IMG/VR virus record: IMGVR_UViG_3300037424_000906
Span: 1-64,000 of that record
Strand: one strand, 5' to 3'
Source: a virus
DNA: 64,000 nucleotides
Part shown: positions 1 to 64,000 of the stretch, in pieces
Layout: the number at the start of each line of letters is the position of its first letter
How positions within the stretch are numbered: position 1 is the stretch's first letter
Notes under the pieces: generated by a model
Told to the model about the DNA's origin: nothing
Databases searched by the model: none
Seen by the model: only the letters and a program-made list of their open reading frames with translations
Made by a program: the position numbers and the translations under genes

Positions 1-223
1 CCCGCCCCGCGCCTGCCCAGCTCCGCCCGACAACCCGGCCCCGCCCAACGCCTTCCGTCCCGAATCGACTACCCGAATCGACTGCCCACGCCAACTCAGC
101 CCGGCCCCGGCCGACTCTTCCCGCCCCGGATCGACTACCCATCCCTCTCCTCCCCTGACCTGCTCTCCCCGGCCCGACAAGCCTTCACTTTCCGCCCCGG
201 ATCCCGCCATCCCATCCGACCAG
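1..223. repeat. Phased pentamer array (nCC-NN) split into units by CGAC-NN; candidate guide-RNA array for the adjacent Cas7-like gene; truncated by window start
   Basis: Manual parse gives 40 in-phase pentamers, all with C at position 3 (21 start CCC, 30 start NCC) and variable last two bases. Units end CGACAA/CGACTA/CGACTG/CGACCA at about 33, 71, 84, 137, 180, 222. Confidence 0.85.
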
Positions 224-239
224 CCAAGGAGAAATTCCA

Positions 240-908
240 GTGAGCGTGTTCGACAGCTTCAAAACCGAGATGTACCCGCACCGGTTCACCGGCCAGCTCA
301 CCGTCGGCGTCATTGCTGGGGGCACTCCGACCGATCCCAAGGTCGCCGAGGGCTGGCTCAAGACCAAGCTCGGCATCGACAAGGAAGACCTCATCCGCGA
401 GAAGGTCGCCGAGACCATGATCGAGCGCGGCATTACCGCCGATGAGGCCACCGCCATCGTTAGCGACCACAAGCACCTCAACGGCTTCAAGCGCGACCCC
501 GAGCGCGGCCTCTACATCGAGGGCCGCCAGCTCAAGGCCGCCCTCAAAGAAGCCGCCTCCGTTGCGGTTGCCGCCGGGAAGCTCACCTCCCGTGGCTGGG
601 GCAAGACGAACAAGGGCCTGCTTTCCTACCTCGCCGAGCACGTGTTCGTCGTCGAAGACCGCCTCTACCTCGGCGTCATCGAGCCGTCCGGCATCGCCCA
701 GCGATTCGTCCACACCTTCCGTGGCACCGGCATCCAGTACGAGGAGTACGTGGAGAAGGCGCAGATCGACTTCACGGTCATCGCCGACCACGACTTCACG
801 ACGAAGGAGTGGGCTGCGATCTGGACGTGCGGCGAGCAGAACGGCATCGGCGCTTCCCGCTCGCAGGGCTTCGGCCGCTACGAAGTCACCCGCTGGGACA
901 AGTCCTAG
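240..908 (+). CDS. Stand-alone Cas7/Csm3-like RAMP-superfamily protein
   Basis: LYIEGRQLKAALKEAA resembles the RAMP IPGSSLKGALR motif; C-terminal Gly-rich loop GIGASRSQGFGRYEV; 222 aa; RBS AAGGAG at 226-231. Confidence 0.8.
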   Translation: MSVFDSFKTEMYPHRFTGQLTVGVIAGGTPTDPKVAEGWLKTKLGIDKEDLIREKVAETMIERGITADEATAIVSDHKHLNGFKRDPERGLYIEGRQLKAALKEAASVAVAAGKLTSRGWGKTNKGLLSYLAEHVFVVEDRLYLGVIEPSGIAQRFVHTFRGTGIQYEEYVEKAQIDFTVIADHDFTTKEWAAIWTCGEQNGIGASRSQGFGRYEVTRWDKS

Positions 909-978
909 CCACGTTCCTAGCTCTTCCTCACAGTTCCGGCCTGCTTCTACGGCCGAGGTCACCCATCTACGGGTGGCT

Positions 979-1019
979 GGTGATCCGCCGCCCGACCTCC
1001 CCGGGGGCGGCGGGTCACC
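979..1019 (+). terminator. Long GC-rich hairpin after the RAMP gene (terminator-like)
   Basis: Arms GGTGATCCGCCGCCC and GGGCGGCGGGTCACC; no U-tract. Confidence 0.5.
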
Positions 1020-1098
1020 GATCAAGACGAACGAAGGCTCCGGGCGCTTACGACGCCTAGAGCCTCCGCATTACCGGAGTCAACGGAAATGAGGTCCG

Positions 1099-4000
1099 AT
1101 GAACACCGACATTCAGGGTAGCGCGTCGAACGTCGATGAGCTGCCAACCCTGACGCCCGAGGCACTGGCCTCGTCCCCCAGGTTCGCTGACCGCGACTGG
1201 CGTTCCGCCGACGGCCTGGACCTGTTCAACACCATCCGCGCCCGACTGGGTCTTGCCGCCGCCCAGGTCTTGTGGCTGGACGCCTGCGACATCTTCCACA
1301 CCGCGCAGGCTGCCGCCGACGTGGCACCGCTGGTGCTGCTCGTCGAGCACGACACGCGGAGCAGCGCGGTCTACACCTGCTACGACGATCACAAGGGCAA
1401 CCCGCTGACGTATCCGACCGCCCGACTGAAGTTGCTGTACGAGCGCAAGTCGCGGCCGGCGCGGTACGCCGACGGCACCCGGTACCTGCTGATCATGCCG
1501 GTCGTGAAGCGATGACCGATCTCGCCGAACGCTTCTGTCACCTGCCCGGTAAGCCGTACCAGACCGGTGCCGGCTGGACCGTCCGCTGTGCATGCGGCTG
1601 GGTCACCCCGTACGCCCAGCTGTCGGCACTCCTCGCGACCAACGAGTACACGGTTCTGCACCTCGGCGGTGCCCGATGACCGCCCAGTACGTGTACGTCG
1701 TCTGCCGTGGTGAGCACGGTGAGGGTCACGACCCGGTGTCGGTGCACGCCGACTACGACGATGCTGTTGCGTCCGTGGCTGAGGAGATCGGCGACCGGCC
1801 GATCCGGGTCGCGGCCAAGCACGTGTACGTGGTCGCGCTGTACGGCTGCGATGAGATCTGGATCTACGGCATGCCCGTACAGGGCGGTGCCCGATGAGCG
1901 TCCTGCCCGCCCGCCAGTACCTGGCCCTGTGCGTTGACCGGGCCATGGTCCACGCGACTGCCGGCGACTACCCGGCCGCGATCTCCTCGTTCACGCAGGA
2001 CGTTGCCCAGCACCCGCGCACCGCCTGGATCGCCGCGCACGACCTGACCGTGCCGTTGCTGCTCGTCGACTGCGGCGACCCGGTGCGGTTCCGTGCAGCC
2101 CTTGAGGCCTTCGTCGTCACGGATTCGCGGCGACGTTCCCGGCCCACCTCTCGTCACCTGATCGGAGCCTGACCATGGAGACCATCCCAATCCTGACCCC
2201 GGCCGTTTCGGACTACGGCCCGATCCTCGAAGCCCGGCACCCGTCCACCGGCAATGTTCTGGTCACGGCCCGGCGCTCGCACCTTGACCACGACGAGTGG
2301 ATCGGCTGGTGGGTGTCCGGTGGCGACATGTCCGAGGTCGTTGCCACGAAGGTGTCGGCCCGGCTGCTGCTGGTGGAGTTCGCGACGCATCTGCTGGCGG
2401 ATGCCTTGCGTGACTGCCCGGCGGGTGGCGCGTACGGGGCGCACAGCTTGGCGTGGCGTGAGGGTGCCGACGACTGCGACATGTGCGGTCGGGCGTCGTG
2501 GATGAGTGCGCTGACCGGTAGCTCCACCCGGATCGAGGTGTCGGCATGAGCGACCTCTACGCCGTCCGCGTCGCGCTGGAGCAGGGTCTCGGTGCCGCCG
2601 AAGCGCTGAGTACCTGGGTCACGAACCACAAGCCGCTCGCGCTGAACATCACACGCCGCCGGACCGAGGCCATCCGCGATGGTCTGCGCGCACTCGCCCG
2701 GCTGGAGCAGTCCAGCAAGCCGTGCGACCGCCCGCACATCGAGGTCGAGGTGGACTCCGGCTGCCGTTGCCACGTCGTGCGGATGCCGCCCTGCTCGTGG
2801 TGTGAGAACGGCGGTGAGCAGTCATGACCGTGTTCTCCGCGCACCAGTACCTCGTCGGTGGTCTCGTCACCCACGGCGGTGACATCGAGTGGCACATCGA
2901 CGAGCAGCCCGCCGGCTTGACCCGCGTGTGGGATGCCGAGGGTGAGGCGTGGGGTGAGTTCACCGACAGCATCGGCGTGCACTGGACGCCGGTTGACAGC
3001 GACGGCTGGCCGATCCCGGACCACCGCGAGGTGACGTGGGCGGAACTGCTCCAGGAGTGGGGCCCAGCCACCGACGAGGCTCCGACCGCCGAGCCGGTGG
3101 CGGCTACCCGTACGCCCTGCGATGCCGAGAGCCCGACCTGCTACGCGATGCCTGACGGCACCGTCTCCTGTCGCTGCATCATCTGCCACCGGTGCGGCAG
3201 GCACACGGGCAACAGCAACCAGGGTCACTACTGGGCGAGGTGCAAGGTCACCAAGACGATCCGCGACTTCCACTTCTGCTGCCCCGATGACTGCGAACTG
3301 GAGGCCAAAGCGGCTGCCGTCCGCGCTACCGCCGAAGTGCTGCTGTCCGAGACGCCCGGTGCGGGGCGGGACGGCGAGCTGTGACCGGCCTCGGCCTGCT
3401 CACGATCTGCGCCGTCGGCGCCTACTTCCTGATCTTCGCTCTGTACCGCTCACCGAAAGGAACCGACCAATGAGCACCACCGACCCGGTTGCGGCGTTCG
3501 TCGCGGCCTACAACACCGCCGAGTCCGAGCGTCTCGGTTACGCCTACAAGAGCGCACGGATCGTCGCTTCCGACGAGTCGCTGGTTGACGCCGTCGATGC
3601 GGTGCGCAGGCCATTGATCGCCGAACTTGGCGAGGCGAACGCGCGACTGCGTGCCGTCAGCACCGTGAAGTGCTGGACGGACGAGGACGGCAGGCGGTTC
3701 GTGTTCGCCAGCGACCTGCTTGCCGCCGTCGACCCGGAGGCTGCGGCTCTGGTCGCTCAGGCACGGCTTGCCGAGGCGACCCGATGAGCCCCGATTTCGT
3801 GGTCGGCATGGCCACCGGCATCCTCCTCAGTGCTGGTGGCGGCTGCCTGGCCCTCATCTTCACTGCCAAGCGTGACGCGCCGACCCCGGCCGAGGAACTC
3901 GCTGACACCCAGAACGCGCAGTGGCGTGCGGCCCGTCAGGCGGCTGGTCTCAGCTCCGAACTCGCGATGCCCGACGACATCCGGATCAGCATGGGTCGAC

Positions 4001-6393
4001 GCTTCCGGAACGCGGTCGTGGTGACGGCGCGCTGGGCGGGCCGGGCAGTCCGCTGGACGTGGACGCTGACCGCCCGGTTGGCCAGGCGTCTGGCCGCGCA
4101 GCTGCGTCGCCAGCCCGTGGTGATCCCGCCGTGGTCTGAGCACACAGACTTGGGGCCGGAAACCAACGAGCCCGAGACGGCACCCGAGGGCGAGCAGCAG
4201 CCGACCGTGCCCGAGCTGGAGCCGGTGATGGTTGTCATCCCGCCGTGGACCGACCGGCAGGGCGAGCGTCGGGCGCACGTGCCCGCGCATGCCGCCGCCG
4301 AGGTCGCCGCCCCGGTTGCTGAGCGTCGGGTGCTCGACTTCACCCTTGAGGTGCCGCCAGTCTTCGCCGGGCTGAAGAACGCGATGGAGATCCCGACCGG
4401 GCTCCTGCTCATCGTCCCGCCGAAGGTTGAGCCCGCCGGGGTGCTCGCCGAGCTCGCCGCCGAGGTCCGCGACGCCGTGACGGTCGGTGCCTGATGGCCG
4501 ACCTGAATCCGCCGATCGGTGCGCGCGTGCGCATCACCACCACCTGGCCGCAGGGCACCGTTGTTGCCCACGAGGGCATCTTCACCGGCTGGCACGAACC
4601 CGACTGGGAGTTGGACGGGCACTTCCGGACTCCGTACTCGGAGGCGGGATGGATGAACAGCTTCCGTAAGTCCGGGGAGGACCCGACGGTCACCGTCGAG
4701 ATCCTGGAACTGCCCGCGCCCGAGGAACCACCCAACGGCACCGTGCTGCAGGAGACCGGCACCGGCTGGGTGTGGCGGCACGACTACTCCGAGGAGTTCG
4801 GAGACAAGCACTGGTGGAGCGACGGCGACGACCAGGGCCACACCTGGACGGAAGTGTGCGACCGCTTGAAGGCGAGCTTTGTCGGCAGCTTCGTGCGCCT
4901 CGTGCCGGCTCCCGTAGTCAAGTTGCCGTGGTCGCTCGGCTCGTGCCAGATGACCGCCACGGTTGATGCGTCCGGCAACGGCTTCATCGACCTGACCGTG
5001 GGCAACGGGCCGTACACCGCCGACGAGGTGGAGCAGATTGCCGCCGCGTTGCTGTCCGCCGCCCGCGAGGTAGCCCGGTGAGCGCCCTCATCACCTTCGC
5101 CTGCGTCACACTCGCTGGCTGCGTGGTCGTCGGCATTGCCGCCGCTGTGGCCGGGAGCCGCAAGCAGCGCTCGACCGCACTCGCCGCACCACTGCTCTCC
5201 GACGACTACTACCCCGAGCCCGAAGAGCTGGTGCCGCCGAAGACCGGCAGCACCGTCCGCGAGTGGGGCGAGTACTTCGACGAGCAGAACCGCCGCCGCA
5301 AGCTTGACGCCCGGAAGGGGCAGCCGTGAACCTCCGCCTCAACCTCCGTGTTGCATGCGTCAGCCTTGCCCGCCGCTGGGCCGACAAGACCCTGCGCGAC
5401 GACATGGACCGCTACGACACCGAGAACATGGAACTGGCCACTGAACTCCTCGACGCCCGCGAGGAGCTGGAGTCCCAGGACGCCGGGCTCGCCGAGCAGG
5501 ACAAGCTGATCCGCAAGCTTCGCGACGAGAACTACGCCCTCCACGAGCGCTGTGCCGACCTCACCGACCGGGTTGAGGCGTACGAGCGGCGCGACGCGAC
5601 GGACAAGCGGCGGCCCCCGTACCTCACGCCCACCGTCGTCACGCTGGACGTGCACCCGGACCCGGCGGTGCAGCCGTGATCCGCGATCTGCTCCCTGACC
5701 TCGGCAGCGAGTCCGTACTCATCGCCGCCGCTGTCCTGCTTGCCGCCGGCTTCGGGCTCCTCGGCTTCGTCGTCCGCGATCTTGGAACACGCCGATGACC
5801 TTCCTCGTTGCCGCGCTCTTGGCTCTCCTCACCGCCGCCGTCTCGGTCGGCATCCGGCTTGCCAACCACAACGTGCGCTTGCTCGCCGAGCGGGAAACTG
5901 CCGACGCCCAGCGCATCGCCGACGCTAACTGGCTGCGGCAGTACGACGCGGACTTCAGCCCCGAGCGGCGGCTCGACCTCATGACCCGTGTCGCGAAGGG
6001 CGAGCCCCTCGTCGACATCTGGCTCTCGGATTGGAGCGACCTGTGAGCGACTGGAAAGACTCCCTCAACCGGGCGCTGCGCCCCGAGGTGCCGCAGGCTT
6101 CCGCCGAGCTGCTCGCGCGCCAGGAGCAGGTGACCCCGGCATGGATCGCAGACCGGGGCGTGGACTTCAGCGGCCTCCCCAGCTCGGAGGTTGTCAACCT
6201 CAAGTCACGGATCGGCTGCCTCCAAGTCGACCTCGCCAGCGTCCGCGCCGACCTCGCAAGGACGCAGGCCGAACTGAAGGCGCTGCGGGATCGGCCTGAG
6301 ACCCTGGCCGACGCCGAGTTGGCGCACCGGCAGGAGATGGCCCTAGACGTGGCGTTCAAGCGTCGCCAGGACCGCGACGAGGTGTGCCCGTGA
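1099..6393 (+). other. Run of about 15 translationally coupled small hypothetical phage genes (1099-1515, 1512-1679, 1676-1897, 1894-2172, 2175-2549, 2546-2827, 2824-3384, 3470-3787, 3784-4494, 4494-5081, 5078-5329, 5326-5679, 5795-6046, 6043-6393)
   Basis: ATGA/GTGA stop-start overlaps, one strand, GC3-rich codons; some have N-terminal hydrophobic segments. Confidence 0.7.
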
Positions 6394-7343
6394 GCGCCGT
6401 CCTGGTCCTGCCTGACACCGCAGACGAAGCCGACTGGCTCGCAGCCCGTCGCAAGGGCATCGGTGCGTCCGAGATCGCAGCCATCATGGGCCGCAGCCCC
6501 TACGACTCGCTCTTCAGCCTGTGGTGGAGAAAACGCATGGGCTGGGAGATCCCCGCCAACAACGAGATGTCCACGGGAACGTTCCTCGAACCAACCATCG
6601 CCGGCTGGTTCGCCAAGCACTACGCCTCACCCGAGAACCTGCACATCGACACTGCTGGCCTGTACCAACACGCCGACCGGCCCTGGCAGATGGCGACCCC
6701 GGACCGGCTCGTCTCCGCGATCGACAACTGCGGCGGCATCTGCGACGGCGGGCTCGTGCCAGACGAAGACAGCACCTTCTTCATCGAAGGGTTCAAGCCG
6801 TGCAGCGTGTGCGGGCGCTTCAAGCTGCTCCGGCTACTTGAGTGCAAGTGGGTCGCTTTCAGTTGGGATGGGTGGGGCGAAGAAGGCACCGACGATGTGC
6901 CCGTCCACTACCGCGACCAAGCGCTCTGGCAGCTCGACGTCATGGGCCTTGATGAGGTGGACCTCTGCGCCCTCGGCCCGGGCGGGTTCCGTGTCTACCG
7001 GGTACGTCGCGACGAGAAGGAACTCGTCGGCATGCGTGAGCGTGGGTGCCGGTTCATGGACAGCCTTGCTGCCGGCACCCCGCCCGACGTCGACGAGCAC
7101 TCCTCAACCCTGCCGATCCTGCGCCGGCTGCACGCCGACATCGAGGACCGCGAGCAGGAAATCCCCGCCCAGGTCGCGCAGGGCTGGCAGCGCGCCAAGA
7201 AGTTCAGCGACCTCGCGAAGCAGTTCGAGGCCAAGTACACCGCCTTGCTGCGTGCTCACCTCGGCGACGCCAAGACCGCCGTTCTCGCGGGCGAGAAGTT
7301 CGCCGCCCGCACCTCCAACGACCAGCTTCGGAGAACCAAATGA
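6390..7343 (+). CDS. YqaJ/lambda-exonuclease family recombination exonuclease
   Basis: WLAARRKGIGASEIAAIMGRSPY, ATPDR, LECK, YRDQALWQL motifs; adjacent to RecT. Confidence 0.9.
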   Translation: MSAVLVLPDTADEADWLAARRKGIGASEIAAIMGRSPYDSLFSLWWRKRMGWEIPANNEMSTGTFLEPTIAGWFAKHYASPENLHIDTAGLYQHADRPWQMATPDRLVSAIDNCGGICDGGLVPDEDSTFFIEGFKPCSVCGRFKLLRLLECKWVAFSWDGWGEEGTDDVPVHYRDQALWQLDVMGLDEVDLCALGPGGFRVYRVRRDEKELVGMRERGCRFMDSLAAGTPPDVDEHSSTLPILRRLHADIEDREQEIPAQVAQGWQRAKKFSDLAKQFEAKYTALLRAHLGDAKTAVLAGEKFAARTSNDQLRRTK

Positions 7344-8269
7344 CCGAGACCGCAGCCCCCGCAACCCCAACTCCGACCGCCGAAGTTGCCGTGCAGGACA
7401 CCACTCCCGCCGGGCTGATCAAGCAGTACACCAGTAGCTTCGCCGCCGTCCTGCCCAGCCACATCAAGGCCGAAACGTGGGTGCGTCTCGCCCAGGGCGC
7501 CCTCAAGAGAGGCAAGCGCATCACCGAGCGCGGCCCCGAGTTCGGCAAGTTCGAGCTCGAAGTTGCCGCCACCAACAATCCCGGCCTGTTCCTGGCCACG
7601 CTCCTCGACGCCGCCCGCTTGGGCTTGGAGCCGGGGACCGAGCTTTTCTATCTGACCCCCCGCAAGGTGAGGGGCAAGCTGGAGATCCTCGGCATCATCG
7701 GCTACCAGGGTCACATCGAGCTCATGTACCGGGGCGGCGGGGTGGTGTCCATCGTTGCCGAGGCCGTCTACAGCCGCGACCAGTTCGCGTTCCGGCCCGG
7801 CCGCGACAACGTCCCCCAGCATGACATCGACTGGGACTCCGACGACCGCGGCGAACTCCGGTTGGTGTACGCGTTCGCCCGCATGCGTGACGGGGCAACA
7901 AGCAAGGTCGTCGTCCTGAACAAGGCTGCGATTGCCCGGATCAAGATTTCGTCGGCCGGCTCCGGCTACGACTCCTCGCCGTGGAAGGTGCACGAGGAGT
8001 CCATGTGGGTGAAGAGCGCGGTTCGGCAGCTCCAGAAGTGGGTGCCGACCTCCGCCGAGTACCGGCGTGAGCAGCAGCGTGCTGATGCCGCGTTCGCCGA
8101 GCAGTTGACCGCCCAGGGCGTGAAGATCACCCCTGATGAGGTGCGGTCGATCCGCGAGGGCGGTTACGAGGCCGTGCTGGACGGGGAGATCGTCGACCAG
8201 GAGTTCGACGAAGAGGGCTGGCTGGCAACGCAGGACCCCGCGAACGAGCGCGTGGGCGGTGCCGCGTGA
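7340..8269 (+). CDS. recT: RecT-family single-strand annealing protein
   Basis: LDAARLGLEPG, IIGYQGHIELMYR, ESMWVKSAVRQLQKWVPTS motifs. Confidence 0.9.
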   Translation: MTETAAPATPTPTAEVAVQDTTPAGLIKQYTSSFAAVLPSHIKAETWVRLAQGALKRGKRITERGPEFGKFELEVAATNNPGLFLATLLDAARLGLEPGTELFYLTPRKVRGKLEILGIIGYQGHIELMYRGGGVVSIVAEAVYSRDQFAFRPGRDNVPQHDIDWDSDDRGELRLVYAFARMRDGATSKVVVLNKAAIARIKISSAGSGYDSSPWKVHEESMWVKSAVRQLQKWVPTSAEYRREQQRADAAFAEQLTAQGVKITPDEVRSIREGGYEAVLDGEIVDQEFDEEGWLATQDPANERVGGAA

Positions 8270-9402
8270 GCAGCAGCGTCATCACCCAGTACGCGGTTGC
8301 CAGCGCGGCCGGCGAGGTCGTGTCCCCGTGGTGGGAAGACACCCGCATGGGCACGTCGGAGAACCCGGTTGTGACCGCGTTCGCCCACGCCGAGCAGTGG
8401 CGTAAGGCCAACCATCTGTGGGACGACAGCTACCGGCTGGTGTCGCGGCAGGTCATCGTGTTCAGCGACCTCAAGGCGGTGTCGTCATGAGCGAACTGAC
8501 CTTGTTGCAGCGAGCCGAGATCCAGACCGCGTACCGCGAAGGCCTGCGCGCCGCCCTGGGTGCTCGCGATGTCGACTTTTTCAGCCACGCCCTGGGGGTC
8601 GCCACCGACCTTGCGTACCAGATGGGCATCGAGGCGGCAGGTGCCGGCGGTCGTACCGCCAATGAGCGCCCCTACCGCACCGGATACGCGTCTTGGGACT
8701 GGCGCGAGCAGCCCGACCTGACCCGTCTCGCCGTACTCGTCGCCGATCTGTCCGACGGCCGGGTGCATCTGCGCCAGGTGCGGACCGGCACCGACGAGTA
8801 CGCGGTGGTGGTCGCAGGCCGGCCGATGGACGACGACCAGGCGCGGTCGCTGTGGGAAGCCCTGTCCGAGGATGGGGAGATGCCGTGAGCGTCCAGGAGA
8901 TCACCGCCTACGCCATCGACTGTGACGGCGACCGCTGCACCAACCGGCTGACCGACGTCGAGGAAGGCGGCATCCTCGTCTTTCTCGAAGAAGAGCAGGC
9001 GCGGTCCCCGCTGGCCAGGTCTCAAGTTGCCCGGGCCGAGTGGTCCACCGTCGGCAGCCTGCACTTCTGTGAGGGCGATGACTGCCAGGCCGAGGCCCGA
9101 CGGGAGCGCGCCGCCCTGGCTGCCCGCGCCCCGCTGCCGGTCCTGCCCGGCCAGCTGGCCCTGATCGGTGAGGTCGCCGGGGTCCCCGTCACCTACGGGG
9201 AGGTGACCCGATGAGCTTTGACCCGCGCCTCACCGACGAAGAACGCGCCCGCCTGGCCCAGCTGCCGCGCGGCGACTGGGGATTGCGCAGGCAGGACCCC
9301 ATCGAGCGGGACGCCCACATCGGTGTGCTCATGCGCTGCGCCCAGCTGTGGCGTGACGGCATCCGGCTCGCACTACCGCAGATCCCCCGGGGCAGGCGTT
9401 AA
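8266..9402 (+). other. Four small hypothetical genes (8266-8490, 8487-8888, 8885-9214, 9211-9402)
   Basis: Coupled ORFs; the last uses a TAA supplied by the IS end. Confidence 0.65.
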
Positions 9403-9560
9403 CGCTTCCCCACGGATGAATCCGGGGGATTTCTGGCTCAGACCGCACCCGACCGACCGCCCCGAAGGGAGGTGATCGAATGTCTTACGTCGTCGGCACC
9501 AACACGGTCACGCTCTACCGTGGCGAGGATGACCCTCGCGGCGTTTCGGTCGCGGTCTGC
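9380..9560 (-). ncRNA. Predicted omegaRNA/reRNA overlapping the tnpB 3' end; guide from flanking CGCCTGCCCCGGGGGATC
   Basis: Inferred from standard TnpB architecture; boundaries approximate. Confidence 0.55.
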
Positions 9561-10738
9561 GGTGTGTCCGCAGTCTGCGCACCGGAAGATTCTCTGACTC
9601 AGTTCCAAGCGCATCTTGGCTCTCGAAAAACACTCGGAACAGGTCATCGTGGTGTAAGCGGGCGGAACCAGCACCACCTTCCGGCCCGCCCGCACACCAC
9701 GTTCGATGAGTTCACGCTTTGCCGCACCAACTGCGGCGTCGGCTGCTTTGCGGGCCATGCTCGACTTGGCCAGGAACGTCGGCTTGAAGTCCTCCACGGC
9801 AATGACGGCATGGTTATCGACCACGGACTTCGCCCACATGCGGGAGGCGTGGGCGTTCTGCCGGGCGGCTTTCTTGGCGAGCTTCGCGGCAGTGCGCTTC
9901 GCGTCCTCGTAGCCCCGGGACTGGGCGTTGCCCTTGGGTCTGCGCCTGCGGGACATCTTGCGTTGCGCTGCGGCAAGTTCGGCGGCGCAGCGGCGTCGGT
10001 ATCCGAGGTGCGGCAGGTCGTAGGCCGGGTCGGTGGTGGTCGCGGTGGTGCTGACACCCCAGTCGATACCGATGGAGCCGTCCGTCTCGGGTGCGTCCGT
10101 GATGTCGCGGCGGACCACGAACGACGCGTACCAGTGCCCGAGGGAATCCCGATAGACACGGACGCTGGTCGGGCTCGACGGCAACTCGCGCGACCAGACC
10201 ACGGGGATGCTCAGGCCGCCCGCGAGGCGCAGCCTGCCGTCACGGACTGCGAACCCGCGAAGCGTGTACTCAAGGCTGGGAAGAGTCTTCTTACGGGCCT
10301 TGAAAACAGGGCGTCCACGGCCTTTGACCTTGAAAGACTGCTGCAACGCCATGGTGTAGTTGCGCAGCATCTGCTGTTGGACGACCTGGGAGCCGTCGCG
10401 CAGCCAGCCGAGTTGGGCGCGCGCTGCGGTCAGCATTTTGGACAGGCCGCACAGGGTGGGCTTGTTGCCTTGTTTCTGCTGATGGACGGCTTCGTTCCAC
10501 AGAAACCGGCAGCGGTCCCACTCTTCTTCCAGCGCGGCATCCGCCGTCGCGCCGGGGCGCAAACGGTACGTGTATCGCACCGTTTCGTCCATGAATCCAA
10601 TATACAGGACCCTATTTCTTTCCAATCGCTGAGTAGGCCTTTGAAGTCGTCAAGCGTTACGTCGGGAACCAACGCAACACCTAAGGCACACCCTTACCTC
10701 CCCATGGCTGAAACCACGGGTATCTCGGGAGTTATTCG
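9399..10738 (-). mobile_element. IS200/IS605-family TnpB-only (IS1341-like) element, target motif TCAT
   Basis: Minus-strand left end: GATA then hairpin CCCGTGG-TTTCAG-CCATGGG, preceded by flanking TCAT. Right end: AAAT then hairpin CCCCCGGATTCATCCGTGGGG, ending TTAA. No tnpA present. Confidence 0.85.
9438..10592 (-). CDS. tnpB: TnpB RNA-guided endonuclease
   Basis: YTYRLRP N-terminus; RuvC motifs GIDWG, IAVEDF, DRDRNAA; CSEC/CADC zinc ribbon. TATATT lies 6 nt before the ATG at 10592 (possibly leaderless). Confidence 0.95.
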   Translation of the reverse strand: MDETVRYTYRLRPGATADAALEEEWDRCRFLWNEAVHQQKQGNKPTLCGLSKMLTAARAQLGWLRDGSQVVQQQMLRNYTMALQQSFKVKGRGRPVFKARKKTLPSLEYTLRGFAVRDGRLRLAGGLSIPVVWSRELPSSPTSVRVYRDSLGHWYASFVVRRDITDAPETDGSIGIDWGVSTTATTTDPAYDLPHLGYRRRCAAELAAAQRKMSRRRRPKGNAQSRGYEDAKRTAAKLAKKAARQNAHASRMWAKSVVDNHAVIAVEDFKPTFLAKSSMARKAADAAVGAAKRELIERGVRAGRKVVLVPPAYTTMTCSECFSRAKMRLELSQRIFRCADCGHTADRDRNAARVILATVERDRVGADDVRHSITSLRGGRSGAV

Positions 10739-11092
10739 ATGAAGCCAAAGAAGCCCGAGGAGATCTTCCAGAAGTCGATCCTCGACCTTTGCGCACTGAG
10801 GCACCTGAAGGTCGCACACTTCCGGCCCGCACTCACAAAAACGGGCCGGTGGATAACCGCGGTCAGTGCCGACGGCAAAGGCTGGCCAGACCTGAGCATT
10901 TGCGGTCCGGGCGGGCTCATCTTCCGCGAGCTCAAGTCCGCCACGGGCGTACTGAAGCCTGAGCAGCGTGACTGGTTGGCGTGGTTGACCGAAGCAGGGC
11001 AGGACGCTGGCGTGTGGAAGCCGAAGGACATGCAGTCCGGGCTGATCCCGGACACGTTGAAGCGGCTCTCTAAGTCGGCGGTGACCCGATGA
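10739..11092 (+). CDS. VRR-NUC domain nuclease
   Basis: GWPDL...FRELKSATGVLKPEQRDWL, a PD-(D/E)xK VRR-NUC pattern. Confidence 0.85.
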   Translation: MKPKKPEEIFQKSILDLCALRHLKVAHFRPALTKTGRWITAVSADGKGWPDLSICGPGGLIFRELKSATGVLKPEQRDWLAWLTEAGQDAGVWKPKDMQSGLIPDTLKRLSKSAVTR

Positions 11093-11769
11093 GTCTGACC
11101 GCTTTCCGCTCCGAGGCTCGCGCATCAACCAAAGCTGGCCACGCCGAGCAGCCGCACCCGACCAACCCTGAGGGCGAGTGCGGTTACTGCGGCGGCCCGG
11201 TCCGGGTGACGTGGGCGCGCACTGCGCACCTCCACGACGCGTGGCGGACAGGGCCCGACGATCTCTACCAGATTCCGGGCAACACCTGTCCTGGGAGTTA
11301 TGACCTGGCGGTACAGACGACCGGTCCTGCCTCGCCGCTGCCCGACGTTGACCTGCTTCGGGTCGAACTTCGTGACGCCCGAAGCAACGAGGACGCACTG
11401 CGGGCTCAGTGCGATCAGGGCCTTGTTTCCCTCAGGGAAAGCGACACCCAGCTAGCGACTGCCGTACGCGAGGCCAACGTCCTACGCAGCCAGCTCGCCG
11501 CCGCCCAGGGCGAGTTGAAGAAAGCCCGCAAGCAACTGCGCAGCGCGGCGCAGGCGGCAGCGCGGCCCGCACCTGTCCGCATGGCACCCGCCGGCGGCTG
11601 GGATGCCGGGGTGGACTGGGCGCAGGCGCAGCTACTGGAGATGTCCACCGCTATGCGCGCTGGCATCGACCGCACCGGCCCCGGACCTCAGATGGTCAAC
11701 GCCCACCGCCTCGACGGCGTTGAGCGGGGCATAGCCAGGCTTCGGGCTTGGCGTGGCGGTGCCCGGTGA
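11089..11769 (+). CDS. Hypothetical protein with CxxC and coiled-coil segment
   Basis: Coupled ORF. Confidence 0.6.
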   Translation: MSLTAFRSEARASTKAGHAEQPHPTNPEGECGYCGGPVRVTWARTAHLHDAWRTGPDDLYQIPGNTCPGSYDLAVQTTGPASPLPDVDLLRVELRDARSNEDALRAQCDQGLVSLRESDTQLATAVREANVLRSQLAAAQGELKKARKQLRSAAQAAARPAPVRMAPAGGWDAGVDWAQAQLLEMSTAMRAGIDRTGPGPQMVNAHRLDGVERGIARLRAWRGGAR

Positions 11770-13046
11770 AGCAGGACCGCCCGTACATCCTCAACCCGTT
11801 GGTGCGTGCCGCTCACGCCCGCAAACTCCTCGGCCTGGACCTCGAAGGCTGGCAGGCGCTCCTGGCGTCTGAACGGCTGCTCGGCTACCGGCGCCCGCAG
11901 GGCGGGATCCGCTACAAGCTCCAGGACATCAACGCCCTGAAGGCGGTGCGCCCATGAACGCCGACCTGCACGGCGATGCCCCGCTGATCGGTGCCCGCGC
12001 GGCCAAGAACCGTCTTGGTGTCACCGACGCCCAGTGGCGGCATCTGCTCGGCACCGGGTATGTGCGGCCGATTCAGACCGTTGACGGGACCCGGTTCCGC
12101 ACCTCGGACATCGACGCGCTGAAAGCGGGCCGATCGTGAGCGCCCGCGTGGTTGGCGGTATCGCTGCCGCCGAGGTGGCCGGGGTCACCGCCGGAACGAT
12201 CCGGACTTGGCAGAAGTCGGGCCTGATCACGGTCACGTACGAGGGCGGCAAACCCACCTACGACAAGGCCGAACTGCGGGCACTGTACCGGGCACCGAAA
12301 GTGCGGGTGCGTCCGTTGGCCGTGCGGAAACGTGCGACCGCCCAACGTCCGGCGGCCGAGCCGTCCCCTGACGACGAGCTGGGTGTGACCGAAGCGGGCC
12401 GGCTGATCGGCATGAAGCCAGACTCCGTGGCGAAGGCCGTCCGTGAGGGACGCCTGGCGTGCCGGGTGGACAAGCAGGGGCGCCGACTGATCTGCCGTGC
12501 CGATGCGGAGGCGTACCGGGTGAAGGTCCAGGCGCGGACGTCGGGCCGGCGTCAGTCGCGGGGCTTCGACCTGACCGATCGGGACGAGCTCTGATGACCC
12601 TCACCGCTTCGGAGCAAGACGAGGTTCTGCGCTTGTACGCCGAGCGTGTCGGGATCGCGGAGATCTCCGCCCTTCTGCGCGTCCCGCTCAAGCATGTGCG
12701 GGCCGTAGTCGCAATCGCACCCAAGCCTGAGCCCCTGCCGAAGGTGGTCCGCACGCCCAAGCCGAAAGCTCCCACCCGGGCGGAACGCCTGGCCGCCGAG
12801 ATCAAGGGCCTGGGCCTGGACCTGATCACCGTGACCGAGGCTGCGCAGATCATCGGCATCCACGCCACGTCAGTCGTTTCCGCCACGAAACGCGGCACCC
12901 TGCCGTGCGTGCGCCTGCCGGGTGTGGGGCGGCTGATCGAACGTACCGACGCCGACGTGTACCGCGCTTCCAGGGTGCCGCAGCCGAAGCAGGCCACCCG
13001 CATTGTGCCGATGCGTTTCGACCCGATCGACACCGAGGAGCTGTAG
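11766..13046 (+). CDS. Four tandem Xis/MerR-like (HTH_17) DNA-binding proteins: 11766-11957, 11954-12139, 12136-12594 (two HTHs), 12594-13046
   Basis: Wing motifs GGIRYKLQDINALK, GTRFRTSDIDALK, GRRLICRADAEAYR, GRLIERTDADVYR; helices VTEAGRLIGM and VTEAAQIIGI. Confidence 0.7.
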
Positions 13047-13048
13047 CC

Positions 13049-13774
13049 ATGCCCGATTCCGAGGAGTACCCGTTGACGCCCGACCATCACCCCGAGAGCG
13101 TCTGTAACTGCTGCGGCGGCCCGAACATCAGCTGGTGCGCCCCATCACCACTGTGGAACGAGGTCATGCGCGGCGGCGACATCAACGGACCCTGGCAGTA
13201 CGACGAAATCATCTGCCCGACGTGCTTCACGATCCTCGCCGAGGCTGCAGGCATCGCCAGCATGTGGCGGCTCCACGCCGAGCGAGTCACCCGACCGCTC
13301 CAGCTGGTCACACCGAGCGGCCGAGCGTGGAATGAGCAGACGTGGCTATGGGAAGAGCCCGCCACCACCACCCCGACCACCCCGTGCCGGTCGCACCTGA
13401 CCGGTCAGCCGTGGGGCGAGTCCTGGTGTGTCCTGGCTGCCGGGCACGGCGGGGCCCACGCGGAGAGTTGGCTTCGCTGGACCGACGAGCAGGCGTGCGC
13501 TGACGAAGGGCACCACGGCGTGGCCACGGCGGAGACGCCCGCGCTGGACGAGGACGAGGTGGCCACGTGCAAGGCGTGTGACCAGCCGTGGAACAAGCGC
13601 CACCAGTGCACGCCGACCGCCTCCCCGGCTGTCGACGACCAGGACGACGAGCGGTGCCGGTGGGGCTGCGGACGCGTAGCTACCGGACCGAGCACGTACA
13701 TCGCCGACGGCCTGTGCACCGCATGCGCTGTCGACGACGCGCAGGACGACGAAGCGGCGGCAAACCGTGGCTAA
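13049..13774 (+). CDS. Cys/His-rich hypothetical protein
   Basis: Several CxxC pairs. Confidence 0.6.
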   Translation: MPDSEEYPLTPDHHPESVCNCCGGPNISWCAPSPLWNEVMRGGDINGPWQYDEIICPTCFTILAEAAGIASMWRLHAERVTRPLQLVTPSGRAWNEQTWLWEEPATTTPTTPCRSHLTGQPWGESWCVLAAGHGGAHAESWLRWTDEQACADEGHHGVATAETPALDEDEVATCKACDQPWNKRHQCTPTASPAVDDQDDERCRWGCGRVATGPSTYIADGLCTACAVDDAQDDEAAANRG

Positions 13775-14278
13775 CCGCAAGCCCACCAATGCCCAGCTCA
13801 ACCTGCTGCGCTCGATCGATGACGGCAACGTCGTCGGTGAGGTCGGCCGGGATGAGATCTGGGAGGTCGGCTACATCGTCACCCGGCGCGTGCGAGCAAT
13901 GCAGCGCAACGGCTGGTGCGAGCCGATCGTCAGGGGCGAATTCGAGGACTGGGTACTGACCGACGCGGGCCGGAGCCTGGTCGCTGGCGTCGAGACGGCG
14001 AGGCCGTGATGGGCGCGCACTCACCGACAGCCGACCAGCTCGGGCTGCTACGCGCCATCGGCAACGGCGAGATCCAGCTCAGCGCCCTCCACAAGCCGAG
14101 CGGGTCATGGCACGGCGACACGAACGTCACCGGTCCCGTCAACGCGCTAAGCCGGGCGGGCTGGGTTGAGCCCGGCGAGCCCGTTCCCGTGGTTGGGCGC
14201 TGGTGGCGACGGTGGCAGCTCACCACCACTGGCCGAACCGTGCTCGACGCAAACCCCTCCACTCCCACCCAGCCCTGA
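13767..14278 (+). CDS. Two tandem paralogous small winged-helix-like proteins (13767-14009, 14009-14278)
   Basis: Both share PTxxQLxLLRxIxxG ... GWxEP ... WxLTxxGR. Confidence 0.6.
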
Positions 14279-14298
14279 CCACCACGAGGAGCACCGAC

Positions 14299-14622
14299 AT
14301 GACCAACGCCACCGTCTACATCAGCATCGGCAACAGCGACGACAAACTCACCCAGGCCGAATGGGCTGAGTTCACCGCCGACGTCGACAGGGAGATCAGC
14401 GCATCCTGCCGGTACGTCGGGTCCACGGTCCATGGGCGCTGGTACTCGCTGCCAAATGAGCCGTGGCAGAACGCCTGCTGGTGCATCGAGTTCGCCGACG
14501 ACCTGGTGAGATTCCTGGTCGACCTGCGCAACAGCCTCGCCGTCATCTGCGCTCGGCACCGCCAGGACGCGATCACCTGGATGGCCGGTTCGGTCGAGTT
14601 CATCGGCCCCGACCGTGGCTAG
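14299..14622 (+). CDS. Hypothetical phage protein
   Basis: RBS GAGGAG; coherent ORF. Confidence 0.6.
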   Translation: MTNATVYISIGNSDDKLTQAEWAEFTADVDREISASCRYVGSTVHGRWYSLPNEPWQNACWCIEFADDLVRFLVDLRNSLAVICARHRQDAITWMAGSVEFIGPDRG

Positions 14623-14844
14623 GCGCAGGTGCCAGCACTGCAACCGCCAGCTGGGCCGCTTCGCGAAGTGGCTCTACATCTGGAGCTGCGGTGACTGCGC
14701 CTACCGCATGTCGCACGGCGGGTCGCCGCGTCGCTGGCTCGACGAGAGCTGACCCCATCCACCCCCGTCCCTGGCGCATGGCCTGCGTCGGGGCGCGGGA
14801 GGAAGCGGCACCACCAACCATCAGCGCGCAGGAAGGAGAACCCG

Positions 14845-15930
14845 GTGGCCACCACCAACCAGGTCGATGACACCAAGTGGACGCGCCCGCTCATCAAAGC
14901 CCTCCACCAACACGTAGACGCCTGCGCCGAAACCCTCACCGACCTGCCCGAGGAACGCCGCACCCCAGTCGCAGCCGCCTGGGTCCACATGTCCGCGTGC
15001 GTCGCCTGGGCTGAAGCGCACTACCTCATCGACCCGTGGCTGTCCGCGACCGCATACCTGCAGATGCGCCGGCACATCGACGCCCGACCCGACGGCATGC
15101 GGCAGTGGCTCACCCAGGCCGTGGCAGCTCTGGCCGTGCACCCGTCGACCGCCTGCCTCATGGACCCGAGGTGGACGCCGTGCGCCGAAGGCACCCCGTC
15201 CGAGGAGGCATGCCGGGCTCTCGTCGAGTACTGGATCACCGACGCGCCTCGGCTCGCCTACGGCGTCTCCGACGGCCCGGCCAGCATCAGCGGCTGGATC
15301 ATCGGCGACCTGCTCCAGGACCTCAGCGCCGACCGACGCAAAGCGCACGCCCTCGTTCAGACCCCTTGGTGGGTAGCGGATTTCATCCTCGATCGCACCT
15401 TGATCCCGGCGGCCAACGATTTCCCGGACACGACGCTGATGACGATCGACCCGACGTGCGGCACCGGGCACTTCCTGGTCCGCACCATCGACTACCTGTG
15501 GGAGTTGTACACCACCGGCGCGTTGGCCGGACGCCAGTCCAAAGAGCCGAAAGCCGTCGGCTGGCAGCCCGTCAGCCCGGCCGCCGCCATCGAACGGATA
15601 GTTGCCGGTGTCACCGGTGTTGAACTCGACCCGCTCACCACCGCGGTCGCCCGGCTGCGCACCGTCGTTGCCGTCGGCGACCTCATGCACCGCGCCGGGC
15701 TCATCCCCGGACCACACCTGCGCCTGGACGCCATCCCGCACATCATCCGCCCGCGCATTGCCGTCGGCGACTCGCTGCTCGGCGGGCGGGTGTCGTGGCA
15801 GGAGTACGCCCAGATCCACCCGCAGCACGCCGCCATCTACGGAAACCCGGAGCTGACGGAGACCCCGGCAATCCCTGAGCAGCCCGTGGGTCAGCTCGGC
15901 CTGTTCGTGTCGGAGGCCAGTCATGCCTGA
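14845..15930 (+). CDS. Truncated PglX (BREX-2)/Eco57I-like adenine methyltransferase domain lacking NPPY and target-recognition domain
   Basis: GDLLQDLS..RRKAHALVQTPWWVADFILDRTL; motif I DPTCGTGHFL; GVELDP; GDSLL. The motif IV position reads GNPE and the ORF ends soon after. Confidence 0.75.
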   Translation: MATTNQVDDTKWTRPLIKALHQHVDACAETLTDLPEERRTPVAAAWVHMSACVAWAEAHYLIDPWLSATAYLQMRRHIDARPDGMRQWLTQAVAALAVHPSTACLMDPRWTPCAEGTPSEEACRALVEYWITDAPRLAYGVSDGPASISGWIIGDLLQDLSADRRKAHALVQTPWWVADFILDRTLIPAANDFPDTTLMTIDPTCGTGHFLVRTIDYLWELYTTGALAGRQSKEPKAVGWQPVSPAAAIERIVAGVTGVELDPLTTAVARLRTVVAVGDLMHRAGLIPGPHLRLDAIPHIIRPRIAVGDSLLGGRVSWQEYAQIHPQHAAIYGNPELTETPAIPEQPVGQLGLFVSEASHA

Positions 15931-16723
15931 CACTCAGACCGCTCAGTGCACCCGCCGTAGCTGCCCCAAACCCGCCCACACCCGTGGCATGTGCGAATCC
16001 GACTACCGGCGCACCATCCGTATGGGCATCAACGGCTACCGCAACGCCACCAAAGCCCGCCAGCACGTTGCAGCGCTCCGCGAACTCGGCTGGGCGTACG
16101 AGCAGATCGCAGACGAAGCCGGACTGTCCACCTGGGTGCCGCACAACCTGCACCTCGGCCGCACCGCCAGACTGCTCCCCGAATCCGAGCGGGCAATCCT
16201 CGCCCTGCCGCTGAAGCCACACGCATCCCAGCGCGGCGTTGACTCCGCCGGCACCCGCCGGCGCGTCCAGGCGCTCGCATGGATGGGCTGGCCAGCCTCC
16301 GAGGTGGCCTGCCGGGCCGGAACGACCGCGTCCAGCCTGCAAACCCTCATCCTCCCGAGGCGCCAGATCTCGTACGCCCTCGCCCAGCGTGTAGCCGCCG
16401 TCTACGACGACCTCGCCGGCACCGAGGGCCCGTCGCGGATGGCTGCGCTCAAGGCACGCCAACTCCGCCACGCCCCACCGGCGGCTTGGGACGACGACAC
16501 CATCGACGACCCGAACTCCCGGCCGCAAGGCATCCGCCGCCCAACCCGGGAGCAGCAACGCGCCGCCCGAGCCGGGCTCCCCACCACTAAGGAGCACACC
16601 CAATGGCCCGCCTCATCCACGTCCCAGACCAGCACCGCTGCCACGACGAACTCGCGGAGCTCGGCGACCAACCTGTCGGCACCATCGCCGAATGCTCCTG
16701 CGGTACCCGCTACCGGCGCGTAG
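15923..16723 (+). CDS. Phage DNA-binding protein with HTH segments
   Basis: LGWAYEQIADEAGLS, RRVQALAWMGW, PPAAWDDDTIDDP; its 3' end overlaps a small RBS-led ORF at 16603-16782. Confidence 0.6.
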   Translation: MPDTQTAQCTRRSCPKPAHTRGMCESDYRRTIRMGINGYRNATKARQHVAALRELGWAYEQIADEAGLSTWVPHNLHLGRTARLLPESERAILALPLKPHASQRGVDSAGTRRRVQALAWMGWPASEVACRAGTTASSLQTLILPRRQISYALAQRVAAVYDDLAGTEGPSRMAALKARQLRHAPPAAWDDDTIDDPNSRPQGIRRPTREQQRAARAGLPTTKEHTQWPASSTSQTSTAATTNSRSSATNLSAPSPNAPAVPATGA

Positions 16724-16783
16724 ACGACCAGCGCGAAGGCCCGTACTGGGCCAAGCGGCCCACCACCACCCAGGAGAACTGAC

Positions 16784-17443
16784 GTGACCACCGAATACCC
16801 GAAGATCTACGGTCCGTTCAAGCGCCACACCGAAGGCCCCAACCGCAACCAGCTCATCTGGGGCGACTGGACCATGCCCGAGTTCGGGGCACTCGCCCAC
16901 ATCAACTGGACGTGGGCCGAGAAGATCGACGGCACCTCGATCCGCGTTTTCTGGAACGGGCACAAGGTCACCTACGGCGGCCGGACCGAAGCCGCACAGA
17001 TCCCCACCACGCTCCTGACCGCGCTGGACGTCATGTTCCCCGAGGAGTTGCTGGAGCAGACGTTCGGCGAGCAGGAAGTCGTCCTCTACGGCGAAGGCTA
17101 CGGGCCGAAGATCCAGAAAGCTGGCGGCCTGTACCGCGCAGACCAGTCCTTCGCCCTGTTCGACGTCCGCATCGATCAGTGGTGGCTGGAATGCGACAAC
17201 GTCCACGGCATCGCCAAGTCGCTGGGCATCACTGCCGCCCCGCGTGACATCAGCGTCGGCACCGTCCAGGAAGCCCTCACCGCGGTCGCCGCCGGCCTCA
17301 AGTCCCAGTTCGGCGACTTCTGGGCCGAAGGCCTCGTCGGCACCGCCCCGTGCGGGCTCCTCACCCGGGGCGGCAAACGCATCCAGATGAAGGTCAAGCA
17401 CGCCGACCTGTTCGGGAAACTGCCCGCCGACTACACGGTCTGA
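16784..17443 (+). CDS. RNA ligase (Rnl2-like nucleotidyltransferase)
   Basis: EKIDGT, LYGEGYG, FALFDV, EGLV, MKVK motifs. Confidence 0.85.
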   Translation: MTTEYPKIYGPFKRHTEGPNRNQLIWGDWTMPEFGALAHINWTWAEKIDGTSIRVFWNGHKVTYGGRTEAAQIPTTLLTALDVMFPEELLEQTFGEQEVVLYGEGYGPKIQKAGGLYRADQSFALFDVRIDQWWLECDNVHGIAKSLGITAAPRDISVGTVQEALTAVAAGLKSQFGDFWAEGLVGTAPCGLLTRGGKRIQMKVKHADLFGKLPADYTV

Positions 17444-17526
17444 CTCACCAGCCCGGCCCGGCGTGGGGGAAGAAACCACACCGGGCCGTCACCACCCAAC
17501 ACCAGCACCACACATAAAGGAGTGCC

Positions 17527-18376
17527 CATGGAGGGACGACAACTGATGCAGATGCGCATCGAAACCATCCGAGTAGACGGCCGGTACCGCAAAGACATGG
17601 GCAACATCAGCGCCCTCGCCGGATCCATCGCCGGACCAGCCGGGCTCATCAACCCCATCACCGTCACTACAGACGGGCGCCTCGTTGCCGGAGAACGACG
17701 CCTAGCAGCATGCCGGCTGCTGGGCTGGGAAACGGTGCCAGCCATCGTCGTTGACGGGCTCGACGACGCCGTTGCGCACCTGATCGCTGAGCGGGACGAG
17801 AACACCGAACGCAAAGAGATGACCATTTCCGAGCTGGTGGCGTTGGGCCGGGCACTGGAGGAGTTGGAAAAGCCGCGTGCGGCGGATCGGATGCTGTCCG
17901 GGCGTAAGCAGGAACCCTCTGATCACGTGAACATAGGGTCCGAGGGAAGCGTCCGGGACATCGTCGGGGCCGCGATCGGGCTGCCGAGCACCAGCTACCA
18001 GAAGGCGCGCAAGGTCGTCGAGGCCGCAGCAGACCTGGACGCCACCCCGGCCGAGCGCAGTGCTGCCCGCGCGGCCCTGGCCGAGATGGACGCCACCGGT
18101 CACATCACCCCCGCCTACGAGAAGGTCCGCGGCCTACGCGCGTCTTCCCTGAAAGCACCCGTCAAGGCGGGTATCGCCGGTGCTGCACCTCAGCGCAAGG
18201 CCGTCACGGCCGCGCTGGCGAACCTGTCCGGGATCAGCTACGGCCTGTCGCAGATCACCGAGTTGCACCCCGGCATCACAAGCGAAGAGGCCGCCCAGTG
18301 GGTGGACGGCCTCTCCGAAGCGCGTCGAGTCCTCGAAACGCTCATCAAACGCTGCAAGGAGCGTACCAATGCGTAA
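17527..18376 (+). CDS. ParB/Srx N-terminal domain protein
   Basis: GLINPITV, LVAGERRLAAC, ERDENTERK; start uncertain. Confidence 0.8.
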
Positions 18377-19142
18377 CCCCAAGGTAGAGAACGTTGCGGT
18401 GTCAACGCTCATCATCGACCCGCGCGTGCAGCGACCGTTGGACAAGCGCCGGGTCAGCAAAATCGCCGCCGAGCTGAACATGGACGCCCTCGGTGTCATC
18501 ACCGTCTCCCGCCGGGACAACGGCGATAACGCGGTTATCGACGGCCAGCACCGCGTCGAAGCCCTCCGCGAAGCAGGACACGGCGGCGGCACCGCGGCCT
18601 GCCGTGTCTTCGCCGACCTGACCCTGCCCGAGGAAGCGGACATGTTCCGGCTCCTCAACAACACCGCCAAACCCGGCTACCTCGACCTGTTCCGGGTGCG
18701 GGTCATCCAGGGCGACGAGGACGCCGTGATGATCACCCTGATGTTGGAGCAGTACGGGTGGAAAGTCGCCCAGGCCGGCGACGCCGGATGCCTGTCCGCG
18801 ATCCAGGCCTTCGAGCGCGTCTACCGGGCCAGCCCGGCCGCAGCGGAGAAAACCATCGCCACCATCACCCGCGCGTGGGGCCACGACCGCAACGGTGTCG
18901 ACGGCCGCCTCCTCGACGGCCTGGGCCTGGTCTACGCGCGCTACGGGGAAGCGATCAACGTCTCCGAACTCACCGACCGGCTCAGCAAATACGCCGGCGG
19001 ACCCGGCGCCCTCCTGGGCAAGTCACGGGGTCTGTCGGACCTGATCGGCGTCACCGTCGGCAAAGCCGTCGCCGAGGTCGTCGTCGAGCTTTACAACAGG
19101 CTCCGCAAAACCAAGGGCCTGCCTGCCTGGCGTGCCAGCTGA
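18369..19142 (+). CDS. ParB/Srx-like DGQHR protein (DUF6551-like)
   Basis: DPRVQR..LGVITVS..VIDGQHRVEAL..F..LN. Confidence 0.7.
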   Translation: MRNPKVENVAVSTLIIDPRVQRPLDKRRVSKIAAELNMDALGVITVSRRDNGDNAVIDGQHRVEALREAGHGGGTAACRVFADLTLPEEADMFRLLNNTAKPGYLDLFRVRVIQGDEDAVMITLMLEQYGWKVAQAGDAGCLSAIQAFERVYRASPAAAEKTIATITRAWGHDRNGVDGRLLDGLGLVYARYGEAINVSELTDRLSKYAGGPGALLGKSRGLSDLIGVTVGKAVAEVVVELYNRLRKTKGLPAWRAS

Positions 19143-19215
19143 CAGCTGATCAACACCTGGCGCGGTCAGCGGGGAGGCCGCGCCAGGAACCACAGGGGGA
19201 GGGGGAGTGGGGATG

Positions 19216-19530
19216 TCAGGAAGAAGCGGAGTCGGGAGCGGGGTCCGGGTCAGCTACGCGGCGGGCTGGGGGTGTGCGGTCGATGGCCGAGCCCACGCCG
19301 TGATCGCGGGCGATACGGCGGACGTGCTCAGGGGTGTAGCCCGCATGACGCCCCACCAGGGCGAGCTTGACGCCCCGCCCCACCTCGATGGCGATCAGCG
19401 GTGCCAGTTCCTCGCGTCGCCGCTTGAGCAGCTCGCCGGCCTCTACGTAGGCGCGTGCGGCTGCAAGGAACTCCTCGGACGGTTCGGTGGCCACAGCCAC
19501 AGTGTCGCAGATCAGCGTGTCGCAATCCAT
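19216..19530 (-). CDS. Small HTH regulator, divergent, probably leaderless
   Basis: VGRHAGYTPEHVRRIAR HTH; minus-strand TATAGT 7 nt before the ATG. Confidence 0.65.
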   Translation of the reverse strand: MDCDTLICDTVAVATEPSEEFLAAARAYVEAGELLKRRREELAPLIAIEVGRGVKLALVGRHAGYTPEHVRRIARDHGVGSAIDRTPPARRVADPDPAPDSASS

Positions 19531-19595
19531 GGTGCCAACTATATGGCACGAGGGGTCGCAATGTCACTTCGCAACATGATGTGCCATAATGATGG
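19500..19595. promoter_or_regulatory. Divergent promoter/operator region
   Basis: Palindrome GTGCCA-N6-TGGCAC (19532-19549), four TCGCA repeats, -10-like TATAGT (minus) and CATAAT (plus). Confidence 0.5.
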
Positions 19596-19630
19596 AGACG
19601 GCACACCAGCCGGTCGAAGGGAGGAGCGCT

Positions 19631-20167
19631 GTGCAGGTCAGCCTGTGGCACCCGAAGAACTGCCAGCACGCGTTCTACGGAATGACGTGCCAGCAGTACG
19701 AGCACCTACGCAAACGCGCCAACGACCTCTGCGAACTCTGTGGTACCTCCTGGCACCCACTCGCCATCGACCACGACCACAGACGCAACAGACTCCCCGA
19801 AGGCATCTGGGAGTACGCCCGTGGCCACTGTGTCGTTCGCGGTCTGCTCTGCCCGAAGTGCAACACGCACATGGGCTACGTCGACCGGGATCAGAAGCCT
19901 CACGACGAGCGCACCCGGCACTACGTCGCCAACGCATGGCACCTGCAAAACCTGGCGCCCGAGGTGTTCCCGACCCCCGACCCGGAACCGCCGCTGGGAG
20001 CGGTGGTCCTGGCCGAGAAGAAGGACCTATGGCGTCGCCGCGAGACCGGCTGGCACCCGGCAGACCTGAAGAAGGGCTCCTGCCACGCCCGATGGGCGAA
20101 GACGTGGCTCTACCTCAGCCACCAGTACGGCTCGAAGAACCTGCGCGTGATCCGCATCGCCCGCTGA
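19631..20167 (+). CDS. Recombination endonuclease VII domain protein
   Basis: YGMT..QY, CELCG, IDHDH, VRGLLCPKCN; RBS GGAGG before the GTG at 19631. Confidence 0.85.
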   Translation: MQVSLWHPKNCQHAFYGMTCQQYEHLRKRANDLCELCGTSWHPLAIDHDHRRNRLPEGIWEYARGHCVVRGLLCPKCNTHMGYVDRDQKPHDERTRHYVANAWHLQNLAPEVFPTPDPEPPLGAVVLAEKKDLWRRRETGWHPADLKKGSCHARWAKTWLYLSHQYGSKNLRVIRIAR

Positions 20168-20195
20168 CCCCACAACCAGACCCCAAGGAGCGCCC

Positions 20196-20890
20196 GTGCC
20201 CGAGACCACCAAGGCCAGCGACCTGAGCTGTCAGGGCCTCGCAGCCGTCGACCCCGACCGCCTGACCCACGGCAACCTGCCCGTGCAGGGCTACGCCGAG
20301 GAGATGGCCAAGCGCGGCGAGGGCCACGTCTACGGCTGCGAGCTGATCGGGCACGGGCTGCCGCCGGTCGAGCCCGACATCTGCTGCGACCTCGCCAAGG
20401 ACGACCCCACCACTGACGACGACGGCATCGTCGTCGTGTTCTGCCAGCACCGCCTCACCGGCGAGTACGAGCGCTACGAGGAGGACGACGACGCCGAGCA
20501 GTTCGACCCCGCCAAGCCGCTGATCTACGTCAGCCGTGTCAAGCGGGACCCGGCGGACCAGTACTGCACCCTGCCGCACCACGGCTGCCCGGACGACGAC
20601 TGCCCCCAGACGCGGCTCTGCCAGACCCACTACGCGGACCTCTGAACCCACCCCGGCCCACCACCGACCACCTGAGGAGAACCGACATGAGCAGCGTCTA
20701 CGACGAGATGGCCCGAGCTTTCACGATCTTCGCCAGCTACCCGGACGAGCGTCCCGGCATCAGCGCCGAGCATGACGAGATCTGGGCTGGGCCCAACCCG
20801 GCCGTCATGACGGCCGAGGACCTCGCGGAGCTGGAGCAGCTGCGCTGGATGCCCGACCACGCGCACGAGACCTTCCACCGCTTCACCTGA
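20196..20890 (+). other. Two hypothetical genes (20196-20645, 20687-20890)
   Basis: RBS-preceded ORFs. Confidence 0.6.
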
Positions 20891-20983
20891 CCCATCCCCG
20901 GTCCGGCATGCCACCCCGTGTGCCGGACCGGAGCACCACCACAACCAACCAGCACCACACATACAGATCAAGGGGGAGCGCCG

Positions 20984-21691
20984 GTGGCAACCACAACCGA
21001 CAACGAGCCACACGCCCTGTACCGCTTCTACGGTGCCGGCGGAACGCTGCTCTACATCGGCATCACCAACTCCATCCCGGTGCGCCTGAAGAAGCACAAC
21101 GCTGACAAGGCGTGGTGGACTGGCGTTGCCGATATCAAGGTCGAGCACTACCCGAACCGGGCCGCAGTCCTGGAAGCTGAGCGCCGGGCGATCATTGCCG
21201 AGAAGCCGCTCTATAACGTCCAGCACAACCAGGGCGGGCGCTGGGTAACCCAGGAGCCCCTCGGTAGGACGCCCGAGTTGATCGCCGTGTGTATGGGCTG
21301 CCACGTGAAGATTGACGGCAGCAGCGCGGGGGCACTGCACATCTCCCACCTCGAGGTCGGCATTCATCAGCGGTACGTCCGCGAGCAGAATCCGTGGTCC
21401 AGTGGTATCGACGTTGAGGAGCTGCTGTCCGGTCCGAGTACCGCGACCTGGATGGTTCACTGCGACTTCTGCAACCCGCACTGGACCGAGGACGGGGACG
21501 GCGTCGCCCTCTGCGATAGCTGCTACTGCATCTCGACCAACGAGGTCCGCACCTGGTCGCAACTAGTCCAGTGGACAGCGCACCTGCAGGAAAAGGCGTG
21601 GCTGGTCCACACCAACTGGTTCGGTTTCACTCGAGCTATCGCTCTCGGCGCCCATGACGCCGGGTTCATCTCTGCTCGAGCAGCGAGCTGA
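20984..21691 (+). CDS. GIY-YIG nuclease domain protein with Cys-rich C-terminus
   Basis: ALYRFY...LLYIGIT...RLKKH...AE..AI..EKPLYN. Confidence 0.8.
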   Translation: MATTTDNEPHALYRFYGAGGTLLYIGITNSIPVRLKKHNADKAWWTGVADIKVEHYPNRAAVLEAERRAIIAEKPLYNVQHNQGGRWVTQEPLGRTPELIAVCMGCHVKIDGSSAGALHISHLEVGIHQRYVREQNPWSSGIDVEELLSGPSTATWMVHCDFCNPHWTEDGDGVALCDSCYCISTNEVRTWSQLVQWTAHLQEKAWLVHTNWFGFTRAIALGAHDAGFISARAAS

Positions 21692-21693
21692 CC

Positions 21694-22365
21694 ATGTCCA
21701 GAAATTACGCGAACATCCTTACCGCTATCTGGCGCAACGAAGAATTCCGGGCGCTCGAGGCTGGTGCCCAGCACGCGTACTTGATGCTGACCTCACAGCC
21801 CGACATCAGCGCCGCCGGCGTGCTGCCGCTGCGGATGTGCCGCTGGGCAACGTCTGCCGCCGACCTCACGGTCGAGGTGCTCGAGAGCAACCTCCGGGAA
21901 CTGCACGAAGCTAAGTTCATCTCCGTCGACTGGGATGACCAGGAGGTCCTTGTCCGGCCGTTCCTGCCGCCGCCCGTCGCGCCCCGTACGCCACGCCCGC
22001 GCAAAGCGCCGACACCGCGACCCCAGCTCGAGTACGTACCCGTAGCGCCAAGTGCCGAAGGCCTTCCCAAGCGTCGCAGCAAGGTGAGTGCTACGAAGCG
22101 CCGGCTGGTCTTCATCCGAGACGGCTTCACCTGCCAGCGCTGCGGTTGGTGCGCTGGCGAGTACCCCGACTACGACGGTCGCTACACCGTCGGCGGTCGG
22201 GACACCTCGATCCGTGGCAAGCGGGCAAAAAAGGCGGGGGAACCGGGCTACCGGTACCTCGAGCTCGACCACGTCTACCCGCACTCGCTGGGCGGCCCGA
22301 CCACGGTCGAGAACCTCCAGGCGCTCTGCGACTTCTGCAACACGTCGAAGGGGGCGAAAGTCTGA
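21694..22365 (+). CDS. Replication-initiator-like N-terminal domain fused to HNH endonuclease
   Basis: IWRNEEFRAL...YLMLTSQPD; RDGFTCQRCG...LDHVYPHSLGG...NLQALCDFCNTSKG. Confidence 0.75.
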   Translation: MSRNYANILTAIWRNEEFRALEAGAQHAYLMLTSQPDISAAGVLPLRMCRWATSAADLTVEVLESNLRELHEAKFISVDWDDQEVLVRPFLPPPVAPRTPRPRKAPTPRPQLEYVPVAPSAEGLPKRRSKVSATKRRLVFIRDGFTCQRCGWCAGEYPDYDGRYTVGGRDTSIRGKRAKKAGEPGYRYLELDHVYPHSLGGPTTVENLQALCDFCNTSKGAKV

Positions 22366-23402
22366 TGTCCAGCACCAGCGAGGCCCCGCGTGACCCGCGT
22401 CTGTACGTGCGGATCACCACGGACATCGCGATGAACCCGAAGCTTGCCGTGATCGACAGTCCGGCCGCGTCGTGGACGTACGTCTGCTCGATCACGTACT
22501 CCGGCGGCTCGTTCACCGACGGGCACTTCCCGGTCTCCACCGTGCTCCGGATCGCAGGCACGGACAAGGACGTCGCGGAGGCACTTGTCGAGCAAGAGCT
22601 ATGGCACCTGCCAGGGCACGACTGCAACCGCTGCCCTCAGCCGAAGAAGGGCTGGGCGTACGTCCACGACTTCCTCAAGCACCAACGGTCGAAGGAAGAA
22701 GCCCAGGAACTCACCGACAAGCGCCGTAACGCCGGTAGGGCCGGAGCCGCCGCACGCTGGGGAAAGACCTCATCATCGGCACCAGCGGAGAAGCCTCAGG
22801 GCAGGCGGATCTCGAACGAGAAGGCGTCCTCCGACGTGCCCCTCTGGGATGAGAACGACACATCCATAGCAAGTGCCATGCCAAGTGCCATGGCAAATGG
22901 ATGGCAAACCGATGGCAAAGCTATGGCAGAGGAGAGGAGAAGAGAAGAGACAACTACTACAGCGCCTACGGCGCTGCCGGAGTCGGCTCCGCCTCCCCGA
23001 CAACTCGCCCTCGTTCCCGATGCGCCGTTAACCATCAGCCAGCGGTCCAAAGCCATCACGGACGCCTACGCCGCCGTTGAGCCTCTGTGCAAGTGGCCCG
23101 CAGTCAACGGAATCGTCGCCAAGGCAATCAAGGTGGAGAAGTGGTCCGACACCGAGATCCGCGACGCCGTGCTTCGCCTCGCTGCCGATGGGCGTTCGGT
23201 CACCGTTGACGTTCTGCGCACCGAGCTGAACGGGCTGCCGCCGATGAAATCCCGCGCTACATCTGGCCGCCAGCTCACCGAGCACAACGGGTTGATGCTC
23301 AACGACCGCAACATGGCCAACGTTGAACGGGCCCGGCGCATCGCAGCACTCGAAGCCCGGGGTAGACACACCCAGGCCGCGATTGAGGGAGGCGCGGCGT
23401 GA
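22365..23402 (+). CDS. Putative replication initiator (lambda O-like organisation)
   Basis: VHDFLKHQRS motif, internal iteron-like repeats, position upstream of the helicase loader. Confidence 0.65.
   Translation: MSSTSEAPRDPRLYVRITTDIAMNPKLAVIDSPAASWTYVCSITYSGGSFTDGHFPVSTVLRIAGTDKDVAEALVEQELWHLPGHDCNRCPQPKKGWAYVHDFLKHQRSKEEAQELTDKRRNAGRAGAAARWGKTSSSAPAEKPQGRRISNEKASSDVPLWDENDTSIASAMPSAMANGWQTDGKAMAEERRREETTTTAPTALPESAPPPRQLALVPDAPLTISQRSKAITDAYAAVEPLCKWPAVNGIVAKAIKVEKWSDTEIRDAVLRLAADGRSVTVDVLRTELNGLPPMKSRATSGRQLTEHNGLMLNDRNMANVERARRIAALEARGRHTQAAIEGGAA
22866..22950. repeat. Iteron-like repeats; putative replication origin
   Basis: Six ATGGCAAA-like units at 22866, 22878, 22890, 22901, 22912, 22923 (11-12 bp spacing), then a purine tract. 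Confidence 0.65.
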
Positions 23403-23917
23403 ACCTCTCCGAAACCGATCAGCTCCTCACCCTCATCTCCAACGTCGACAACCGCAACATCGACGACGCCACCGTGCTGGTCTGGCACGAGATCCTCGGA
23501 GACCTGCCCTACGCCGAATGCGTCGCAGCGATGAAGGCGCACTTCAGGGAGAACACCGAGTACCTGACGCCGGCCTTCATCCGGGCCCGCGCCCGGATGC
23601 TCCGCGAGGACCGCAGCCGCGGTACCGCCGTCGCCGCGATCAAGGCTGCTGACCCGGTGCGTGATCTCACCCCGGAGCAGCGCAGTGCGCGCCTCCAGGC
23701 CCGGATCGAGGCGTGCATGGAGGCGGCCCGTCCGGGGATTGAGCGGCTGGCGGAGAAGGGCTGGGCGGGCGAGATCCGGGAGACCGACCCGAAGCTGCGC
23801 CTGGCGAAGTTGCGGGCGAGGGAAGAGCGGCGGCGGCGGGAGCGGTCGAAGAACCCGAACCTGGCCGGGCTGATGAGCCAGGCCACCCGCCATATCCAGC
23901 CCGGAGGCCAGCCGTGA
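23399..23917 (+). CDS. Replicative helicase loader/inhibitor (G39P-like)
   Basis: DNRNID...WHEILGDLPY..C..A...H....EYLTPA pattern; follows the initiator. Confidence 0.65.
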   Translation: MNLSETDQLLTLISNVDNRNIDDATVLVWHEILGDLPYAECVAAMKAHFRENTEYLTPAFIRARARMLREDRSRGTAVAAIKAADPVRDLTPEQRSARLQARIEACMEAARPGIERLAEKGWAGEIRETDPKLRLAKLRAREERRRRERSKNPNLAGLMSQATRHIQPGGQP

Positions 23918-24128
23918 GCCGGGAGAACGAACGCGAGCAGATGCAGCGCGATGCCGAACGCTTTGCCGCCAGCATGGGCAAGGTTTACCGCCCGCATCCC
24001 GGCGGCCCGGTCGACTGGGAAACCGGCGAGCCCCTCCGCAGGGAGGTCCCGGCTGCGATCGAGCCCGTGGACGGCTGGTCCGAATGGGAGCAGCCCGCGA
24101 CCGCCTTCACCCAGACCGAGGAGTCCTG

Positions 24129-25097
24129 ATGCACATCCGCCCTGTTGACATGCCCGAACTGCGCGACGAGACGATCAAGTGGGCCACTGACGAGGTTAGC
24201 CAGAAGGCCATAGAAGTCGGCATTCGGGCAGGTCGCCAGCCCTTCGTCCCGAAGGCGGCATCAGTATCGGCTTCCGCCAAAATGCTCTGTCTCGCCGAAG
24301 CCAGCCGTTTGCGCACCTCAGAGCTGTTTCACGTCAGCTCGGAGATGTCCGACTTGGCGGTAGCGTCGGGTCGGAGCCTTCCCGAATTCAGCCTTACGCC
24401 CGAAGACGTGCCGGTTCCGAACGGCTTTGCGTATTTCGAGAAGCCGCTCACCGTCATTGAGGACACCGTCGCCGCTGGGTCGCCCGTCGTCCACGTGCCC
24501 ATCGTTGCCGCGAGCTGGAGCCCGTGGACAGACGGGCTGTGGGTCACCTGGTACACCAGCTCCAGGGCGATGCTGGATGAATACGCAAGAATCGGTATCT
24601 ACTCCGCCAAGGATGCAGAGAAGATTTGTCCGACCATCCCGCACCTGTCTCCCAACCGGAACACACAGTGGCCTTTCGGTACTTCTCTCGGAATTCGCTC
24701 CTCTGATGGAGGGGAGTTCTCCTCACTCAAGGATGCCCGCGCTGCCGGTGCTATGCAGGAGCCGGTGACCGTCCTGAAGGCCGCATGGCTCCTGATGGCC
24801 CAGCCCGGCATTGCGACCGTAACCGACGCCCAGTTCGACCGGGCGGCCCGTCGGCGCATGCCCAAGGACCAGGAGCCGCCGCGAGTCCGCGTGATCACCC
24901 TGCGCCGACCGTCCGGCAGCAGCTCTGGCGACTCCGACCGCGAGTACCACCACCAGTGGATCGTGCGCGGTCACTGGCGGCAGCACTGGTACCCGGCCCG
25001 GCAGGTCCACCGTCCCGTCTGGATTGCGCCCCACGTCAAGGGTCCCGAGGGTGCTCCGCTGCTCGGCGGCGAAAAGGTCTACGCGTGGAAGCGCTGA
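24129..25097 (+). CDS. Phage protein with C-terminal VRGHWR motif
   Basis: HQWIVRGHWRQHWYP...VWIAPHVKGP. Confidence 0.7.
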   Translation: MHIRPVDMPELRDETIKWATDEVSQKAIEVGIRAGRQPFVPKAASVSASAKMLCLAEASRLRTSELFHVSSEMSDLAVASGRSLPEFSLTPEDVPVPNGFAYFEKPLTVIEDTVAAGSPVVHVPIVAASWSPWTDGLWVTWYTSSRAMLDEYARIGIYSAKDAEKICPTIPHLSPNRNTQWPFGTSLGIRSSDGGEFSSLKDARAAGAMQEPVTVLKAAWLLMAQPGIATVTDAQFDRAARRRMPKDQEPPRVRVITLRRPSGSSSGDSDREYHHQWIVRGHWRQHWYPARQVHRPVWIAPHVKGPEGAPLLGGEKVYAWKR

Positions 25098-25137
25098 CCT
25101 TCCCGAATCCCCAGCCCACGCCTTCAGAGGAGTCCTG

Positions 25138-25809
25138 ATGACCGCGCAGCCCATCAAGATCGGTGACCGAGCTTTTCCGACCAAGGGGAAGGCGCAGAAG
25201 GCATGCCAAGACATCCTCAACGGCTACCCGCTCGGAGCGACCGTCAGCGACCCAGAGCACCACGGATTCCTCGAAGACCTGATGCTGCATCACCCGGAGT
25301 CCGAAACGAAGATCGGTATCGGGATCCTCTGGTTCGAGGTCAGGCGCAACCCGAAGTACCCCAGCCAGCGCGGGCTGTTCCTGATCCGCCATGACGGCAC
25401 GGAGACCGACTTCTCCTACATCAGCTGCTTGACGCCCCCGACTCACCGGACTGACGTGCTGTCCGCTCTGCGCTCGGCAATCAGCGAGCAGGTCATGACC
25501 GTTGCCCGGGATGCGTTCGCCTCAGGGCAACCCGTGTCCTGCCCCATCACCGGCGAGCTGATGCTCTCGACGGCGGACGCCCACGTCGACCACAGCGACC
25601 CAACATTCCTGCAACTGGCCAGCGACTTTGCCGCCAGCGAGGGCGGATGGGACGCCATCGTGCTCCGCAGTGCCGACGGCCTGATCGGGATGTCGCTGAC
25701 CGACCTCGACCAACTGGACCGGTGGGTACACCGCCACTACCAGTTGGCGAACCTCCGCGTGGTGTCCCGCATCGCCAACCTCTCGTTGCTGCGCAGGGCC
25801 GCGCCGTGA
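25138..25809 (+). CDS. DCL/DUF3223-family protein with HNH-like C-terminus
   Basis: HHPESETKIGIGI..F.V...LFLIRHDGTETDFSYISC; CPITG..HVDH. Confidence 0.7.
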   Translation: MTAQPIKIGDRAFPTKGKAQKACQDILNGYPLGATVSDPEHHGFLEDLMLHHPESETKIGIGILWFEVRRNPKYPSQRGLFLIRHDGTETDFSYISCLTPPTHRTDVLSALRSAISEQVMTVARDAFASGQPVSCPITGELMLSTADAHVDHSDPTFLQLASDFAASEGGWDAIVLRSADGLIGMSLTDLDQLDRWVHRHYQLANLRVVSRIANLSLLRRAAP

Positions 25810-25876
25810 CCACCCACGCCGCCATTCGCGAACTGGCGCCCACCCCGTGACCCCGCACATCACCGAAGGAGTCCCG

Positions 25877-27268
25877 ATGAACGACCTGACCACCCAGCCC
25901 GCCGCGACTTGGCGGGACTACACCTTCGAGCCGTGCGGCGACGACGCGGTTTCCAGCATGGTGATCTGCCGCAGCGAAGAGGCGTGCGAGGGTCATCACC
26001 CGAGTGCCGAGGACCAGTACCTGACCCTCGGTGAGGCAGTCGACTGGGCGCAGGCTCACGCCGCCAAGCACGCGCAGTGGGAGCTGGACGACGCCGTCGA
26101 GTTGGAGGCGCCTGCCCCGGTCGAGATGCCGCCGTCCATCTACGAGCCGTGCGGGTGCCTGACCAACGACGCCAACTCCCACCGCGGCAGCTGCCCGGCC
26201 TGGGAGACCCGGTATGCCGAGGGCCGCGCGTTCTGGGTGCCCCGGTCGCCCGCCTCCGTCAACCCGTCCGCTGACAAGCCGGCGGTGGCGTGATGGGCGA
26301 GAACTACTACGGTCCCGGCCTCGGCGAGGACTTCGCCTTGCACGTCTCACCCGAGGCCATGGTGCACCGCATCAAGCAGCTCAAGGCCGATCGCGACCGG
26401 TACGCCCGCTGGGTTGAGCGACTGGAGCAGCTCCACGCCCAGCGGTTGGCGGAGGTGGCCAGCGGCGAATGGCCCCGGACTCACTGCCCGTGCAACTTCC
26501 ACACCACGCATGCCGCACACAACGAGACGACGGTGACCGCATGACCGCCCCGCTGAACGAGCCAACCACGCCTACGTGGCTGGCCGAGGCCGAGCCCGCC
26601 ATCATCCGCGCCCTCGACAACGAGATCGAGCGGTCCGCCCTCGGGCTGCTCACCTTCAGCGACGTTGCGGACATCGTCGCCCGAGGACTCGCCGAGCTGA
26701 TCGAGGCACGAGAGACCAGAGTGCGCGAGATGGTGCGGGAACGGATCGCGGAGAAGACCGACGAGCACAGCCCGAACGTGCGCTGGGGTCGCCGCTACGA
26801 CGACGCGGTTGGCGTTGCACTCACCACCAACCAGGAACCGGCATACGTGTCACAGGAAGCCGCTGAGGCCGCCGCACGTGCCCTGCACGCTTCCCGGCAG
26901 GGGCCATACCTTCCCTGCGGGCGAAGCGACTGCACCGAGATCCGCGTTGCGCTTGGCGGTGCGGCATGACCTTTCCGACTCCCGAGAACCTCGCCGCCTG
27001 GAGCATCGACTCCGCTCGGCTCAACGACCTCCGCTACCTGCTCAACAAGCACGGCGAGGCTGCGGTCGAGGTGTACCTGAACTGCGCCCTGGAAACGTCG
27101 GAGCGATACCACGGCATCGCCCGGCTGATCGCTGACCTGCACGGCCGTCAGCGGTACGGGCTCAGCTTCGCCCTGGGGTTCGCGCACTCGGGATGCGTGG
27201 GCGAGTCCAAGGACTGCCTGCGGGACATCTGCGTCGAGATCCGTACCGCCCGGGACGGTGCGGCATGA
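25877..27268 (+). other. Hypothetical genes (25877-26293, 26293-26544, 26541-26969, 26966-27268)
   Basis: Coupled ORFs. Confidence 0.6.
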
Positions 27269-27678
27269 CCACGGAGAGCACCGTCGTGCCGGTCGAGGCG
27301 GCCGAGTACCTGTACGAGCGCGCCCTGTTCGAGGACCTCAACGGGCACCTCGACTGGGAAGTCCGGCAGTACCCGATCGTCAAGCGCACCACCATGCGGG
27401 TCTACTACGCCGACCGGTCCGGCCGCGTCGGGATCGTCGACCGGCAGAAGCTGGAGTCCGAAGGCAGCGTCTGGGTCCGCAGTGGCGGCGGCTTCACCCT
27501 CCACGCCAACCGGGTCGACGCCGAACCCACCTCGGCCGAGACCACCACCGAGAAGGTAACCCGACTGCGCGTCGCAATGGCCGCCGTGCACCCCGACCGT
27601 GGCGGAGACCCAGCCGAGTTCCGGGCCGCGTTCGCTCTCTACGAGAAGGCCTCAGCCCGCCAGAAAGCGCAGGGGTAG
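27265..27678 (+). CDS. Protein with C-terminal J-domain-like HPD motif
   Basis: AAVHPDRGGDPAEFRAAFALYE. Confidence 0.6.
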   Translation: MTTESTVVPVEAAEYLYERALFEDLNGHLDWEVRQYPIVKRTTMRVYYADRSGRVGIVDRQKLESEGSVWVRSGGGFTLHANRVDAEPTSAETTTEKVTRLRVAMAAVHPDRGGDPAEFRAAFALYEKASARQKAQG

Positions 27679-27680
27679 CC

Positions 27681-28085
27681 GTGACCACCACCGACCCGCT
27701 TGCGGAGCTTCGTGCCGCCGCTGAGGCCGCCGTACCCGTCCTCGGCTACGTTGCCATGGGGCGCGACTACATCGGCGTTGAGCCGTACCCGGACGCCACC
27801 GCCCGCCGCGTCCTCGCCGTGCTGGTTGACGCACTCGAGGCCACCGCCCCCGCGACGGCCGAAGACCGCGCCCGGCAGCTGATCCGCAACGCCATCGCCG
27901 CAGACGCGACCTGGAGTCAGGCATCTCTCGCGCTCCGCCTGGGCCTCACACAGAAGCACATCAGCCAGGTACTCACCGGCAAGGCCGGGCTCAGCTTCGA
28001 CCTCGCCGAACGGATGCTCGCAGCCCTCGGGCGACGACTGGAGATCACCGCAACGACCGCACCCGCCCAGACCGAGGAGTCGTGA
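27681..28085 (+). CDS. XRE-family HTH protein
   Basis: WSQASLALRLGLTQKHISQVLTGK. Confidence 0.75.
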   Translation: MTTTDPLAELRAAAEAAVPVLGYVAMGRDYIGVEPYPDATARRVLAVLVDALEATAPATAEDRARQLIRNAIAADATWSQASLALRLGLTQKHISQVLTGKAGLSFDLAERMLAALGRRLEITATTAPAQTEES

Positions 28086-28594
28086 TGAAGGAGCAGTTCG
28101 CGCAGCATGTCAGCGCGGTTAGCGCGCTCGGCGAAGCGCTGGACGGAACCCCGGCCAAGCGGAAGCGTTCGGCTTCGGCGGGGAAGCCAGCGGCCGCTCC
28201 TGCGGTTGGCATGAGTTATGCCTGCGCACGTTGTGGCCACAGAACAGACGATCAGCGCGGATACATGATCCACCTCCGTACCGAGATTGGCGAGTTGGAG
28301 AACGAGCTTGTTGGCTTCCGGGAGGGATCGCCGGAACTGTTTCGCGAAGTGCGGCGCGCCTACGAACGTGCAAGGTACGCAGCAGACCCGGAGGAACGCA
28401 GGCGAAGGGCGGAGAGGGGGCGGTTGCACAGGGCCAAACCAGAGGAAAAAGCGCGCGTGAGTGCATACAACCGCGCCTACCACGCCCGGCGGGCTACTCC
28501 CGAATGCCGGGAGCGCGAGAACGAGCTTAGGCGTGAGCGCCGCGCTCGCAAGAAGGCCGAGCGGGAAGCGTCGTCGAAGGGGGCAACCCCGTGA
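28082..28594 (+). CDS. Basic hypothetical protein with C2H2-like motif
   Basis: CARCG...YMIHL; Arg-rich tail. Confidence 0.55.
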   Translation: MMKEQFAQHVSAVSALGEALDGTPAKRKRSASAGKPAAAPAVGMSYACARCGHRTDDQRGYMIHLRTEIGELENELVGFREGSPELFREVRRAYERARYAADPEERRRRAERGRLHRAKPEEKARVSAYNRAYHARRATPECRERENELRRERRARKKAEREASSKGATP

Positions 28595-28727
28595 CCGCCT
28601 TCGCCGCCTGCCACACCTGGGCTGCCCGCTGGTTCCTGGCCCGCACCCGCCCCAACGAACCGCTACCACCGCCGTGTGGCTGCGACCCGGCTTGCTGTCC
28701 ACCGATCACCACCAAGGAGCCCACCCG

Positions 28728-29825
28728 ATGACGCAACTGTTCGACCTCTTCGACCGTGCCATGTTCGAGCAGGCACAGGCCGCCGGGCACATCCGTCGGC
28801 AGGTCCACCCGACCGAGCCGCTAGCCGTGCTCAACTACACGGAGAAGGCTGCGTACGAGGGCACCTGGAATCCGGTCACCCTTGCCTGCCGTGGGCTGAT
28901 CTACAACAGCGACACCATGGAGGTTGTCGCCCGCCCATTCGCCAAGTTTTTCAACCACGGCCAGGCTGGCGCAGCCCACATTCCGCTCGACGCCCCGGTG
29001 CAGGTGACCGACAAAGCGGACGGCAGCCTTGCGGTTTTCTTCCAGGAACCGAGCACCGGCAAGTGGGCTGTCGCCACCCGTGGTTCGTTCACCTCAGAGC
29101 AGGCCATCCACGCCACCGCCATGCTCCGCAGCGACCGGTTCGCGAACCTGAACCTGGACCCGAAATTTACGTTTCTCGCTGAGATCGTTTACCCGAGTAA
29201 TCGGATCGTCATCGACTACCACGGCCTTGATGACCTGATCCTGCTCGGCTGCGTCAACATCGAAACCGGCAAGACCTGGGGACCCAACGCTTACCCGGCA
29301 TGGTGGCCCGGTTGCCGCGCCGAGGTGTTCACCTACCGCACGCTTGCCGAAGCGCTCGCCGCGCCAGCCCGCGACAACGCGGAAGGCTTCGTCATCCGGG
29401 ACCTCGCCACCGACGCCCGGGTGAAGCTGAAGTACGAGGACTACATCAAAATGCACCGCATCGTGACCGGGCTCAATGCCCGCACCGTCTGGGAACACCT
29501 CTGCGACGACAAGCCGCTCGCCGACCTCATCGCGCCCCTGCCCGATGAATTCCACGCATGGGTCCAGCAGGTCGCCGACACCATCACCCAAACCGTCGAC
29601 CTTCAGATCGCAGAGGCCGAAAAGGCCCACGCCGAGATCCTCGCCAACCTGCCCGCCGGGTTCGGCCGAGGCGAGTACGCCGGCCGCGCCGCCACGTACC
29701 CGCTCAAGTGGGTGCTCTTCACCCTGCTCGACGGCAAAGACCCGCGCCCGAAGCTCCTCAAGCACGCCAAGCCCGAACCCGGCTGGAACCCCGCTGGCCG
29801 CACCTTCACCGAGGACAACGCATGA
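28728..29825 (+). CDS. RNA ligase, T4 Rnl1-like
   Basis: CRGLI, RPFAKFFN, DKADGSL, ATRGSF, EGFV, VKLK. Confidence 0.9.
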   Translation: MTQLFDLFDRAMFEQAQAAGHIRRQVHPTEPLAVLNYTEKAAYEGTWNPVTLACRGLIYNSDTMEVVARPFAKFFNHGQAGAAHIPLDAPVQVTDKADGSLAVFFQEPSTGKWAVATRGSFTSEQAIHATAMLRSDRFANLNLDPKFTFLAEIVYPSNRIVIDYHGLDDLILLGCVNIETGKTWGPNAYPAWWPGCRAEVFTYRTLAEALAAPARDNAEGFVIRDLATDARVKLKYEDYIKMHRIVTGLNARTVWEHLCDDKPLADLIAPLPDEFHAWVQQVADTITQTVDLQIAEAEKAHAEILANLPAGFGRGEYAGRAATYPLKWVLFTLLDGKDPRPKLLKHAKPEPGWNPAGRTFTEDNA

Positions 29826-32800
29826 GTCTCAGCCCCCTCGCCCAGCAGATCAAACGCGAAGCCGACGCGATCGTGACGAGAATCCTCGCCCAGTCCACGG
29901 CGCCAGCCCAGCAGCCCACCACGCACCCGATGCGCTGCGCCGCGACCACCACGGTCTTCCACGGCTCCTACGACAGAGTCCAGCACCCCACCCACAACTG
30001 CACCCACCCAGCCGCCCTACCCGTCGGCGTCATCGGCCTGCCCGAGCACCTGTGCTCCTGCGGCATGACCTGGGTCGAAACCGTCGCTACCGCTGAGGAG
30101 TCCTGATGTCTACCGACCTGCCCGACCGCATCACTGTTGAGGAGAACCGCGTCATCCTGCGCGGTGCCCTCGCCACCGCCGTCCTGTCCGCCGACCTCTA
30201 CGCGGAGACCCCGACCGAGGAGCAGTTCAAGAGCCTGTTCGAGATCGTCAACGGTCCCGGCGGAATCTGGCTGGCGAAGGAGAGCTACTCCCAGGGCGTC
30301 AACGTCATGTCCGTCATCAAGCGCAAGGACGACGGACGCCTGTTCGGCTACCAGTACTGGACTGCGATCTCCAAGCACGCCGAGGCGCACTACGAGCCCA
30401 ACGGCGACGATCACGGCTTCGAGTACGACGACGACCTTGAGCCGACCACCGACGAGGACGGCAACGAAGACGACCTGAACGAGGTCTACGTCTGGTTGCC
30501 GATCGAGCCCTTCACCATCACCGGCTACCGGTTCCCGCAGGCCGCCGAGGTGGCGGCATGAGCTACGACCTGCCCCAGGCACCTGCCGCAGCCCAGCTGC
30601 CCCCAGGCTACGAACTCGGCCCGTTCCTCGACGCGTACGGGCAGGCCGTCCTCGCCTGGCACACCACCCGCACCGCCGAGTCAGAGCAGGCCCTCACCGA
30701 GTCCGCGCACGACCTGTACGCCCACGCAGCCAGCCAGCTGCGAACACGCCTAGGACGCATGGACCAGATCAGTAGGACCCTCAGCGCCGGAACAGCCCAG
30801 ACCGCACTCGACGCTGCCCACGACGACCGCGACAAGGCCAAGCGCCAGGCAGCCGCACTCCGTGCCATGTTCGACGACCTCCTGCTGTGGCCAGCACTGC
30901 AGGAGCGGAGGATCATCGCCGAGCAGTGGACCGAACGCGGGCTCATGGCCGACCTGCCCGGCCTGGCCGCCCTCGTGCGCGGCGAGTTCCCGCCCGCCAC
31001 CCGCGAACCCGCTGAGGCGGACATGCCCTCGTCGAACAAGCAGGACCCAGCCCACGAGTACGCGTTCACCTACGACGGCGACACCATGTGGCTGGAGTGC
31101 GGACCCTGCTACGAGCGTGGCGACGACGAGATCGTCACCTCGGTCGAGCCCGGCAACACCTGGGACGAACTGACCGGCGAAATCGCCACCCACGAAGCCG
31201 CCGCCGCGGTGACCGCATGAGCAGCACGCCCAACCTCGCCGCTATCGCCGCCCGGTATGCCGACAAGGTCCGCGCCCAGGAAAGCCTCACCGTCCGTCTG
31301 CCCGGAGACCCACTTGGCGCAGGGCTGGCGCTACTGCAGGGGTACGCCGTCCAGGCCGCCGCTTCAGCCGACGACGTACCCGGCCTGATGGACGAAGTCG
31401 ACCGTCTCAAGAGCGAACTGGCTGGTCTGACCTCGGCGGCCCAGGCCGTCGGCGAGGAACTACGCGCCAGTATGCAGCGAGCAGGCGGCCACCGCGAAGA
31501 CGCTCGCCTGTGGGAGAAGCGCTACGCCGAGATGCTCAAGCAGCGCGACACCGCACTCCAGGCAGCTGCCGAAGCACGGGCGCGACTCCGCACGGTACGG
31601 ATGCTGAAGGTCTGGACGAACGAAGACCGCCGACAGTTCGTGTTCGCCGACGACCTCTGGGCCGCCACCGACCCCGACATCAACCCCAGCACCGAGCCCC
31701 GTTTCACCGACTTCTCCTGGGTCGGCAACGGCCGCGACGGCTACGCAGAGCTGGCCGGCGACGAAGGCGCACCCCTCTACCGCTTCGACATCAACCAGCT
31801 GACGGAGTTCATCGCCCAGGGCACCGGAGTGCTTGTCCACCTCCGCGGACCTGCCTCCTGCTGCGACGGCCGCTCCCGCTTCTGCGAGACCTGCGGCGGC
31901 GGCTGGGCAGACGGCGAACCCTACCGCCCGTGCCCCTACGCCTGCGCCGACGGTGAGCCATGCATCATGACCGAACCGCGCCCCTGGCACACCCACGACC
32001 ACGTACATGCCGGTATCGGCACATGCGGCGGAGGCTGGACCACCAACGCCCCCAAGCAGTACCCGCATGCCCGCTGCTTCGATGACGGCCAGCACCACGC
32101 GCACCGCTGGGGAGATCCCGCGCACTGGTGCGACGGAGACGCCGTCCCGACGCCCGCAACATCAGGACACGACACCACGCAGGTGCAGGCATGAGCGACC
32201 CCACCACCCAGCCGCAGCAGCACACCACCTGCACCACCAACCTGCCGCCCATCCCCCCGGGCCACGACGAACACTTCCAGAAAGCCTTCGACGCAGGCTG
32301 GACTGTCATCGAAGAGCACGGCGGCAGCGTCAGCGGCAGCACCGCGCTCGTCTGGCAGGCCGTCAACGCGGTGGCCATGGCCTTGCTGCCCGACCCGGCC
32401 GCGGTCGAGGCCGCCAAGGCCATCGAGGCGGAGCGTGACCTTCTCGCCAGCCAGTTGCGAGCTGTCCACGACGTCACCCGCACCAGCCGGTTCGGACGGG
32501 TACGCACCTCCGCCATTTGCAAAGCGCTGATCACCGACCCTGCCGACGAAGCCGAGGGCCGCATTCGCCGAGGAAGGCCGACCGTGAACCTCCTCGACCG
32601 TCTCCTGCGCCGCAAACCGCGCTGCACCTACCTCCGCTCGTGGCAGTGGGGACACGACCGTCGCACGTACCAGTGCGAGCAGCGTGCCGGACACATCATC
32701 GGCCACGGCCCGTGGAAGCTGATCAGCCCGGCCAAGGCCGAGCGGATCGCTCAGGCGAAGCGGGTGAAGGCATGAGCATCCACACCGTCCACCTCGTCAA

Positions 32801-35378
32801 CTGCGACCGCGACTGCGGCGCCCAGCACATCCCGCGCCGCGACCGGACCCCGGCAGGTGCCCGCAAGGACGCTCGTGACAACGGGTGGACGCGGACCGAG
32901 GTACCGAATGACACCGGCTACCCCGCAGACCTCGGCAAGCAGATGACCGGCTTGCCGATCGACTTTCAGATCCAACCCGCCTCGTGGGCGAATAAGCACT
33001 ACCCGCACTCGCGGTCGGCGCTGATCGAACTCGAACCGACCAACCCGGAACGCCCCGATGCGTAAACACCTCGCAGCCTGGCCCTGGCAACTGTGGTGGA
33101 TCATCGAACCCGCCACCCGCATCATGTGCGCCCTCGTCGGACACGCGCCCATCACCGACTGGTCACGGCGAGCAGCCCACCACTGGATCTGTACCTGGTG
33201 CATGGAAGACGTCCCAGCCCCAACCGAGAAGGAGCACACCCGATGACCGACCGCGTCCCATACTTCCACCTCACCCCAGACGAACGCGAAGCCGTACACC
33301 AGTGGGTACGCGACCACAACCTGCGGCCCAAGGACGTGCCCGTCGATGGCCGCATCGAACTGGACGAGACCACCAACGAATGGCGCATCCAGCAGTTCGC
33401 CCAGCACGACGGCGAGATGCTCGTCGGCTTTGACGGCGAACCGGTCAAGATCGTGGTACGCCGCACCAACCTGCGCAACCTGCCGTGGAGGACACAGTGA
33501 GCGAGACCCGCGCCCATATCCAGCCCGACTACACCCGCTTCAGCGGTATAGCCATCTACCTCACCAAGCGAGGACCGAACGACACCACCGACGTAATGCT
33601 GCCCGTCAACCCGACCTGGTGCACCTACCAGGCACACGAAGCAGCAGAGCTGAGCCAGCAACCATCGCTGCGCCTACCCGACGACATGGCCCGCGCCCTC
33701 CTCGACGCCCTGTCCGCCCACTACGGCGGCACGACAGACGTTCGCACCCTCCGCAAGGACTACGACGCCGAACGGTCCCGCGTCGACAGGCTCCTCGACG
33801 CTGCAATCAAACGAGGTGCACTGTGAACGCCGCGAACACCTGGGCGCGGCTGTTCCGCGTCACCCGCCCAGACGAGGTGGTCCTGCATGGTGCTCAGTTC
33901 CCGTCCGGGCGTGTCTGGCTCGACGGTAACGAGGAGGCGCGGATCTGGCCGCAGACCGCGACCGGCTTCGAGCACCTGCCACTACTTGACGGCTCGACCG
34001 TTGAGTGGGCAGACGGAGGCCAGGCATGACCGAGACGCCCGAGTGGATGGACGAAGCCGTGGAAGCGGCGCTCGCCGACCTGAGCCCGTGGATAGAGCCC
34101 GAATTCGAGGAGATCACCGGCATCGACGCCAAGCAGGCCGCCCAGATCGTGCTCACCGCAGCACACAAGCTGATCGCGGGTCGGGAGGCCAGGGTGCGCG
34201 CCGACGAGCGGGAGCGGATCGCGGCGGAACTGCGACGCCTGCCCACCGCAATCAAGCCTCACGACCCCTTCGCCCAAGGCTGGTGGGATGCCGGAATCGC
34301 CGAAGCTCTGTGCTGGATCACGCCCATCGGCGAGATCCACACCGCACAGCGCATCACCCGCATGTGTGTCGAGCCCGAAAACGAACACCAGCTCAACGTC
34401 CGCTACCACTCCGGCGGACCAGTTGCTGGCGCACAGCCCTACCTCTACGACCCCGCGTCGAGCACTTCCTCGTCCCCCGCAGGCACCGGACGGGACAAGC
34501 CATGACCCCACCCGCAGACGACAACATCACCCGCCGCATCGGCATCGACATCGCCTGCGCACTCGGCGCTTTCCTCGTCATCGGTATCACCCTCGGGCTC
34601 GTCTTCGGCGCCTGGGAATGCCTGGCGGCAGTCGCTGTGATCATCATGGGCATCAGCATCTTCGCTGTGCTCAAGAAGATCCTCAACCTGATCATGAAAG
34701 GCAAGCCATGACCGCCACACCCACGCCCGAGCAGATCCTCAACACACCGATGGCCGACAACGACGCCGACGCCACCACCATCCGCGGCTACCTCGTTGAG
34801 CTGCTCAAGCAGGTCTGGATCGGGCAAGAAGGCTTCAGCGGCAAACGCCCCTTCGGCAACAGCGGATGGACATACGACCTCTACGCCGCGCTTGGCCGCG
34901 CCGGGCACATCAGCTACACCGCAGACGAGGACGGGTACTGCGAGGAGTGCGATGACGATGCCGGCGACAAACTCATCACGGCGGCCATCAACGCGCTCGG
35001 CGCCAGCACGGAGAAGTCATGACCCGGCGTGAACCCCGATACGACCGCGGGCAACAGGTGGTGTCCAGCGCAGCACTACCCGAACGCCCCGCGCACGCCT
35101 CACCCACCCCACCACCGGCAAGCGGAGCGTTGCCACCCGTCGAGTCAGGAACCGCCACCGCCATGCCACTACGGCAGGAATGGGCGGTCAGGTGGGGACG
35201 CGAAGGCAAGATCGGACCACTCCGCTACGCGACCGAGAAAGCGGCAGCCGAGTACACGCTTCCCGGCGACACCACCGTATGCAGGTGGTACAGCCCGTGG
35301 TACGACCCGGCGCTCATCGATGACACCATGATCGTTGGGGTACCGGTTGATCAGGAAGAAGACAGCCGAACCCGCTAG
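29822..35378 (+). other. Run of about 14 hypothetical genes (29822, 30106, 30558, 31217, 32191, 32772, 33058, 33243, 33497, 33823, 34026, 34502, 34708, 35019)
   Basis: Chain of ATGA/GTGA overlaps. Confidence 0.65.
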
Positions 35379-35411
35379 TACCAAGCCCCTAGTCCCAGAA
35401 AGGACCCCGCC

Positions 35412-35915
35412 ATGGCCGGACCAAACGGCATCCACGCGCAGAAGGGGGAAGCCGAACGCGACGCCGAACGCAACGCCCAAATCTTCCGCCTCCGCACCGA
35501 AGAATGGACCCAAGGCCGCATCGCCGAAAAGTTCGGCATCAGCCAGCAACGCGTATCCCAGATCTGCGACGAAGAGATGAAGAACCTCACCGTTCCCGCC
35601 GCCGATGAGATGCGCAAGGCTGCAGCAGCCAAGTTCGCCCTAGCCGAGCAGGCCGTATGGGAGGTGCTGCGCCGCGAACATGTCGTCATCCAGGGTGGCA
35701 AGCCCGTCCGGCACTCCCATGTCGACGAAGAAGGGGTCGAGCACCTGGGCGACATCATCACCGACGACAAGCCGATCCTTGACGCCGTTGACCGGCTCCT
35801 GCGCATCGAAGCACGCCGGGCGGCAACGTTCGGGTACGAGGCGCCGCAGAAGGTGGAGATGTCCGCTGGGGTCAAGTACGAAATCGTCGGCATCAGCAAC
35901 GAGGACATGCGGTGA
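35412..35915 (+). CDS. Terminase small subunit-like HTH protein
   Basis: WTQGRIAEKFGISQQRVSQI and AVDRLLRIEARRAATFGYEAPQKVE, as in actinophage TerS-like proteins. Confidence 0.6.
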   Translation: MAGPNGIHAQKGEAERDAERNAQIFRLRTEEWTQGRIAEKFGISQQRVSQICDEEMKNLTVPAADEMRKAAAAKFALAEQAVWEVLRREHVVIQGGKPVRHSHVDEEGVEHLGDIITDDKPILDAVDRLLRIEARRAATFGYEAPQKVEMSAGVKYEIVGISNEDMR

Positions 35916-36333
35916 CCTGGCGCTGGCTGAGGGACTTCTGGGGTTGGCTGATGTGGCGTTGCTGCAACCGGTGGGGCAACCGGGTGGGTTGGGCTGAGTA
36001 CCGGGACTTCGCGGTTCGGTGGCGGACCGCGATGGACGACCCGAAGCGCAACCGGGTGACGGAAGTGTTCGTTGCCCCACCGCTGCCGACCAGGTATGTG
36101 CGGATCCCGGAGCCGCTGACCTGCGAGCGGGCCGACACCGTCATGGAGTTGTACGCGCAGTTACAGCTGGCCGAGTACGGAGCTGACGCCACGGTGGTGA
36201 TGGATCAGGGCACGTTCGACCGTCTGTGCCCGCGTGAGGTGCAAGGGCAGCCGCGGCTGTTCGGGATGGGCATCCGGGTCGATGACAGCGCGGTGATGCC
36301 TCGGTTGGAGCCGCTTCGACCTGGAACGCCGAA

Positions 36334-36624
36334 GTGACTTTGTCAGAAAATCGGACTACGCTCGGCGGCGTGCGTACACTTTCCAAGCACGAACAGCGTT
36401 TCAGCGCCAGACTTTCCAGCATGCGAAAGCTTCGGAAGATGACGCAGCAGCAACTCGCTGACACGGTCGGCTTGCCGAGGCCGAGTTTGGGCATGATCGA
36501 GGTCGGGAAACGCAGCATCACGCTCAGCGAAGCAGTCGCACTCTGCGAGGCGCTCGACGTCGACCTGTCCGCGATGATCTCGCCTGAGCCGCTGACCCTC
36601 ACCATCCGAACGCAGGTGGATTAG
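36334..36624 (+). CDS. XRE-family HTH regulator
   Basis: MTQQQLADTVGLPRPSLGMIEVGKR. Confidence 0.85.
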   Translation: MTLSENRTTLGGVRTLSKHEQRFSARLSSMRKLRKMTQQQLADTVGLPRPSLGMIEVGKRSITLSEAVALCEALDVDLSAMISPEPLTLTIRTQVD

Positions 36625-37423
36625 ATGACCGAACCGAGCGGCGGCGGACAGATCACCAGCATGATCTTCCGCCGACACGACACCGATGAGTTCCTGTGGG
36701 CCACTCCCGGCGTCGGCCCGTGGCAACCGATCCCGCGCATCGGCGAGCAGGTGCGGTACGGCTACAGCCCAGACCTGTGGCGGGTCGCGGACGTGAGCCA
36801 CGACTGGGGAGATGACGTGCGGCTGCCGGGTAGTTGCTGCTTCATCGTGGCGGTCTACCTCAAGCCCGACACTGAGGAGAAGGGAAACGCAGCATGACCG
36901 ATGACGCATTCAACGAACTGGCCGGCAACTACAACGTCGGCAACGAACTCCTCGCCGCGATGCGCCAAGCCGAGCAGCAGCTGACGAGCGCCTGGATGGC
37001 AACGAACCCTGAAGACGGCAGCTACGGGCCCGGCGACCTTCAGATCATGGCGGAGGCGTGGGTCAAGCTGAATCCGGAGCAGCAGGAGAAGGCGCTACGC
37101 CACGACCTGTTCGGTGCCTACCGGCATCACGTCCGAGACCTTCAGGAACGTCACGACATCATGACCATGGCGAAGCTCGACGGCTCCTCGTTCCTCGACG
37201 GCGACGACAGCGACCTCGACGTCATCGCGTGGGCCGGCGTCATGACCTACGACCTCAACGCCGACAGCACGGTCGAGGTGTGCAAGATGCGCGACGCCCT
37301 CGACCTGCCCGAGAACGGTCTCCCGCAGGCGTACGTGCCAGTTCCGGTGGACACGCTGTGGCGACTGGTGCAAGAGGTTCAGCTGCTGCGCTTCCGAGAC
37401 CAGACGAGCAAGCAGGCAGCGGC

Positions 37424-37882
37424 ATGAGTAGGGACCTGGTCGCCTGGCTGCGCCTACAGTGCGACCTCGACGAACGCGACGCCCCGGCCGCGAGCACTCG
37501 CCCACTGGTCCGCCCGCCGACCAGTGAGGTATTCACCGTGGCAGGCGAGGTGATGGTCGTCTACGGCACTGGCTGGCCTAAGGAAGACGAAGCCGCCCGC
37601 CTTGCTGCCGCCTACCGTCAGCGGATCCTGGACGAGGTTGCCGCCAAGAGGGCAGTGCTCGACAAGTACGACCTCATCGTCAGGGCCGCCCAGGAAGCCG
37701 GCCAGCCCAGCGACCGGTACGACTACCGCAACGACTACCTCGGCAACGTCGTCAGGATCACCGTGCACGCCGACCAGCAATACGCGCACGACATGGTCAA
37801 ACAGGTCCTCTACGCCGTCATCGTCGATCTCGCGTACCCGTACCGGCACATGCCCGGCTGGCAGGAAGCGTGGGCGGCATGA
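37424..37882 (+). CDS. DUF6221-like protein
   Basis: DLVAWLRLQCDLDE...ILDEVAAKR...LAYPYRHMPGWQEAW. Confidence 0.7.
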   Translation: MSRDLVAWLRLQCDLDERDAPAASTRPLVRPPTSEVFTVAGEVMVVYGTGWPKEDEAARLAAAYRQRILDEVAAKRAVLDKYDLIVRAAQEAGQPSDRYDYRNDYLGNVVRITVHADQQYAHDMVKQVLYAVIVDLAYPYRHMPGWQEAWAA

Positions 37883-38182
37883 AACGCGTCCGGGATTATC
37901 TGTCTGCAGGCGTACGTATCCCACGGTGGAGGCTTTGGTTCTTCCTGCTGGTGACCGCATTGGTTCTCATCCGAGAAGCCAACGCCCTGCTCTGGTGGAT
38001 GTGGTCATGAGCGAGCAGCAGGCAGATCCCAAGCTCGATGGCATCTGCTGCGGACAGGGCGGCTCCTGGGCACCGAAAGCCGAGGACCGGGCACCGCTCG
38101 TCGGCGGCTGCCAGTTGTGCCCGAACTCGCCCACGTACTGGGCCCGCGATAAGCCCGCAGACCGGCAGGAAGCGAGACTCGG

Positions 38183-38917
38183 ATGAACCACCCGAAGAGC
38201 GCGATGAACACGCCGGGCAGCCAGGAGATCGAGGCCGCCCGGCGCCGAACGAGGGCGCGGCTCAACGTCTGGCCTGCCGACCTTGCTGGAGATCTAGACC
38301 CCTGGGAGCTTTCGGCCACGTTCGACTGGGCCGTACGCGTCGTCGACCGGGCTGACATCCCGCACATCACCCGCTGGATATCGTGCGGCATCAACCCCGG
38401 GGTCATCAGCCCATTCGCCGCACTGCTCGTCGGCCTCGGCGCAGACGGACGGCTGTACGTCACCGACGAGTACCGGTACAACCCCCGAGCCGCTCGCGGG
38501 ATGAAGACCGACGTCGAGCACGTCGCCGCCCTACAGGAGTGGATGGCAAGCATCAGCCCGCTCGCCGAGTCAGCGGGAGATGCTGCCGGTGTGACACCGG
38601 AGCGGATCGTCGTGGACCCGGCATCCCCGGAGTTCCGATGGCACCTACGCAGAGCTGGCATCACCACAGTGGGCGGCGACCGCCTGCTGTTCGACGGCCT
38701 CCGACTGATCACGCAGCTCCTGGCTGGCGGGCTGCTGCTCATCGCCCGGAACTGCGGTGGTCTCATCGACGAGCTGTCGAGCGGCCTGCGCAACGACGAG
38801 ATCCACAGGCGTACCCACTCGCTCAGGGCACTGCACTACGCCGTGTTCAGCACCCGGGCCTGGTGGGCATCCGATGTCTGCGGTCCGGCATCGAGCAGCA
38901 CGGAGTGGATGGCATGA
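38183..38917 (+). CDS. Stand-alone, apparently inactivated terminase nuclease (RNase H-like) domain
   Basis: CGINPG..PFAALL, LYVTDEY, VVDPAS, CGGLIDEL, THSLRALHYAV. Confidence 0.65.
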   Translation: MNHPKSAMNTPGSQEIEAARRRTRARLNVWPADLAGDLDPWELSATFDWAVRVVDRADIPHITRWISCGINPGVISPFAALLVGLGADGRLYVTDEYRYNPRAARGMKTDVEHVAALQEWMASISPLAESAGDAAGVTPERIVVDPASPEFRWHLRRAGITTVGGDRLLFDGLRLITQLLAGGLLLIARNCGGLIDELSSGLRNDEIHRRTHSLRALHYAVFSTRAWWASDVCGPASSSTEWMA

Positions 38918-38990
38918 GCCTGTGGGGGATCGTGGGGGCCTTACTCATCGCAGGAGCCAGCGCCGCTGTGGTCTGGTATGCGTGGAAGGC

Positions 38991-41034
38991 ATGAGCGACC
39001 TGGACGCGGCCATCCGTGTCGCTGCCGATGCGATCGAACAGGCTGCGTCGGTCATGCCGGCACGACCATGGAAGCGCCTCGACACCGAGCAGTGGAAACT
39101 CATCGACACCGAAGGCAACGAGATCCCGATCAAGGTTCGCACCGAGTGGCCGTGCAGCGACGAAAAACGGACGGTCAGCTACCTGCGTGCCGACGTCCCG
39201 CGCCCCAGCGTGCGGCTCGGCACCTTGCCTGACGGCTGGACCACAGTCGGACTTCTGCAACGGGCAGGCGGCATGAGCGGCGAGCCGGAACGTGACGACT
39301 ACCCGGACACCGACGCGTACCTGGAAGCCTGGTGCCTGTGGCGGGCACTACGCAGGGAAGGACGGCTCACCGACATGGAACGCCAAGCCGCGTTTGAGGC
39401 GTTCGAGTGGGCGCTCGCGCGGTGGCCGAACGGGCGCCCAGGTTTCCGAATGGGCGAGCGGAGATGAACTGGCCCGACGTGCAGCGCGCCCGTTGGCACG
39501 CCCAACCTGACGACACGATCGGCGGTTGGTGCATCACCACCACCGAAGACCCGCCCACCGCCGGCCTGCCCAACATGGTGGCGGGTTTCGTGCATGAGGA
39601 AGCGGCCCGTCACATCGTTGAGCTTCACAACGCGTGGCTTGCCGCTGTACCCGTCACAAACTGACCTAAGGCGAGGAGAACACACCGGATGAGCCGCGTC
39701 TATTTCCATAGCGAGCAGCGCACCGCCGAACTCCGCGGCTCCGAGCGCGGCTGGCTCGAACACGTCGCCCGTGGCCCGGCTGAAGCCGCTTGGGACCTCA
39801 ACAACCCCATCCTCCCCTTGGAGCGCTGCGAACAGATCATCGCCATGATCCCCGAGGTCCCAGGCAGCCAGTGCGTTGCTAGCTACCTTCACGACCAGTT
39901 GCGCGAAGCCAGAGAGCAGCAGGCGCGTAACTCGATTGCCGCCCGGGAATGGAAACCTGGGCAGCCCCTCCCTGGGCGCATTGACCAAGGTCCAGAACGA
40001 CAGCTCATCAGGTATCTGCGAACCGAACTCGTCAGGTACGGCCTGAACTTCGCTGTTGCCGGACAACAGCTTGACGGCGGCAGCGTGGCACTCAACACTG
40101 CGCTGGTTGCCGGATCGGATGTGATCGCGCTCGCCGCGAAAATCCACGGTTGGTGCGAAAGCCACGGCTGGATTGACGGACCGGACCGGAAATGGCTTGC
40201 GGACCTGATCGACGAGGGACTGCGGTGCGGCATCTACCGTGCCGGCCTCTGGTACTACGAACCCGGCGGCAAGCGGAAGTGGTCTGACCAAGGCTGGGAA
40301 GACGTGACCGCGCTGCTTCGCGAAACTGATGACGGCCCGGTCGTCATGTCGCACTCGGTCACCGACGGGTTCCCGAACCTGGACATCGCCGAGTGGGACC
40401 CGGTCGTCGACGCCGGCTGGATGCCCGAGTGGGCTGCGGATGATGCTGGTCGGGCCGAATGGGATGAGATGTCCGGCGACGATCAAACCTCCTACCGCTA
40501 CGAACACGCCAACAAGCAATGGGCCGAACTCTCCGACGACGATCAGTGGCGGCTTGGCATGGAAGGTCTGCGAGCAAAGCGGCCGTGGGCGCGGATCGGC
40601 CCCGACACCCTGCGAGCGGAAACGTTCGGACCTGCGGTGACGGTGTACGACCTGCTGGCCCCGGACCGCGATCAGCGGGTGCTGGCTGCGTGCGCCAGCG
40701 AAGAGCAGGAGTGACGAGCGAGCAGCGGAAGGATCGCCCCTCTGTAGGGGAGGTCGCGTTCGTGTGCACCGACGATGGCCGACACCCGGAAGCCGCGCTC
40801 TTCCACCTCCACGAAGCGGACGGGCAGATCGTGGTGAAGGGCATGCCCAGGGGCGGGCCCGCTGTCGGCGGGCAGGATTCGCCGTTGGTGCAGTTCCTCG
40901 AATCCGGCAGGGTCGCATACAGGTGTCACCTCTGCGCAAGGCCGCGGTCGTGGGAGTTGACTCCGGAGGGCATGCGCGGCTGGTACGACGACTACGCGCA
41001 AACGGAGGAGCGGAAGGTTTATCTGTACTCGTAG
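38991..41034 (+). other. Hypothetical genes (38991-39467, 39464-39664, 39689-40714, 40711-41034)
   Basis: Coupled or RBS-led ORFs. Confidence 0.6.
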
Positions 41035-41216
41035 CCGCGCCTTCCTTAACTACCGTTCAGTTCGGGTGCCAGAAAACGCGGGAAAACACGGGCTGAGACC
41101 AACTGCCCAGCCAGGTCGGCATGATGCTCGCCGAGCACCGCGACTACATGTTCCCCGACGCCGAACCTGATACGGTTTGACTCAAGTCTTCGGGTACGAG
41201 AACCGTGCAACGCGTC

Positions 41217-41256
41217 AGCCCCGCCAGTCCTTCGGGATCGGCGGGGCTTCGTCGTG
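41217..41256 (+). terminator. Hairpin; its 3' 17 nt (GGCGGGGCTTCGTCGTG) recur in the hairpin at 41863-41904
   Basis: AGCCCCGCC..TCC-TTCG-GGA..GGCGGGGCT. Confidence 0.55.
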
Positions 41257-41388
41257 GGTGCCATGACCGTCCCGGCGGTAGGCAGCTACGATGATCACGC
41301 CAACCGCGCACGGCATCGTAGAGCTCGGGCAGGCTCCTCCGGAGATTCGTCTCTACAGGGAGCGGATTTTCCCTGTCCAGGAGTTCCG

Positions 41389-41857
41389 ATGCCGAGCCCT
41401 ACCGGCCGTCTGGCCGATCCGCAGTGGCGACACGAGCGCGCCAAGCTTGCCGCTCAAGCCCGCACAACCCCCGATTACTACATCGCACGGCTTGAAGAGG
41501 CCGCGTCAGACCTGACTGACGAGCAGCGCGGACGCCTTGCCGCACTCCTGCGGTAGTCTCGTGGGTGCGGCAACCGTACGGGTGGCGGAGTTCCCCCGTT
41601 GTAATCGCTCTCACCGGGGCGCGAATTCCGCACGCACGGAGAGCTTGATGCCCCGCAATCCCGAATCGCCCGTACAGGGCGCCATCACAGACCCCGACTT
41701 CCGCCGACGTCGCGCGGTGCACGCAGCCAAGTCGCGGACCGGAGTCGACTTCCACATCGCACAACTCGAAGCGGTCGTGTCGGATCTGACAGCTGAACGG
41801 CGGGCGCGGCTGGCCGCACTGCTGTCGTCAGCCGAAGGCAACGCGAGTCGACACTGA
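41389..41857 (+). CDS. Two paralogous small proteins (41389-41556, 41648-41857)
   Basis: Shared DPxxR..RA..AA..RT..D..IA.LE...SDLT.E.R.RLAALL. Confidence 0.65.
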
Positions 41858-41982
41858 TCACTGAAGCCCTGTCGTTTCGTGAGGGACGGCGGGGCTTCGT
41901 CGTGCGCGCTGCCATGCGGGCAGTGCCGGGCGTTACAGTGGTCACGTGGATTGCGGCACCTTCCGTTGATCGCGGAAGGGCT

Positions 41983-42040
41983 GGGGGCTCGGATCGAAAC
42001 CCACGCCGCTGGGTCTGGTTGAACCAGAGAGCCTCCACCA
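41983..42040 (+). ncRNA. Minimal tRNA-like element with G3:U70 acceptor stem and encoded ACCA
   Basis: GGGGGCTC/GAGCCTCC stem followed by ACCA; two internal hairpins. Confidence 0.45.
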
Positions 42041-42041
42041 A

Positions 42042-42111
42042 GGGGATAGCGCACGGTGCGCAGGCCGACCTGGCAAGGCGGCCCCGCTCGGTTCGACACC
42101 GAGTGTCTCCA
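42042..42111 (+). ncRNA. tRNA-like element with canonical T-arm and aberrant D/anticodon arms
   Basis: GGGGATA/TGTCTCC acceptor (G3:U70); T-arm CTCGG-TTCGACA-CCGAG. Confidence 0.55.
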
Positions 42112-42176
42112 CGCGAGGGGAACCGCCGTGATCGGGCGGGGGAAACCGAGCCGCTCAGGGCTGATCGCCTGGGCGC

Positions 42177-42249
42177 GGGAACGTAGCTCAGCGGAAAGAG
42201 CGCTCGGCACCCGCCGGGAGGACGGTGGTTCGAGCCCATCCGGATCCCA
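42177..42249 (+). tRNA. Degenerate tRNA or pseudo-tRNA; anticodon not assignable
   Basis: D-arm TAGCTCAGCGGAAAGAGC; T-arm GGTGG-TTCGAGC-CCATC; anticodon loop only 4-6 nt; acceptor stem imperfect. Confidence 0.55.
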
Positions 42250-42448
42250 CGGTCTGCGACGGAGCGTCGAGACGTCGGCGAGACCGGCAGATGCCGTATC
42301 CGCGAGGACGGTGGCGGCGGCCGGACGGCGCACCAGCCAACCGGCCGCCGATCAGCTCAGGACGGAGCCTGGGCGAGCAGGAACTGAGCCTGGACAGCGA
42401 GCAGCCCCCGCGGGTAGAGGCGAGGGCTGTTGTTGGTGGCGCCGGGCG

Positions 42449-42625
42449 TTACGCAGCGTCGGGCTCCGACAGCCGCTCCACGGACTGAAGCCGCTCGACT
42501 CGAATGCTGTAGACGAGATCACCCTTGTCGTCACGGAAGTTGACGAACGCGCCGTCCTCGCAGTAGCCCTCCGCCTCAACGGTGTCGGTGTCCCTGTTGA
42601 TGTCACGGACGCGGAACTTGTACAT
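42449..42625 (-). CDS. Small hypothetical protein (58 aa) downstream of terL
   Basis: RBS AAAGGAG; MYKFRVRDIN... Confidence 0.6.
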   Translation of the reverse strand: MYKFRVRDINRDTDTVEAEGYCEDGAFVNFRDDKGDLVYSIRVERLQSVERLSEPDAA

Positions 42626-42640
42626 GGTTGTGCTCCTTTG

Positions 42641-44077
42641 TTAGGTGGTGCGGATACTGGGGCGGGACTTCGGGTCGCGGTACTCGCAGAGATAGCGCAT
42701 CGTGTCTGCGCCATGATCATTTTCCTTGACGGGCTCATCCTTGGTCTTGCCGCCATCCCGGATATCCCAGATGTAGGCGGGCAGCTCCTCGACCGTGCAC
42801 GTCGGCTTCTTCGCATCCGCCAAGTCCTGATCGCGGCGAACCAGGGCGTTGCGCAGGAACACCAATCCTGGCTTGCCGTCCGCTCGCCTACGGAACCTGA
42901 CCTGGGTGCGCTCGATGCCTTCCTTGACCTTCTTGCCCGCAGCCCGGGTCGGAAGGTTCAGCTCCTTCGCGAGCGTTGCCCGTCCCTCGGCATCGTGGTC
43001 ACACACCACGGCCTTCGGCTTCGGCTCGGTCCAGATACGCCCCGACGAAGCGACATCACCGCGGCGCCCGACGTGGCTGGGGTCTGCCACCGAGACGCAT
43101 GCCATGATGTCGGCCGCGTGCTGGTCAACGGTCTTGTGGGTGTGGTAGATCTCCCGGTACAGGACCAGCTGCCCGTCGGGGGTCTCCGCCCACATCTGGC
43201 AGCAGAACGGATTGACGAAGCCGAAGTCGACTGCCCAGAACCGAGGCCAGTTCTCGGGGATGTCCGCAACGGTCAGTTCCCGTCCGAGTTCGGCCTTCTT
43301 CTCGGCGGCGTTGGGGATGATGTCGTCCAGGTCAACCAGATGAATGCTCGGATCGAACTCGTCGTAGATGACACCCTCAGCGGCAGCCCACAGCCCATCG
43401 CGTAGTCGCAGCCGGCGCACGCCAGTGAGGGCTTCTAACTTCGACATGTAGTCGGCGCCGCGCTCGGTCAGGGACCCGTCGGTGTTGACGTAGGCGGGGT
43501 TGTCCCTGTGCGTGGAGTGCATCATCTTCATCGCACCGCGGTCGGCGCGGAGCTTCAGGAAATGCAGGGGCGCCCCGGGGTTGCAGGCGGCGACGATCTG
43601 CTTGTAGGTGGGGGCGTTCCCTCGCAGGCGTGTGATGAGGGTTTCGAGGGCCGTCTCCGTGATCTCGGTGGCCTCGTCAATGGCTATTCGGTCGAATTCG
43701 GACGAAAGGAATTTTTCGGGACGATCGAGGCCCCCAACCAGGATCACCGACCCGTTGCTGTACTTGTACGCGGCGGGCGCGCGGGCGCTGCCCCCGAACC
43801 ACGACACGATCCCGGCGCCGAGCGCTTCCAGGATGACGGCGCGCTCGAACGTCACCAGCGTCGTGCCGGTTAGGGAAGCGTGAGTCTGCCGCACCAGAAG
43901 CGACCGGACGCCGGGCACCATAAGGCACGTTATGTGCAATTTAAACAACATTGCGAGGCTCTTACCGGTTCCTGCCGCGCCAGCCAGGAGAACTTCCGCA
44001 GAACGATCCTTCATGAACTCCAGTGCCGCGCCGCGCGGTTCGTAGCGAACGACGACCCCGGTTCCGGTGCTGCTCAT
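42641..44077 (-). CDS. terL: Terminase large subunit
   Basis: Walker A GAAGTGKS, Walker B IAIDEA, CNP coupling motif, nuclease AVDFG and DHGADTMRY. Confidence 0.92.
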   Translation of the reverse strand: MSSTGTGVVVRYEPRGAALEFMKDRSAEVLLAGAAGTGKSLAMLFKLHITCLMVPGVRSLLVRQTHASLTGTTLVTFERAVILEALGAGIVSWFGGSARAPAAYKYSNGSVILVGGLDRPEKFLSSEFDRIAIDEATEITETALETLITRLRGNAPTYKQIVAACNPGAPLHFLKLRADRGAMKMMHSTHRDNPAYVNTDGSLTERGADYMSKLEALTGVRRLRLRDGLWAAAEGVIYDEFDPSIHLVDLDDIIPNAAEKKAELGRELTVADIPENWPRFWAVDFGFVNPFCCQMWAETPDGQLVLYREIYHTHKTVDQHAADIMACVSVADPSHVGRRGDVASSGRIWTEPKPKAVVCDHDAEGRATLAKELNLPTRAAGKKVKEGIERTQVRFRRRADGKPGLVFLRNALVRRDQDLADAKKPTCTVEELPAYIWDIRDGGKTKDEPVKENDHGADTMRYLCEYRDPKSRPSIRTT

Positions 44078-47000
44078 CGCCGATCCCATCCCGGCGGGAA
44101 CATCAGCTCATCCAGCGGCACACCTGACTGGGTGTTCTCGATGTCGATGGACATCATCTGATGGGCAGCTTCCTGGAGCAGGCAGAGGAAGACCTTCGCC
44201 TGCACGGAGGTGATACGCATCTGCCGCTGCATGACGTACTGGCTGAGGGCTGCGTACTCGCGGGCTAAGTCGGCGTCGATCGGGTCTGGGCTGCTCACAG
44301 CTCTCCCGCGTAGGCGTTGAACGCGGCACGGAAGATGCCACGTATGGCCTGGCCGAGGGCTTCGTCTGCGCAGCGGTCACACCCAGGTCCGGTGCAATCA
44401 ACCTGCGGGATGTAGGGGTACACCATGCCGGGATGCCAGCGGCCGGCGAACGGCATCCACCCAGGGTGCCGCTCAGTCTCGATGCACCGTGCCCGGCGGC
44501 AGTAGCGGATGGTTGCGCGGCCGAACCCGTTGTAGTACGGCCCCCAGTCGTGGCCTTGGTCGCAGAGGGCGGCGAGCACGGCGGCTTGCTGCTCGGCTTC
44601 ATCGGCTGCTAGCAGGAGGGCTGCCGCGTGCTTGCGTGCCGCGTCGGGGCTGAAGCTGTCGGGTCCGTCTTCTGCTTCGCGGTCGCCGAGGTAGACGAGA
44701 CCGCGATCTGCCCAGACGGCGCTCACGCTGACCACGTCCGCCGGTAGATCCGGCCGCCTACGTACCTGTATTGGTAGCGGCCTTGGCCATCACGTACTCG
44801 TTCACGGCGAGGCGTTCGCCTGTGAAACAGGGTGGCACCAGCAGGATGAGGGAACTCGACATCCGCGCCGAAGTGGAGGGCCGCGTCTTCCGCCGCTAGC
44901 GGGATCACGATGAACGTGGGCGCCCTGCTGGTGGTGCACGTGCTGCCGTTGAACGGTCCGCCGACTATGAGAACGGGAAACTGGCGGGCTCTCGGCTGCT
45001 TGCACATACCGTTGCAGCGGTTAGGCATGCCCTGCCTGTGGTCCTGGTGGCGTTGCCCGCCGTTCCTGCTACGCCGGACGATGCTCACCTGCCCACCTCG
45101 ATGCGGTAGCCGCGGGCGATGGTCTCCACGACCTGGCCCAGTAGATGCCATTGCAGGCTCAGGCTCGGGTCGAACATGCGCTCGCGGTTGTTGGTGAGTT
45201 GCTCGAACCGGTCGAGGAGTAGGCGGTGCGCAGCAACCATGGCAAGTGCGGCAGCTGGCCCATGGAGAGCGATGTGCTCGGCCTGATTGGGTCCGTGTCC
45301 GCCTTCGTCGTAGATGTGGATGTCGTGGCCGACGACGGTGGCGTGCGAGCAGGTGTCAGCGGCGCATTCGGCGGCGTCTTCGCATGGGTCGGTGGGGCAA
45401 TGCTCGTCGCAGCGATGGTGGCCGACATGCCAGTTGCCGCTCGCTCCGGGGCTGATGGCTGCGCGTGCTACCTGCTCGATGTGGTCAAGCTTGGCCCGCA
45501 GCGCGGCGATGAGGTCGCTCACATCGGCACCTCGATGCCGTAGCCCTGGGCGAGCGCCGCGACCAGTTCATCGGTGCTGGGCATCCCCGATAAGGGCTCG
45601 ATACCGTACTTGTCCCACTCAGCGTCCCACCCGTCGCACGACTTCACCCAGTCGAGGATCTTCCGGTCGGCTGCTACTCGCCCCAGCACCCGGGCCGGGT
45701 CGTGACGGGCGATGTGCTGGCGGATTTCGCCGTCGTACCAGCAGCCGTCGTGCGGTCCGCATGCGACCCGGCCGCCATACGGGGTGGTGACGAATTCGCC
45801 GCGCTTGCCGCCGTCCTCCCAGGTGCCGCCATACGTCTCGGCTGTCGCCTCCGCAATCCGCTCATCCTCGTCGATCGCGGCCCGGAGCTTGGTGATGAGG
45901 TTGTTCACTGGGGTACCTCGATTTCATGGCTTTCGGCCAGCAGCACTAGCGTCAGGCACGGGGCCAGCGTGTAGCCGGGAACGAAACCTTCGGGTAGAGC
46001 ACCGGCTTCACCGAATGCCGGGCTCCACGGAGTGGGGTCTTCGGGTCGGCAGGTGGGGCACACCCAGTTTTTGCCCTGGTCGTCGGCAGCGTGCGGCCAC
46101 TCGACGTGATCCCACACGGGTGTGTGCAGCTTCAGGATTCCCACCTCGGCTGTCACCCGGAAGAAGGTGCGGGACGGGTTCTGGCGGGCGATGTGTTCGG
46201 CGTTCGCTCGCGGGCGTGGGAAACGAGACCCACTGAACAGGCGGGTGTTGGCTACCTGCTCCCCACGGGGGAACTCTTTCGTCGGGCAGCTGGGGGCGCA
46301 GACGATCTCGCGGCCGGGCTCTCCCTGAACCGTCCAGGCGCCAGCGGTGGCGGACAACGCCAACCGGCCTTCCTCGCTGATCGCGTCCCGCAGCCGGGCG
46401 ATCAGGTCATCCATGCTCGGCCTCCGTGTCGTCGCGTTCAGGGATGGGCTCAATGACTGGGCGCTCGCAGTCCTCGTCGATGGCGATCGGGATGCCGAAC
46501 AGATCGCGCAGACCAGATGACAGGCCGGCGGGGAAAGCGGCGTACCGCTTCAGCCAGGCGGGCGTTTCCGGGTCAACCTCCAACGTGCCAGCGCGCAGCG
46601 CGTCGAGGTCGGCGGTTGACATGCGGCACCGCATCGGCTTTTCCGGCGGCGGGTCGAGGCTGGCAACGAGATCGGCGAGCTGCCTGAGCGTGAACGGTTT
46701 CGGTGGTGGCAGCGGCGGCAGGTCCGTGGTGATACCGAGGTTCCTCAGCATGTCGTCTATGCCTGTCGCCAGTTCCTGCCCAAACAGCGGCGGCGGTTCC
46801 CACAGGAACGGCCTGATCAGTCTCGCGTTGACCAGATCCCGCACTGCGGTGAAATCGTCCTCGGCAGTCACGGTGCCTCCAACCTGGGCGCGGTGGCGGT
46901 GTCGTCGATGACAATCGGGCAGCCGTACAACGCAGGCGAGCGCCCGCCCGCGTAGATGCGTAGGCGCTGCTGACGCTGATGCAGCCACCTGACGAACGCA

Positions 47001-48206
47001 CGCTGCTCGCTGGACATGACCACCCGCCAGTCGCCAGCAGGCCGGTTCGCGACTTGGGCGATGAACGCCAGCATGCCGGTCTCGAACTCCTCCTCGGCAC
47101 GGATGCGGGCGAGGGCCTCACGGGCGTCGTCGTCGGTCACCACCTGCCCGTCGCCGATGATGGCGTCGTCCATCCGCTGCAGGTAGCCGCGCATGAACTG
47201 CACGTTGAAGTCTTCCTGGAGGGTCACTGCGGCTCACCGGAACCATCAGCGGCCGGGCCAGCCGGCGACCGGTTCGCGAAGTAAGGGGAACGCTGCAGGA
47301 ACCCGGCATCCTCCTCGGGCTCGCTGCACATCCACTGAACAGCGGAGCTCACCACATGCTGCAGGATCGGCGCCCCGTACGACTTCGGAACCGGCGGGGC
47401 TGCCGGGTAGACCCGGAACCGGTCTAGGTCAACAACGAACGTGCCCGTGACAGTTCGCTTCCGCATCCGTGGCGGCCGACGCCGTGCGAGCCAGCCCATC
47501 CACCACCTGTCGCAGTACTGGCGCTTGGCGTGCTGCCACCAACTGTCCGGGGTCTCGAAGCCGTACGCGCGCGTGGTCTCGACCTGCTCGGGCGGCAGGT
47601 TCTGGGTCCACGCTTCAGTGCTGAGCGTGAGCAGCAGGTCATCGGCGAAGAAGCTGTTCATCGACGGGTTGGCTTCGACGCGGAGCTGTTCAAGCATGTG
47701 CCCGCTGATGCGGTGGGTGGCGGCCAGTTTGCGCAGGTGAAGAGTGATGGTCCCGAAGCTGATGGGCGCGTTGAAGCCGGGGTTCATGCCGGGCCGTCCT
47801 TGTCGGCGAGGCGGTCGAAGACCAACACGTCTGCCTGGAAGTAAGTGCCGACCCGCCGGTACCGGTACTCGCCTGCCGTGTCGAGCCATAGGGTCCCGTC
47901 GGGGCGCTTGTGGGGCATGTCCAACTGATCCCACAGGTCACCAGAAACGCCGATGCGGTTGTCAGCTTGCGAGACCGTGATGGTGCCGTCGTCGGCCTGG
48001 CTCATGACGGCGCTGCCATACCTGGTGATCTCGGGGTATGTGTACGCGGAAGGCGCGCCGACCACCACGGTCACATCGGCAGGCGGGAGGAGTATGTCCT
48101 CTCCAGTGCGCGGGTTATGCCAGATGAAGCCCTGCCCGTACATGTCGATCGTGCGGACAAGGGTGCGCAGCTGCTCGACGGTGAGACCGTCCAGGTTGTG
48201 GGTCAT
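44074..48206 (-). other. Leftward hypothetical genes (44074-44298, 44295-44726, 44723-45088, 46407-46871, 46868-47227, 47224-47787, 47784-48206)
   Basis: Coupled minus-strand ORFs. Confidence 0.6.
45085..46414 (-). CDS. Three tandem DUF6221-like paralogs (45085-45522, 45519-45908, 45905-46414)
   Basis: xxLIAxLRAxxD/E...HIAxHxP...LAxxYxIEV. Confidence 0.7.
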
Positions 48207-48679
48207 GACGCCCACTCCTCGCGCCAGCCGGGACGGTCCGCGTACGGGCGGGCAAGGAGGCGAACGGCTCTACACGCTGAGCCATCAAGCCAGATGTCAC
48301 ACGCCCTGCAAGCGCGATGGCTCGTGCCAGTGAGCCGGTAGGCCAGGGAAGTCGGCTGCGACGTGAGAGGTGGCACGATTTCCATGTCGGGCACGATGTG
48401 TAGCTCGTGCATGTCGAGCAGTTCCTGCTTTGCCGTGAGTTCGTCCAGCACTCGCCTTGGGTTCCAGGTGGCGATGTGCCAAGCGTCGGTAGCTCGTCGG
48501 TCTTCATGGTCGGGGCACTGCTCCAATTCGCAGATGAGGTGCCCATCATCGAAGCCGAGCTGCTCGACGCCAACGTGCCTGGTGCCGTAAGCCGTCCACG
48601 GGCCGGGCGTTGCGGCATGGGCGGCTTGCTCGTCGGCGTCCAACTGCTTGCGAAGCCAGGCGATCAGGTCGGCGCTCAT
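48203..48679 (-). CDS. DUF6221-like protein
   Basis: DLIAWLRKQLDADE..ATPGPW..HIATWNPRRVL..LARPYADRPGWREEW. Confidence 0.75.
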   Translation of the reverse strand: MSADLIAWLRKQLDADEQAAHAATPGPWTAYGTRHVGVEQLGFDDGHLICELEQCPDHEDRRATDAWHIATWNPRRVLDELTAKQELLDMHELHIVPDMEIVPPLTSQPTSLAYRLTGTSHRACRACDIWLDGSACRAVRLLARPYADRPGWREEWAS

Positions 48680-48687
48680 TGCATGCG

Positions 48688-49197
48688 TCAAGACAGATCG
48701 CCGTCGTCGAAGTCGTCGAAGTCCGACTCTTCGGCGTAATCGAAGAGTTCCCGCTCGACACGGCCAAGGAGCCATCCGGGATGGTCGCGCATGACGCCGA
48801 GGCGGTCCGCGACATACGTCTGACGGTCACCTTCGGCGTTCGCGACCCTGGCAAGGTTTCTCGTGGACTGGCGGGCCCACTCGATCAAGTCCCGGTCGGT
48901 GGCGTACTCCATCCAGATCCGTTTGCCGTCGCCGAGCGAAAGGATCGCCTCCGGGTGGAACATCCCTGACGGTTTGCCGGGCTTCGGGTTGCGCTTCTTC
49001 GCGAACCCGGTGGCCAAACTCTTGGCGAGCAGGTCAGCCCCGGCGTCACGGACGTGTCCCATGACCGATTCGTCGGCGAGGCGTGCCCTGATTTCGTCGA
49101 CGAGGTTCTTGTTGTCGAACCGTCCGGTTACTTGGTCTGTGACGGCTCTTGCGGCTTGGACGACCAGTTCCCGGAGGCGTGCGTCTGCGGTGCTCAC
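48688..49197 (-). CDS. Hypothetical protein coupled to the ParB-like gene
   Basis: GTGA overlap. Confidence 0.6.
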   Translation of the reverse strand: MSTADARLRELVVQAARAVTDQVTGRFDNKNLVDEIRARLADESVMGHVRDAGADLLAKSLATGFAKKRNPKPGKPSGMFHPEAILSLGDGKRIWMEYATDRDLIEWARQSTRNLARVANAEGDRQTYVADRLGVMRDHPGWLLGRVERELFDYAEESDFDDFDDGDLS

Positions 49198-49994
49198 TGA
49201 AGTCCGCGTTCCTTCCAGGTGTCGGCCATCTGCTGGAGGGCGGTGATGGCATCGTTGATGACTTCGCGGGTGATGGTCCGCCCGGGTAGTACCTCGTCGG
49301 GGTCGTATTCGGCTGCGGCTGGCGTGTCCCGGGTTTGGGCGAGGGATGGGACGATCTCGCACAGCAGATGTGTCGCAACGCGTCGTCGGCGTTTTTCTTC
49401 CTCGGCGCGGGCTTTGCGTTCAGCCCACGCGCCAGGCAAGGTCAGTTCGCCTTCGATGACGCGGGTGGCCAGCTCTGGGTCTTCGGCACGCAGGCGGGCT
49501 AGCTGGTTCTCGACGGAGTCGGCAGCAGTCTTGCGCTCGCGGGCGACCTTGTATGCCTCGTCGAGACCGGACGCTCCGGCAATCACCGCGTCCACTAGGT
49601 CCGGAGCATGATCCAGAACCGTTTTCGCGAACGCCACACGGGAATGACTAACGCCTTGGTTTGTTTCAAACCAACGCTGTGGTTTGCCGGAGACTACGGC
49701 GCCTTTTGCTGCCACCATGGCTTGCTGACCCTTGGTCAGGTGCCGCCGAGCGATATTGACCGACAGTGCGTACCCGTCTGGGTCGTCGCCGTTGTAGGTA
49801 GTGAACTCCGGCTCGACCCCGGCCAACTTGCACGCGGCCAGCCTGTTGCGGCCGTCGAGCACCCTGCCCTCACCGTCGAGGACGACCGCCTGTAGTAGAC
49901 CGCGCTGCCTGATGTCGGCGGCTAACTCGCGCAGTTCGTCGTCGGCGAGCATCGGGAAGAGGTCGGCGACCGGGTGTACATCGAGCGTGCTCAA
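49194..49994 (-). CDS. ParB N-terminal domain protein
   Basis: HPVADLFPML, GLLQAVV, LDGRNRLAAC, SVNIARRHL. Confidence 0.8.
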   Translation of the reverse strand: MSTLDVHPVADLFPMLADDELRELAADIRQRGLLQAVVLDGEGRVLDGRNRLAACKLAGVEPEFTTYNGDDPDGYALSVNIARRHLTKGQQAMVAAKGAVVSGKPQRWFETNQGVSHSRVAFAKTVLDHAPDLVDAVIAGASGLDEAYKVARERKTAADSVENQLARLRAEDPELATRVIEGELTLPGAWAERKARAEEEKRRRRVATHLLCEIVPSLAQTRDTPAAAEYDPDEVLPGRTITREVINDAITALQQMADTWKERGLQ

Positions 49995-50059
49995 GCGAAC
50001 GTTCCTTTCGGTTGGTTGGGTGGTAGCGGCCGGATCGGCCAAGGCTCCGGGCTGCTGGC

Positions 50060-50296
50060 TCACGCCGATACCTCGCCCGCCGTGCCGCCGGGCACCTTCC
50101 GTTCGGCTTCGACGTGAGCGTCCACATCGGCCCAGGCGTAGCGACACAAGCCGCCGGCGTACGTCCAAGCGGGTCCGACGCCTCTGCGTCGCCAGCTTCG
50201 CAGCGTGGTCGTCTCGATGTTCAGGTACTCAGCTACCTCGTCAGGTGTGGCCAGCGGTTGCCTCGGCGTCCTGCCGGGTTTCTCGGATGAGGCCAT
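50060..50296 (-). CDS. Xis/AlpA-like HTH protein
   Basis: TPDEVAEYLNIETTTLRSWRRRGVGP...RYAWADVD. Confidence 0.8.
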   Translation of the reverse strand: MASSEKPGRTPRQPLATPDEVAEYLNIETTTLRSWRRRGVGPAWTYAGGLCRYAWADVDAHVEAERKVPGGTAGEVSA

Positions 50297-50431
50297 GGCG
50301 CTCCCTTCGGTGTTTCCGCGTGACCGTGCGGGTTGGTGCGCGATAACGCGTGATGTGGGGCGTGGAAGTGCGTGCTGCCGCCGTATTTCTTGGTTGCCGT
50401 AGCGAAGATCAGCCGTCGCACCAGTTTCATG

Positions 50432-50457
50432 GTACTGACTGATCAATCAGTTAGTAC
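50432..50457. promoter_or_regulatory. AT-rich 26-bp palindrome at the divergence point
   Basis: GTACTGACTGAT-CA-ATCAGTTAGTAC (11 of 12 positions symmetric). Confidence 0.6.
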
Positions 50458-50686
50458 GGTCACCACCAGGGCGCTACGCGGCAGGGGTGACGGGCATGGT
50501 GATCGAAGGCATGCAAGGGCTCGTTGTGCGGCCCGGCGACACCCTGCTCATCGCACTGAACCGCAGGCTCAACGACGACGAGTTCGCGGACATGCGAGAC
50601 CGACTCCGTGGAGAGTGTCCCCAGTTGGACAAGGTCCTCTTCGTTGAGGACGTAGCCGCGCTCGCCGTGTACAGGCCGGACGCGTC

Positions 50687-50944
50687 ATGACGATGGCCGC
50701 GCACGCAGCGCCCCGGACCATCCGCAACCCGCTGCCCGCCATGCTCGCCCGCGCGCGAACCGCCGCAGCCAAAGCCAAAGCCAAAGCCGTCACCCTCCGC
50801 TCCGCCAGCCTCCAAATCAGCGGACTCGCCCTGCTGTCCGTATCCGCAGGCCTGCTGTCCATCCCCGCAGGCATCGCAGCCGCCGGCGTCTCGTGCTTCG
50901 TCCTGGAGTTCCTGACGTCCACGCCGCCCGGCAGTCGGCGGTGA
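50687..50944 (+). CDS. Small membrane protein preceding portal
   Basis: Hydrophobic C-terminal half; a second small ORF lies at about 50496-50690. Confidence 0.6.
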   Translation: MTMAAHAAPRTIRNPLPAMLARARTAAAKAKAKAVTLRSASLQISGLALLSVSAGLLSIPAGIAAAGVSCFVLEFLTSTPPGSRR

Positions 50945-52992
50945 GGAGCTTGCTCGGCACGATCGTCGACAAAGCACCGGTACCGCTCGTCTCCCGCAGC
51001 GCAGCCCTCACCGGCGGACGCCACGCGTACGCCCCGCGCGGACAGCAAGCTCAACTACGTGCCTACGGGTCCAACGGCACCCTGTTCGGGATCGTCAACC
51101 GCACCTCGACCGCAACCGCTGCGGTCAACTGGCGGCTGTGGCGCAAAGCCAAAAGCGGCAAGAAAGAAGACCGCACCGAGGTCACCTCGCACGCGTGCAT
51201 CGACCTGTGGAACAAGCCCAACGAGTTCTTCACCAACAGGCTCTTCGTCGAAACGGAACAGCAGCACGTCGACTTGACCGGCGAAGGCTGGATCGTCATC
51301 GCCAAGAGCCCGCAGATGAAGAATCTGCCGCTGGAGCTGTGGCCGGTCCCGCCGCACCGGATGCGCCCGGCGGTGTCGCCGACCGACTACCTGCTCGGCT
51401 ACATCTACACCTCACCCGACGGCGAAGAAGTACCGCTCGGCAAAGAGGACGTCATCCAGATGCGGATGCCGGACCCCGACAACATCTACCGAGGTCTCGG
51501 CCCGGTGCAGGCTTTGATGCGGACCCTGGATTCGCAGCGGTACAGCGAGGAATGGAACCGCAACTTCTTCGTCAACGGCGCTGAGCCCGGCGGCATCATC
51601 GAGGTTGAGGAAAGACTCGGAGACGACGAGTTCAACGAGTTCCGCGACCGTTGGGCCGAAGCACACCAGGGCATCGACAACGCGCACCGTGTGGCCATCT
51701 TGGAAAACAAGATGAAGTGGGTCGACCGCAAATACACCATGCGCGACATGCAGTTCGTCGAGCTGGCCGAGGTCGGCGACAACAAACTGTTCGTCGCGTA
51801 CGGCGTCTCCAAGTCGATGCTCGGCGTCACCGAAAACGTCAACAGGTCAAATGCCGAGTCCGGCAAGGTCATGTTCGCCGAGTACCTGACGATTCCCAGG
51901 CTCGACCGCATCAAGGACATGCTGAACTTCCAGCTCCTGCCGAAGTACGGACCCACCGCCGAAGGCTTGGAGTGGGACTACGACGACCCGGTACCGCCGG
52001 ACGCTGAAGCACGCGACCGCGAGCGGGAGTCGAAAGCCAACGCCACGGCCGCGTACGTGTCGGCTGGGTTCACCGGCGAGTCCCTGATCAAGCCGCTTGG
52101 TCTGCCCGAGGGCATGGTGTGGGAGAAGCCCGAACCCCCGGCACCCGCGTTCGGTGCCGGGCAGCCCGGTGGTGGCAAGCCAGCTACCAAGCCGGCCGCG
52201 CCCGCGCCCAAGCCGAAGTCGGTGCTGGAGCTGTCGTGGCTCAACGCTGCCCCCGCTCCCGAGCCGGTACAGGTCGATGATCCGGAACTGCAGCAGGTGC
52301 AGGACGACTGGGAGAAGGCGCTCGCCGCGCTCCTGATCGTGTGGGCTGGCATCAGTGCCGCACAGCAGGCGGAGCTACTCGCCCAGATCACTGCGGCGAT
52401 TGCTGCTGGCACCGTGGTTGCGCTGGCCGCCTTGGTCGTGTCGACCGCGGCTGCTGCCACGGTCCTTTCGGCGGCGATGGCTGCGATGGCGTCGACCGCC
52501 GCGAAGCAGATGGTTAAGGAAGCTGCCGACCAGGGCAAGAAGCTGCCTGTCCCGAAGGCGTTCCCCGGCCTGAAGCCGGTCGCTGAGACAGTTGCCGAGC
52601 TCCTTGGTCAGGGTCTCGCGCAGGCGGCCGGGCGTGAAGCGGTGCGCGTGTACGCCCCTGGCGTCGCCCCGGAGCAGGTTGCCGAGCAGGTTGGCGAGCA
52701 CCTTGCCGGGCTGTCGGATGCGTACCTGCGTGAGCAGCTGGGCGCGGCGATGACGCGGGCGCAGAACGTCGGTCGGCTGGAGACGGTCAAAGACGTTCCA
52801 CAAACGATCTACGCAAGTTCAGAAGTTTTAGACCGGGCGACCTGTAAGCCATGCAAAGACATCAATGGAACCGTTTTCGACACCTGGCTCGACGCCTGGA
52901 AGGCGTATGCCGGCGGCCCCTACCACGCATGCCTCGGACGTAACCGCTGTCGCGGCACCGTCAAGGCCACCTGGAACGAGGCGGCCGGATGA
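50941..52992 (+). CDS. HK97-type portal fused to a MuF-like minor head domain
   Basis: LTGEGW, YRGLGPV, RNFFVNGAEPGGII; Pro-rich linker; C-terminal DRATCKPC...CLGRNRCRGT. Confidence 0.88.
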   Translation: MRSLLGTIVDKAPVPLVSRSAALTGGRHAYAPRGQQAQLRAYGSNGTLFGIVNRTSTATAAVNWRLWRKAKSGKKEDRTEVTSHACIDLWNKPNEFFTNRLFVETEQQHVDLTGEGWIVIAKSPQMKNLPLELWPVPPHRMRPAVSPTDYLLGYIYTSPDGEEVPLGKEDVIQMRMPDPDNIYRGLGPVQALMRTLDSQRYSEEWNRNFFVNGAEPGGIIEVEERLGDDEFNEFRDRWAEAHQGIDNAHRVAILENKMKWVDRKYTMRDMQFVELAEVGDNKLFVAYGVSKSMLGVTENVNRSNAESGKVMFAEYLTIPRLDRIKDMLNFQLLPKYGPTAEGLEWDYDDPVPPDAEARDRERESKANATAAYVSAGFTGESLIKPLGLPEGMVWEKPEPPAPAFGAGQPGGGKPATKPAAPAPKPKSVLELSWLNAAPAPEPVQVDDPELQQVQDDWEKALAALLIVWAGISAAQQAELLAQITAAIAAGTVVALAALVVSTAAAATVLSAAMAAMASTAAKQMVKEAADQGKKLPVPKAFPGLKPVAETVAELLGQGLAQAAGREAVRVYAPGVAPEQVAEQVGEHLAGLSDAYLREQLGAAMTRAQNVGRLETVKDVPQTIYASSEVLDRATCKPCKDINGTVFDTWLDAWKAYAGGPYHACLGRNRCRGTVKATWNEAAG

Positions 52993-55556
52993 ACGCCATG
53001 CAGGCGCCGATGACGGGCGCGATGATCGCCCTCGCCCCCAGCATCCAGGACGCAGCCCGGCTCGCTGTTGACGGCGGCGAATGCCCGACCCAACTGCACA
53101 CCACCCTCGTCTACCTCGGCGAAGCGGCCGACATCCCGGATGAGGCGCGCGCGCAGATCCTCGACGCGGTCCAGGCGTACGCCGAAGGCCGGGCACCTAT
53201 CGAAGCTGACGGCTTCGCCCTGTCCGTGTTCAACCCCGGCGACGCGACCGACCGCGAAACGTGCATCGCCCTTGGCCTGTCCGGTGCCGGGCTCGACCCC
53301 GCGCATGACGCCATCCTTGCCGCAGTCACCGATGTTGCCGGGCTGGACCTGCCGCCGCAGCACGCGCCCTGGACACCGCACACAACCTTGATCCACACCG
53401 ACGACGTTGCCCAGGTTGCTGCGCTCACCGACAGGGTTGGGCCTGTCACCTTCGACCGGATCCGGGTTGCGTTCGCCGACGATGTCGTTGACGTGCTGCT
53501 GGGCAAGGTCGTTGACGAGCCTGACGACACGAACCGCACGGAGGCACCCGCAGGCGGCACACCGACGAACGCGGACGTGACGGCACCGCGCGCCGAGTAC
53601 AACCCCGGCCAGCCCCGCGACCACCGCGGCTGGTGGACCGACGGCATGCCCGAGGTAATCGCCTCCGACACGGTGAAACTCCTCGGCGGCGACATCACCG
53701 TCCAGGGTGTGGCCCGCGACGACGAAGACCACGGCTGGATCCGCATCTCCGACGGCACCTACACCGCGAACGTCGGCGGCTCGTACGCCACCGCACTCGA
53801 CCTCCGGATGACCGACCTGCGCGAAGAGATGGACGTTGGGGAAACCCAGCGGGTCATCCAGGGCGAACGTCAGGAAGACGGCTCATACCTGTCGGTGCCG
53901 CTGTACGCGGTGACGAAAACCGGCCGCGCCCGATACGAACTGAAGATCGCCAACCCCGACGACACCCTCGAAAGCCTCACCGAACGCCGTGGTGTGGAAA
54001 TGACGTACAAGCAGTTCCAGGACGTCGTCGACTCCGCGCAGATGATGTCAGCCGCTCGCCGTGTGAGCACCGACGGTGGCCCCGTCGACTTCTACCCGGA
54101 CGGTGACAGCCGTGTGGGTGTGCGGGTCAAGGACGTCCACGGCGATGTCCGCGAAATGTCGTTCAGCGACAAAGAGTGGGCGAAGATCTCCCACTCCATC
54201 GACGTTGTGCGGGTAGGTCAGGACGAGACCGAGCAAGCCCCGGACGATGCCCCGGACGACTGGGATTTCACCCCCGTCTCCGAGGTCCAGATCCCCACCA
54301 GCGTGGGCATGCTCGTTGTTGTCCACGCCGATGATCGGCTGACGATCGCGCCGTTGAGCGGCGACGACTGGCACATCACCTGGCCTGCGGACCGCCAGCA
54401 CCCGATCTGGGAAGCGCTCGACGACGTCGAGACCACCGTCGGCGTCGACAAGCATGCCACCAACACGGCCCGGCTGTTGCCGATCCGTGCTTTCACCATG
54501 CCCTCGGGCGCAGACAGGACAGACATGGGCAGGGCAACTCGTGCCCGTGAAGCACGGATGCGTGCGCGGGCCGACCAGCAGACGTGGTACCGGATCGAGA
54601 ACAAGACCAGCCCGGACACGGCGGAGGTCTACCTGTACTCGGAGATCGGGATGTGGGGTGTCTCCGCCGACATGTTCGCGCGGGAGATGTCCGAGGTCAA
54701 AGCCAAAACCATCAACCTGCACATCAACTCCCCAGGTGGGGAGGTCTTCGACGGCGTCGCGATCTACAACACGCTGAAGAACCACCCCGCCCGCATCGAA
54801 GTGAGCATCGACGGCCTTGCCGCGAGCGCGGCCAGTTTCATTGCCTGCGCCGGGGACCGGATCGTCATCATGCGACACGCGCAGATGATGATCCACGACG
54901 CTGCCGGGTTCTGCATGGGCAACGGCAAAGACATGTCGTCCATGGCTGACCTGCTCGAATCGCTGTCCGACACCATCGCCGACATCTACATGCAGCGCGC
55001 CGGCGGCAACATCGCCATGTGGCGTGAGCGCATGCGGGCTGAAACCTGGCTCAACGCCCAGGAAGCCCTAGCGCTGAAGCTCGTCGACGAGGTTGCCGGA
55101 AACCCGCTGGAGCCGGACGCGAAACCGAAGTCGGAATGGGACCTCACCGTGTTCGCGTACGCGGGCCGTGAGCACGCGCCCGCACCGGTGCTGGTTCCGG
55201 TCGCGATGGCCGATGGGCCGACCGACTCCGCGCCCGAGGCCACCGACACCCCCGCCGCCGAAGCTGTTGCCGACGAGATGCCCGTAGATGCCCAGGTCGA
55301 AGCGGTCACCGAACAGGCCGGTCAGCCTGCGGACGGTGAAGCAACGGCCGAAGTCGAAACCGGCGCATCCGCCGTCGAGCCGCTCGCTACCGCGCCGACC
55401 CCCGAACCCGTGATCGCGCAGGCATCCGCCTGGGCGACGCCCGCATGGCTCGACACCCCCGCCGACCCGTGGCAAAGCCTCGTCGCCGGACTCACCAACA
55501 CCGAGCCGTCCACAGCGGACGACCAGCTCGCATCTGCCCAGGAGGCAAACAAGTGA
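52989..55556 (+). CDS. 2H phosphoesterase, unknown domain and ClpP-type head maturation protease fusion
   Basis: Two HTTL motifs; INSPGGEVFDG, GLAASAAS, MMIHD, ETWLNAQEA; acidic scaffold-like tail. Confidence 0.85.
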   Translation: MNAMQAPMTGAMIALAPSIQDAARLAVDGGECPTQLHTTLVYLGEAADIPDEARAQILDAVQAYAEGRAPIEADGFALSVFNPGDATDRETCIALGLSGAGLDPAHDAILAAVTDVAGLDLPPQHAPWTPHTTLIHTDDVAQVAALTDRVGPVTFDRIRVAFADDVVDVLLGKVVDEPDDTNRTEAPAGGTPTNADVTAPRAEYNPGQPRDHRGWWTDGMPEVIASDTVKLLGGDITVQGVARDDEDHGWIRISDGTYTANVGGSYATALDLRMTDLREEMDVGETQRVIQGERQEDGSYLSVPLYAVTKTGRARYELKIANPDDTLESLTERRGVEMTYKQFQDVVDSAQMMSAARRVSTDGGPVDFYPDGDSRVGVRVKDVHGDVREMSFSDKEWAKISHSIDVVRVGQDETEQAPDDAPDDWDFTPVSEVQIPTSVGMLVVVHADDRLTIAPLSGDDWHITWPADRQHPIWEALDDVETTVGVDKHATNTARLLPIRAFTMPSGADRTDMGRATRAREARMRARADQQTWYRIENKTSPDTAEVYLYSEIGMWGVSADMFAREMSEVKAKTINLHINSPGGEVFDGVAIYNTLKNHPARIEVSIDGLAASAASFIACAGDRIVIMRHAQMMIHDAAGFCMGNGKDMSSMADLLESLSDTIADIYMQRAGGNIAMWRERMRAETWLNAQEALALKLVDEVAGNPLEPDAKPKSEWDLTVFAYAGREHAPAPVLVPVAMADGPTDSAPEATDTPAAEAVADEMPVDAQVEAVTEQAGQPADGEATAEVETGASAVEPLATAPTPEPVIAQASAWATPAWLDTPADPWQSLVAGLTNTEPSTADDQLASAQEANK

Positions 55557-57007
55557 AGGGCAACATCGCAATCAGCCCCGGGCAGCGGCACAAGCTGGCC
55601 TGCCTCGGCATCAGCCGCCGCCGCCTCGGCCGGGTCTACAACCGGGCGCTGTCGGTCCCGAGGAACTCGGCAGAGCTCGCCGAGATGATCGCCGACACGG
55701 ACCGGGCGAAGGAAATCTTTGCTTCGCCTGAGTCCGCGACCGCGTTCATCACCGACTATGCCGCCGCGCAGCAGGCGCCGCCCACCGACCTCAGCCGGCA
55801 GATCACCGAGGAAGCTCAGCGGGTCGTCGCGCAGATGCTGCGCGACAACGACCAGAAGGACGACAAGGACAGCATCAAGCGGCTGAACCTTGACCCGCAG
55901 CACCGTCCGACCGGCATGTCCAACTCGCACAGGCAGGCGACTCGGTACAACCCGCGCGCGGCCGGTGCACCGCTGGACAACATCTTCGGCTCGTTCGAGG
56001 ACTACGTGCGGGCCACCTGGCACCGGAACAAGTCCGCCGACGCCGTGGAGAAGATCGCGCAGATCCGTAACGCAACCAGCTCCGTCGTCCCGTCCGAGGG
56101 CGGTTTCCTGGTGCCGGAGGTGTTCCGCAGTCAGCTGCTGCAGCTGTCGCTGGAGACGTCGGTGGTCCGGCCCCGGGCAACGGTCGTGCCGATGGAAGCA
56201 CCCCGCGTCCCGTTCCCGATGATCGACTCCACGACGAATGCGGGTTCCGTGTTCGGCGGCATGATCGCCTACTGGGGCGAGGAGTCCGCGGCATTCACCG
56301 AGTCCAGCCCCCGGTTCGGTCGCGCCGTCCTCGACGCCAAGAAGCTGACCGGGTTCGCGTTGGTGCCCAACGAGCTGCTCCAGGACTCGTTCACGTCGTT
56401 CACGGCGCTACTCGAAGGCCTGTGGCCGAAGGCGCTCGCCTTCTTCGAGGACCTCGCGTACATGACCGGCACCGGTGTCGGCGAACCCCTCGGGTTCATC
56501 GGCGCGGGCAACGCCGCGTCCATCGCGATCACGAAGGAAGCGGGCCAGACCGCCAACACGATCAACACCGAGAACGTCATCAACATGTACTCGCGGATGT
56601 TCCCGGCCAGCCTGAACCAGGCCGTGTGGTACGCGTCGCCGGAAACCCTCGTCCAGCTGTACACCCTGTCCGTCAACGTCGGCACCGGCGGCGCACCCGT
56701 GATGCTGCTGAACATTGCCGGCCCGGGTCCGATGACGATCCTCGGCCGTCCGCTCGTCATCACCGAGAAGGCGTCCCAGCTGGGTACCCGTGGTGACCTC
56801 GTGTTCGCGGATCTCAACTATTACCTCATCGGCGACCGCCAGATGATGTCCATGGATCAGTCGACGGACTATCGGTTCGCGAACGACCAGACGGCGTACA
56901 GGATCTTGCAGCGCGTCGATGGCCGGCCCTGGCTCCAGTCCGCCATCACTCCGGCCAACAGCGGTGACACCTTGTCCGCTTTTGTCGAGATTGAGACCCG
57001 TTCGTGA
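55553..57007 (+). CDS. Major capsid protein (HK97 fold)
   Basis: EGGFLVPE, KKLTG...NELLQDS, GTGVGEPLG, ILGRP, RVDGRP. Confidence 0.92.
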   Translation: MKGNIAISPGQRHKLACLGISRRRLGRVYNRALSVPRNSAELAEMIADTDRAKEIFASPESATAFITDYAAAQQAPPTDLSRQITEEAQRVVAQMLRDNDQKDDKDSIKRLNLDPQHRPTGMSNSHRQATRYNPRAAGAPLDNIFGSFEDYVRATWHRNKSADAVEKIAQIRNATSSVVPSEGGFLVPEVFRSQLLQLSLETSVVRPRATVVPMEAPRVPFPMIDSTTNAGSVFGGMIAYWGEESAAFTESSPRFGRAVLDAKKLTGFALVPNELLQDSFTSFTALLEGLWPKALAFFEDLAYMTGTGVGEPLGFIGAGNAASIAITKEAGQTANTINTENVINMYSRMFPASLNQAVWYASPETLVQLYTLSVNVGTGGAPVMLLNIAGPGPMTILGRPLVITEKASQLGTRGDLVFADLNYYLIGDRQMMSMDQSTDYRFANDQTAYRILQRVDGRPWLQSAITPANSGDTLSAFVEIETRS

Positions 57008-57835
57008 TCACGGCGAAGGTTCTCTGCACGCAGGTCGTCACCTCCGGCGAAGGCGACAGCCGTCAGGCCGGGCTCACGTTCTCGCCCGACTACGCCGACG
57101 GCCGCAACAAGGACTGGTCCCTCGCCACCCCGCACCTGTCGCTGTCCATGACCGTGCGCGGCACCGTCGCGGACAAGTTCAGCAGCGGCAGGGCGTACGA
57201 GCTCCAGTTCGTCGAGGCCACCGACTAGCCAACCTGGCGGGCTGCCGCAATCAATCCCGGCAGCCCGCCACCACCCGGGTCGGCAGTGTCGCCCCGAACC
57301 GGACACATGAGACGAAAGAAGGAAAACCATGGCACAGAACGGCCTGGGCGCGGCGTTCAACGTCGGCTCGGTCACGATCCCCACCGACGCGGTTGCCGGT
57401 GCGATCACCGGCGCCCGGATTTCGATGAAGGATGCCGCCTGCTGCTCCTTCGTCGTCGTGACGACGGGCGCCAGCACCGACATCACCGACGTGGATCTGC
57501 AGGAACACACCGCATCGACGGGTGGCACCTCGCAGGACCTGGACGTCGTCGCCACCTACTACTACAAGTCGGAGACGACTCTCGACGGTGACGAGGCCTG
57601 GACGAAGGGCACGCAGACCGCCGCGTCGGAGATCACGAACGTGGGTGCGGCATCCGAGGAGCTGCTCCTCGTGGTCGAGGTTCGGGGAGAGCAGTTGTCC
57701 GCCGGCTATGACTACGTGTCTCTCAACGTGCCCGACCTGGGCACGAACGGTACCCGACACGTCGCGATCGTGCCGGTCCTGACTGGGCTGAAGGTGCAGC
57801 GCGCACCCGAGGCTCTGGCCGCCCCCCTGTCCTGA
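57004..57835 (+). other. Two small genes after the capsid (57004-57228, 57329-57835); the second is possibly a head decoration protein
   Basis: Position and RBS. Confidence 0.55.
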
Positions 57836-57907
57836 CGTAACGGCCGCCCGGCCGACGTGCCGGGCGGTCTCCAACAAGGGTCTTAAACCCCGAAACGGAG
57901 ACACCAC

Positions 57908-60130
57908 ATGGCTTCCACGCAGGGCAAGTTCTCGCCCCTGTTCTCCCGCAAAACCGCAGGCGGACCGTTCACGATCGCCGGTATCGACCAGGTCCCCGGA
58001 GACGTGTTCTTCGTCGACTCCGCCGCAACGTCCGCATCGGACGCGGCAACGGCCGGTATCAGCCCCGACCTGCCGTTCGCGACGCTGGCGTATGCGTTCT
58101 CGTCCGACCGGGTCACGTCTGGTGACGTCGTCTATGTGATGCCCGGCCATGCGGAGGACGTCGTTGCCGCCGGGTCGATCACGATGGACATCGCCGGGGT
58201 ACGGGTCGTCGGCCTAGGCCGAGGCACGTCACGGCCGACGTTCACTTTCAAGACCGCGACGACGGCAACGTGGCTGATGTCGGCTGCGAACGTGGCCGTC
58301 GAGAATGTGCTGATCACGACCAGTGGTGTCATCAACATCGCGTCGGCGATCACCGTCACCGGCGCGGACTGCTCACTGACCAATGTTGAGATCCGTGACA
58401 GTGCAGCCGATTCCCAGTTCGACGACACGATCATCATCGGGACCGGCGGTGCCCGCTGCCGTGTCATCCGGCCGATCATCCGATCGCATGCGTCCGGTGA
58501 CGCTGCCCAGTCGGGAATCCTCATCTCCGCCGCCGTCGACGGGGTCGAGATCGACGACCCGAACATCGACGGCCTGTACGCGACCGGGAACATCGAATCG
58601 ACCGCCGCAGCCACGAACACGATCATCCGCCGCCCGATCCTGCGGCAGCGGCACGCCACCCAGGACGCGGTAATCAACCTGCACGCATCCAACACCGGGT
58701 TTGTCGACGCCGCCCGCATCCGCACCGCGACGAACGACACCGCCGGATTCACCGGCGCATACGTCGGCGCTGCGATGCAGTTCTACGACATGCTCGTCGT
58801 CAACGCCGCCGGTACTGCCGGCTCCTCGCCGGGTACCTTCGCGGTCCCCGACGTGGCCGACGTGCCCGGCAGTGTCTACTTCGTCTCCTCGACCGCGACT
58901 GGTGCCGCAGACTCGGCGGCGAACGGCACAACGAAAGAGCTGCCGTTCGCGACCCTCTCCTACGCGTTCTCCTCCGACCGGGTCACCTCGGGCGACACCG
59001 TGTATGTGATGCCCAGCCACGCGGAGACCGTCAACGCGGCCGGTGACATCACCATGGACATCGCCGGAGTGACCGTCATCGGCCTCGGCAGCGGCTCCAG
59101 CCGGCCGACGTTCACGTACGCGACTGACACCGCATCGACGTGGCTGATCAGCGCCGCGAACGTCACGGTCAAGAACGTTCTGATCACCGCGACCGGGACG
59201 ATCGACGTCGTCAACGCGATTGCGGTGACCGGCGCCGACTGCCTCCTCGAAGACGTTGAGGTCCGCGAACCGGCTTCGACGACACAGTTCGTGGACCCGC
59301 TGATCATCAGCACTGGTGCCGCCCGCTGCAGGGTAGTCCGCTACATCTGCCGCTCGCACGCTTCGGGTGACGCGATCCAGTCCGGAATCCTCATCTCCGC
59401 CGTTGTGGACGGTGTTGAGATCGACGACGCCCAGATCGACGGCCTCATGGCCACGGGCTGCATCGAGTCCACCGCCGCCGCGACGAACACGAAGATCCGA
59501 CGCAGCGAGCTGCGGCAGCGCCACGCGACGCAGGCCGCAGCAGTCAACCTCCACGCGTCCAACACCGGCATCGTGTCTCGCGCCGTGGCGTATGTGACGC
59601 TGTCGACGGCGCCCGGATTCAACGGCGCCTACGTCGGAACGTCGGCGGTGTTCGACCAGTGCCGGGCTGTCAACACGGCTGGGTCGAGCACATCCGAGCC
59701 GCTGCCGGCACTGGGCCGGCGGGTCGCGAAAGCGACCGGCACGCTCGCCGCGACCACGGTAGCCCTGTTCACCGTTGCCGGAGGCCGGGTCGGTATCACC
59801 GCCATCTACGGCATCGTCGACACCGCAATCACGGTGGCGAACAGCTACAAGCTGGTCAGCAACCCGACCACGGGCACCACCATGGATCTGTGCACGGCCA
59901 CTGACCTCGGCACCAACGACACCCCGGCTGGTGCGGTGCTGTCTATGGCGTCACCGGCGGCGGCGATCACTGGCGGCTCGAATACCACCGTGTCCACGAT
60001 CTCCCTGGCTGGGATCGTGCCCATTCCGGTGGGTCAGATCGAGTCCGTGTCGGCTGGTACCGACGGCGAGATCACTTGGGTCGTGTACTGGGTTCCGTTG
60101 GACTCGGGCGCAACGCTGGTGGCCGCCTGA
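57908..60130 (+). CDS. Virion protein with two tandem right-handed beta-helix (pectin-lyase-like) domains
   Basis: Duplicated LPFATLxYAFSSDRVTSGDxVYVMPxHAE about 291 aa apart. Confidence 0.75.
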   Translation: MASTQGKFSPLFSRKTAGGPFTIAGIDQVPGDVFFVDSAATSASDAATAGISPDLPFATLAYAFSSDRVTSGDVVYVMPGHAEDVVAAGSITMDIAGVRVVGLGRGTSRPTFTFKTATTATWLMSAANVAVENVLITTSGVINIASAITVTGADCSLTNVEIRDSAADSQFDDTIIIGTGGARCRVIRPIIRSHASGDAAQSGILISAAVDGVEIDDPNIDGLYATGNIESTAAATNTIIRRPILRQRHATQDAVINLHASNTGFVDAARIRTATNDTAGFTGAYVGAAMQFYDMLVVNAAGTAGSSPGTFAVPDVADVPGSVYFVSSTATGAADSAANGTTKELPFATLSYAFSSDRVTSGDTVYVMPSHAETVNAAGDITMDIAGVTVIGLGSGSSRPTFTYATDTASTWLISAANVTVKNVLITATGTIDVVNAIAVTGADCLLEDVEVREPASTTQFVDPLIISTGAARCRVVRYICRSHASGDAIQSGILISAVVDGVEIDDAQIDGLMATGCIESTAAATNTKIRRSELRQRHATQAAAVNLHASNTGIVSRAVAYVTLSTAPGFNGAYVGTSAVFDQCRAVNTAGSSTSEPLPALGRRVAKATGTLAATTVALFTVAGGRVGITAIYGIVDTAITVANSYKLVSNPTTGTTMDLCTATDLGTNDTPAGAVLSMASPAAAITGGSNTTVSTISLAGIVPIPVGQIESVSAGTDGEITWVVYWVPLDSGATLVAA

Positions 60131-60221
60131 TGGCTGACGTCGCCGACCGGATGGGGAAGGTCCCGGCTCACGCCGGGGCCCGCCCCGCCCCCGGCATGTC
60201 CGGACGTGCGGCGGTGCGGCC

Positions 60222-60599
60222 ATGACCGTGATGAGGCAGACGCCACCGGTGACGGTGTACGCATCCGCCGCACGCACCGCCACCCCCACCGCCGTCACAG
60301 TCGGGTGCGGACCCAACCGGGGTTTGCACCTGGTCATCGACGTCACCGCGATCACCGCATCACCGTCGGTGGTCCCGACGATCGACGGCTACGACCCGCT
60401 GTCCGGCATTTACTACAACCTGCTCACCGGCTCGGCGATCACCGGAACCGGAACAACAATTCTCAAGATTTACCCCGGTATCGCCACCGTCGCGAACGGC
60501 GCCGCAAGTGACGTCGTTCCGGAAACGATCCGCATCACCATGACCCACGCAGATGCGGATTCGATCAGCTACTCCGTCGCAGCCCACCTGGTCGGCTGA
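60222..60599 (+). CDS. Small beta-rich virion-associated protein
   Basis: Position; Thr/Val/Ile-rich. Confidence 0.55.
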   Translation: MTVMRQTPPVTVYASAARTATPTAVTVGCGPNRGLHLVIDVTAITASPSVVPTIDGYDPLSGIYYNLLTGSAITGTGTTILKIYPGIATVANGAASDVVPETIRITMTHADADSISYSVAAHLVG

Positions 60600-60600
60600 C

Positions 60601-61446
60601 ATGACCGACTACTTCCACACATTGGACCGGGGCAGCGACACGCAGGTCTTCACCGCGACGGACACATGGACGAAACCGTCCGGGGCCCGGATCGTCGAAG
60701 TCCTCCTCATCGCCGGCGGTGGTGGCGGGGCCAGTGGTCGACGTGGCGCTGCCGGAACCGTCCGATGCGGCGGTGGTGGCGGCAACGGCGGGTCGGTGAC
60801 CGCATACCGGTTCCTGGCATCAGCTCTGACCGCAACGGTCGCGGTCACGATCGGCACCGGTGGTGCCGGTGGTGCCGCGCGTACGTCGGACGACACCAGC
60901 GGTGCCGCAGGCGGTTCGGGTGTCGCCACAACGTTCGGTGCTTTCGCCCGGGCGGCCGGAACATTAACGGCTGCGGTTGGCGGCACGGCCTCGGTTGGCA
61001 CCGGTGGTGTCGCCGGATCCGGATCAACGGCGGGCACCCCCGGTGGGGCCGCGTCCACGTCCGGCGGTGCCGGTGGCACCGGGGCCAGCATTTCCGCTGC
61101 GATAACCGGCGCCGGTGGTGGCCCTGGCGGTGGCATCACCTCTGGTGACAGTGCGAGTGCCGGCGGGACTGGCGGCTCGAACTACGTCGGCACTGGCGGC
61201 GGCACCGGCGGTGTCGTCGACACCACCGTGCCGACTGTTGGCACGGCTGCTACCGCCGGTCAGGCATTGGGTGGTTGTGGTGCGGGTGGTGGTGCCGGGT
61301 CGATCACGACCGTGGCGCAGTCCGGGGTTGCCGGCGGCCTGTACGGCGGCGGTGGCGGTGGCGGTGGTGCGTCTTTGAACGGCAACAACTCCGGTGCCGG
61401 TGGTGCTGGTGCTGACGGCGTCGCTCTGATCGTCACCTACTTCTGA
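60601..61446 (+). CDS. Glycine-rich domain protein
   Basis: TWTKPSGA..VEVLLIAGGGGG ... GGAGADGVALIVTY. Confidence 0.75.
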   Translation: MTDYFHTLDRGSDTQVFTATDTWTKPSGARIVEVLLIAGGGGGASGRRGAAGTVRCGGGGGNGGSVTAYRFLASALTATVAVTIGTGGAGGAARTSDDTSGAAGGSGVATTFGAFARAAGTLTAAVGGTASVGTGGVAGSGSTAGTPGGAASTSGGAGGTGASISAAITGAGGGPGGGITSGDSASAGGTGGSNYVGTGGGTGGVVDTTVPTVGTAATAGQALGGCGAGGGAGSITTVAQSGVAGGLYGGGGGGGGASLNGNNSGAGGAGADGVALIVTYF

Positions 61447-61457
61447 GGAGGGTTCGT

Positions 61458-62334
61458 ATGGCTTTGCTGATCTGCGTGAAGTGCACGACCGCGTACACGG
61501 TCGGCGCGCCCGCGTGCCCGCACTGCGGGGGCAAAAAGGCGGTGGAGCAGGGCAGCAAGGGTGATCCGACGCTGACCGTGCCCGTCGTGGAAGCACCCGT
61601 CCAGCCCGTGACGGAGGTGTGACGTGAGCCCGAAAATCACGCTGCACGGTGGGCCGTCCCACGAAGGCGACCCGCCGCGGCCATCACGTCGATCGTTCGG
61701 TGCCGCGCTTGCTGCCGCCCGGGCAGGGCAGGACGCTCCGCCCGCCGACGCTCCCGCATTGCTGCCGCCGCAGGCCGAGCCGGTCACGGTGAAGTTCGAC
61801 CTCACGAACACCGACGAACGGCTCGCCGCACTGATTCGCAGGGTCGTCCGGGTCGACAGCGGCACCGTGGGTGACTCTAGCGACGCCGCGAAGGTCGACG
61901 GCGGCACCGTAACCGGCCCGGTTGTCATCACCCAGGACGACCCGGCCGAGGTGTACGCGACCGGCGGAGTCCTGACCCACACGTACATCGTCGGCGAGCA
62001 GGGTCCCGAGCCGATCGGTGCCGCCGACCTGGAACGCCTCGACCAGTGGCTCACCGGGCCAGACGAGCCGATGGGCGGCGTTGAGGCCCCCGCCGACAGC
62101 ACCATGCACGAACCCGCCACCGAGGTAGAGGGAGGCGAACAGCCATCTCCTGGTACCAGCTCCTCGACATCCTCCGCGAAGCGCAAGACGACTACCGCGC
62201 CCAAGAAAGCGCCCCGCCAGTCGCGTGTTCGTACGACGGCGAACCCCTCGAAGCCGGACCTCGAGGTGGTCTCCACTGCCGATTCTGCGGACGCACCGCC
62301 GACGACCTCCGTTATTGACCCGACCGACGCCTGA
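61458..62334 (+). other. Small Zn-ribbon ORF (61458-61622) and low-complexity protein (61624-62334)
   Basis: CVKC/CPHC; RBS GAGGAG and GGAGG. Confidence 0.55.
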
Positions 62335-62349
62335 AAGGAGGTGTGACCG

Positions 62350-63411
62350 ATGGCAATCTCAACGCCTGTCTACGTGACCAGGGAAGAAGTCAAGGCAGCC
62401 CTTGACATCAAGGAAACCGCCCGCAGCAACGGGCAGGTTGATCGTGCCATCGAGTCCGCCTCCCGCAGCATCGAAGGGTTCCTGCACCGCAAGTTTTATC
62501 CCCAGGTCGCGACCCGCTACAAAGACTGGCCCAACAACCAGTACGCCCGCCCGTGGCGGCTGTGGCTCGACGCCGACGAACTGATCAGCATCACCACGCT
62601 CACCTCCGGCGGCGACACCATCGTCGCCGCCGACTACTTCCTCGAACCGGCCAACACCGGCCCGCCGTACACCCACATCGAAATCGACCTTGACGGCACC
62701 GCCTCATGGGGTGGCGGCGACACCCACCAACGCAGCATCGCCATCACCGGCGTGTTCGGACACAGCGCCGACGAAGCCCCGGCTGGGGCGCTTGCCGAAG
62801 CGTTGGACACCACCGAAACCGCTGTGGACGTCACCGACTCGGCGCTGATCGGCGTCGGCCAGATCATCAAGGTCGACTCGGAACGGATGCTCGTCACCGG
62901 CAAAACCATGATGGACACCGCCGTCAACATCGACGCCGCAGACAGCCTCACCGCATCCAACGCCGACGTGTCCATCACCCTGTCCACCCTCACGAACGCA
63001 CCCGTCGTCGACGAGATCATCCTCATCGACTCCGAACGCATGCTCGTCGTCGACATCGCCGGATCGGTCCTGACAGTGAAACGGGCATGGGACGGATCCG
63101 TCCTCGCCATCCACGCGGCCAACGCCGACATCTACGCCCCGCGCCGGCTCACCGTCACCCGTGGCGCACTGGGCACCACGGCGGCTACGCACGCCGACAC
63201 GACCGCGGTCGTCAAGCACGTCCCGCCGGCCCTGGTGTCGGAACTGTGCCTGGCCGAGACGCTCAACACCCTGATCCAGCGCACATCCGGATACGCGCGC
63301 ACCACCGGGTCCGGGGAGAACGAACGCGAAACGTCGGGCCGTGGGCTGAGGCAGATCCGTCAGGACGCGTGGATCGCGTACGGGCGCAAAGCTCGGATGC
63401 GATCGATATGA
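62350..63411 (+). CDS. Head-tail adaptor (gp6/gp15-like) with inserted beta domains
   Basis: YVTREEVKAAL..AIESASRSIEGFLHRKF..VPPALVSELCL. Confidence 0.7.
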   Translation: MAISTPVYVTREEVKAALDIKETARSNGQVDRAIESASRSIEGFLHRKFYPQVATRYKDWPNNQYARPWRLWLDADELISITTLTSGGDTIVAADYFLEPANTGPPYTHIEIDLDGTASWGGGDTHQRSIAITGVFGHSADEAPAGALAEALDTTETAVDVTDSALIGVGQIIKVDSERMLVTGKTMMDTAVNIDAADSLTASNADVSITLSTLTNAPVVDEIILIDSERMLVVDIAGSVLTVKRAWDGSVLAIHAANADIYAPRRLTVTRGALGTTAATHADTTAVVKHVPPALVSELCLAETLNTLIQRTSGYARTTGSGENERETSGRGLRQIRQDAWIAYGRKARMRSI

Positions 63412-63800
63412 CCACGTACACGGTCAACGTCAACGTGTCCGGGCCCATCTTCGACGGCCGCGCCCAGGCCGCCATCGACGACACCCTCGCGGAAACGGTG
63501 TGGGAGTTGGCGAAGGAAGGCCGGGGCATGCTCGGCGTCCGCTTCGTCCGCGACTTCAAAGAGCCGACCGGCTACTACGAATCCCGGGTTGAGGCGCAGA
63601 AGGTCACCCGCGAGCTGGCCCGCATCCACGACAACGGTGTGGTCTACGGGCCGTGGCTGGAAGGGACCGGATCCCGCAACTACCCGGTCACCCGGTTCAA
63701 GGGCTACGGGATCTTCCGTGAGGTCACGCAGGAACTGCAGCGCAAAGCGCCCGAGGTGTGCACGCGGATCCTCGCCCGGCATATCGGGGAGATGGGCTGA
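63408..63800 (+). CDS. Head-tail/neck protein (HK97 gp10-like)
   Basis: PTGYY, VYGPWLEGTG motifs; position. Confidence 0.6.
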   Translation: MTTYTVNVNVSGPIFDGRAQAAIDDTLAETVWELAKEGRGMLGVRFVRDFKEPTGYYESRVEAQKVTRELARIHDNGVVYGPWLEGTGSRNYPVTRFKGYGIFREVTQELQRKAPEVCTRILARHIGEMG

Positions 63801-64000
63801 TGGCACTCAACACGCAGGCAACCATCGACGCGCTCATGTCGCACGCCCAGGCGTTGGGTCTGTTCGAGCAGTTCGTCGGCCACGAACCGATCTCCGCCCT
63901 CGGCAACGGACTGACTGGTGGGACGTGGGTCAGTGAGATCCAGCCGTACGCCAAGGCGTCCGGTCTGGCAAGAACGGCCGCGGTCTCGGTCTACGCCGTG
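63800..64000 (+). CDS. Probable tail terminator, partial
   Basis: Position; runs off the window. Confidence 0.45.
   Translation, partial: MALNTQATIDALMSHAQALGLFEQFVGHEPISALGNGLTGGTWVSEIQPYAKASGLARTAAVSVYAV

Follow-up and report, generated by a model that had tools for sequence, protein, structure and literature searches.

An uncultured and probably actinobacterial phage very probably carries a VIPR system, made up of a Cas7-like Vipr protein, a guide array with a five-base step and a helical partner gene. VIPR (Viral Interference Programmable Repeat) is a CRISPR-related phage system first described in 2026 (bioRxiv 10.64898/2026.04.26.720920, 10.64898/2026.04.26.720927), and the locus is a further example of this published kind, with an unusual guide scaffold. 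The first-pass annotation had proposed a VIPR-like, non-CRISPR, RAMP-guided system here, a reading that is borne out by the published system, by the RAMP fold of the protein, by its homology to the SUSP1-type Vipr family and by the arrays in 19 of 19 relatives. The stretch analyzed (the window; 64,000 nt) comprises bases 1-64,000 of an IMG/VR viral contig (G000; 103,779 bp, 66% GC), which is classed in IMG/VR as linear and has a CheckV completeness estimate of 92%. All three elements lie on one strand, with the partner gene at G000 103,133-103,650, the array at G000 103,648-103,779 plus window positions 1-225, and vipr at window positions 240-908. The features of the window are as follows.

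1-28, plus strand: end of a guide unit cut by the contig start, parsed as 5 pentamers, NN = GC GC TG AG CG.
29-66, plus strand: guide unit, mark GACAACCC and 6 pentamers, NN = GG CG AA CT GT GA.
67-79, plus strand: stub unit, mark GACTACCC and one pentamer, a 13-nt tandem duplicate of the preceding boundary.
80-132, plus strand: guide unit, mark GACTGCCC and 9 pentamers, NN = AC AA AG GG CG GA TT GC GG.
133-175, plus strand: guide unit, mark GACTACCC and 7 pentamers, NN = AT TC TC TG TG TC GG.
176-217, plus strand: last guide unit, mark GACAAGCC and about 7 pentamers, with a 1- to 2-nt irregularity near its end.
218-225, plus strand: closing mark GACCAGCC, which directly abuts the vipr ribosome-binding site.
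226-231, plus strand: Shine-Dalgarno sequence AAGGAG of vipr, assigned from the sequence.
240-908, plus strand: vipr, encoding a 222-aa minimal RAMP protein, with a GTG start and a GC3 of 0.91.
339-358, minus strand: predicted binding site of a sister-phage guide, on vipr codons K34-L40 (KVAEGWL).
957-1019, plus strand: two GC-rich hairpins after vipr, one with a 15-bp stem; the fold of 905-1100 has an energy of -90.7 kcal/mol (z -3.8).

The 222-aa protein has a confident Cas7/Csm3-type RAMP fold, and the two RAMP hallmarks originally quoted for it, YIEGRQLKAALKE and GIGASRSQGFGR, are present in the translation of the ORF at 240-908. Its identity to Cas7/Csm3 backbone subunits is only 12 to 15%, Pfam and PHROGs contain no match for it, and a sequence-profile search of the PDB returned a weak match only, to the G-loop of Csm4 (E 0.6). 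The vipr gene of Escherichia phage SUSP1 was located at KT454805.2 28,474-29,061 (minus strand), and residues H17, E71, M72, R138, C173, D177, W178, and R179 of its product agree with the numbering of the structural preprint. When a 60-sequence profile of the family was compared by hhalign with a 26-sequence SUSP1-type profile, the two matched at 91.2% (E 9.8e-7) over 128 columns, extending from helix 1 to the G-rich loop, while the match to the single SUSP1 sequence reached only 8.8% (E 0.004). On the strength of the profile-profile match, we consider the 222-aa protein a Vipr homologue; fold and profile homology together uphold its initial assignment to the RAMP type. The family is large, with 1,814 relatives among 90%-identity clusters and 599 clusters at 50% identity, and its clade ranges over high-GC phages of Actinomycetota plus some Chloroflexota and cyanophages. 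Residues G27, P30, E133, and R207 are invariant in the family, the last of these within a G-rich loop (G202-R213).

The locus had been described as lacking any other cas gene or CRISPR array, and our searches agree. The Rfam scan matched no family, the neighboring ORFs have no cas match in Pfam or PHROG, and vipr is present in a single copy as the sole RAMP gene in the record. Cas1, the cas family that was searched for individually, is absent from the 104-kb record in a search with a working control. A CRISPR array was rejected as a candidate for the tract, there being no CRISPR-like direct repeats in 64 kb. In contrast to CRISPR-Cas systems of types III and VII, in which a Cas7 (Csm3) backbone is accompanied by an array of identical repeats and by partner subunits (Cas10/Cas5/Cas14, Cas6), no repeat-spacer array, Cas1 or large subunit was detected here, and the step is 5 nt instead of 6 nt. 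Among cultured phages, megablast of window positions 1-3000 gave no match, and tblastn gave one, Microcystis phage Mae-JY09.

The non-coding tract at 1-225 has a C content of 54% and is resolved by a dynamic-programming parse into 36 pentamers of the form NN plus S-Y-C, with a score of 137 versus 60 +/- 7 (maximum, 85) in 500 shuffles (z about 10). Eight-nucleotide marks, GAC-T-N-CCC (GAC-N3-CC in the parse pattern), start at 29, 67, 80, 133, 176, and 218 and cut the tract into a string of six short units. The pentamer had been described as a conserved triplet with an invariant C in third position and two variable bases, and indeed 36/36 pentamers end in C; the ten pentamers then quoted are in phase, all of them within the unit at 80-132. 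The count of 40 in-phase pentamers, in contrast, has to be revised to 36, split among the six units and shifted in register at the marks. With 3 nt added by each mark, the register changes from one unit to the next, and because of this shift the plain Fourier peak falls near 4.75 and not at 5. Windows at the contig ends rank 1st and 3rd for period-5 power of C across the 103.8-kb contig (100-nt windows, 10-nt steps). Duplication is evident within the array: a tandem repeat of period 13 (59-87) spans the stub unit, and the unit at 80-132 contains an internal duplication of 20 nt, or four pentamers, whose copies have diverged in their NN bases. Besides those of the units at 29-66, 80-132, and 133-175 given above, the NN strings of complete units read TG CG AT TG CA GA CG GA and TA CG TG CC GC AA CA GA.

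As contig base 1 is the start of the window, the array is cut by the contig start. It continues at the opposite contig end, where the first mark of the remaining part shares bases with the upstream gene's stop codon (TGACTACCC). The two contig ends would join in register, G000 103,745-103,779 leading into window positions 1-28. The contig of the source sequencing run likewise breaks, at position 16, and the public runs containing this DNA number five, all of them DNA runs. No structured 3' tail caps the repeats, only the 8-nt mark separating one unit from the next, and neither strand of the tract folds better than shuffled sequences (z +1.2 and +1.4); a guide coated by protein would be expected to behave this way.

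Could the tract instead encode protein, either the proline-rich end of the upstream gene product or additional N-terminal sequence of the RAMP protein? Plus-strand frames are open across 1-243 and 2-445, and CCN codons specify proline. However, the period is 5 and not 3, the marks displace the register by 3, 4 or 2 nt, and indels among relatives, including one of 20 nt, are non-triplet. Moreover, the first mark overlaps a conserved stop codon that closes the upstream gene, and vipr has a Shine-Dalgarno sequence and a start of its own that align across the family. We regard a coding tract as barely credible.

To place the array in its family, 19 related loci were examined, of which 13 are from IMG/VR, 5 are from genomes or MAGs (Nocardiopsis tropica, Nocardiopsis sp., Streptomyces, Jatrophihabitantaceae, and Caldilineaceae), and one is the cultured Mae-JY09; the relatives thus comprise viral contigs, actinobacterial and Chloroflexota genome loci, and one cultured cyanophage, in keeping with a system carried mainly by phages and proviruses. 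The Vipr of the prophage relative in Nocardiopsis tropica JCM 10877 is 78% identical to the one described here. An array lies beside vipr, upstream or downstream, in all 19, so the expectation that homologs also neighbor period-5 arrays holds for every relative examined. Three layouts occur. The commonest, also found here, has the order partner gene, array, vipr. The second has the order partner gene, vipr, hairpin, array (locus L024); a further locus, L014, shows vipr, hairpin, and array, its upstream side being lost at the contig end. In the third, that of Mae-JY09, vipr is followed by the array and then the hairpin. Where array ends were read, the array occupies the whole interval between a stop codon and the ribosome-binding site or start that follows, and in relatives with the array upstream of vipr the closing mark is followed by AGGAG, as it is here.

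A sequence logo was built from 119 units of 12 genomes (13 array regions), anchored on the mark. On the gene strand, the two N positions carry near-zero information and are followed by C/G (59%/23%), C/T (77%/13%), and C (93 to 97%); the minus-strand triplet correspondingly reads G (about 95%), G/A (77%/13%), and G/C (59%/23%). The scaffold proposed by the first-pass annotation, CCC/NN or GGG/NN on the opposite strand, is recovered in the broader form of S-Y-C on the gene strand and G-R-S on the other. Mark-to-mark unit lengths cluster at 33, 38, 43, 48, and 53 nt, that is, at 5n+3. Counted from the left mark, C occurs at a frequency of 0.87 to 0.97 in every pentamer, compared to 0.67 to 0.83 when counted from the right mark; the register is held from the left and not from the right, which implies a slack of 0, +1 or -1 nt just before the next mark.

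These comparisons bear on a second alternative, in which the tract acts at the level of DNA (for example as iterons, as a site for partition or packaging, or as operator repeats bound by a protein) and lies next to the RAMP gene only incidentally. The tract does sit at the ends of a linear contig, and it contains short direct repeats, GAATCGACT. In complete relatives, however, the array is found in mid-genome and always beside vipr, across distant hosts. Binding sites keep their sequence, whereas here two of every five bases are free, the other three are fixed, and unit lengths are quantized in fives. The homology of the adjacent protein to the RNA-guided Vipr, along with the two-in-three matches of guides to coding motifs described below, also argues against a DNA element, which we judge very improbable.

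In an orthologous guide found in three phages, the NN bases are kept (A[T/G] AC A[T/G] TG CC AG TC TG) and the triplets differ, and in a related sediment-metagenome population exactly 20 nt, or four pentamers, are missing at position 112 within the unit at 80-132. Judged from such sequence comparisons, the NN bases carry the information and the scaffold drifts. Published vrRNAs recognize their targets through the NN bases plus one skipped base, often at the codon wobble position (bioRxiv 10.64898/2026.04.26.720920, 10.64898/2026.04.26.720927). We searched 103 cleanly parsed guides against 11 related phage genomes and nine further related loci, a space of 1.28 Mb counting both strands, with arrays masked. 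With a one-base skip, 2 of the 53 guides having at least 7 NN gave perfect matches. Skips of 0 or 2 gave none, and a skip of 3 gave a single perfect match, probably to a similar guide in an array missed by the masking. Order-shuffled controls averaged 0.2 perfect matches, and 1 of 40 shuffles reached 2, which makes this a modest test; best matches with one or more mismatches in the same genomes and loci were no commoner for real than for order-shuffled guides.

Both perfect matches belong to guides of sister phages and sit on codon positions 1 and 2 with the wobble base skipped. For the first guide (NN = AG CA CC TC GC AC TT), 14 of 14 bases match the KVAEGWL codons of vipr, and the match recurs in the vipr genes of 8 phages with differing wobble bases, among them the gene in the window and that of the guide's own phage. 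For the second, 16 of 16 bases agree with the codons of VRGPHGLG, which is the Walker A motif in an ORF of about 490 aa that also contains a Walker B-like LLYLLDEA; Pfam returned nothing for this ORF, which from its size and its Walker A and B motifs is probably a terminase large subunit. Thus, of the gapped guide that had been envisaged from concatenated NN pairs, the gapped reading gains support from the conserved NN bases and the one-base-skip matches of the two sister guides, while the single long array gives way to a series of short units. That the vipr-matching guide also matches the gene of its own phage counts against a pure anti-rival weapon, as such a weapon would be expected to avoid self.

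Targeting of vipr has precedent. In SUSP1-family phages, vipr-targeting vrRNAs aim at early codons of the vipr genes of rivals and are mostly solo guides in vipr-less phages, with a lower score against self (bioRxiv 10.64898/2026.10.15.759431). The sister-phage guide described here resembles them in covering vipr codons 34 to 40 in 8 phages; unlike them, it comes from an array that has vipr beside it, and its match to the vipr of its own phage is perfect. When the NN usage of all guides was compared with codon positions 1 and 2, the antisense gave a better fit than the sense, with a log-likelihood difference of 63 and a best sense/antisense mixture of about 30% forward. This preference for the antisense of codons suggests that targeting is probably strand biased.

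The guides of the phage under study were searched in IMG/VR and metagenomes. The 9-NN guide had no match in IMG/VR and 24 in metagenomes; these fall in several unrelated gene families of varied GC content, and their number is close to the chance expectation. Two 8-NN guides had no exact match when the constant GA was included; with GA omitted, one had 59 matches, about 47 of them in a single unrelated 53%-GC phage population and the rest in a few unrelated families, and the other had 2. The 11-NN guide joined across the contig ends gave no exact two-in-three match. Exact searches of both collections thus yielded no convincing target for the guides of this phage, as would be the case if the locus were a decayed or domesticated relic whose array keeps its rhythm and whose guides direct nothing. 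The one-pentamer stub at 67-79 and the irregular last unit would also fit a relic. Against this, the invariant C is kept in every one of the 36 pentamers, and Vipr is intact and 76 to 90% identical to more than 100 relatives; the target searches, moreover, covered only exact two-in-three patterns, in collections that need not contain the rivals. Decay is accordingly an improbable account of the locus.

The partner protein, of 160 to 195 aa, is helical (model pLDDT, 87), and its gene always adjoins the array or vipr, over a range that extends from Actinomycetota to Chloroflexota. Searches of Pfam, PHROG, PDB and BFVD gave no match that points to a function; we consider the gene a candidate vap gene, vap being the VIPR accessory gene with a predicted role in DNA interaction. 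At the other end of the locus, the hairpins at 957-1019 are a probable terminator of a unit consisting of the vap-like gene, the array, and vipr, to judge from their fold and position. No U-run accompanies them, and a promoter and terminator scan of window positions 1-1300 returned nothing.

Published vrRNAs carry GGY-NN on the gene strand and are ~100 nt long with a structured 3' tail; the type II VIPR of Escherichia phage SUSP1 consists of Vipr, vap1, and four vrRNAs (bioRxiv 10.64898/2026.04.26.720920, 10.64898/2026.04.26.720927). Our locus shares with SUSP1 type II a lone, phage-borne minimal RAMP protein of ~200 aa with no CRISPR array or Cas1, a non-coding gene-strand array that advances in 5-nt steps, each with three conserved and two free bases, matching at two bases in three with the wobble base skipped (here, for sister-phage guides), and a small partner gene in the operon. 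Several features set it apart. The gene-strand triplet is S-Y-C here and GGY in SUSP1; the units are 33 to 53 nt with an 8-nt mark, in contrast to ~100-nt RNAs with a pseudoknotted 3' tail; and SUSP1 vrRNA1, at least, has a sigma-70-like promoter of its own, unlike the array here. The residues that read G in type II, R138, D177, and W178, are replaced in our family, and the partner gene is upstream and encodes a helical protein with no recognizable DNA-binding fold.

The text of the VIPR preprint also describes seven types, among them "staggered" vrRNA arrays, and the repeat variants NNNGG, YNNNG, and NNNNG (bioRxiv 10.64898/2026.04.26.720920, 10.64898/2026.04.26.720927). Set beside the seven types by these text descriptions, the present clade resembles the staggered arrays in its back-to-back guides, in which the end of one guide is the start of the next with no long tail, and in its loosened consensus. 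As described there, the staggered arrays have 1-nt overlaps and a G-based consensus, whereas here an 8-nt mark adds 3 nt and C is fixed on the gene strand. Because the preprint describes tail-less staggered arrays, the missing 3' tail counts against type II membership only and not against VIPR.

Which strand serves as the guide RNA is the main point on which readings of the system diverge. We lean toward the gene strand, that is, the C-rich sense strand. The same VIPR system could use the opposite, G-rich strand, with repeats G-R-S-NN that end in a minimal 3' tail, GGG-N-AG-UC, and transcription antisense to vipr; we hold this to be a genuine, if somewhat doubtful, possibility. The resemblance of G-R-S to the published GGY and to the NNNGG and NNNNG variants speaks for it, and on the consensus forms given in the preprint's descriptions (GGY, NNNGG, YNNNG, and NNNNG) only the opposite-strand reading, G-R-S, fits. 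On that strand the register anchor would be the 3' end of the unit, as in SUSP1, whose repeats lead into a constant 3' tail, and the mark, GGGTAGTC, is identical at 7 of 8 bases to the junction of repeat and tail, GGGTAGTT, in two SUSP1 vrRNAs. Where the array lies downstream of vipr, the hairpin that separates them could, in addition, end convergent transcripts.

Weighing against a G-rich guide, every one of the 19 loci, whichever of the three layouts it has, carries the C-phased repeats on the gene strand, and the proven SUSP1 vrRNAs sit on the vipr gene strand. Since the array spans from the stop codon to the ribosome-binding site or next start, an antisense promoter and terminator would have to fall inside coding sequence; the scan of window positions 1-1300 found no promoter-like site, and one relative has TTGACA-N17-TATCTT ahead of the whole sense unit. 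The strong hairpins behind vipr in the window also favor the sense strand. The protein points the same way: in the alignment with type II, the residues reading G1 and G2 are replaced (R138 by E168; D177 by A205, in 54 of 60 sequences; W/Y178 by S/T206), while R179 of type II, which stacks on the pyrimidine, aligns with the invariant R207. Residue-level alignment between families this distant is uncertain, and for this reason the G-loop likeness is only supporting evidence on the strand question.

A fuller version of the preferred, C-rich reading, to which we give about an even chance, holds that GGY has been swapped for the pyrimidine triplet S-Y-C, that an 8-nt 5' handle, GACUNCCC, sets the register, and that the guides are mostly complementary to the coding strand of the target. 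The proposed handle may be likened to the 8-nt 5' tag that crRNAs carry. With the C-rich strand as guide, the array would be transcribed from the gene strand, most likely together with both genes, and the transcript would be cut at or near the 8-nt marks into guides of about 33 to 53 nt. Each pentamer would be bound by one Vipr protomer, burying the S-Y-C triplet and exposing the two variable bases, and the resulting 5 to 11 exposed dinucleotides would pair with DNA read two bases in three. Such pairing would follow codon positions 1 and 2 of the conserved protein motifs of rivals, ignoring wobble changes, and guide binding would silence the target. The system, we infer, probably silences rival phages.

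VIPR is a months-old class of RNA-guided DNA binders that is thought to predate CRISPR. Of its types, only the GGY one, from Enterobacteria and Pseudomonas phages, has been characterized in depth. The locus described here belongs to a very large and well conserved clade that departs from type II in its scaffold letters, in how its guides are bounded, and in the residues that contact RNA. Should the C-rich strand prove to be the guide, the scaffold part of the VIPR code would be evolvable and open to rewriting, and programmable repression in high-GC hosts, such as Streptomyces, would gain a second protein-scaffold pair, orthogonal to the first. The sister guide that reads conserved vipr codons fits the published conflict of VIPR against VIPR and extends that conflict to another phylum.

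Features of the vipr locus, its relatives and the surrounding phage genome.
Contig G000 103,133-103,650 (opposite contig end, outside the window): partner gene, helical, adjoining the array or vipr
Window 909-1098: structured spacer after vipr with multiple GC hairpins (fold energy -90.7 kcal/mol, z -3.8)
Window 4117-4139 and 4231-4253: direct DNA repeat inside ORF 3670-4494
Contig G007 (sister phage, the IMG/VR contig of locus L011) 790-809: predicted target of a sister-phage guide, a perfect match in its own vipr (codons NVAEGWL)
PP395641.1 37,713-38,976 (Microcystis phage Mae-JY09, locus L018): Vipr, then array

The partner gene is conserved, encodes a helical protein of 160-195 aa and invariably adjoins the array or vipr (G000 and related loci L005, L006, L008, L010, L012, L020, L023 and L024), from Actinomycetota to Chloroflexota; the first array mark overlaps its stop codon (TGACTACCC). 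It has no recognisable fold or family and is a candidate accessory (vap) gene. On the other side of vipr, the spacer is unusually structured. Relatives carry hairpins there only occasionally, so a cluster of terminators is more probable than a conserved RNA.

The array unit that includes window 112-131 contains an internal 20-nt duplication whose variable bases have since diverged, and a related sediment metagenome has this array shortened by exactly 20 nt (four pentamers). Together, these sequence comparisons suggest that arrays enlarge by in-register duplication followed by change of the NN pairs. The module also appears to be mobile across unrelated phage backbones, as near-identical vipr modules occur in relatives of 41-60 kb, whereas the phage described here is ~104 kb. 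Rfam, applied at gathering thresholds to the 64 kb of the window (1-64000), gave no match, and therefore none to a tRNA family. Through its direct DNA repeat, ORF 3670-4494 has the peptide V[VI]IPPW.. twice in its 274-aa product, a protein without a family match.

The vipr-directed guide of the sister phage, the last guide ahead of vipr, perfectly matches that phage's own vipr as well, which suggests, from sequence, that its role is not purely anti-rival and that the phage either autoregulates or tolerates self-targeting.

Across all parsed guides of 19 arrays, the NN dinucleotides resemble codon positions 1-2 far more closely when these are read in antisense than in sense (log-likelihood difference of 63), with a best mixture of about 30% forward. 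Antisense is also the orientation of both perfect targets of the sister-phage guides. Published type II guides, by comparison, hit both strands. Among the relatives, the cultured cyanophage Mae-JY09 has a Vipr with 35% identity followed by an array of ~400 nt in which the CCGACTNCCC marks recur, a locus annotated only as a hypothetical protein and unannotated DNA. Mae-JY09 offers a tractable system for the question of array strand.

Follow-up and report, generated by a model that had tools for sequence, protein, structure and literature searches.

A GAC-punctuated pentamer array next to a solo RAMP gene in a temperate actinophage: a probable tail-less VIPR guide array

What is to be made of a C-rich tract, at the very start of a phage contig, in which cytosine recurs every fifth base, a three-base motif repeatedly restarts the count, and the next gene encodes a protein with a Cas7-like predicted fold? 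Of a 103,779-bp IMG/VR record, classed as linear and estimated by CheckV to be 92% complete, the window (the whole stretch of DNA that was analysed) takes up the first 64 kb. The answer advanced here is that the tract very probably belongs to a guide array of the Viral Interference Programmable Repeat (VIPR) kind, tail-less and punctuated by GAC, in a temperate actinophage. First described in 2026 preprints (10.64898/2026.04.26.720920; 10.64898/2026.04.26.720927), VIPR combines a phage-borne solo RAMP protein (Vipr) with vap and vrRNAs (10.64898/2026.04.26.720920). It is a CRISPR-like means by which phages counter rival mobile elements, a months-old class of RNA-guided DNA recognition that has been proposed as ancestral to CRISPR effectors.

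The pentamer lattice, its punctuation and its extent

The 5-nt phase that a preliminary description of this DNA had reported is real. C-C autocorrelation over 1-223 peaks at lags of 5, 10 and 15 nt (z 3.5, 3.3 and 2.6), values reached by 0, 0 and 4, respectively, of 500 dinucleotide-preserving shuffles, and z at lag 5 is 5.2 for the joined array dealt with below. With the register anchored on GAC heads only, the lattice reads N-N-c-C-C: C occupies position 5 in all 39 pentamers of 1-217, position 4 in 29 of the 39 and position 3 in 26, and positions 1 and 2 are mixed. Within this genome the lattice is unique to the array locus. (The sole other genome segment with a moderate lattice score, 18.4, is at 14241-14280 of the window; it lies within the range of shuffled controls and is probably due to chance.)

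GAC heads at 29-31, 67-69, 80-82, 133-135, 176-178 and 218-220 delimit units of 38, 13, 53, 43 and 42 nt; two further GACs, at 113-115 and 157-159, are in phase inside pentamers and do not reset the register. Positions 1-28 hold five in-phase pentamers and are probably the 3′ part of a 63-nt unit that starts with a GAC at the other contig end (G000:103745, in the numbering of the whole record). The unit at 29-66 is GAC plus seven pentamers, with the NN order AA GG CG AA CT GT GA, and is followed at 67-79 by a short one, GAC plus two pentamers, that is a tandem duplication of its end. At 80-132 GAC precedes ten pentamers (TG AC AA AG GG CG GA TT GC GG) and at 133-175 eight (TA AT TC TC TG TG TC GG). 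In the head-anchored parse the unit at 176-217 is irregular and one base short, being GAC, seven pentamers and ATCC. The last head is then followed by the ribosome binding site (RBS) AAGGAG (226-231) of the RAMP gene, these features occupying 218-239 on the plus strand, and in relatives also the last head abuts the RBS.

The preliminary description had divided the tract into CGAC-bounded units with a 3-nt phase shift. Units there are, but their boundaries need moving, the heads lying 5 nt earlier than its cuts because these were made after CGAC-NN. A reset does take place, its exact signal being the 3-nt GAC, which becomes CGAC when an extra C precedes it, and the NN strings that had been listed are mostly right, apart from a spurious final GA on each of the first two. 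The short duplication placed at 72-84 is recovered by Tandem Repeats Finder as a repeat of period 13 with 2.2 copies at 59-87. This duplication is the feature that would suit a decaying, functionless pentanucleotide microsatellite, an origin that is extremely unlikely for the array as a whole given that lattice and head motif are retained beside RAMP genes only 35-55% identical, with positions 1 and 2 randomised.

The contig end truncates the C-rich tract 1-223, and the same pattern is present in the last 131 bases of the record (G000:103649-103779). Joining the contig ends yields a junction-spanning unit of exactly 63 nt, that is 3 + 12x5, and a related prophage (L017) has a look-alike stretch spanning the same junction point, so that the contig is probably closed there. 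We infer a single array across both ends, of about 360 nt and with 8-9 units, of which 1-223 would be the downstream two-thirds. At its upstream limit the first GAC head overlaps the stop codon (TGA) of the preceding gene; at its downstream limit it reaches the RBS of the gene at 240-908. Farther upstream are a Cro/HTH-like gene and repeated CGCAAC motifs, which suggest a place for the module near the start of the rightward operon in the lysogeny switch of a temperate phage.

Some observations on the surroundings are of separate interest. Read by eye, G000:102000-102900 (L002 about 8200-9100), outside the window, has the look of a putative lysogeny switch, in which a leftward repressor-like ORF is set against a rightward Cro-like HTH gene, with at least five CGCAAC-containing repeats between them that may be operators. 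Also outside the window, at G000:103065-103120, a second short C-rich tract is present just 5′ of the RBS of the accessory gene, and is too short for its lattice to be judged. Consensus scans for promoters and terminators, which are uninformative for high-GC phages, found none in or beside the arrays, with a single weak promoter-like site in the upstream switch region. About 60 nt past the RAMP stop codon, at 968-1019 of the window, there is a long GC-rich inverted repeat with a stem of roughly 15 bp; it may be a terminator or a protein site, and went uncalled in the terminator scan because no T-run follows it.

A solo RAMP gene, an accessory gene and their relatives

The vipr-like gene next to the array (240-908, plus strand) encodes a protein of 222 aa. 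Its AlphaFold2 model (pLDDT 71.8) has one RRM-like core, a long beta-hairpin (residues 153-182) and a glycine-rich loop, GIGASRSQGFG (residues 202-212). Foldseek places type VII Cas7 (8z4j_J, E 7.8e-6) and Csm3 chains at the top of 77 matches at E<=1e-3, and VIA-align gives Z scores of 9.8 (8yhd_A), 8.8 (9g9a_D) and 8.5 (6ae2_B), followed by Cmr4, gRAMP and Csf2. The fold matches include chain E of 6IFN (Csm3), which was among the structural queries used to discover Vipr (10.64898/2026.04.26.720920). At the sequence level, neither the RAMP protein nor its neighbours had a match above threshold in Pfam, PHROGs or the PDB, and family members have faint matches to RAMP, Cas6 and Csm4 models over the C-terminal glycine-rich loop. 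The Pfam/PHROGs screen detected no Cas families among the neighbouring genes. From model, structural matches and alignment, the protein is classed by predicted fold as a solo Cas7-type RAMP, encoded outside any cas operon among the neighbours screened. Its family comprises 739 cluster representatives at E<=1e-3, and the nearest ESM Atlas clusters are viral.

On the other side of the array is the accessory gene (G000:103132-103650, outside the window). It encodes 172 aa, has been retained next to the RAMP gene in about 45 loci, whichever of the two comes first, and by this conserved position is classed as vap-like. The model of its product is well defined (pLDDT 91); a fold search with it gave no clear match (best Z 5.2), and the N-terminal half has several weak winged-helix-like alignments. 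Vap proteins of several types of VIPR are winged-helix-like or HTH-like DNA binders (10.64898/2026.04.26.720920).

Close relatives of the 240-908 protein are encoded at 13 IMG/VR loci and five genomic loci, the latter being prophages or contigs of Nocardiopsis tropica, another Nocardiopsis, a Streptomyces MAG, a Jatrophihabitantaceae MAG and a Caldilineaceae MAG. A profile query of the RAMP family retrieved 49 viral loci. Of 401 Actinomycetes genomes sampled, 2 have a member of the family. Queries with distant RAMP homologues retrieved no IMG/VR loci, and there is no array at one distant chromosomal homologue (L032). At about 30 loci the accessory gene and the RAMP gene are separated by an array of 160-1,404 nt in which C makes up about 0.5 and G about 0.17 of the bases, the longest, up to 1.4 kb, having about 37 heads; in a few relatives the two genes are adjacent and without an array. 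Head-to-head spacings in 14 related arrays peak at 33/34, 38/39, 43/44, 48/49 and 53/54 nt, with 71 of the 152 spacings being 3 mod 5 and 43 being 4 mod 5. The latter mostly reflect one extra C before GAC, in other words CGAC as 4-nt punctuation. Clean units are mostly of 6-10 pentamers, and the head consensus is GAC-T-[A/T/G]-CCC. In 62 head-anchored units of relatives the frequency of C at positions 1-5 is 0.22, 0.28, 0.67, 0.77 and 0.99. Between phages with 70-88% identity in their flanking proteins, homology can be recognised for few units, so that the free positions turn over fast with the lattice being held.

Gene order is not fixed. In one relative (L070) it is RAMP gene, accessory gene, array, with a second, inverted array upstream (1100-1900 and 3200-3720). 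The opposite orientations of its arrays and the reversed gene order identify the array as a separable module. An inverted array is also present in L075. The conserved unit is accessory gene, array and RAMP gene, since other neighbouring genes are not conserved among relatives. Attention is drawn to the cultured Microcystis phage Mae-JY09 (L082, PP395641.1), the sole match in a tblastn search of isolated phages, whose 35%-identical RAMP gene is annotated as hypothetical. Downstream of that gene, at 3680-4080, is the same lattice with CCGACTACCC-type heads, and then a strong hairpin near the genome end. It is a cultured member in which the architecture could be tested.

These relatives bear on the idea that the array acts at the level of DNA, as replication iterons, a partition site, or a G-quadruplex or i-motif tract, bound by the neighbouring proteins. 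A head of roughly 10 bp every 33-53 bp, the many GGG runs of the minus strand and the weak winged-helix likeness of the N-terminal part of the accessory protein are what such an element might display. Only one base per pentamer is invariant, however, and a step of 5 bp, half a helical turn, is unlike iterons. Lower-GC relatives keep the single C at every fifth position and lose the CC and CCC runs, of which they have few, implying that G4 potential is not what is conserved. In addition, the partner has an RNA-binding RAMP fold, and the published family acts via RNA (10.64898/2026.04.26.720920). An element of this type is thus very unlikely.

A second idea, quite unlikely though less so than the first, dispenses with a guide and has the array as a cis-acting leader RNA, long, untranslated, C-rich, G-poor and unstructured, on which Rho or RNase E would load and thereby regulate the RAMP gene. 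Its position inside the operon, from the upstream stop codon to the RAMP RBS, its composition (C 0.53, G 0.18), the predicted lack of structure in its RNA, and the cleavage of C-rich single-stranded RNA by mycobacterial RNase E (PMC10641625) are all as a leader would have them. However, the loading of Rho or RNase E needs neither an invariant base every 5 nt nor GAC resets. Arrays that are downstream of the genes (Mae-JY09, L070), or upstream and inverted (L070, L075), cannot be the leader of the gene in question, and some relatives lack an array altogether, their two genes being adjacent.

Comparison with VIPR and with other Cas7-like systems

At the sequence level the VIPR module is complete: there is a solo RAMP, an accessory gene conserved beside it, and a lattice of pentamers in which three bases are constrained and two are free. 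The locus is a further, somewhat unusual example of VIPR and no new category. Type II VIPR of Escherichia phage SUSP1 and of a Pseudomonas fulva prophage is likewise a phage-borne two-gene module, with one gene for a solo RAMP (about 20-25 kDa) and one accessory, and is flanked by tandem pentamers with three constrained and two hypervariable bases. The likeness to SUSP1 Vipr is one of predicted fold and architecture. Published vrRNAs have 9-16 pentamer repeats of the form YNNGG (10.64898/2026.04.26.720920), and in the structure there is one protomer per repeat, sequestering GGY (10.64898/2026.04.26.720927). Guide length is a point of likeness, with about 7-12 repeats here. Where the published fixed triplet is GGY, the one here has a single invariant base and is ccC on the plus strand or GGg, mostly with a purine third, on the minus strand. 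Such a lattice is permitted by the variant repeats NNNGG and NNNNG that have been described together with YNNNG (10.64898/2026.04.26.720920), and the fixed triplets GAC/NN, CAC/NN, WGT/NN and TGH/NN have been reported as non-canonical (10.64898/2026.10.21.760802).

Another difference is that the structured 3′ tail of type II VIPR is absent, the units abutting with only GAC or CGAC between them. A structured tail is not universal in VIPR, however. ‘Staggered’ tail-less arrays, in which each guide starts where the one before it ends, have been published, as have ribozyme-separated ones, the staggered arrays not being among the architectures confirmed by RNA sequencing (10.64898/2026.04.26.720920). 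Likened by text description, the staggered and single-invariant-base variants are the published forms that best fit the present array. Set against the SUSP1 type, the arrays of this clade are also very long, usually between vap and vipr, and have the C-rich strand on the coding strand.

The best fold matches, Csm3, Cmr4 and type VII Cas7, share an RRM core and a glycine-rich loop and polymerise along a guide whose length steps by the protomer footprint. In contrast to type III and VII Cas7 systems, the step here is 5 nt, not 6, and every repeat has fixed bases. The module is one of two genes with no CRISPR repeats, Cas6, Cas10, Cas5, Cas11 or adaptation genes. The features of class 1 CRISPR (a repeat-spacer array, a multi-gene cas operon and a 6-nt period) were looked for and not found, and there are no long direct repeats or hairpins. 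A search of Rfam identified no family. The type IV-B Csf complex also forms a Cas7-like filament, is carried on mobile elements and assembles without a CRISPR array; it differs in using heterogeneous RNA instead of a dedicated lattice and in being a multi-subunit complex (PMC7937560).

Cas7 filaments are central to a third alternative, that the array is a decoy, akin to an RNA anti-CRISPR, or a sponge trapping subunits of host type I or III CRISPR systems or another host factor. In support, RNAs that phages encode as repeat mimics give rise to aberrant Cas7 filaments (PMC10651486), and type IV-B Cas7 filaments assemble on non-CRISPR RNA (PMC7937560). Against it, the units are unlike CRISPR repeats and have no hairpin, and NN is free and fast-evolving with the lattice being kept, as expected of guides. 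The probability of a decoy or sponge is as low as that of a DNA-level element.

There is also a parallel from a quite different quarter. In TRAP-type binding the triplets that a protein oligomer reads recur every 5 nt and have 2-nt spacers between them; the fold is unrelated, the oligomer is a ring not a filament, and the spacers are information-free. A TRAP-like sponge was considered here and dropped.

As a VIPR example, the locus with its about 30 relatives extends the class to temperate phages of high-GC actinobacteria (Nocardiopsis, Streptomyces and others), with an architecture that is compact, tail-less and characterised by very long arrays. The clade is a natural test of how far the grip of the protein on the fixed triplet can change.

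Guide strand, proposed decoding and targets

By analogy with SUSP1, one RAMP protomer would bind each pentamer, holding the three constrained bases and presenting the free NN pair. Together, the NN pairs of a unit would read double-stranded DNA, with one target base skipped after every two, the skipped base being the wobble position where the target is coding, and binding would silence genes of competing phages or other mobile elements. Each GAC would fix the phase of the pentamers after it, which number 6-10 (up to 13), and guides, having no structured tail, would abut and be delimited by GAC or CGAC alone. RNA expression, filament formation and the release of units at GAC are all presumed steps. 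In VIPR the NN bases pair with double-stranded DNA and one target base in three, usually at the codon wobble position, is skipped (10.64898/2026.04.26.720920). The preliminary description had suggested guide units whose NN bases read a target, with every third base skipped and wobble changes ignored. That suggestion is supported, being essentially the published mechanism, and the locus has the parts of VIPR.

Which strand would be the guide is finely balanced. An even chance is given to the proposal that it is the C-rich strand of a vap-array-vipr operon, with the RAMP protein gripping cytosines (N-N-c-C-C) and units being cut at GA|C, for example by RNase E. Context favours this strand. Among the 35 arrays tallied at the loci examined, there are 33 in which the adjacent genes have it as their coding strand; it extends unbroken from stop codon to RBS, leaving no space for an antisense promoter, and the array transcript is predicted to be unstructured, folding no better than shuffles (z +1.2), with no hairpin or tail. 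That a G-rich RNA would carry GGG every 5 nt and be prone to quadruplexes also counts in favour of the C strand. In mycobacteria, RNase E cleaves C-rich single-stranded RNA on the 5′ side of a C that follows purines, with the preference RR|CNU (PMC10641625). A cut at GA|C would fit this preference, a sequence match that holds for the C strand and actinobacterial hosts only. The published code, by analogy, favours the G-rich strand, in that the variants spelled out (YNNGG, NNNGG, YNNNG and NNNNG) all fix G. On that strand the register of a unit is anchored at its 3′ end, as in published vrRNAs, rather like a minimal tail.

Natural targets of VIPR are satellites, prophage regulators and other VIPR systems, and self-targeting has not been seen (10.64898/2026.04.26.720920). 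Here too, as in type II VIPR, the own genome is not targeted. The preliminary description had envisaged an excess of gapped matches over shuffled controls; in the own genome, with gaps 0-4, the best gapped matches equalled those of shuffled NN orders, and the pattern that it had put forward (unit 80-132 without its head) had 0 matches in an exact scan of IMG/VR. The full unit 80-132 had one match among genome contigs, to an archaeal MAG, as expected by chance. With a 1-nt skip, the long units of the window had nothing within four mismatches in 0.47 Mb of related loci, and the first contig-end unit had 0 matches in the exact IMG/VR scan. For the junction unit, an 8-NN seed had 11 matches, all in low-GC phages, none of which extends (16-18 of 24 bases). 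No protospacer-like match was found by BLAST of the array of one relative (L016) against its own Nocardiopsis tropica host genome. Thus none of these searches yielded a target for the units of the window itself; as the scans of the collections were for exact matches only, this is weak negative evidence.

One candidate target was rejected. The second contig-end unit (G000:103697-103744) has 71 exact in-frame 1-nt-skip matches among genome contigs, nearly all to KYRCPAKHE codons in multi-copy DDE_Tnp_1 transposases, mostly of Planctomycetota MAGs. With about 17 chance matches expected (an estimate from collection size), multi-copy inflation and unfitting hosts, this is probably chance inflated by a multi-copy family, although the gene is one of mobile elements.

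A different type of result came from a test of the code in which 213 clean units from 33 arrays were compared, with skips of 0-3, with the 0.47 Mb of related loci and this genome. Overall, real NN orders did no better than shuffled ones. The exception that stands out is the last unit of the array in IMGVR_UViG_3300036851_000073 (L009), whose NN order is TT AG CA CC TC GC AC TT. With a skip of one, it matches at 16 of 16 bases the antisense strand of the vipr codons K-V-A-E-G-W-L-K, all NN falling on codon positions 1-2, in about ten distinct loci. Among these is the vipr gene of the window, at 339-361 on the minus strand. The vipr gene of L009 itself matches at only 14 of 16 bases, differing in the terminal dinucleotide. 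Against vipr genes alone, none of 20 shuffles gave a perfect match, nor did skips of 0, 2 or 3; in the whole database a perfect match was obtained with 3 of 60 shuffles, and with real and shuffled orders being equal overall, the code test rests on one guide. As sequence-based support for a 1-nt-skip code the match is real but thin. Being in frame and to rival vipr genes, it tells against both the leader and the decoy explanations, and with it the clade offers an example of a guide that would be aimed at the vipr genes of rivals.

Follow-up and report, generated by a model that had tools for sequence, protein, structure and literature searches.

The DNA analysed here (the window) is a stretch of 64,000 nt, positions 1-64,000 of the viral record IMGVR_UViG_3300037424_000906, which belongs to a phage genome of 103.8 kb with a GC content of 66%. 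All coordinates below are positions in this window. An IS200/IS605-family element, present as a single copy in the phage genome, lies between a small gene, whose product has no Pfam or PHROG family, and a nuclease gene (Table 1). The genes around the insertion are chained via 4-nt overlaps, and a RecT-like recombinase gene is located 1.1 kb upstream of the element. The downstream gene had been labeled VRR-NUC in the preliminary description. PHROGs assigns its product as an endonuclease or resolvase, whereas the Pfam VRR_NUC match was below the cut-off (E 0.0011, 19.4 versus 23.8 bits); the best relative of this nuclease in IMG/VR is 47% identical.

Table 1. Features of the inserted element and the adjoining genes (positions in the window).
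Feature	Position	Strand	Remarks
Upstream phage gene, 63 aa	9211..9402	+	Final base and TAA stop (9399-9402) come from the element right end
Predicted 16-nt guide from the right flank	9383..9398	-	Starts CGCCTGCC; position according to the published TnpB model
Inserted IS200/IS605-family element	9399..10738	-	1,340 bp; element top strand is the minus strand; defined by the empty-site allele L106 and family end conservation
Right end	9399..9432	-	TTAA cleavage site 9399-9402, subterminal hairpin 9408-9428, guide tetranucleotide AAAT 9429-9432
Predicted omega (right-end) RNA scaffold	9399..9545	-	Overlaps the tnpB 3' end
tnpB, 384 aa, RNA-guided RuvC nuclease (by homology)	9438..10592	-	Pfam PF01385 and PF07282
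Antisense ORF (proposed bridge)	9467..10742	+	SD GGGAGGTGATC 9467-9477, ATG 9480, 420 codons
Left end, 146 nt	10593..10738	-	Hairpin 10700-10720, guide tetranucleotide GATA 10721-10724
Extended -10-like TGTATATT	10599-10606	-	Shortly before the tnpB start; conservation among relatives judged by eye
tnpA remnant	10643..10684	+	Last ~13 codons and stop (EVVKRYVGNQRNT*); remainder of tnpA deleted
GGGAG, SD-like	10727..10731	+	Part of the left end; 7 nt upstream of ATG 10739
Downstream nuclease gene, 117 aa	10739..11092	+	Begins with the insertion target ATGA (10739-10742), which reads TCAT on the element strand

When the element was excised in silico, ...GGCAGGCG was joined directly to ATGAAG, and AGG CGA TGA overlapped ATG AAG. 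A contig from a related metagenomic phage (L106) lacks the element and was 87% identical to the window over 877 nt, gap-free across ...GGGGCAGGCGATGAAGCC... Since the L106 sequence runs through the predicted ATGA stop/start overlap, the boundaries are confirmed to the base. The empty site is clean, and no target duplication is present. Comparison with about 60 relatives settled an ambiguity of 1 nt (G occurs at both 9398 and 10738). In these, the right ends have ...GTTAA followed by unrelated flanks, and the tetranucleotide in front of the left end is TCAT at most loci and TCAC at five. On the plus strand, the element starts with TTAAC and ends with TTCG, and ATGA follows. The boundaries, the silent insertion at an ATGA overlap and the TCAT target motif had all been proposed from the window alone; the empty-site allele shows the same boundaries as predicted, and the relatives agree with the motif. 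No match of the region was found by megablast against 50,697 phage records, and the exact 24-nt empty-junction pattern did not occur in IMG/VR.

The 3' end of the upstream gene reads AGG CGT TAA, in which the last T and the TAA derive from the terminal TTAA of the element. The L106 counterpart ends with CGA TGA. The gene therefore still ends Arg-Arg-stop, as had been noted before. The downstream protein is 76% identical to its L106 counterpart, and neither flanking protein is altered by the element. Because the element ends with TTAA, a silent stop in the upstream gene is near-automatic. The NNA-to-NNT change was silent at 15 of 16 family sites. The same change would leave the amino acid unaltered at 17 of the phage's 18 ATGA junctions and at 8 of 10 in host flanks, and a reading of selection from the family sites was rejected on this baseline.

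The element has no terminal inverted repeats. Imperfect subterminal hairpins are found at both ends and are conserved in the relatives, and the base pairs of the right-end hairpin covary among 33 sequences. On the minus strand, the tetranucleotides GATA and AAAT lie directly 5' of the two hairpins and match TCAT and TTAA, respectively, in the IS608 manner, under a base-by-base pairing rule assumed from these sequences. The covariation of the guides was partial: G appeared at guide position 4 in three of the five TCAC-flanked relatives. Measured from the hairpin feet, the cleavage sites are ~18 nt away on the 5' side and ~9 nt away on the 3' side, close to the spacings of 19 and 10 nt in IS608 (PMC3201880). 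The pairing suggested in the preliminary description is thus in agreement with the architecture of both ends. As in IS608 of Helicobacter pylori, the reference element for IS200/IS605 single-strand transposition (PMC3201880), 4-nt guides 5' of subterminal hairpins recognize the cleavage sites, and the element inserts 3' of a tetranucleotide, which stays behind when it is excised. Unlike IS608, the target is TCAT instead of TTAC and the right end is TTAA instead of TCAA. Furthermore, tnpA is divergent from tnpB in the full-length relatives and has been lost in the phage copy.

The loss of tnpA was recognized by comparison of the remaining stub with the intact TnpA C-termini of four full-length relatives (L009, L033, L015, and L067). 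No match to the Y1 transposase family (PF01797) was detected in the whole 103.8-kb phage genome. Since the phage has no tnpA, the element is classed as a non-autonomous derivative within the family. The best explanation is a transposase-less IS200/IS605 derivative of the TnpB-only "IS605B"/IS1341 kind. The -10-like sequence in front of tnpB was not recovered by a sigma-70 consensus scan, which gave no promoter.

TnpB contains the OrfB_IS605 and Cas12f1-like TNB domains (Pfam) and matches the ISDra2 TnpB structures (8bf8, 8exa, and 8h1j) over its full length. The RuvC residues D (GIDWG), E (AVED), and D (DRDRNAA) are present, together with two CxxC pairs; as judged from the sequence, the catalytic core is intact. 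RNAalifold analysis of 33 relatives gave an omega RNA scaffold with 39 pairs, 23 of them with compensatory changes. A search of positions 9300-10850 against Rfam gave no family. The only perfect match of the 16-nt guide in the phage genome is its own flank, which stands behind GTTAA, not TCAT. In L106, the empty site presents TCAT followed by 15 of the 16 guide bases, with a mismatch at position 11 (T in L106). A distant search among phage records matched tnpB alone, in Propionibacterium phages.

The strand opposite to tnpB carries a long open frame. It is aligned codon for codon with tnpB, starts with ATG behind a near-perfect SD sequence just inside the right end, and stops at the TGA of the target ATGA (10740-10742). 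The SD matches the 16S rRNA tail over 10-11 nt. Among 60 loci, 58 have a corresponding frame without stops over 1,200 nt or more. In 27 of the 60, its stop is on the target ATGA, and in four it is on TGATG; in about half of the copies, the frame is out of register or terminates 29-92 nt before reaching the target ATG. The start column of 33 sequences has ATG in 20, GTG in 6, TTG in 5, and other codons in 2. The tnpB genes of the family avoid TTA, CTA, and TCA, and therefore the opposite strand stays open.

The frame might have arisen without selection, from the codon usage of GC-rich genes together with common ancestry. Open antisense frames are frequent in high-GC genes. Actinobacterial host genes have ~0.0023 TTA, CTA, or TCA per codon, with about 40% of genes of tnpB length expected to be open from host codon usage alone, and the loci are homologous and hence dependent. 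However, this tnpB has no antisense stop where 3.4 are expected from the codon usage of the phage, and more distant TnpBs with TCAA ends (57-69% GC) have 3-7. The tnpB genes are also richer than host genes in T-ending Leu and Ser codons, with almost no A-ending ones: the CTA+TCA+TTA to CTT+TCT ratio is 15:209 in the family and 80:55 in host flanks (Fisher p 4e-28, a value that, like the other p-value given here, overstates independence because the 60-84 loci are related). Moreover, the non-coding left end and the off-frame stretch through tnpA are likewise open and in register. This segment is stop-free in the bridge frame in 37 of 60 loci, versus 15 and 6 in the other frames, and the target TGA is in register with the bridge frame in 41 of 60, versus 20 expected. 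We regard an unselected by-product as quite improbable.

Conservation of the start codon and the SD, and the openness of the frame in nearly all relatives, would also be expected if the antisense ORF were a true overlapping gene for a functional element protein. Its product, however, has no Pfam or PHROG family and is rich in Gly, Ala, Val, Leu, and Arg, a composition typical of a mirror frame. Comparison by eye of the window with the L009 relative showed that it is less conserved than TnpB. In addition, the frame of full-length relatives continues off-frame through tnpA to the host ATGA, and the C-terminus therefore depends on the structure of the element. A functional protein is thus very improbable, and translation of the frame as a bridge to the downstream gene remains our preferred reading.

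Another solution had been put forward in the preliminary description, in which the GGGAG in the left end serves as a ribosome binding site. Taken alone, this would mean that TTAA gives the stop, GGGAG is a stand-alone binding site for the downstream gene, and the antisense frame plays no part. The motif is real and well placed, and SD-like 4-mers are enriched at the left ends of the family (21 of 60, versus 7.8% of control windows). But two thirds of the relatives are without such a motif, and it is not the conserved solution. Loci with an early stop in the bridge frame had the motif slightly more often (13 of 29) than the others (8 of 31). Since this cross-tabulation gives a weak trend only, the idea that a locus uses either the left-end SD or the bridge frame was rejected. 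A stand-alone GGGAG also leaves unexplained the depletion of TTA, CTA, and TCA, the conserved antisense start with its SD, and the register with the target TGA. We consider it rather unlikely that GGGAG acts without the bridge frame.

The placement of the relatives was compared with control sites. The relatives, about 60 loci of an actinobacterial clade, are mostly at gene starts or ATGA junctions and are antisense to the target gene throughout. Among 36 scored sites, start-like placement was found in 27 (75%), versus 19% of the control ATGA sites (n = 384). At 14 of the 36 (39%), the target was an ATGA overlap whose upstream ORF is coding, versus 2.3% of the controls (p about 1e-13, subject to the same relatedness of the loci). 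An enrichment at ATGA overlaps among other copies had been anticipated from the TCAT target, which would allow a cheap landing at coupled junctions, and these counts bear it out. This enrichment may have arisen because harmless insertions survive, rather than from aiming. The antisense arrangement is not universal: a tnpB with 68% identity in Propionibacterium phage Anatole is co-directional with its neighbours.

From these features, the following mechanism can be proposed. The element would have entered via the single-strand "peel and paste" pathway, joining 3' of TCAT. Seen from the gene strand, it would have landed immediately before an ATGA in which the stop of one gene overlapped the start of the next, within a phage operon that is tightly coupled and contains RecT. 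Operon transcripts would run through the element. On finishing the upstream gene at the element-derived TAA, ribosomes would reload at the SD of the element itself, translate the bridge frame, terminate on ATGA, and restart there on the downstream gene; the left-end GGGAG may help this restart. Bridge translation would keep the translational coupling and perhaps prevent premature transcription termination on untranslated RNA. Since the coupling would be kept, insertions at gene starts would be nearly harmless. The guide RNA is complementary to the SD and the start of the bridge frame, and abundant guide RNA could block both.

Guided TnpB would cleave copies of the site that lack the element (TCAT plus the 16-nt flank); the element would thereby tend to be retained and, through recombination, to be copied into co-infecting relatives. 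Homing into sibling phages, already suggested in the preliminary description, is plausible and in line with published TnpB biology. Conversely, TnpB may no longer home, and the copy may be an inert passenger, or a weapon retained by the phage that cuts competitors without copying. The copy is single and has no tnpA, and the only relative found, L106, mismatches the guide at position 11 and, with 87% identity, is a weak recombination partner. Against this stand the intact catalytic residues and zinc-finger cysteines, the conserved guide-RNA structure, the nearby RecT-like gene, and a report of plasmid-to-plasmid TnpB homing without TnpA (2026 review, PMC13565253). An element that has ceased to home is thus unlikely. 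We infer the bridge function and inter-phage homing, and the explanation as a whole, an IS605-type insertion at ATGA with its own translation bridge plus TnpB homing, is probably correct.

Parts of this explanation have precedents. The ATGA target, with insertion 5' of ATGA and termini TT...CG, was published in 2016 (Kapitonov et al., PMC4810608), TnpB homing is established (bioRxiv 10.1101/2023.03.14.532601; review PMC13565253), and co-infecting phages or plasmids are named in that review as a possible target class. These parts are therefore ordinary. The present element resembles IS605B-1_MA and related TnpB-only/IscB elements (PMC4810608) in its target (insertion between N and ATGA), the absence of duplication, the 5'-TT...CG-3' termini on the gene strand, the TnpB-only non-autonomous structure, and the subterminal hairpins. 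The hosts there are cyanobacteria and proteobacteria, whereas those found here are an actinobacterial clade and a phage. Start codons, gene junctions, and an antisense frame are unmentioned in that paper ("start codon" occurs 0 times). Like ISDra2 TnpB, the protein has the RuvC triad and the zinc finger, and its predicted guide RNA would overlap the tnpB 3' end and run into the flank, with the TAM predicted to equal the transposon target motif. The predicted TAM is TCAT, unlike the TTGAT of ISDra2, and ISDra2 is not described with a stop-free antisense frame. A literature search for a TnpB with a TCAT TAM, or for TnpB together with translational coupling or antisense, found nothing relevant, and we found no paper describing translation bridges of TnpB elements. 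Beyond the preliminary description, the additions of this study are the gene-start/ATGA placement of relatives and the 420-codon antisense frame with a strong SD that ends in ATGA.

The cost of a transposon insertion is usually a broken gene or operon, and self-splicing (IStrons) and safe-site targeting are known ways around it. We lean towards the view that a TCAT/ATGA-targeting IS605 clade evolved a two-way readable tnpB that relays the ribosomes of the host operon, so that landing at a gene start costs almost nothing. This would be a built-in "do no harm" device whose effect resembles that of IStron self-splicing. If true, targeting of start codons goes together in this clade with a mirror strand that can be translated, which would explain the persistence of TnpB elements in compact, translationally coupled operons of phages and actinobacteria. 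If the bridge works, three codons are forbidden, and the sequence evolution of tnpB is therefore constrained. Such a constraint would matter for the mining and engineering of TnpB editors of this clade, for which a TCAT TAM is predicted. With an adjoining RecT gene and a natural empty-site relative, this phage offers a concrete system for virus-to-virus TnpB homing.

The element lies in a 103.8-kb IMG/VR virus contig (66% GC, completeness estimate 92%), whose first 64 kb form the window. The plus-strand operon begins with a RecT-like gene, followed by several small genes linked by 4-nt start/stop overlaps. The RecT-like gene is 1.1 kb upstream of the element site, and a phage recombinase so close to a putative homing nuclease would make copy-in repair more likely. 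TnpB aligns full-length with the ISDra2 TnpB structures and retains the D-E-D residues of RuvC as well as two CxxC pairs.

Features of the element and its operon (window coordinates)
Feature	Position	Strand	Remarks
RecT-like single-strand annealing protein	7046-8266	+	PHROG 148, E 4e-56
63-aa gene	9211-9402	+	upstream neighbour of tnpB
Element	9399-10738		from gap-free L106 alignment
Conserved stretch GATCACCTCC	9464-9482	-	omega RNA / tnpB 3′ end
Shine-Dalgarno (SD) GGGAGGTGATC	9467-9477	+	precedes bridge ORF
Bridge ORF	9480-10742	+	ATG at 9480, TGA at 10740-10742
tnpB, 384 aa	10592..9438	-	both Pfam TnpB domains; between 63-aa and nuclease genes
-10-like box TGTATATT	10599-10606		
tnpA remnant	10643-10684		last ~13 codons
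117-aa nuclease gene	10739-11092	+	PHROG endonuclease or resolvase; VRR_NUC only below cut-off

The preliminary description had placed the element within an ATGA stop/start overlap, and its base-level sequence statements were all correct when the window was re-read. A protein-seeded scan of metagenome contigs yielded an empty site in L106, a 2.3-kb phage contig encoding a nuclease 76% identical to that of the window. The L106 DNA was 87% identical to the joined window flanks across 877 nt. The junction was gap-free and reads ...GGCAGGCGATGAAGCC..., so that both flanks are joined as predicted. Thus, the element is 1,340 bp long and was inserted directly 5′ of ATGA, where the upstream TGA overlaps the downstream ATG. 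The remaining 1-nt ambiguity was settled by the ends of about 100 TnpB relatives (65-82% identical) from IMG/VR and from Micromonospora, Nocardia, Rhodococcus and other actinobacterial genomes. Their right ends carry a conserved hairpin and then ...GTTAA, beyond which the flanks are unrelated. Their left ends start 18-19 nt ahead of a second hairpin, and the flank before them reads TCAT (ATGA on the gene strand), or TCAC in five loci. This is the layout of IS608, with cleavage sites distant from the hairpins and 4-nt guides at the hairpin feet (PMC3201880).

In most relatives, a divergent Y1 transposase gene (tnpA) lies between the left end and tnpB. Since only a tnpA remnant is left in the window copy and no Y1 transposase was found anywhere in the phage genome, the element is a non-autonomous, TnpB-only derivative. 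The phage genome contains no second copy. A conserved fold spans the final ~150 nt at the right end, and 23 of its 39 pairs show compensatory changes among 33 relatives. The predicted structure is as expected for a guide (omega) RNA; no Rfam model matched it. The predicted guide, 16 nt of flank directly past the right end, occurs once in the phage genome and is preceded there by GTTAA, not TCAT. Thus, the occupied allele should be immune to TnpB. At the L106 empty site (L106:690-712), TCAT is followed by 15 of the 16 guide bases. The mismatch (T for G) is at position 11, at the edge of the TnpB seed; it could have arisen by neutral drift or as an escape from cleavage. In the window and in relatives (TGTATAAT or TGTATAGT), the tnpB start is preceded at 6-10 nt by an extended -10-like box, which a consensus promoter scan did not report. 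The box suggests that a leaderless tnpB transcript may fire against the operon.

Of the 574 ATGA/TCAT tetranucleotides in the phage genome, at least 18 form strict stop/start overlaps of the ATGA type, which leaves many equivalent landing sites; only one is occupied. Empty sites were rebuilt for 36 relatives in which both ends were defined and the target was TCAT, with 384 further ATGA sites from these flanks as controls. A site was called start-like when its ATG opened a GC3-supported coding frame that did not extend upstream. Start-like sites accounted for 27 of the 36 (75%) versus 19% of controls. ATGA overlaps with a coding upstream ORF accounted for 14 of the 36 (39%) versus 2.3% (p ~1e-13, inflated since the loci in the family counts are related to one another). 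Read on the gene strand, the five TCAC flanks become GTGA and thus correspond to GTG starts. The census thus supports the earlier proposal that such a target allows the element to persist at coupled junctions. The enrichment may reflect either aiming or survival of harmless insertions; extant copies fit both. The stop codon supplied by the element had been described as silent. The change from NNA TGA to NNT TAA indeed leaves the amino acid unchanged at 15 of the 16 junction sites in the family, but it would also do so at 17 of the 18 ATGA junctions of the phage; the TTAA end therefore accounts for it without special selection.

The preliminary description overlooked a plus-strand ORF of 420 codons on the strand opposite tnpB. 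Its codons are in register with those of tnpB, and it ends in the TGA of the target ATGA (bridge frame). Its SD complements the 16S rRNA tail across 10-11 nt. Of 60 loci, 58 have at least 1,200 nt of open mirror frame. The stop falls exactly on the target ATGA in 27 loci and on TGATG in 4, and 41 of the 60 have the target TGA in register. Between the tnpB start and the host ATG, a segment that in full-length elements includes tnpA read off-frame, the bridge frame is stop-free in 37 of 60 loci versus 15 and 6 for the other frames. In about half of the copies, the bridge stops 29-92 nt short or is out of register.

In tnpB, CTT and TCT total 209 codons versus 15 for CTA, TCA and TTA, whereas host flanks have 55 versus 80 (Fisher p 4e-28, similarly inflated). 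The first 355 codons are free of antisense stops in 75 of 84 tnpB genes. For the window tnpB, 3.4 antisense-stop codons were expected from phage codon usage and none was observed. Antisense stops number 3-7 in more distant TnpBs whose right ends are TCAA, at 57-69% GC. These comparisons show apparent selection against antisense stops in tnpB. The bridge start column (n = 33) contains ATG in 20, GTG in 6, TTG in 5 and other codons in 2. Read on the tnpB strand, CAT is preferred to CAC and CAA to CAG, counter to the usual GC-rich codon preference. The bridge product matched no family in Pfam or PHROGs, and its composition is of the mirror-frame type. In L017, an IMG/VR contig with 59% TnpB identity, the flank is TTAC (GTAA on the gene strand), and the mirror frame stays open for 1,221 of 1,242 nt, closing with the TAA of GTAA. 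Thus, the bridge design may extend past ATGA targets.

In the proposed mechanism, operon transcripts would cross the element. Ribosomes would be released at the element-supplied TAA, reload on the strong SD 78 nt downstream, translate the bridge frame, terminate on ATGA and restart the nuclease gene. Continuous translation may shield the transcript from premature termination. The left-end GGGAG, previously read as the ribosome-binding site, would then be a usual SD within the end of an upstream ORF. SD-like motifs are enriched at left ends (21 of 60 relatives versus 8% of control windows), but across loci they are only weakly complementary, as an alternative, to the bridge. This site is therefore secondary and not conserved. 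Overall, the earlier observation was confirmed and its interpretation held in part. The minus-strand stretch GATCACCTCC resembles the 3′ tail of 16S rRNA. Since it is on the guide-RNA strand, the predicted guide RNA is perfectly complementary to the bridge SD and start. Possibly, the guide RNA masks them on read-through mRNA, with cross-talk between nuclease expression and operon translation.

Anatole, B3, E1 and E6 are cultured phages of cheese bacteria. Propionibacterium phage Anatole carries a 68%-identical tnpB (NC_041890.1, 32161-33318) annotated as 'transposase', as do the other three. The Anatole gene has no antisense stops and is co-directional with its neighbours, unlike the window tnpB, which is antisense to its operon. 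Its left end is seemingly truncated, and the copy has possibly been immobilised or domesticated.

TnpB-only IS605B and IscB elements were reported in Microcystis, Halomonas and Marinobacter, with N|ATGA insertion and 5′-TT and CG-3′ termini (Kapitonov et al. 2016, PMC4810608). The window element has identical ends and belongs to this ATGA-targeting, TnpB-only IS605 group. Homing driven by TnpB is an established process, with co-infecting phages named among its possible targets in a 2026 review (PMC13565253). In target, ends and putative homing, the element thus adds a further member to a known type. We found no paper in the literature on a gene-start habit or a translatable mirror strand in this TnpB family. 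The comparison of loci shows that the family has a gene-start habit together with an apparently selected, putatively translatable mirror strand.
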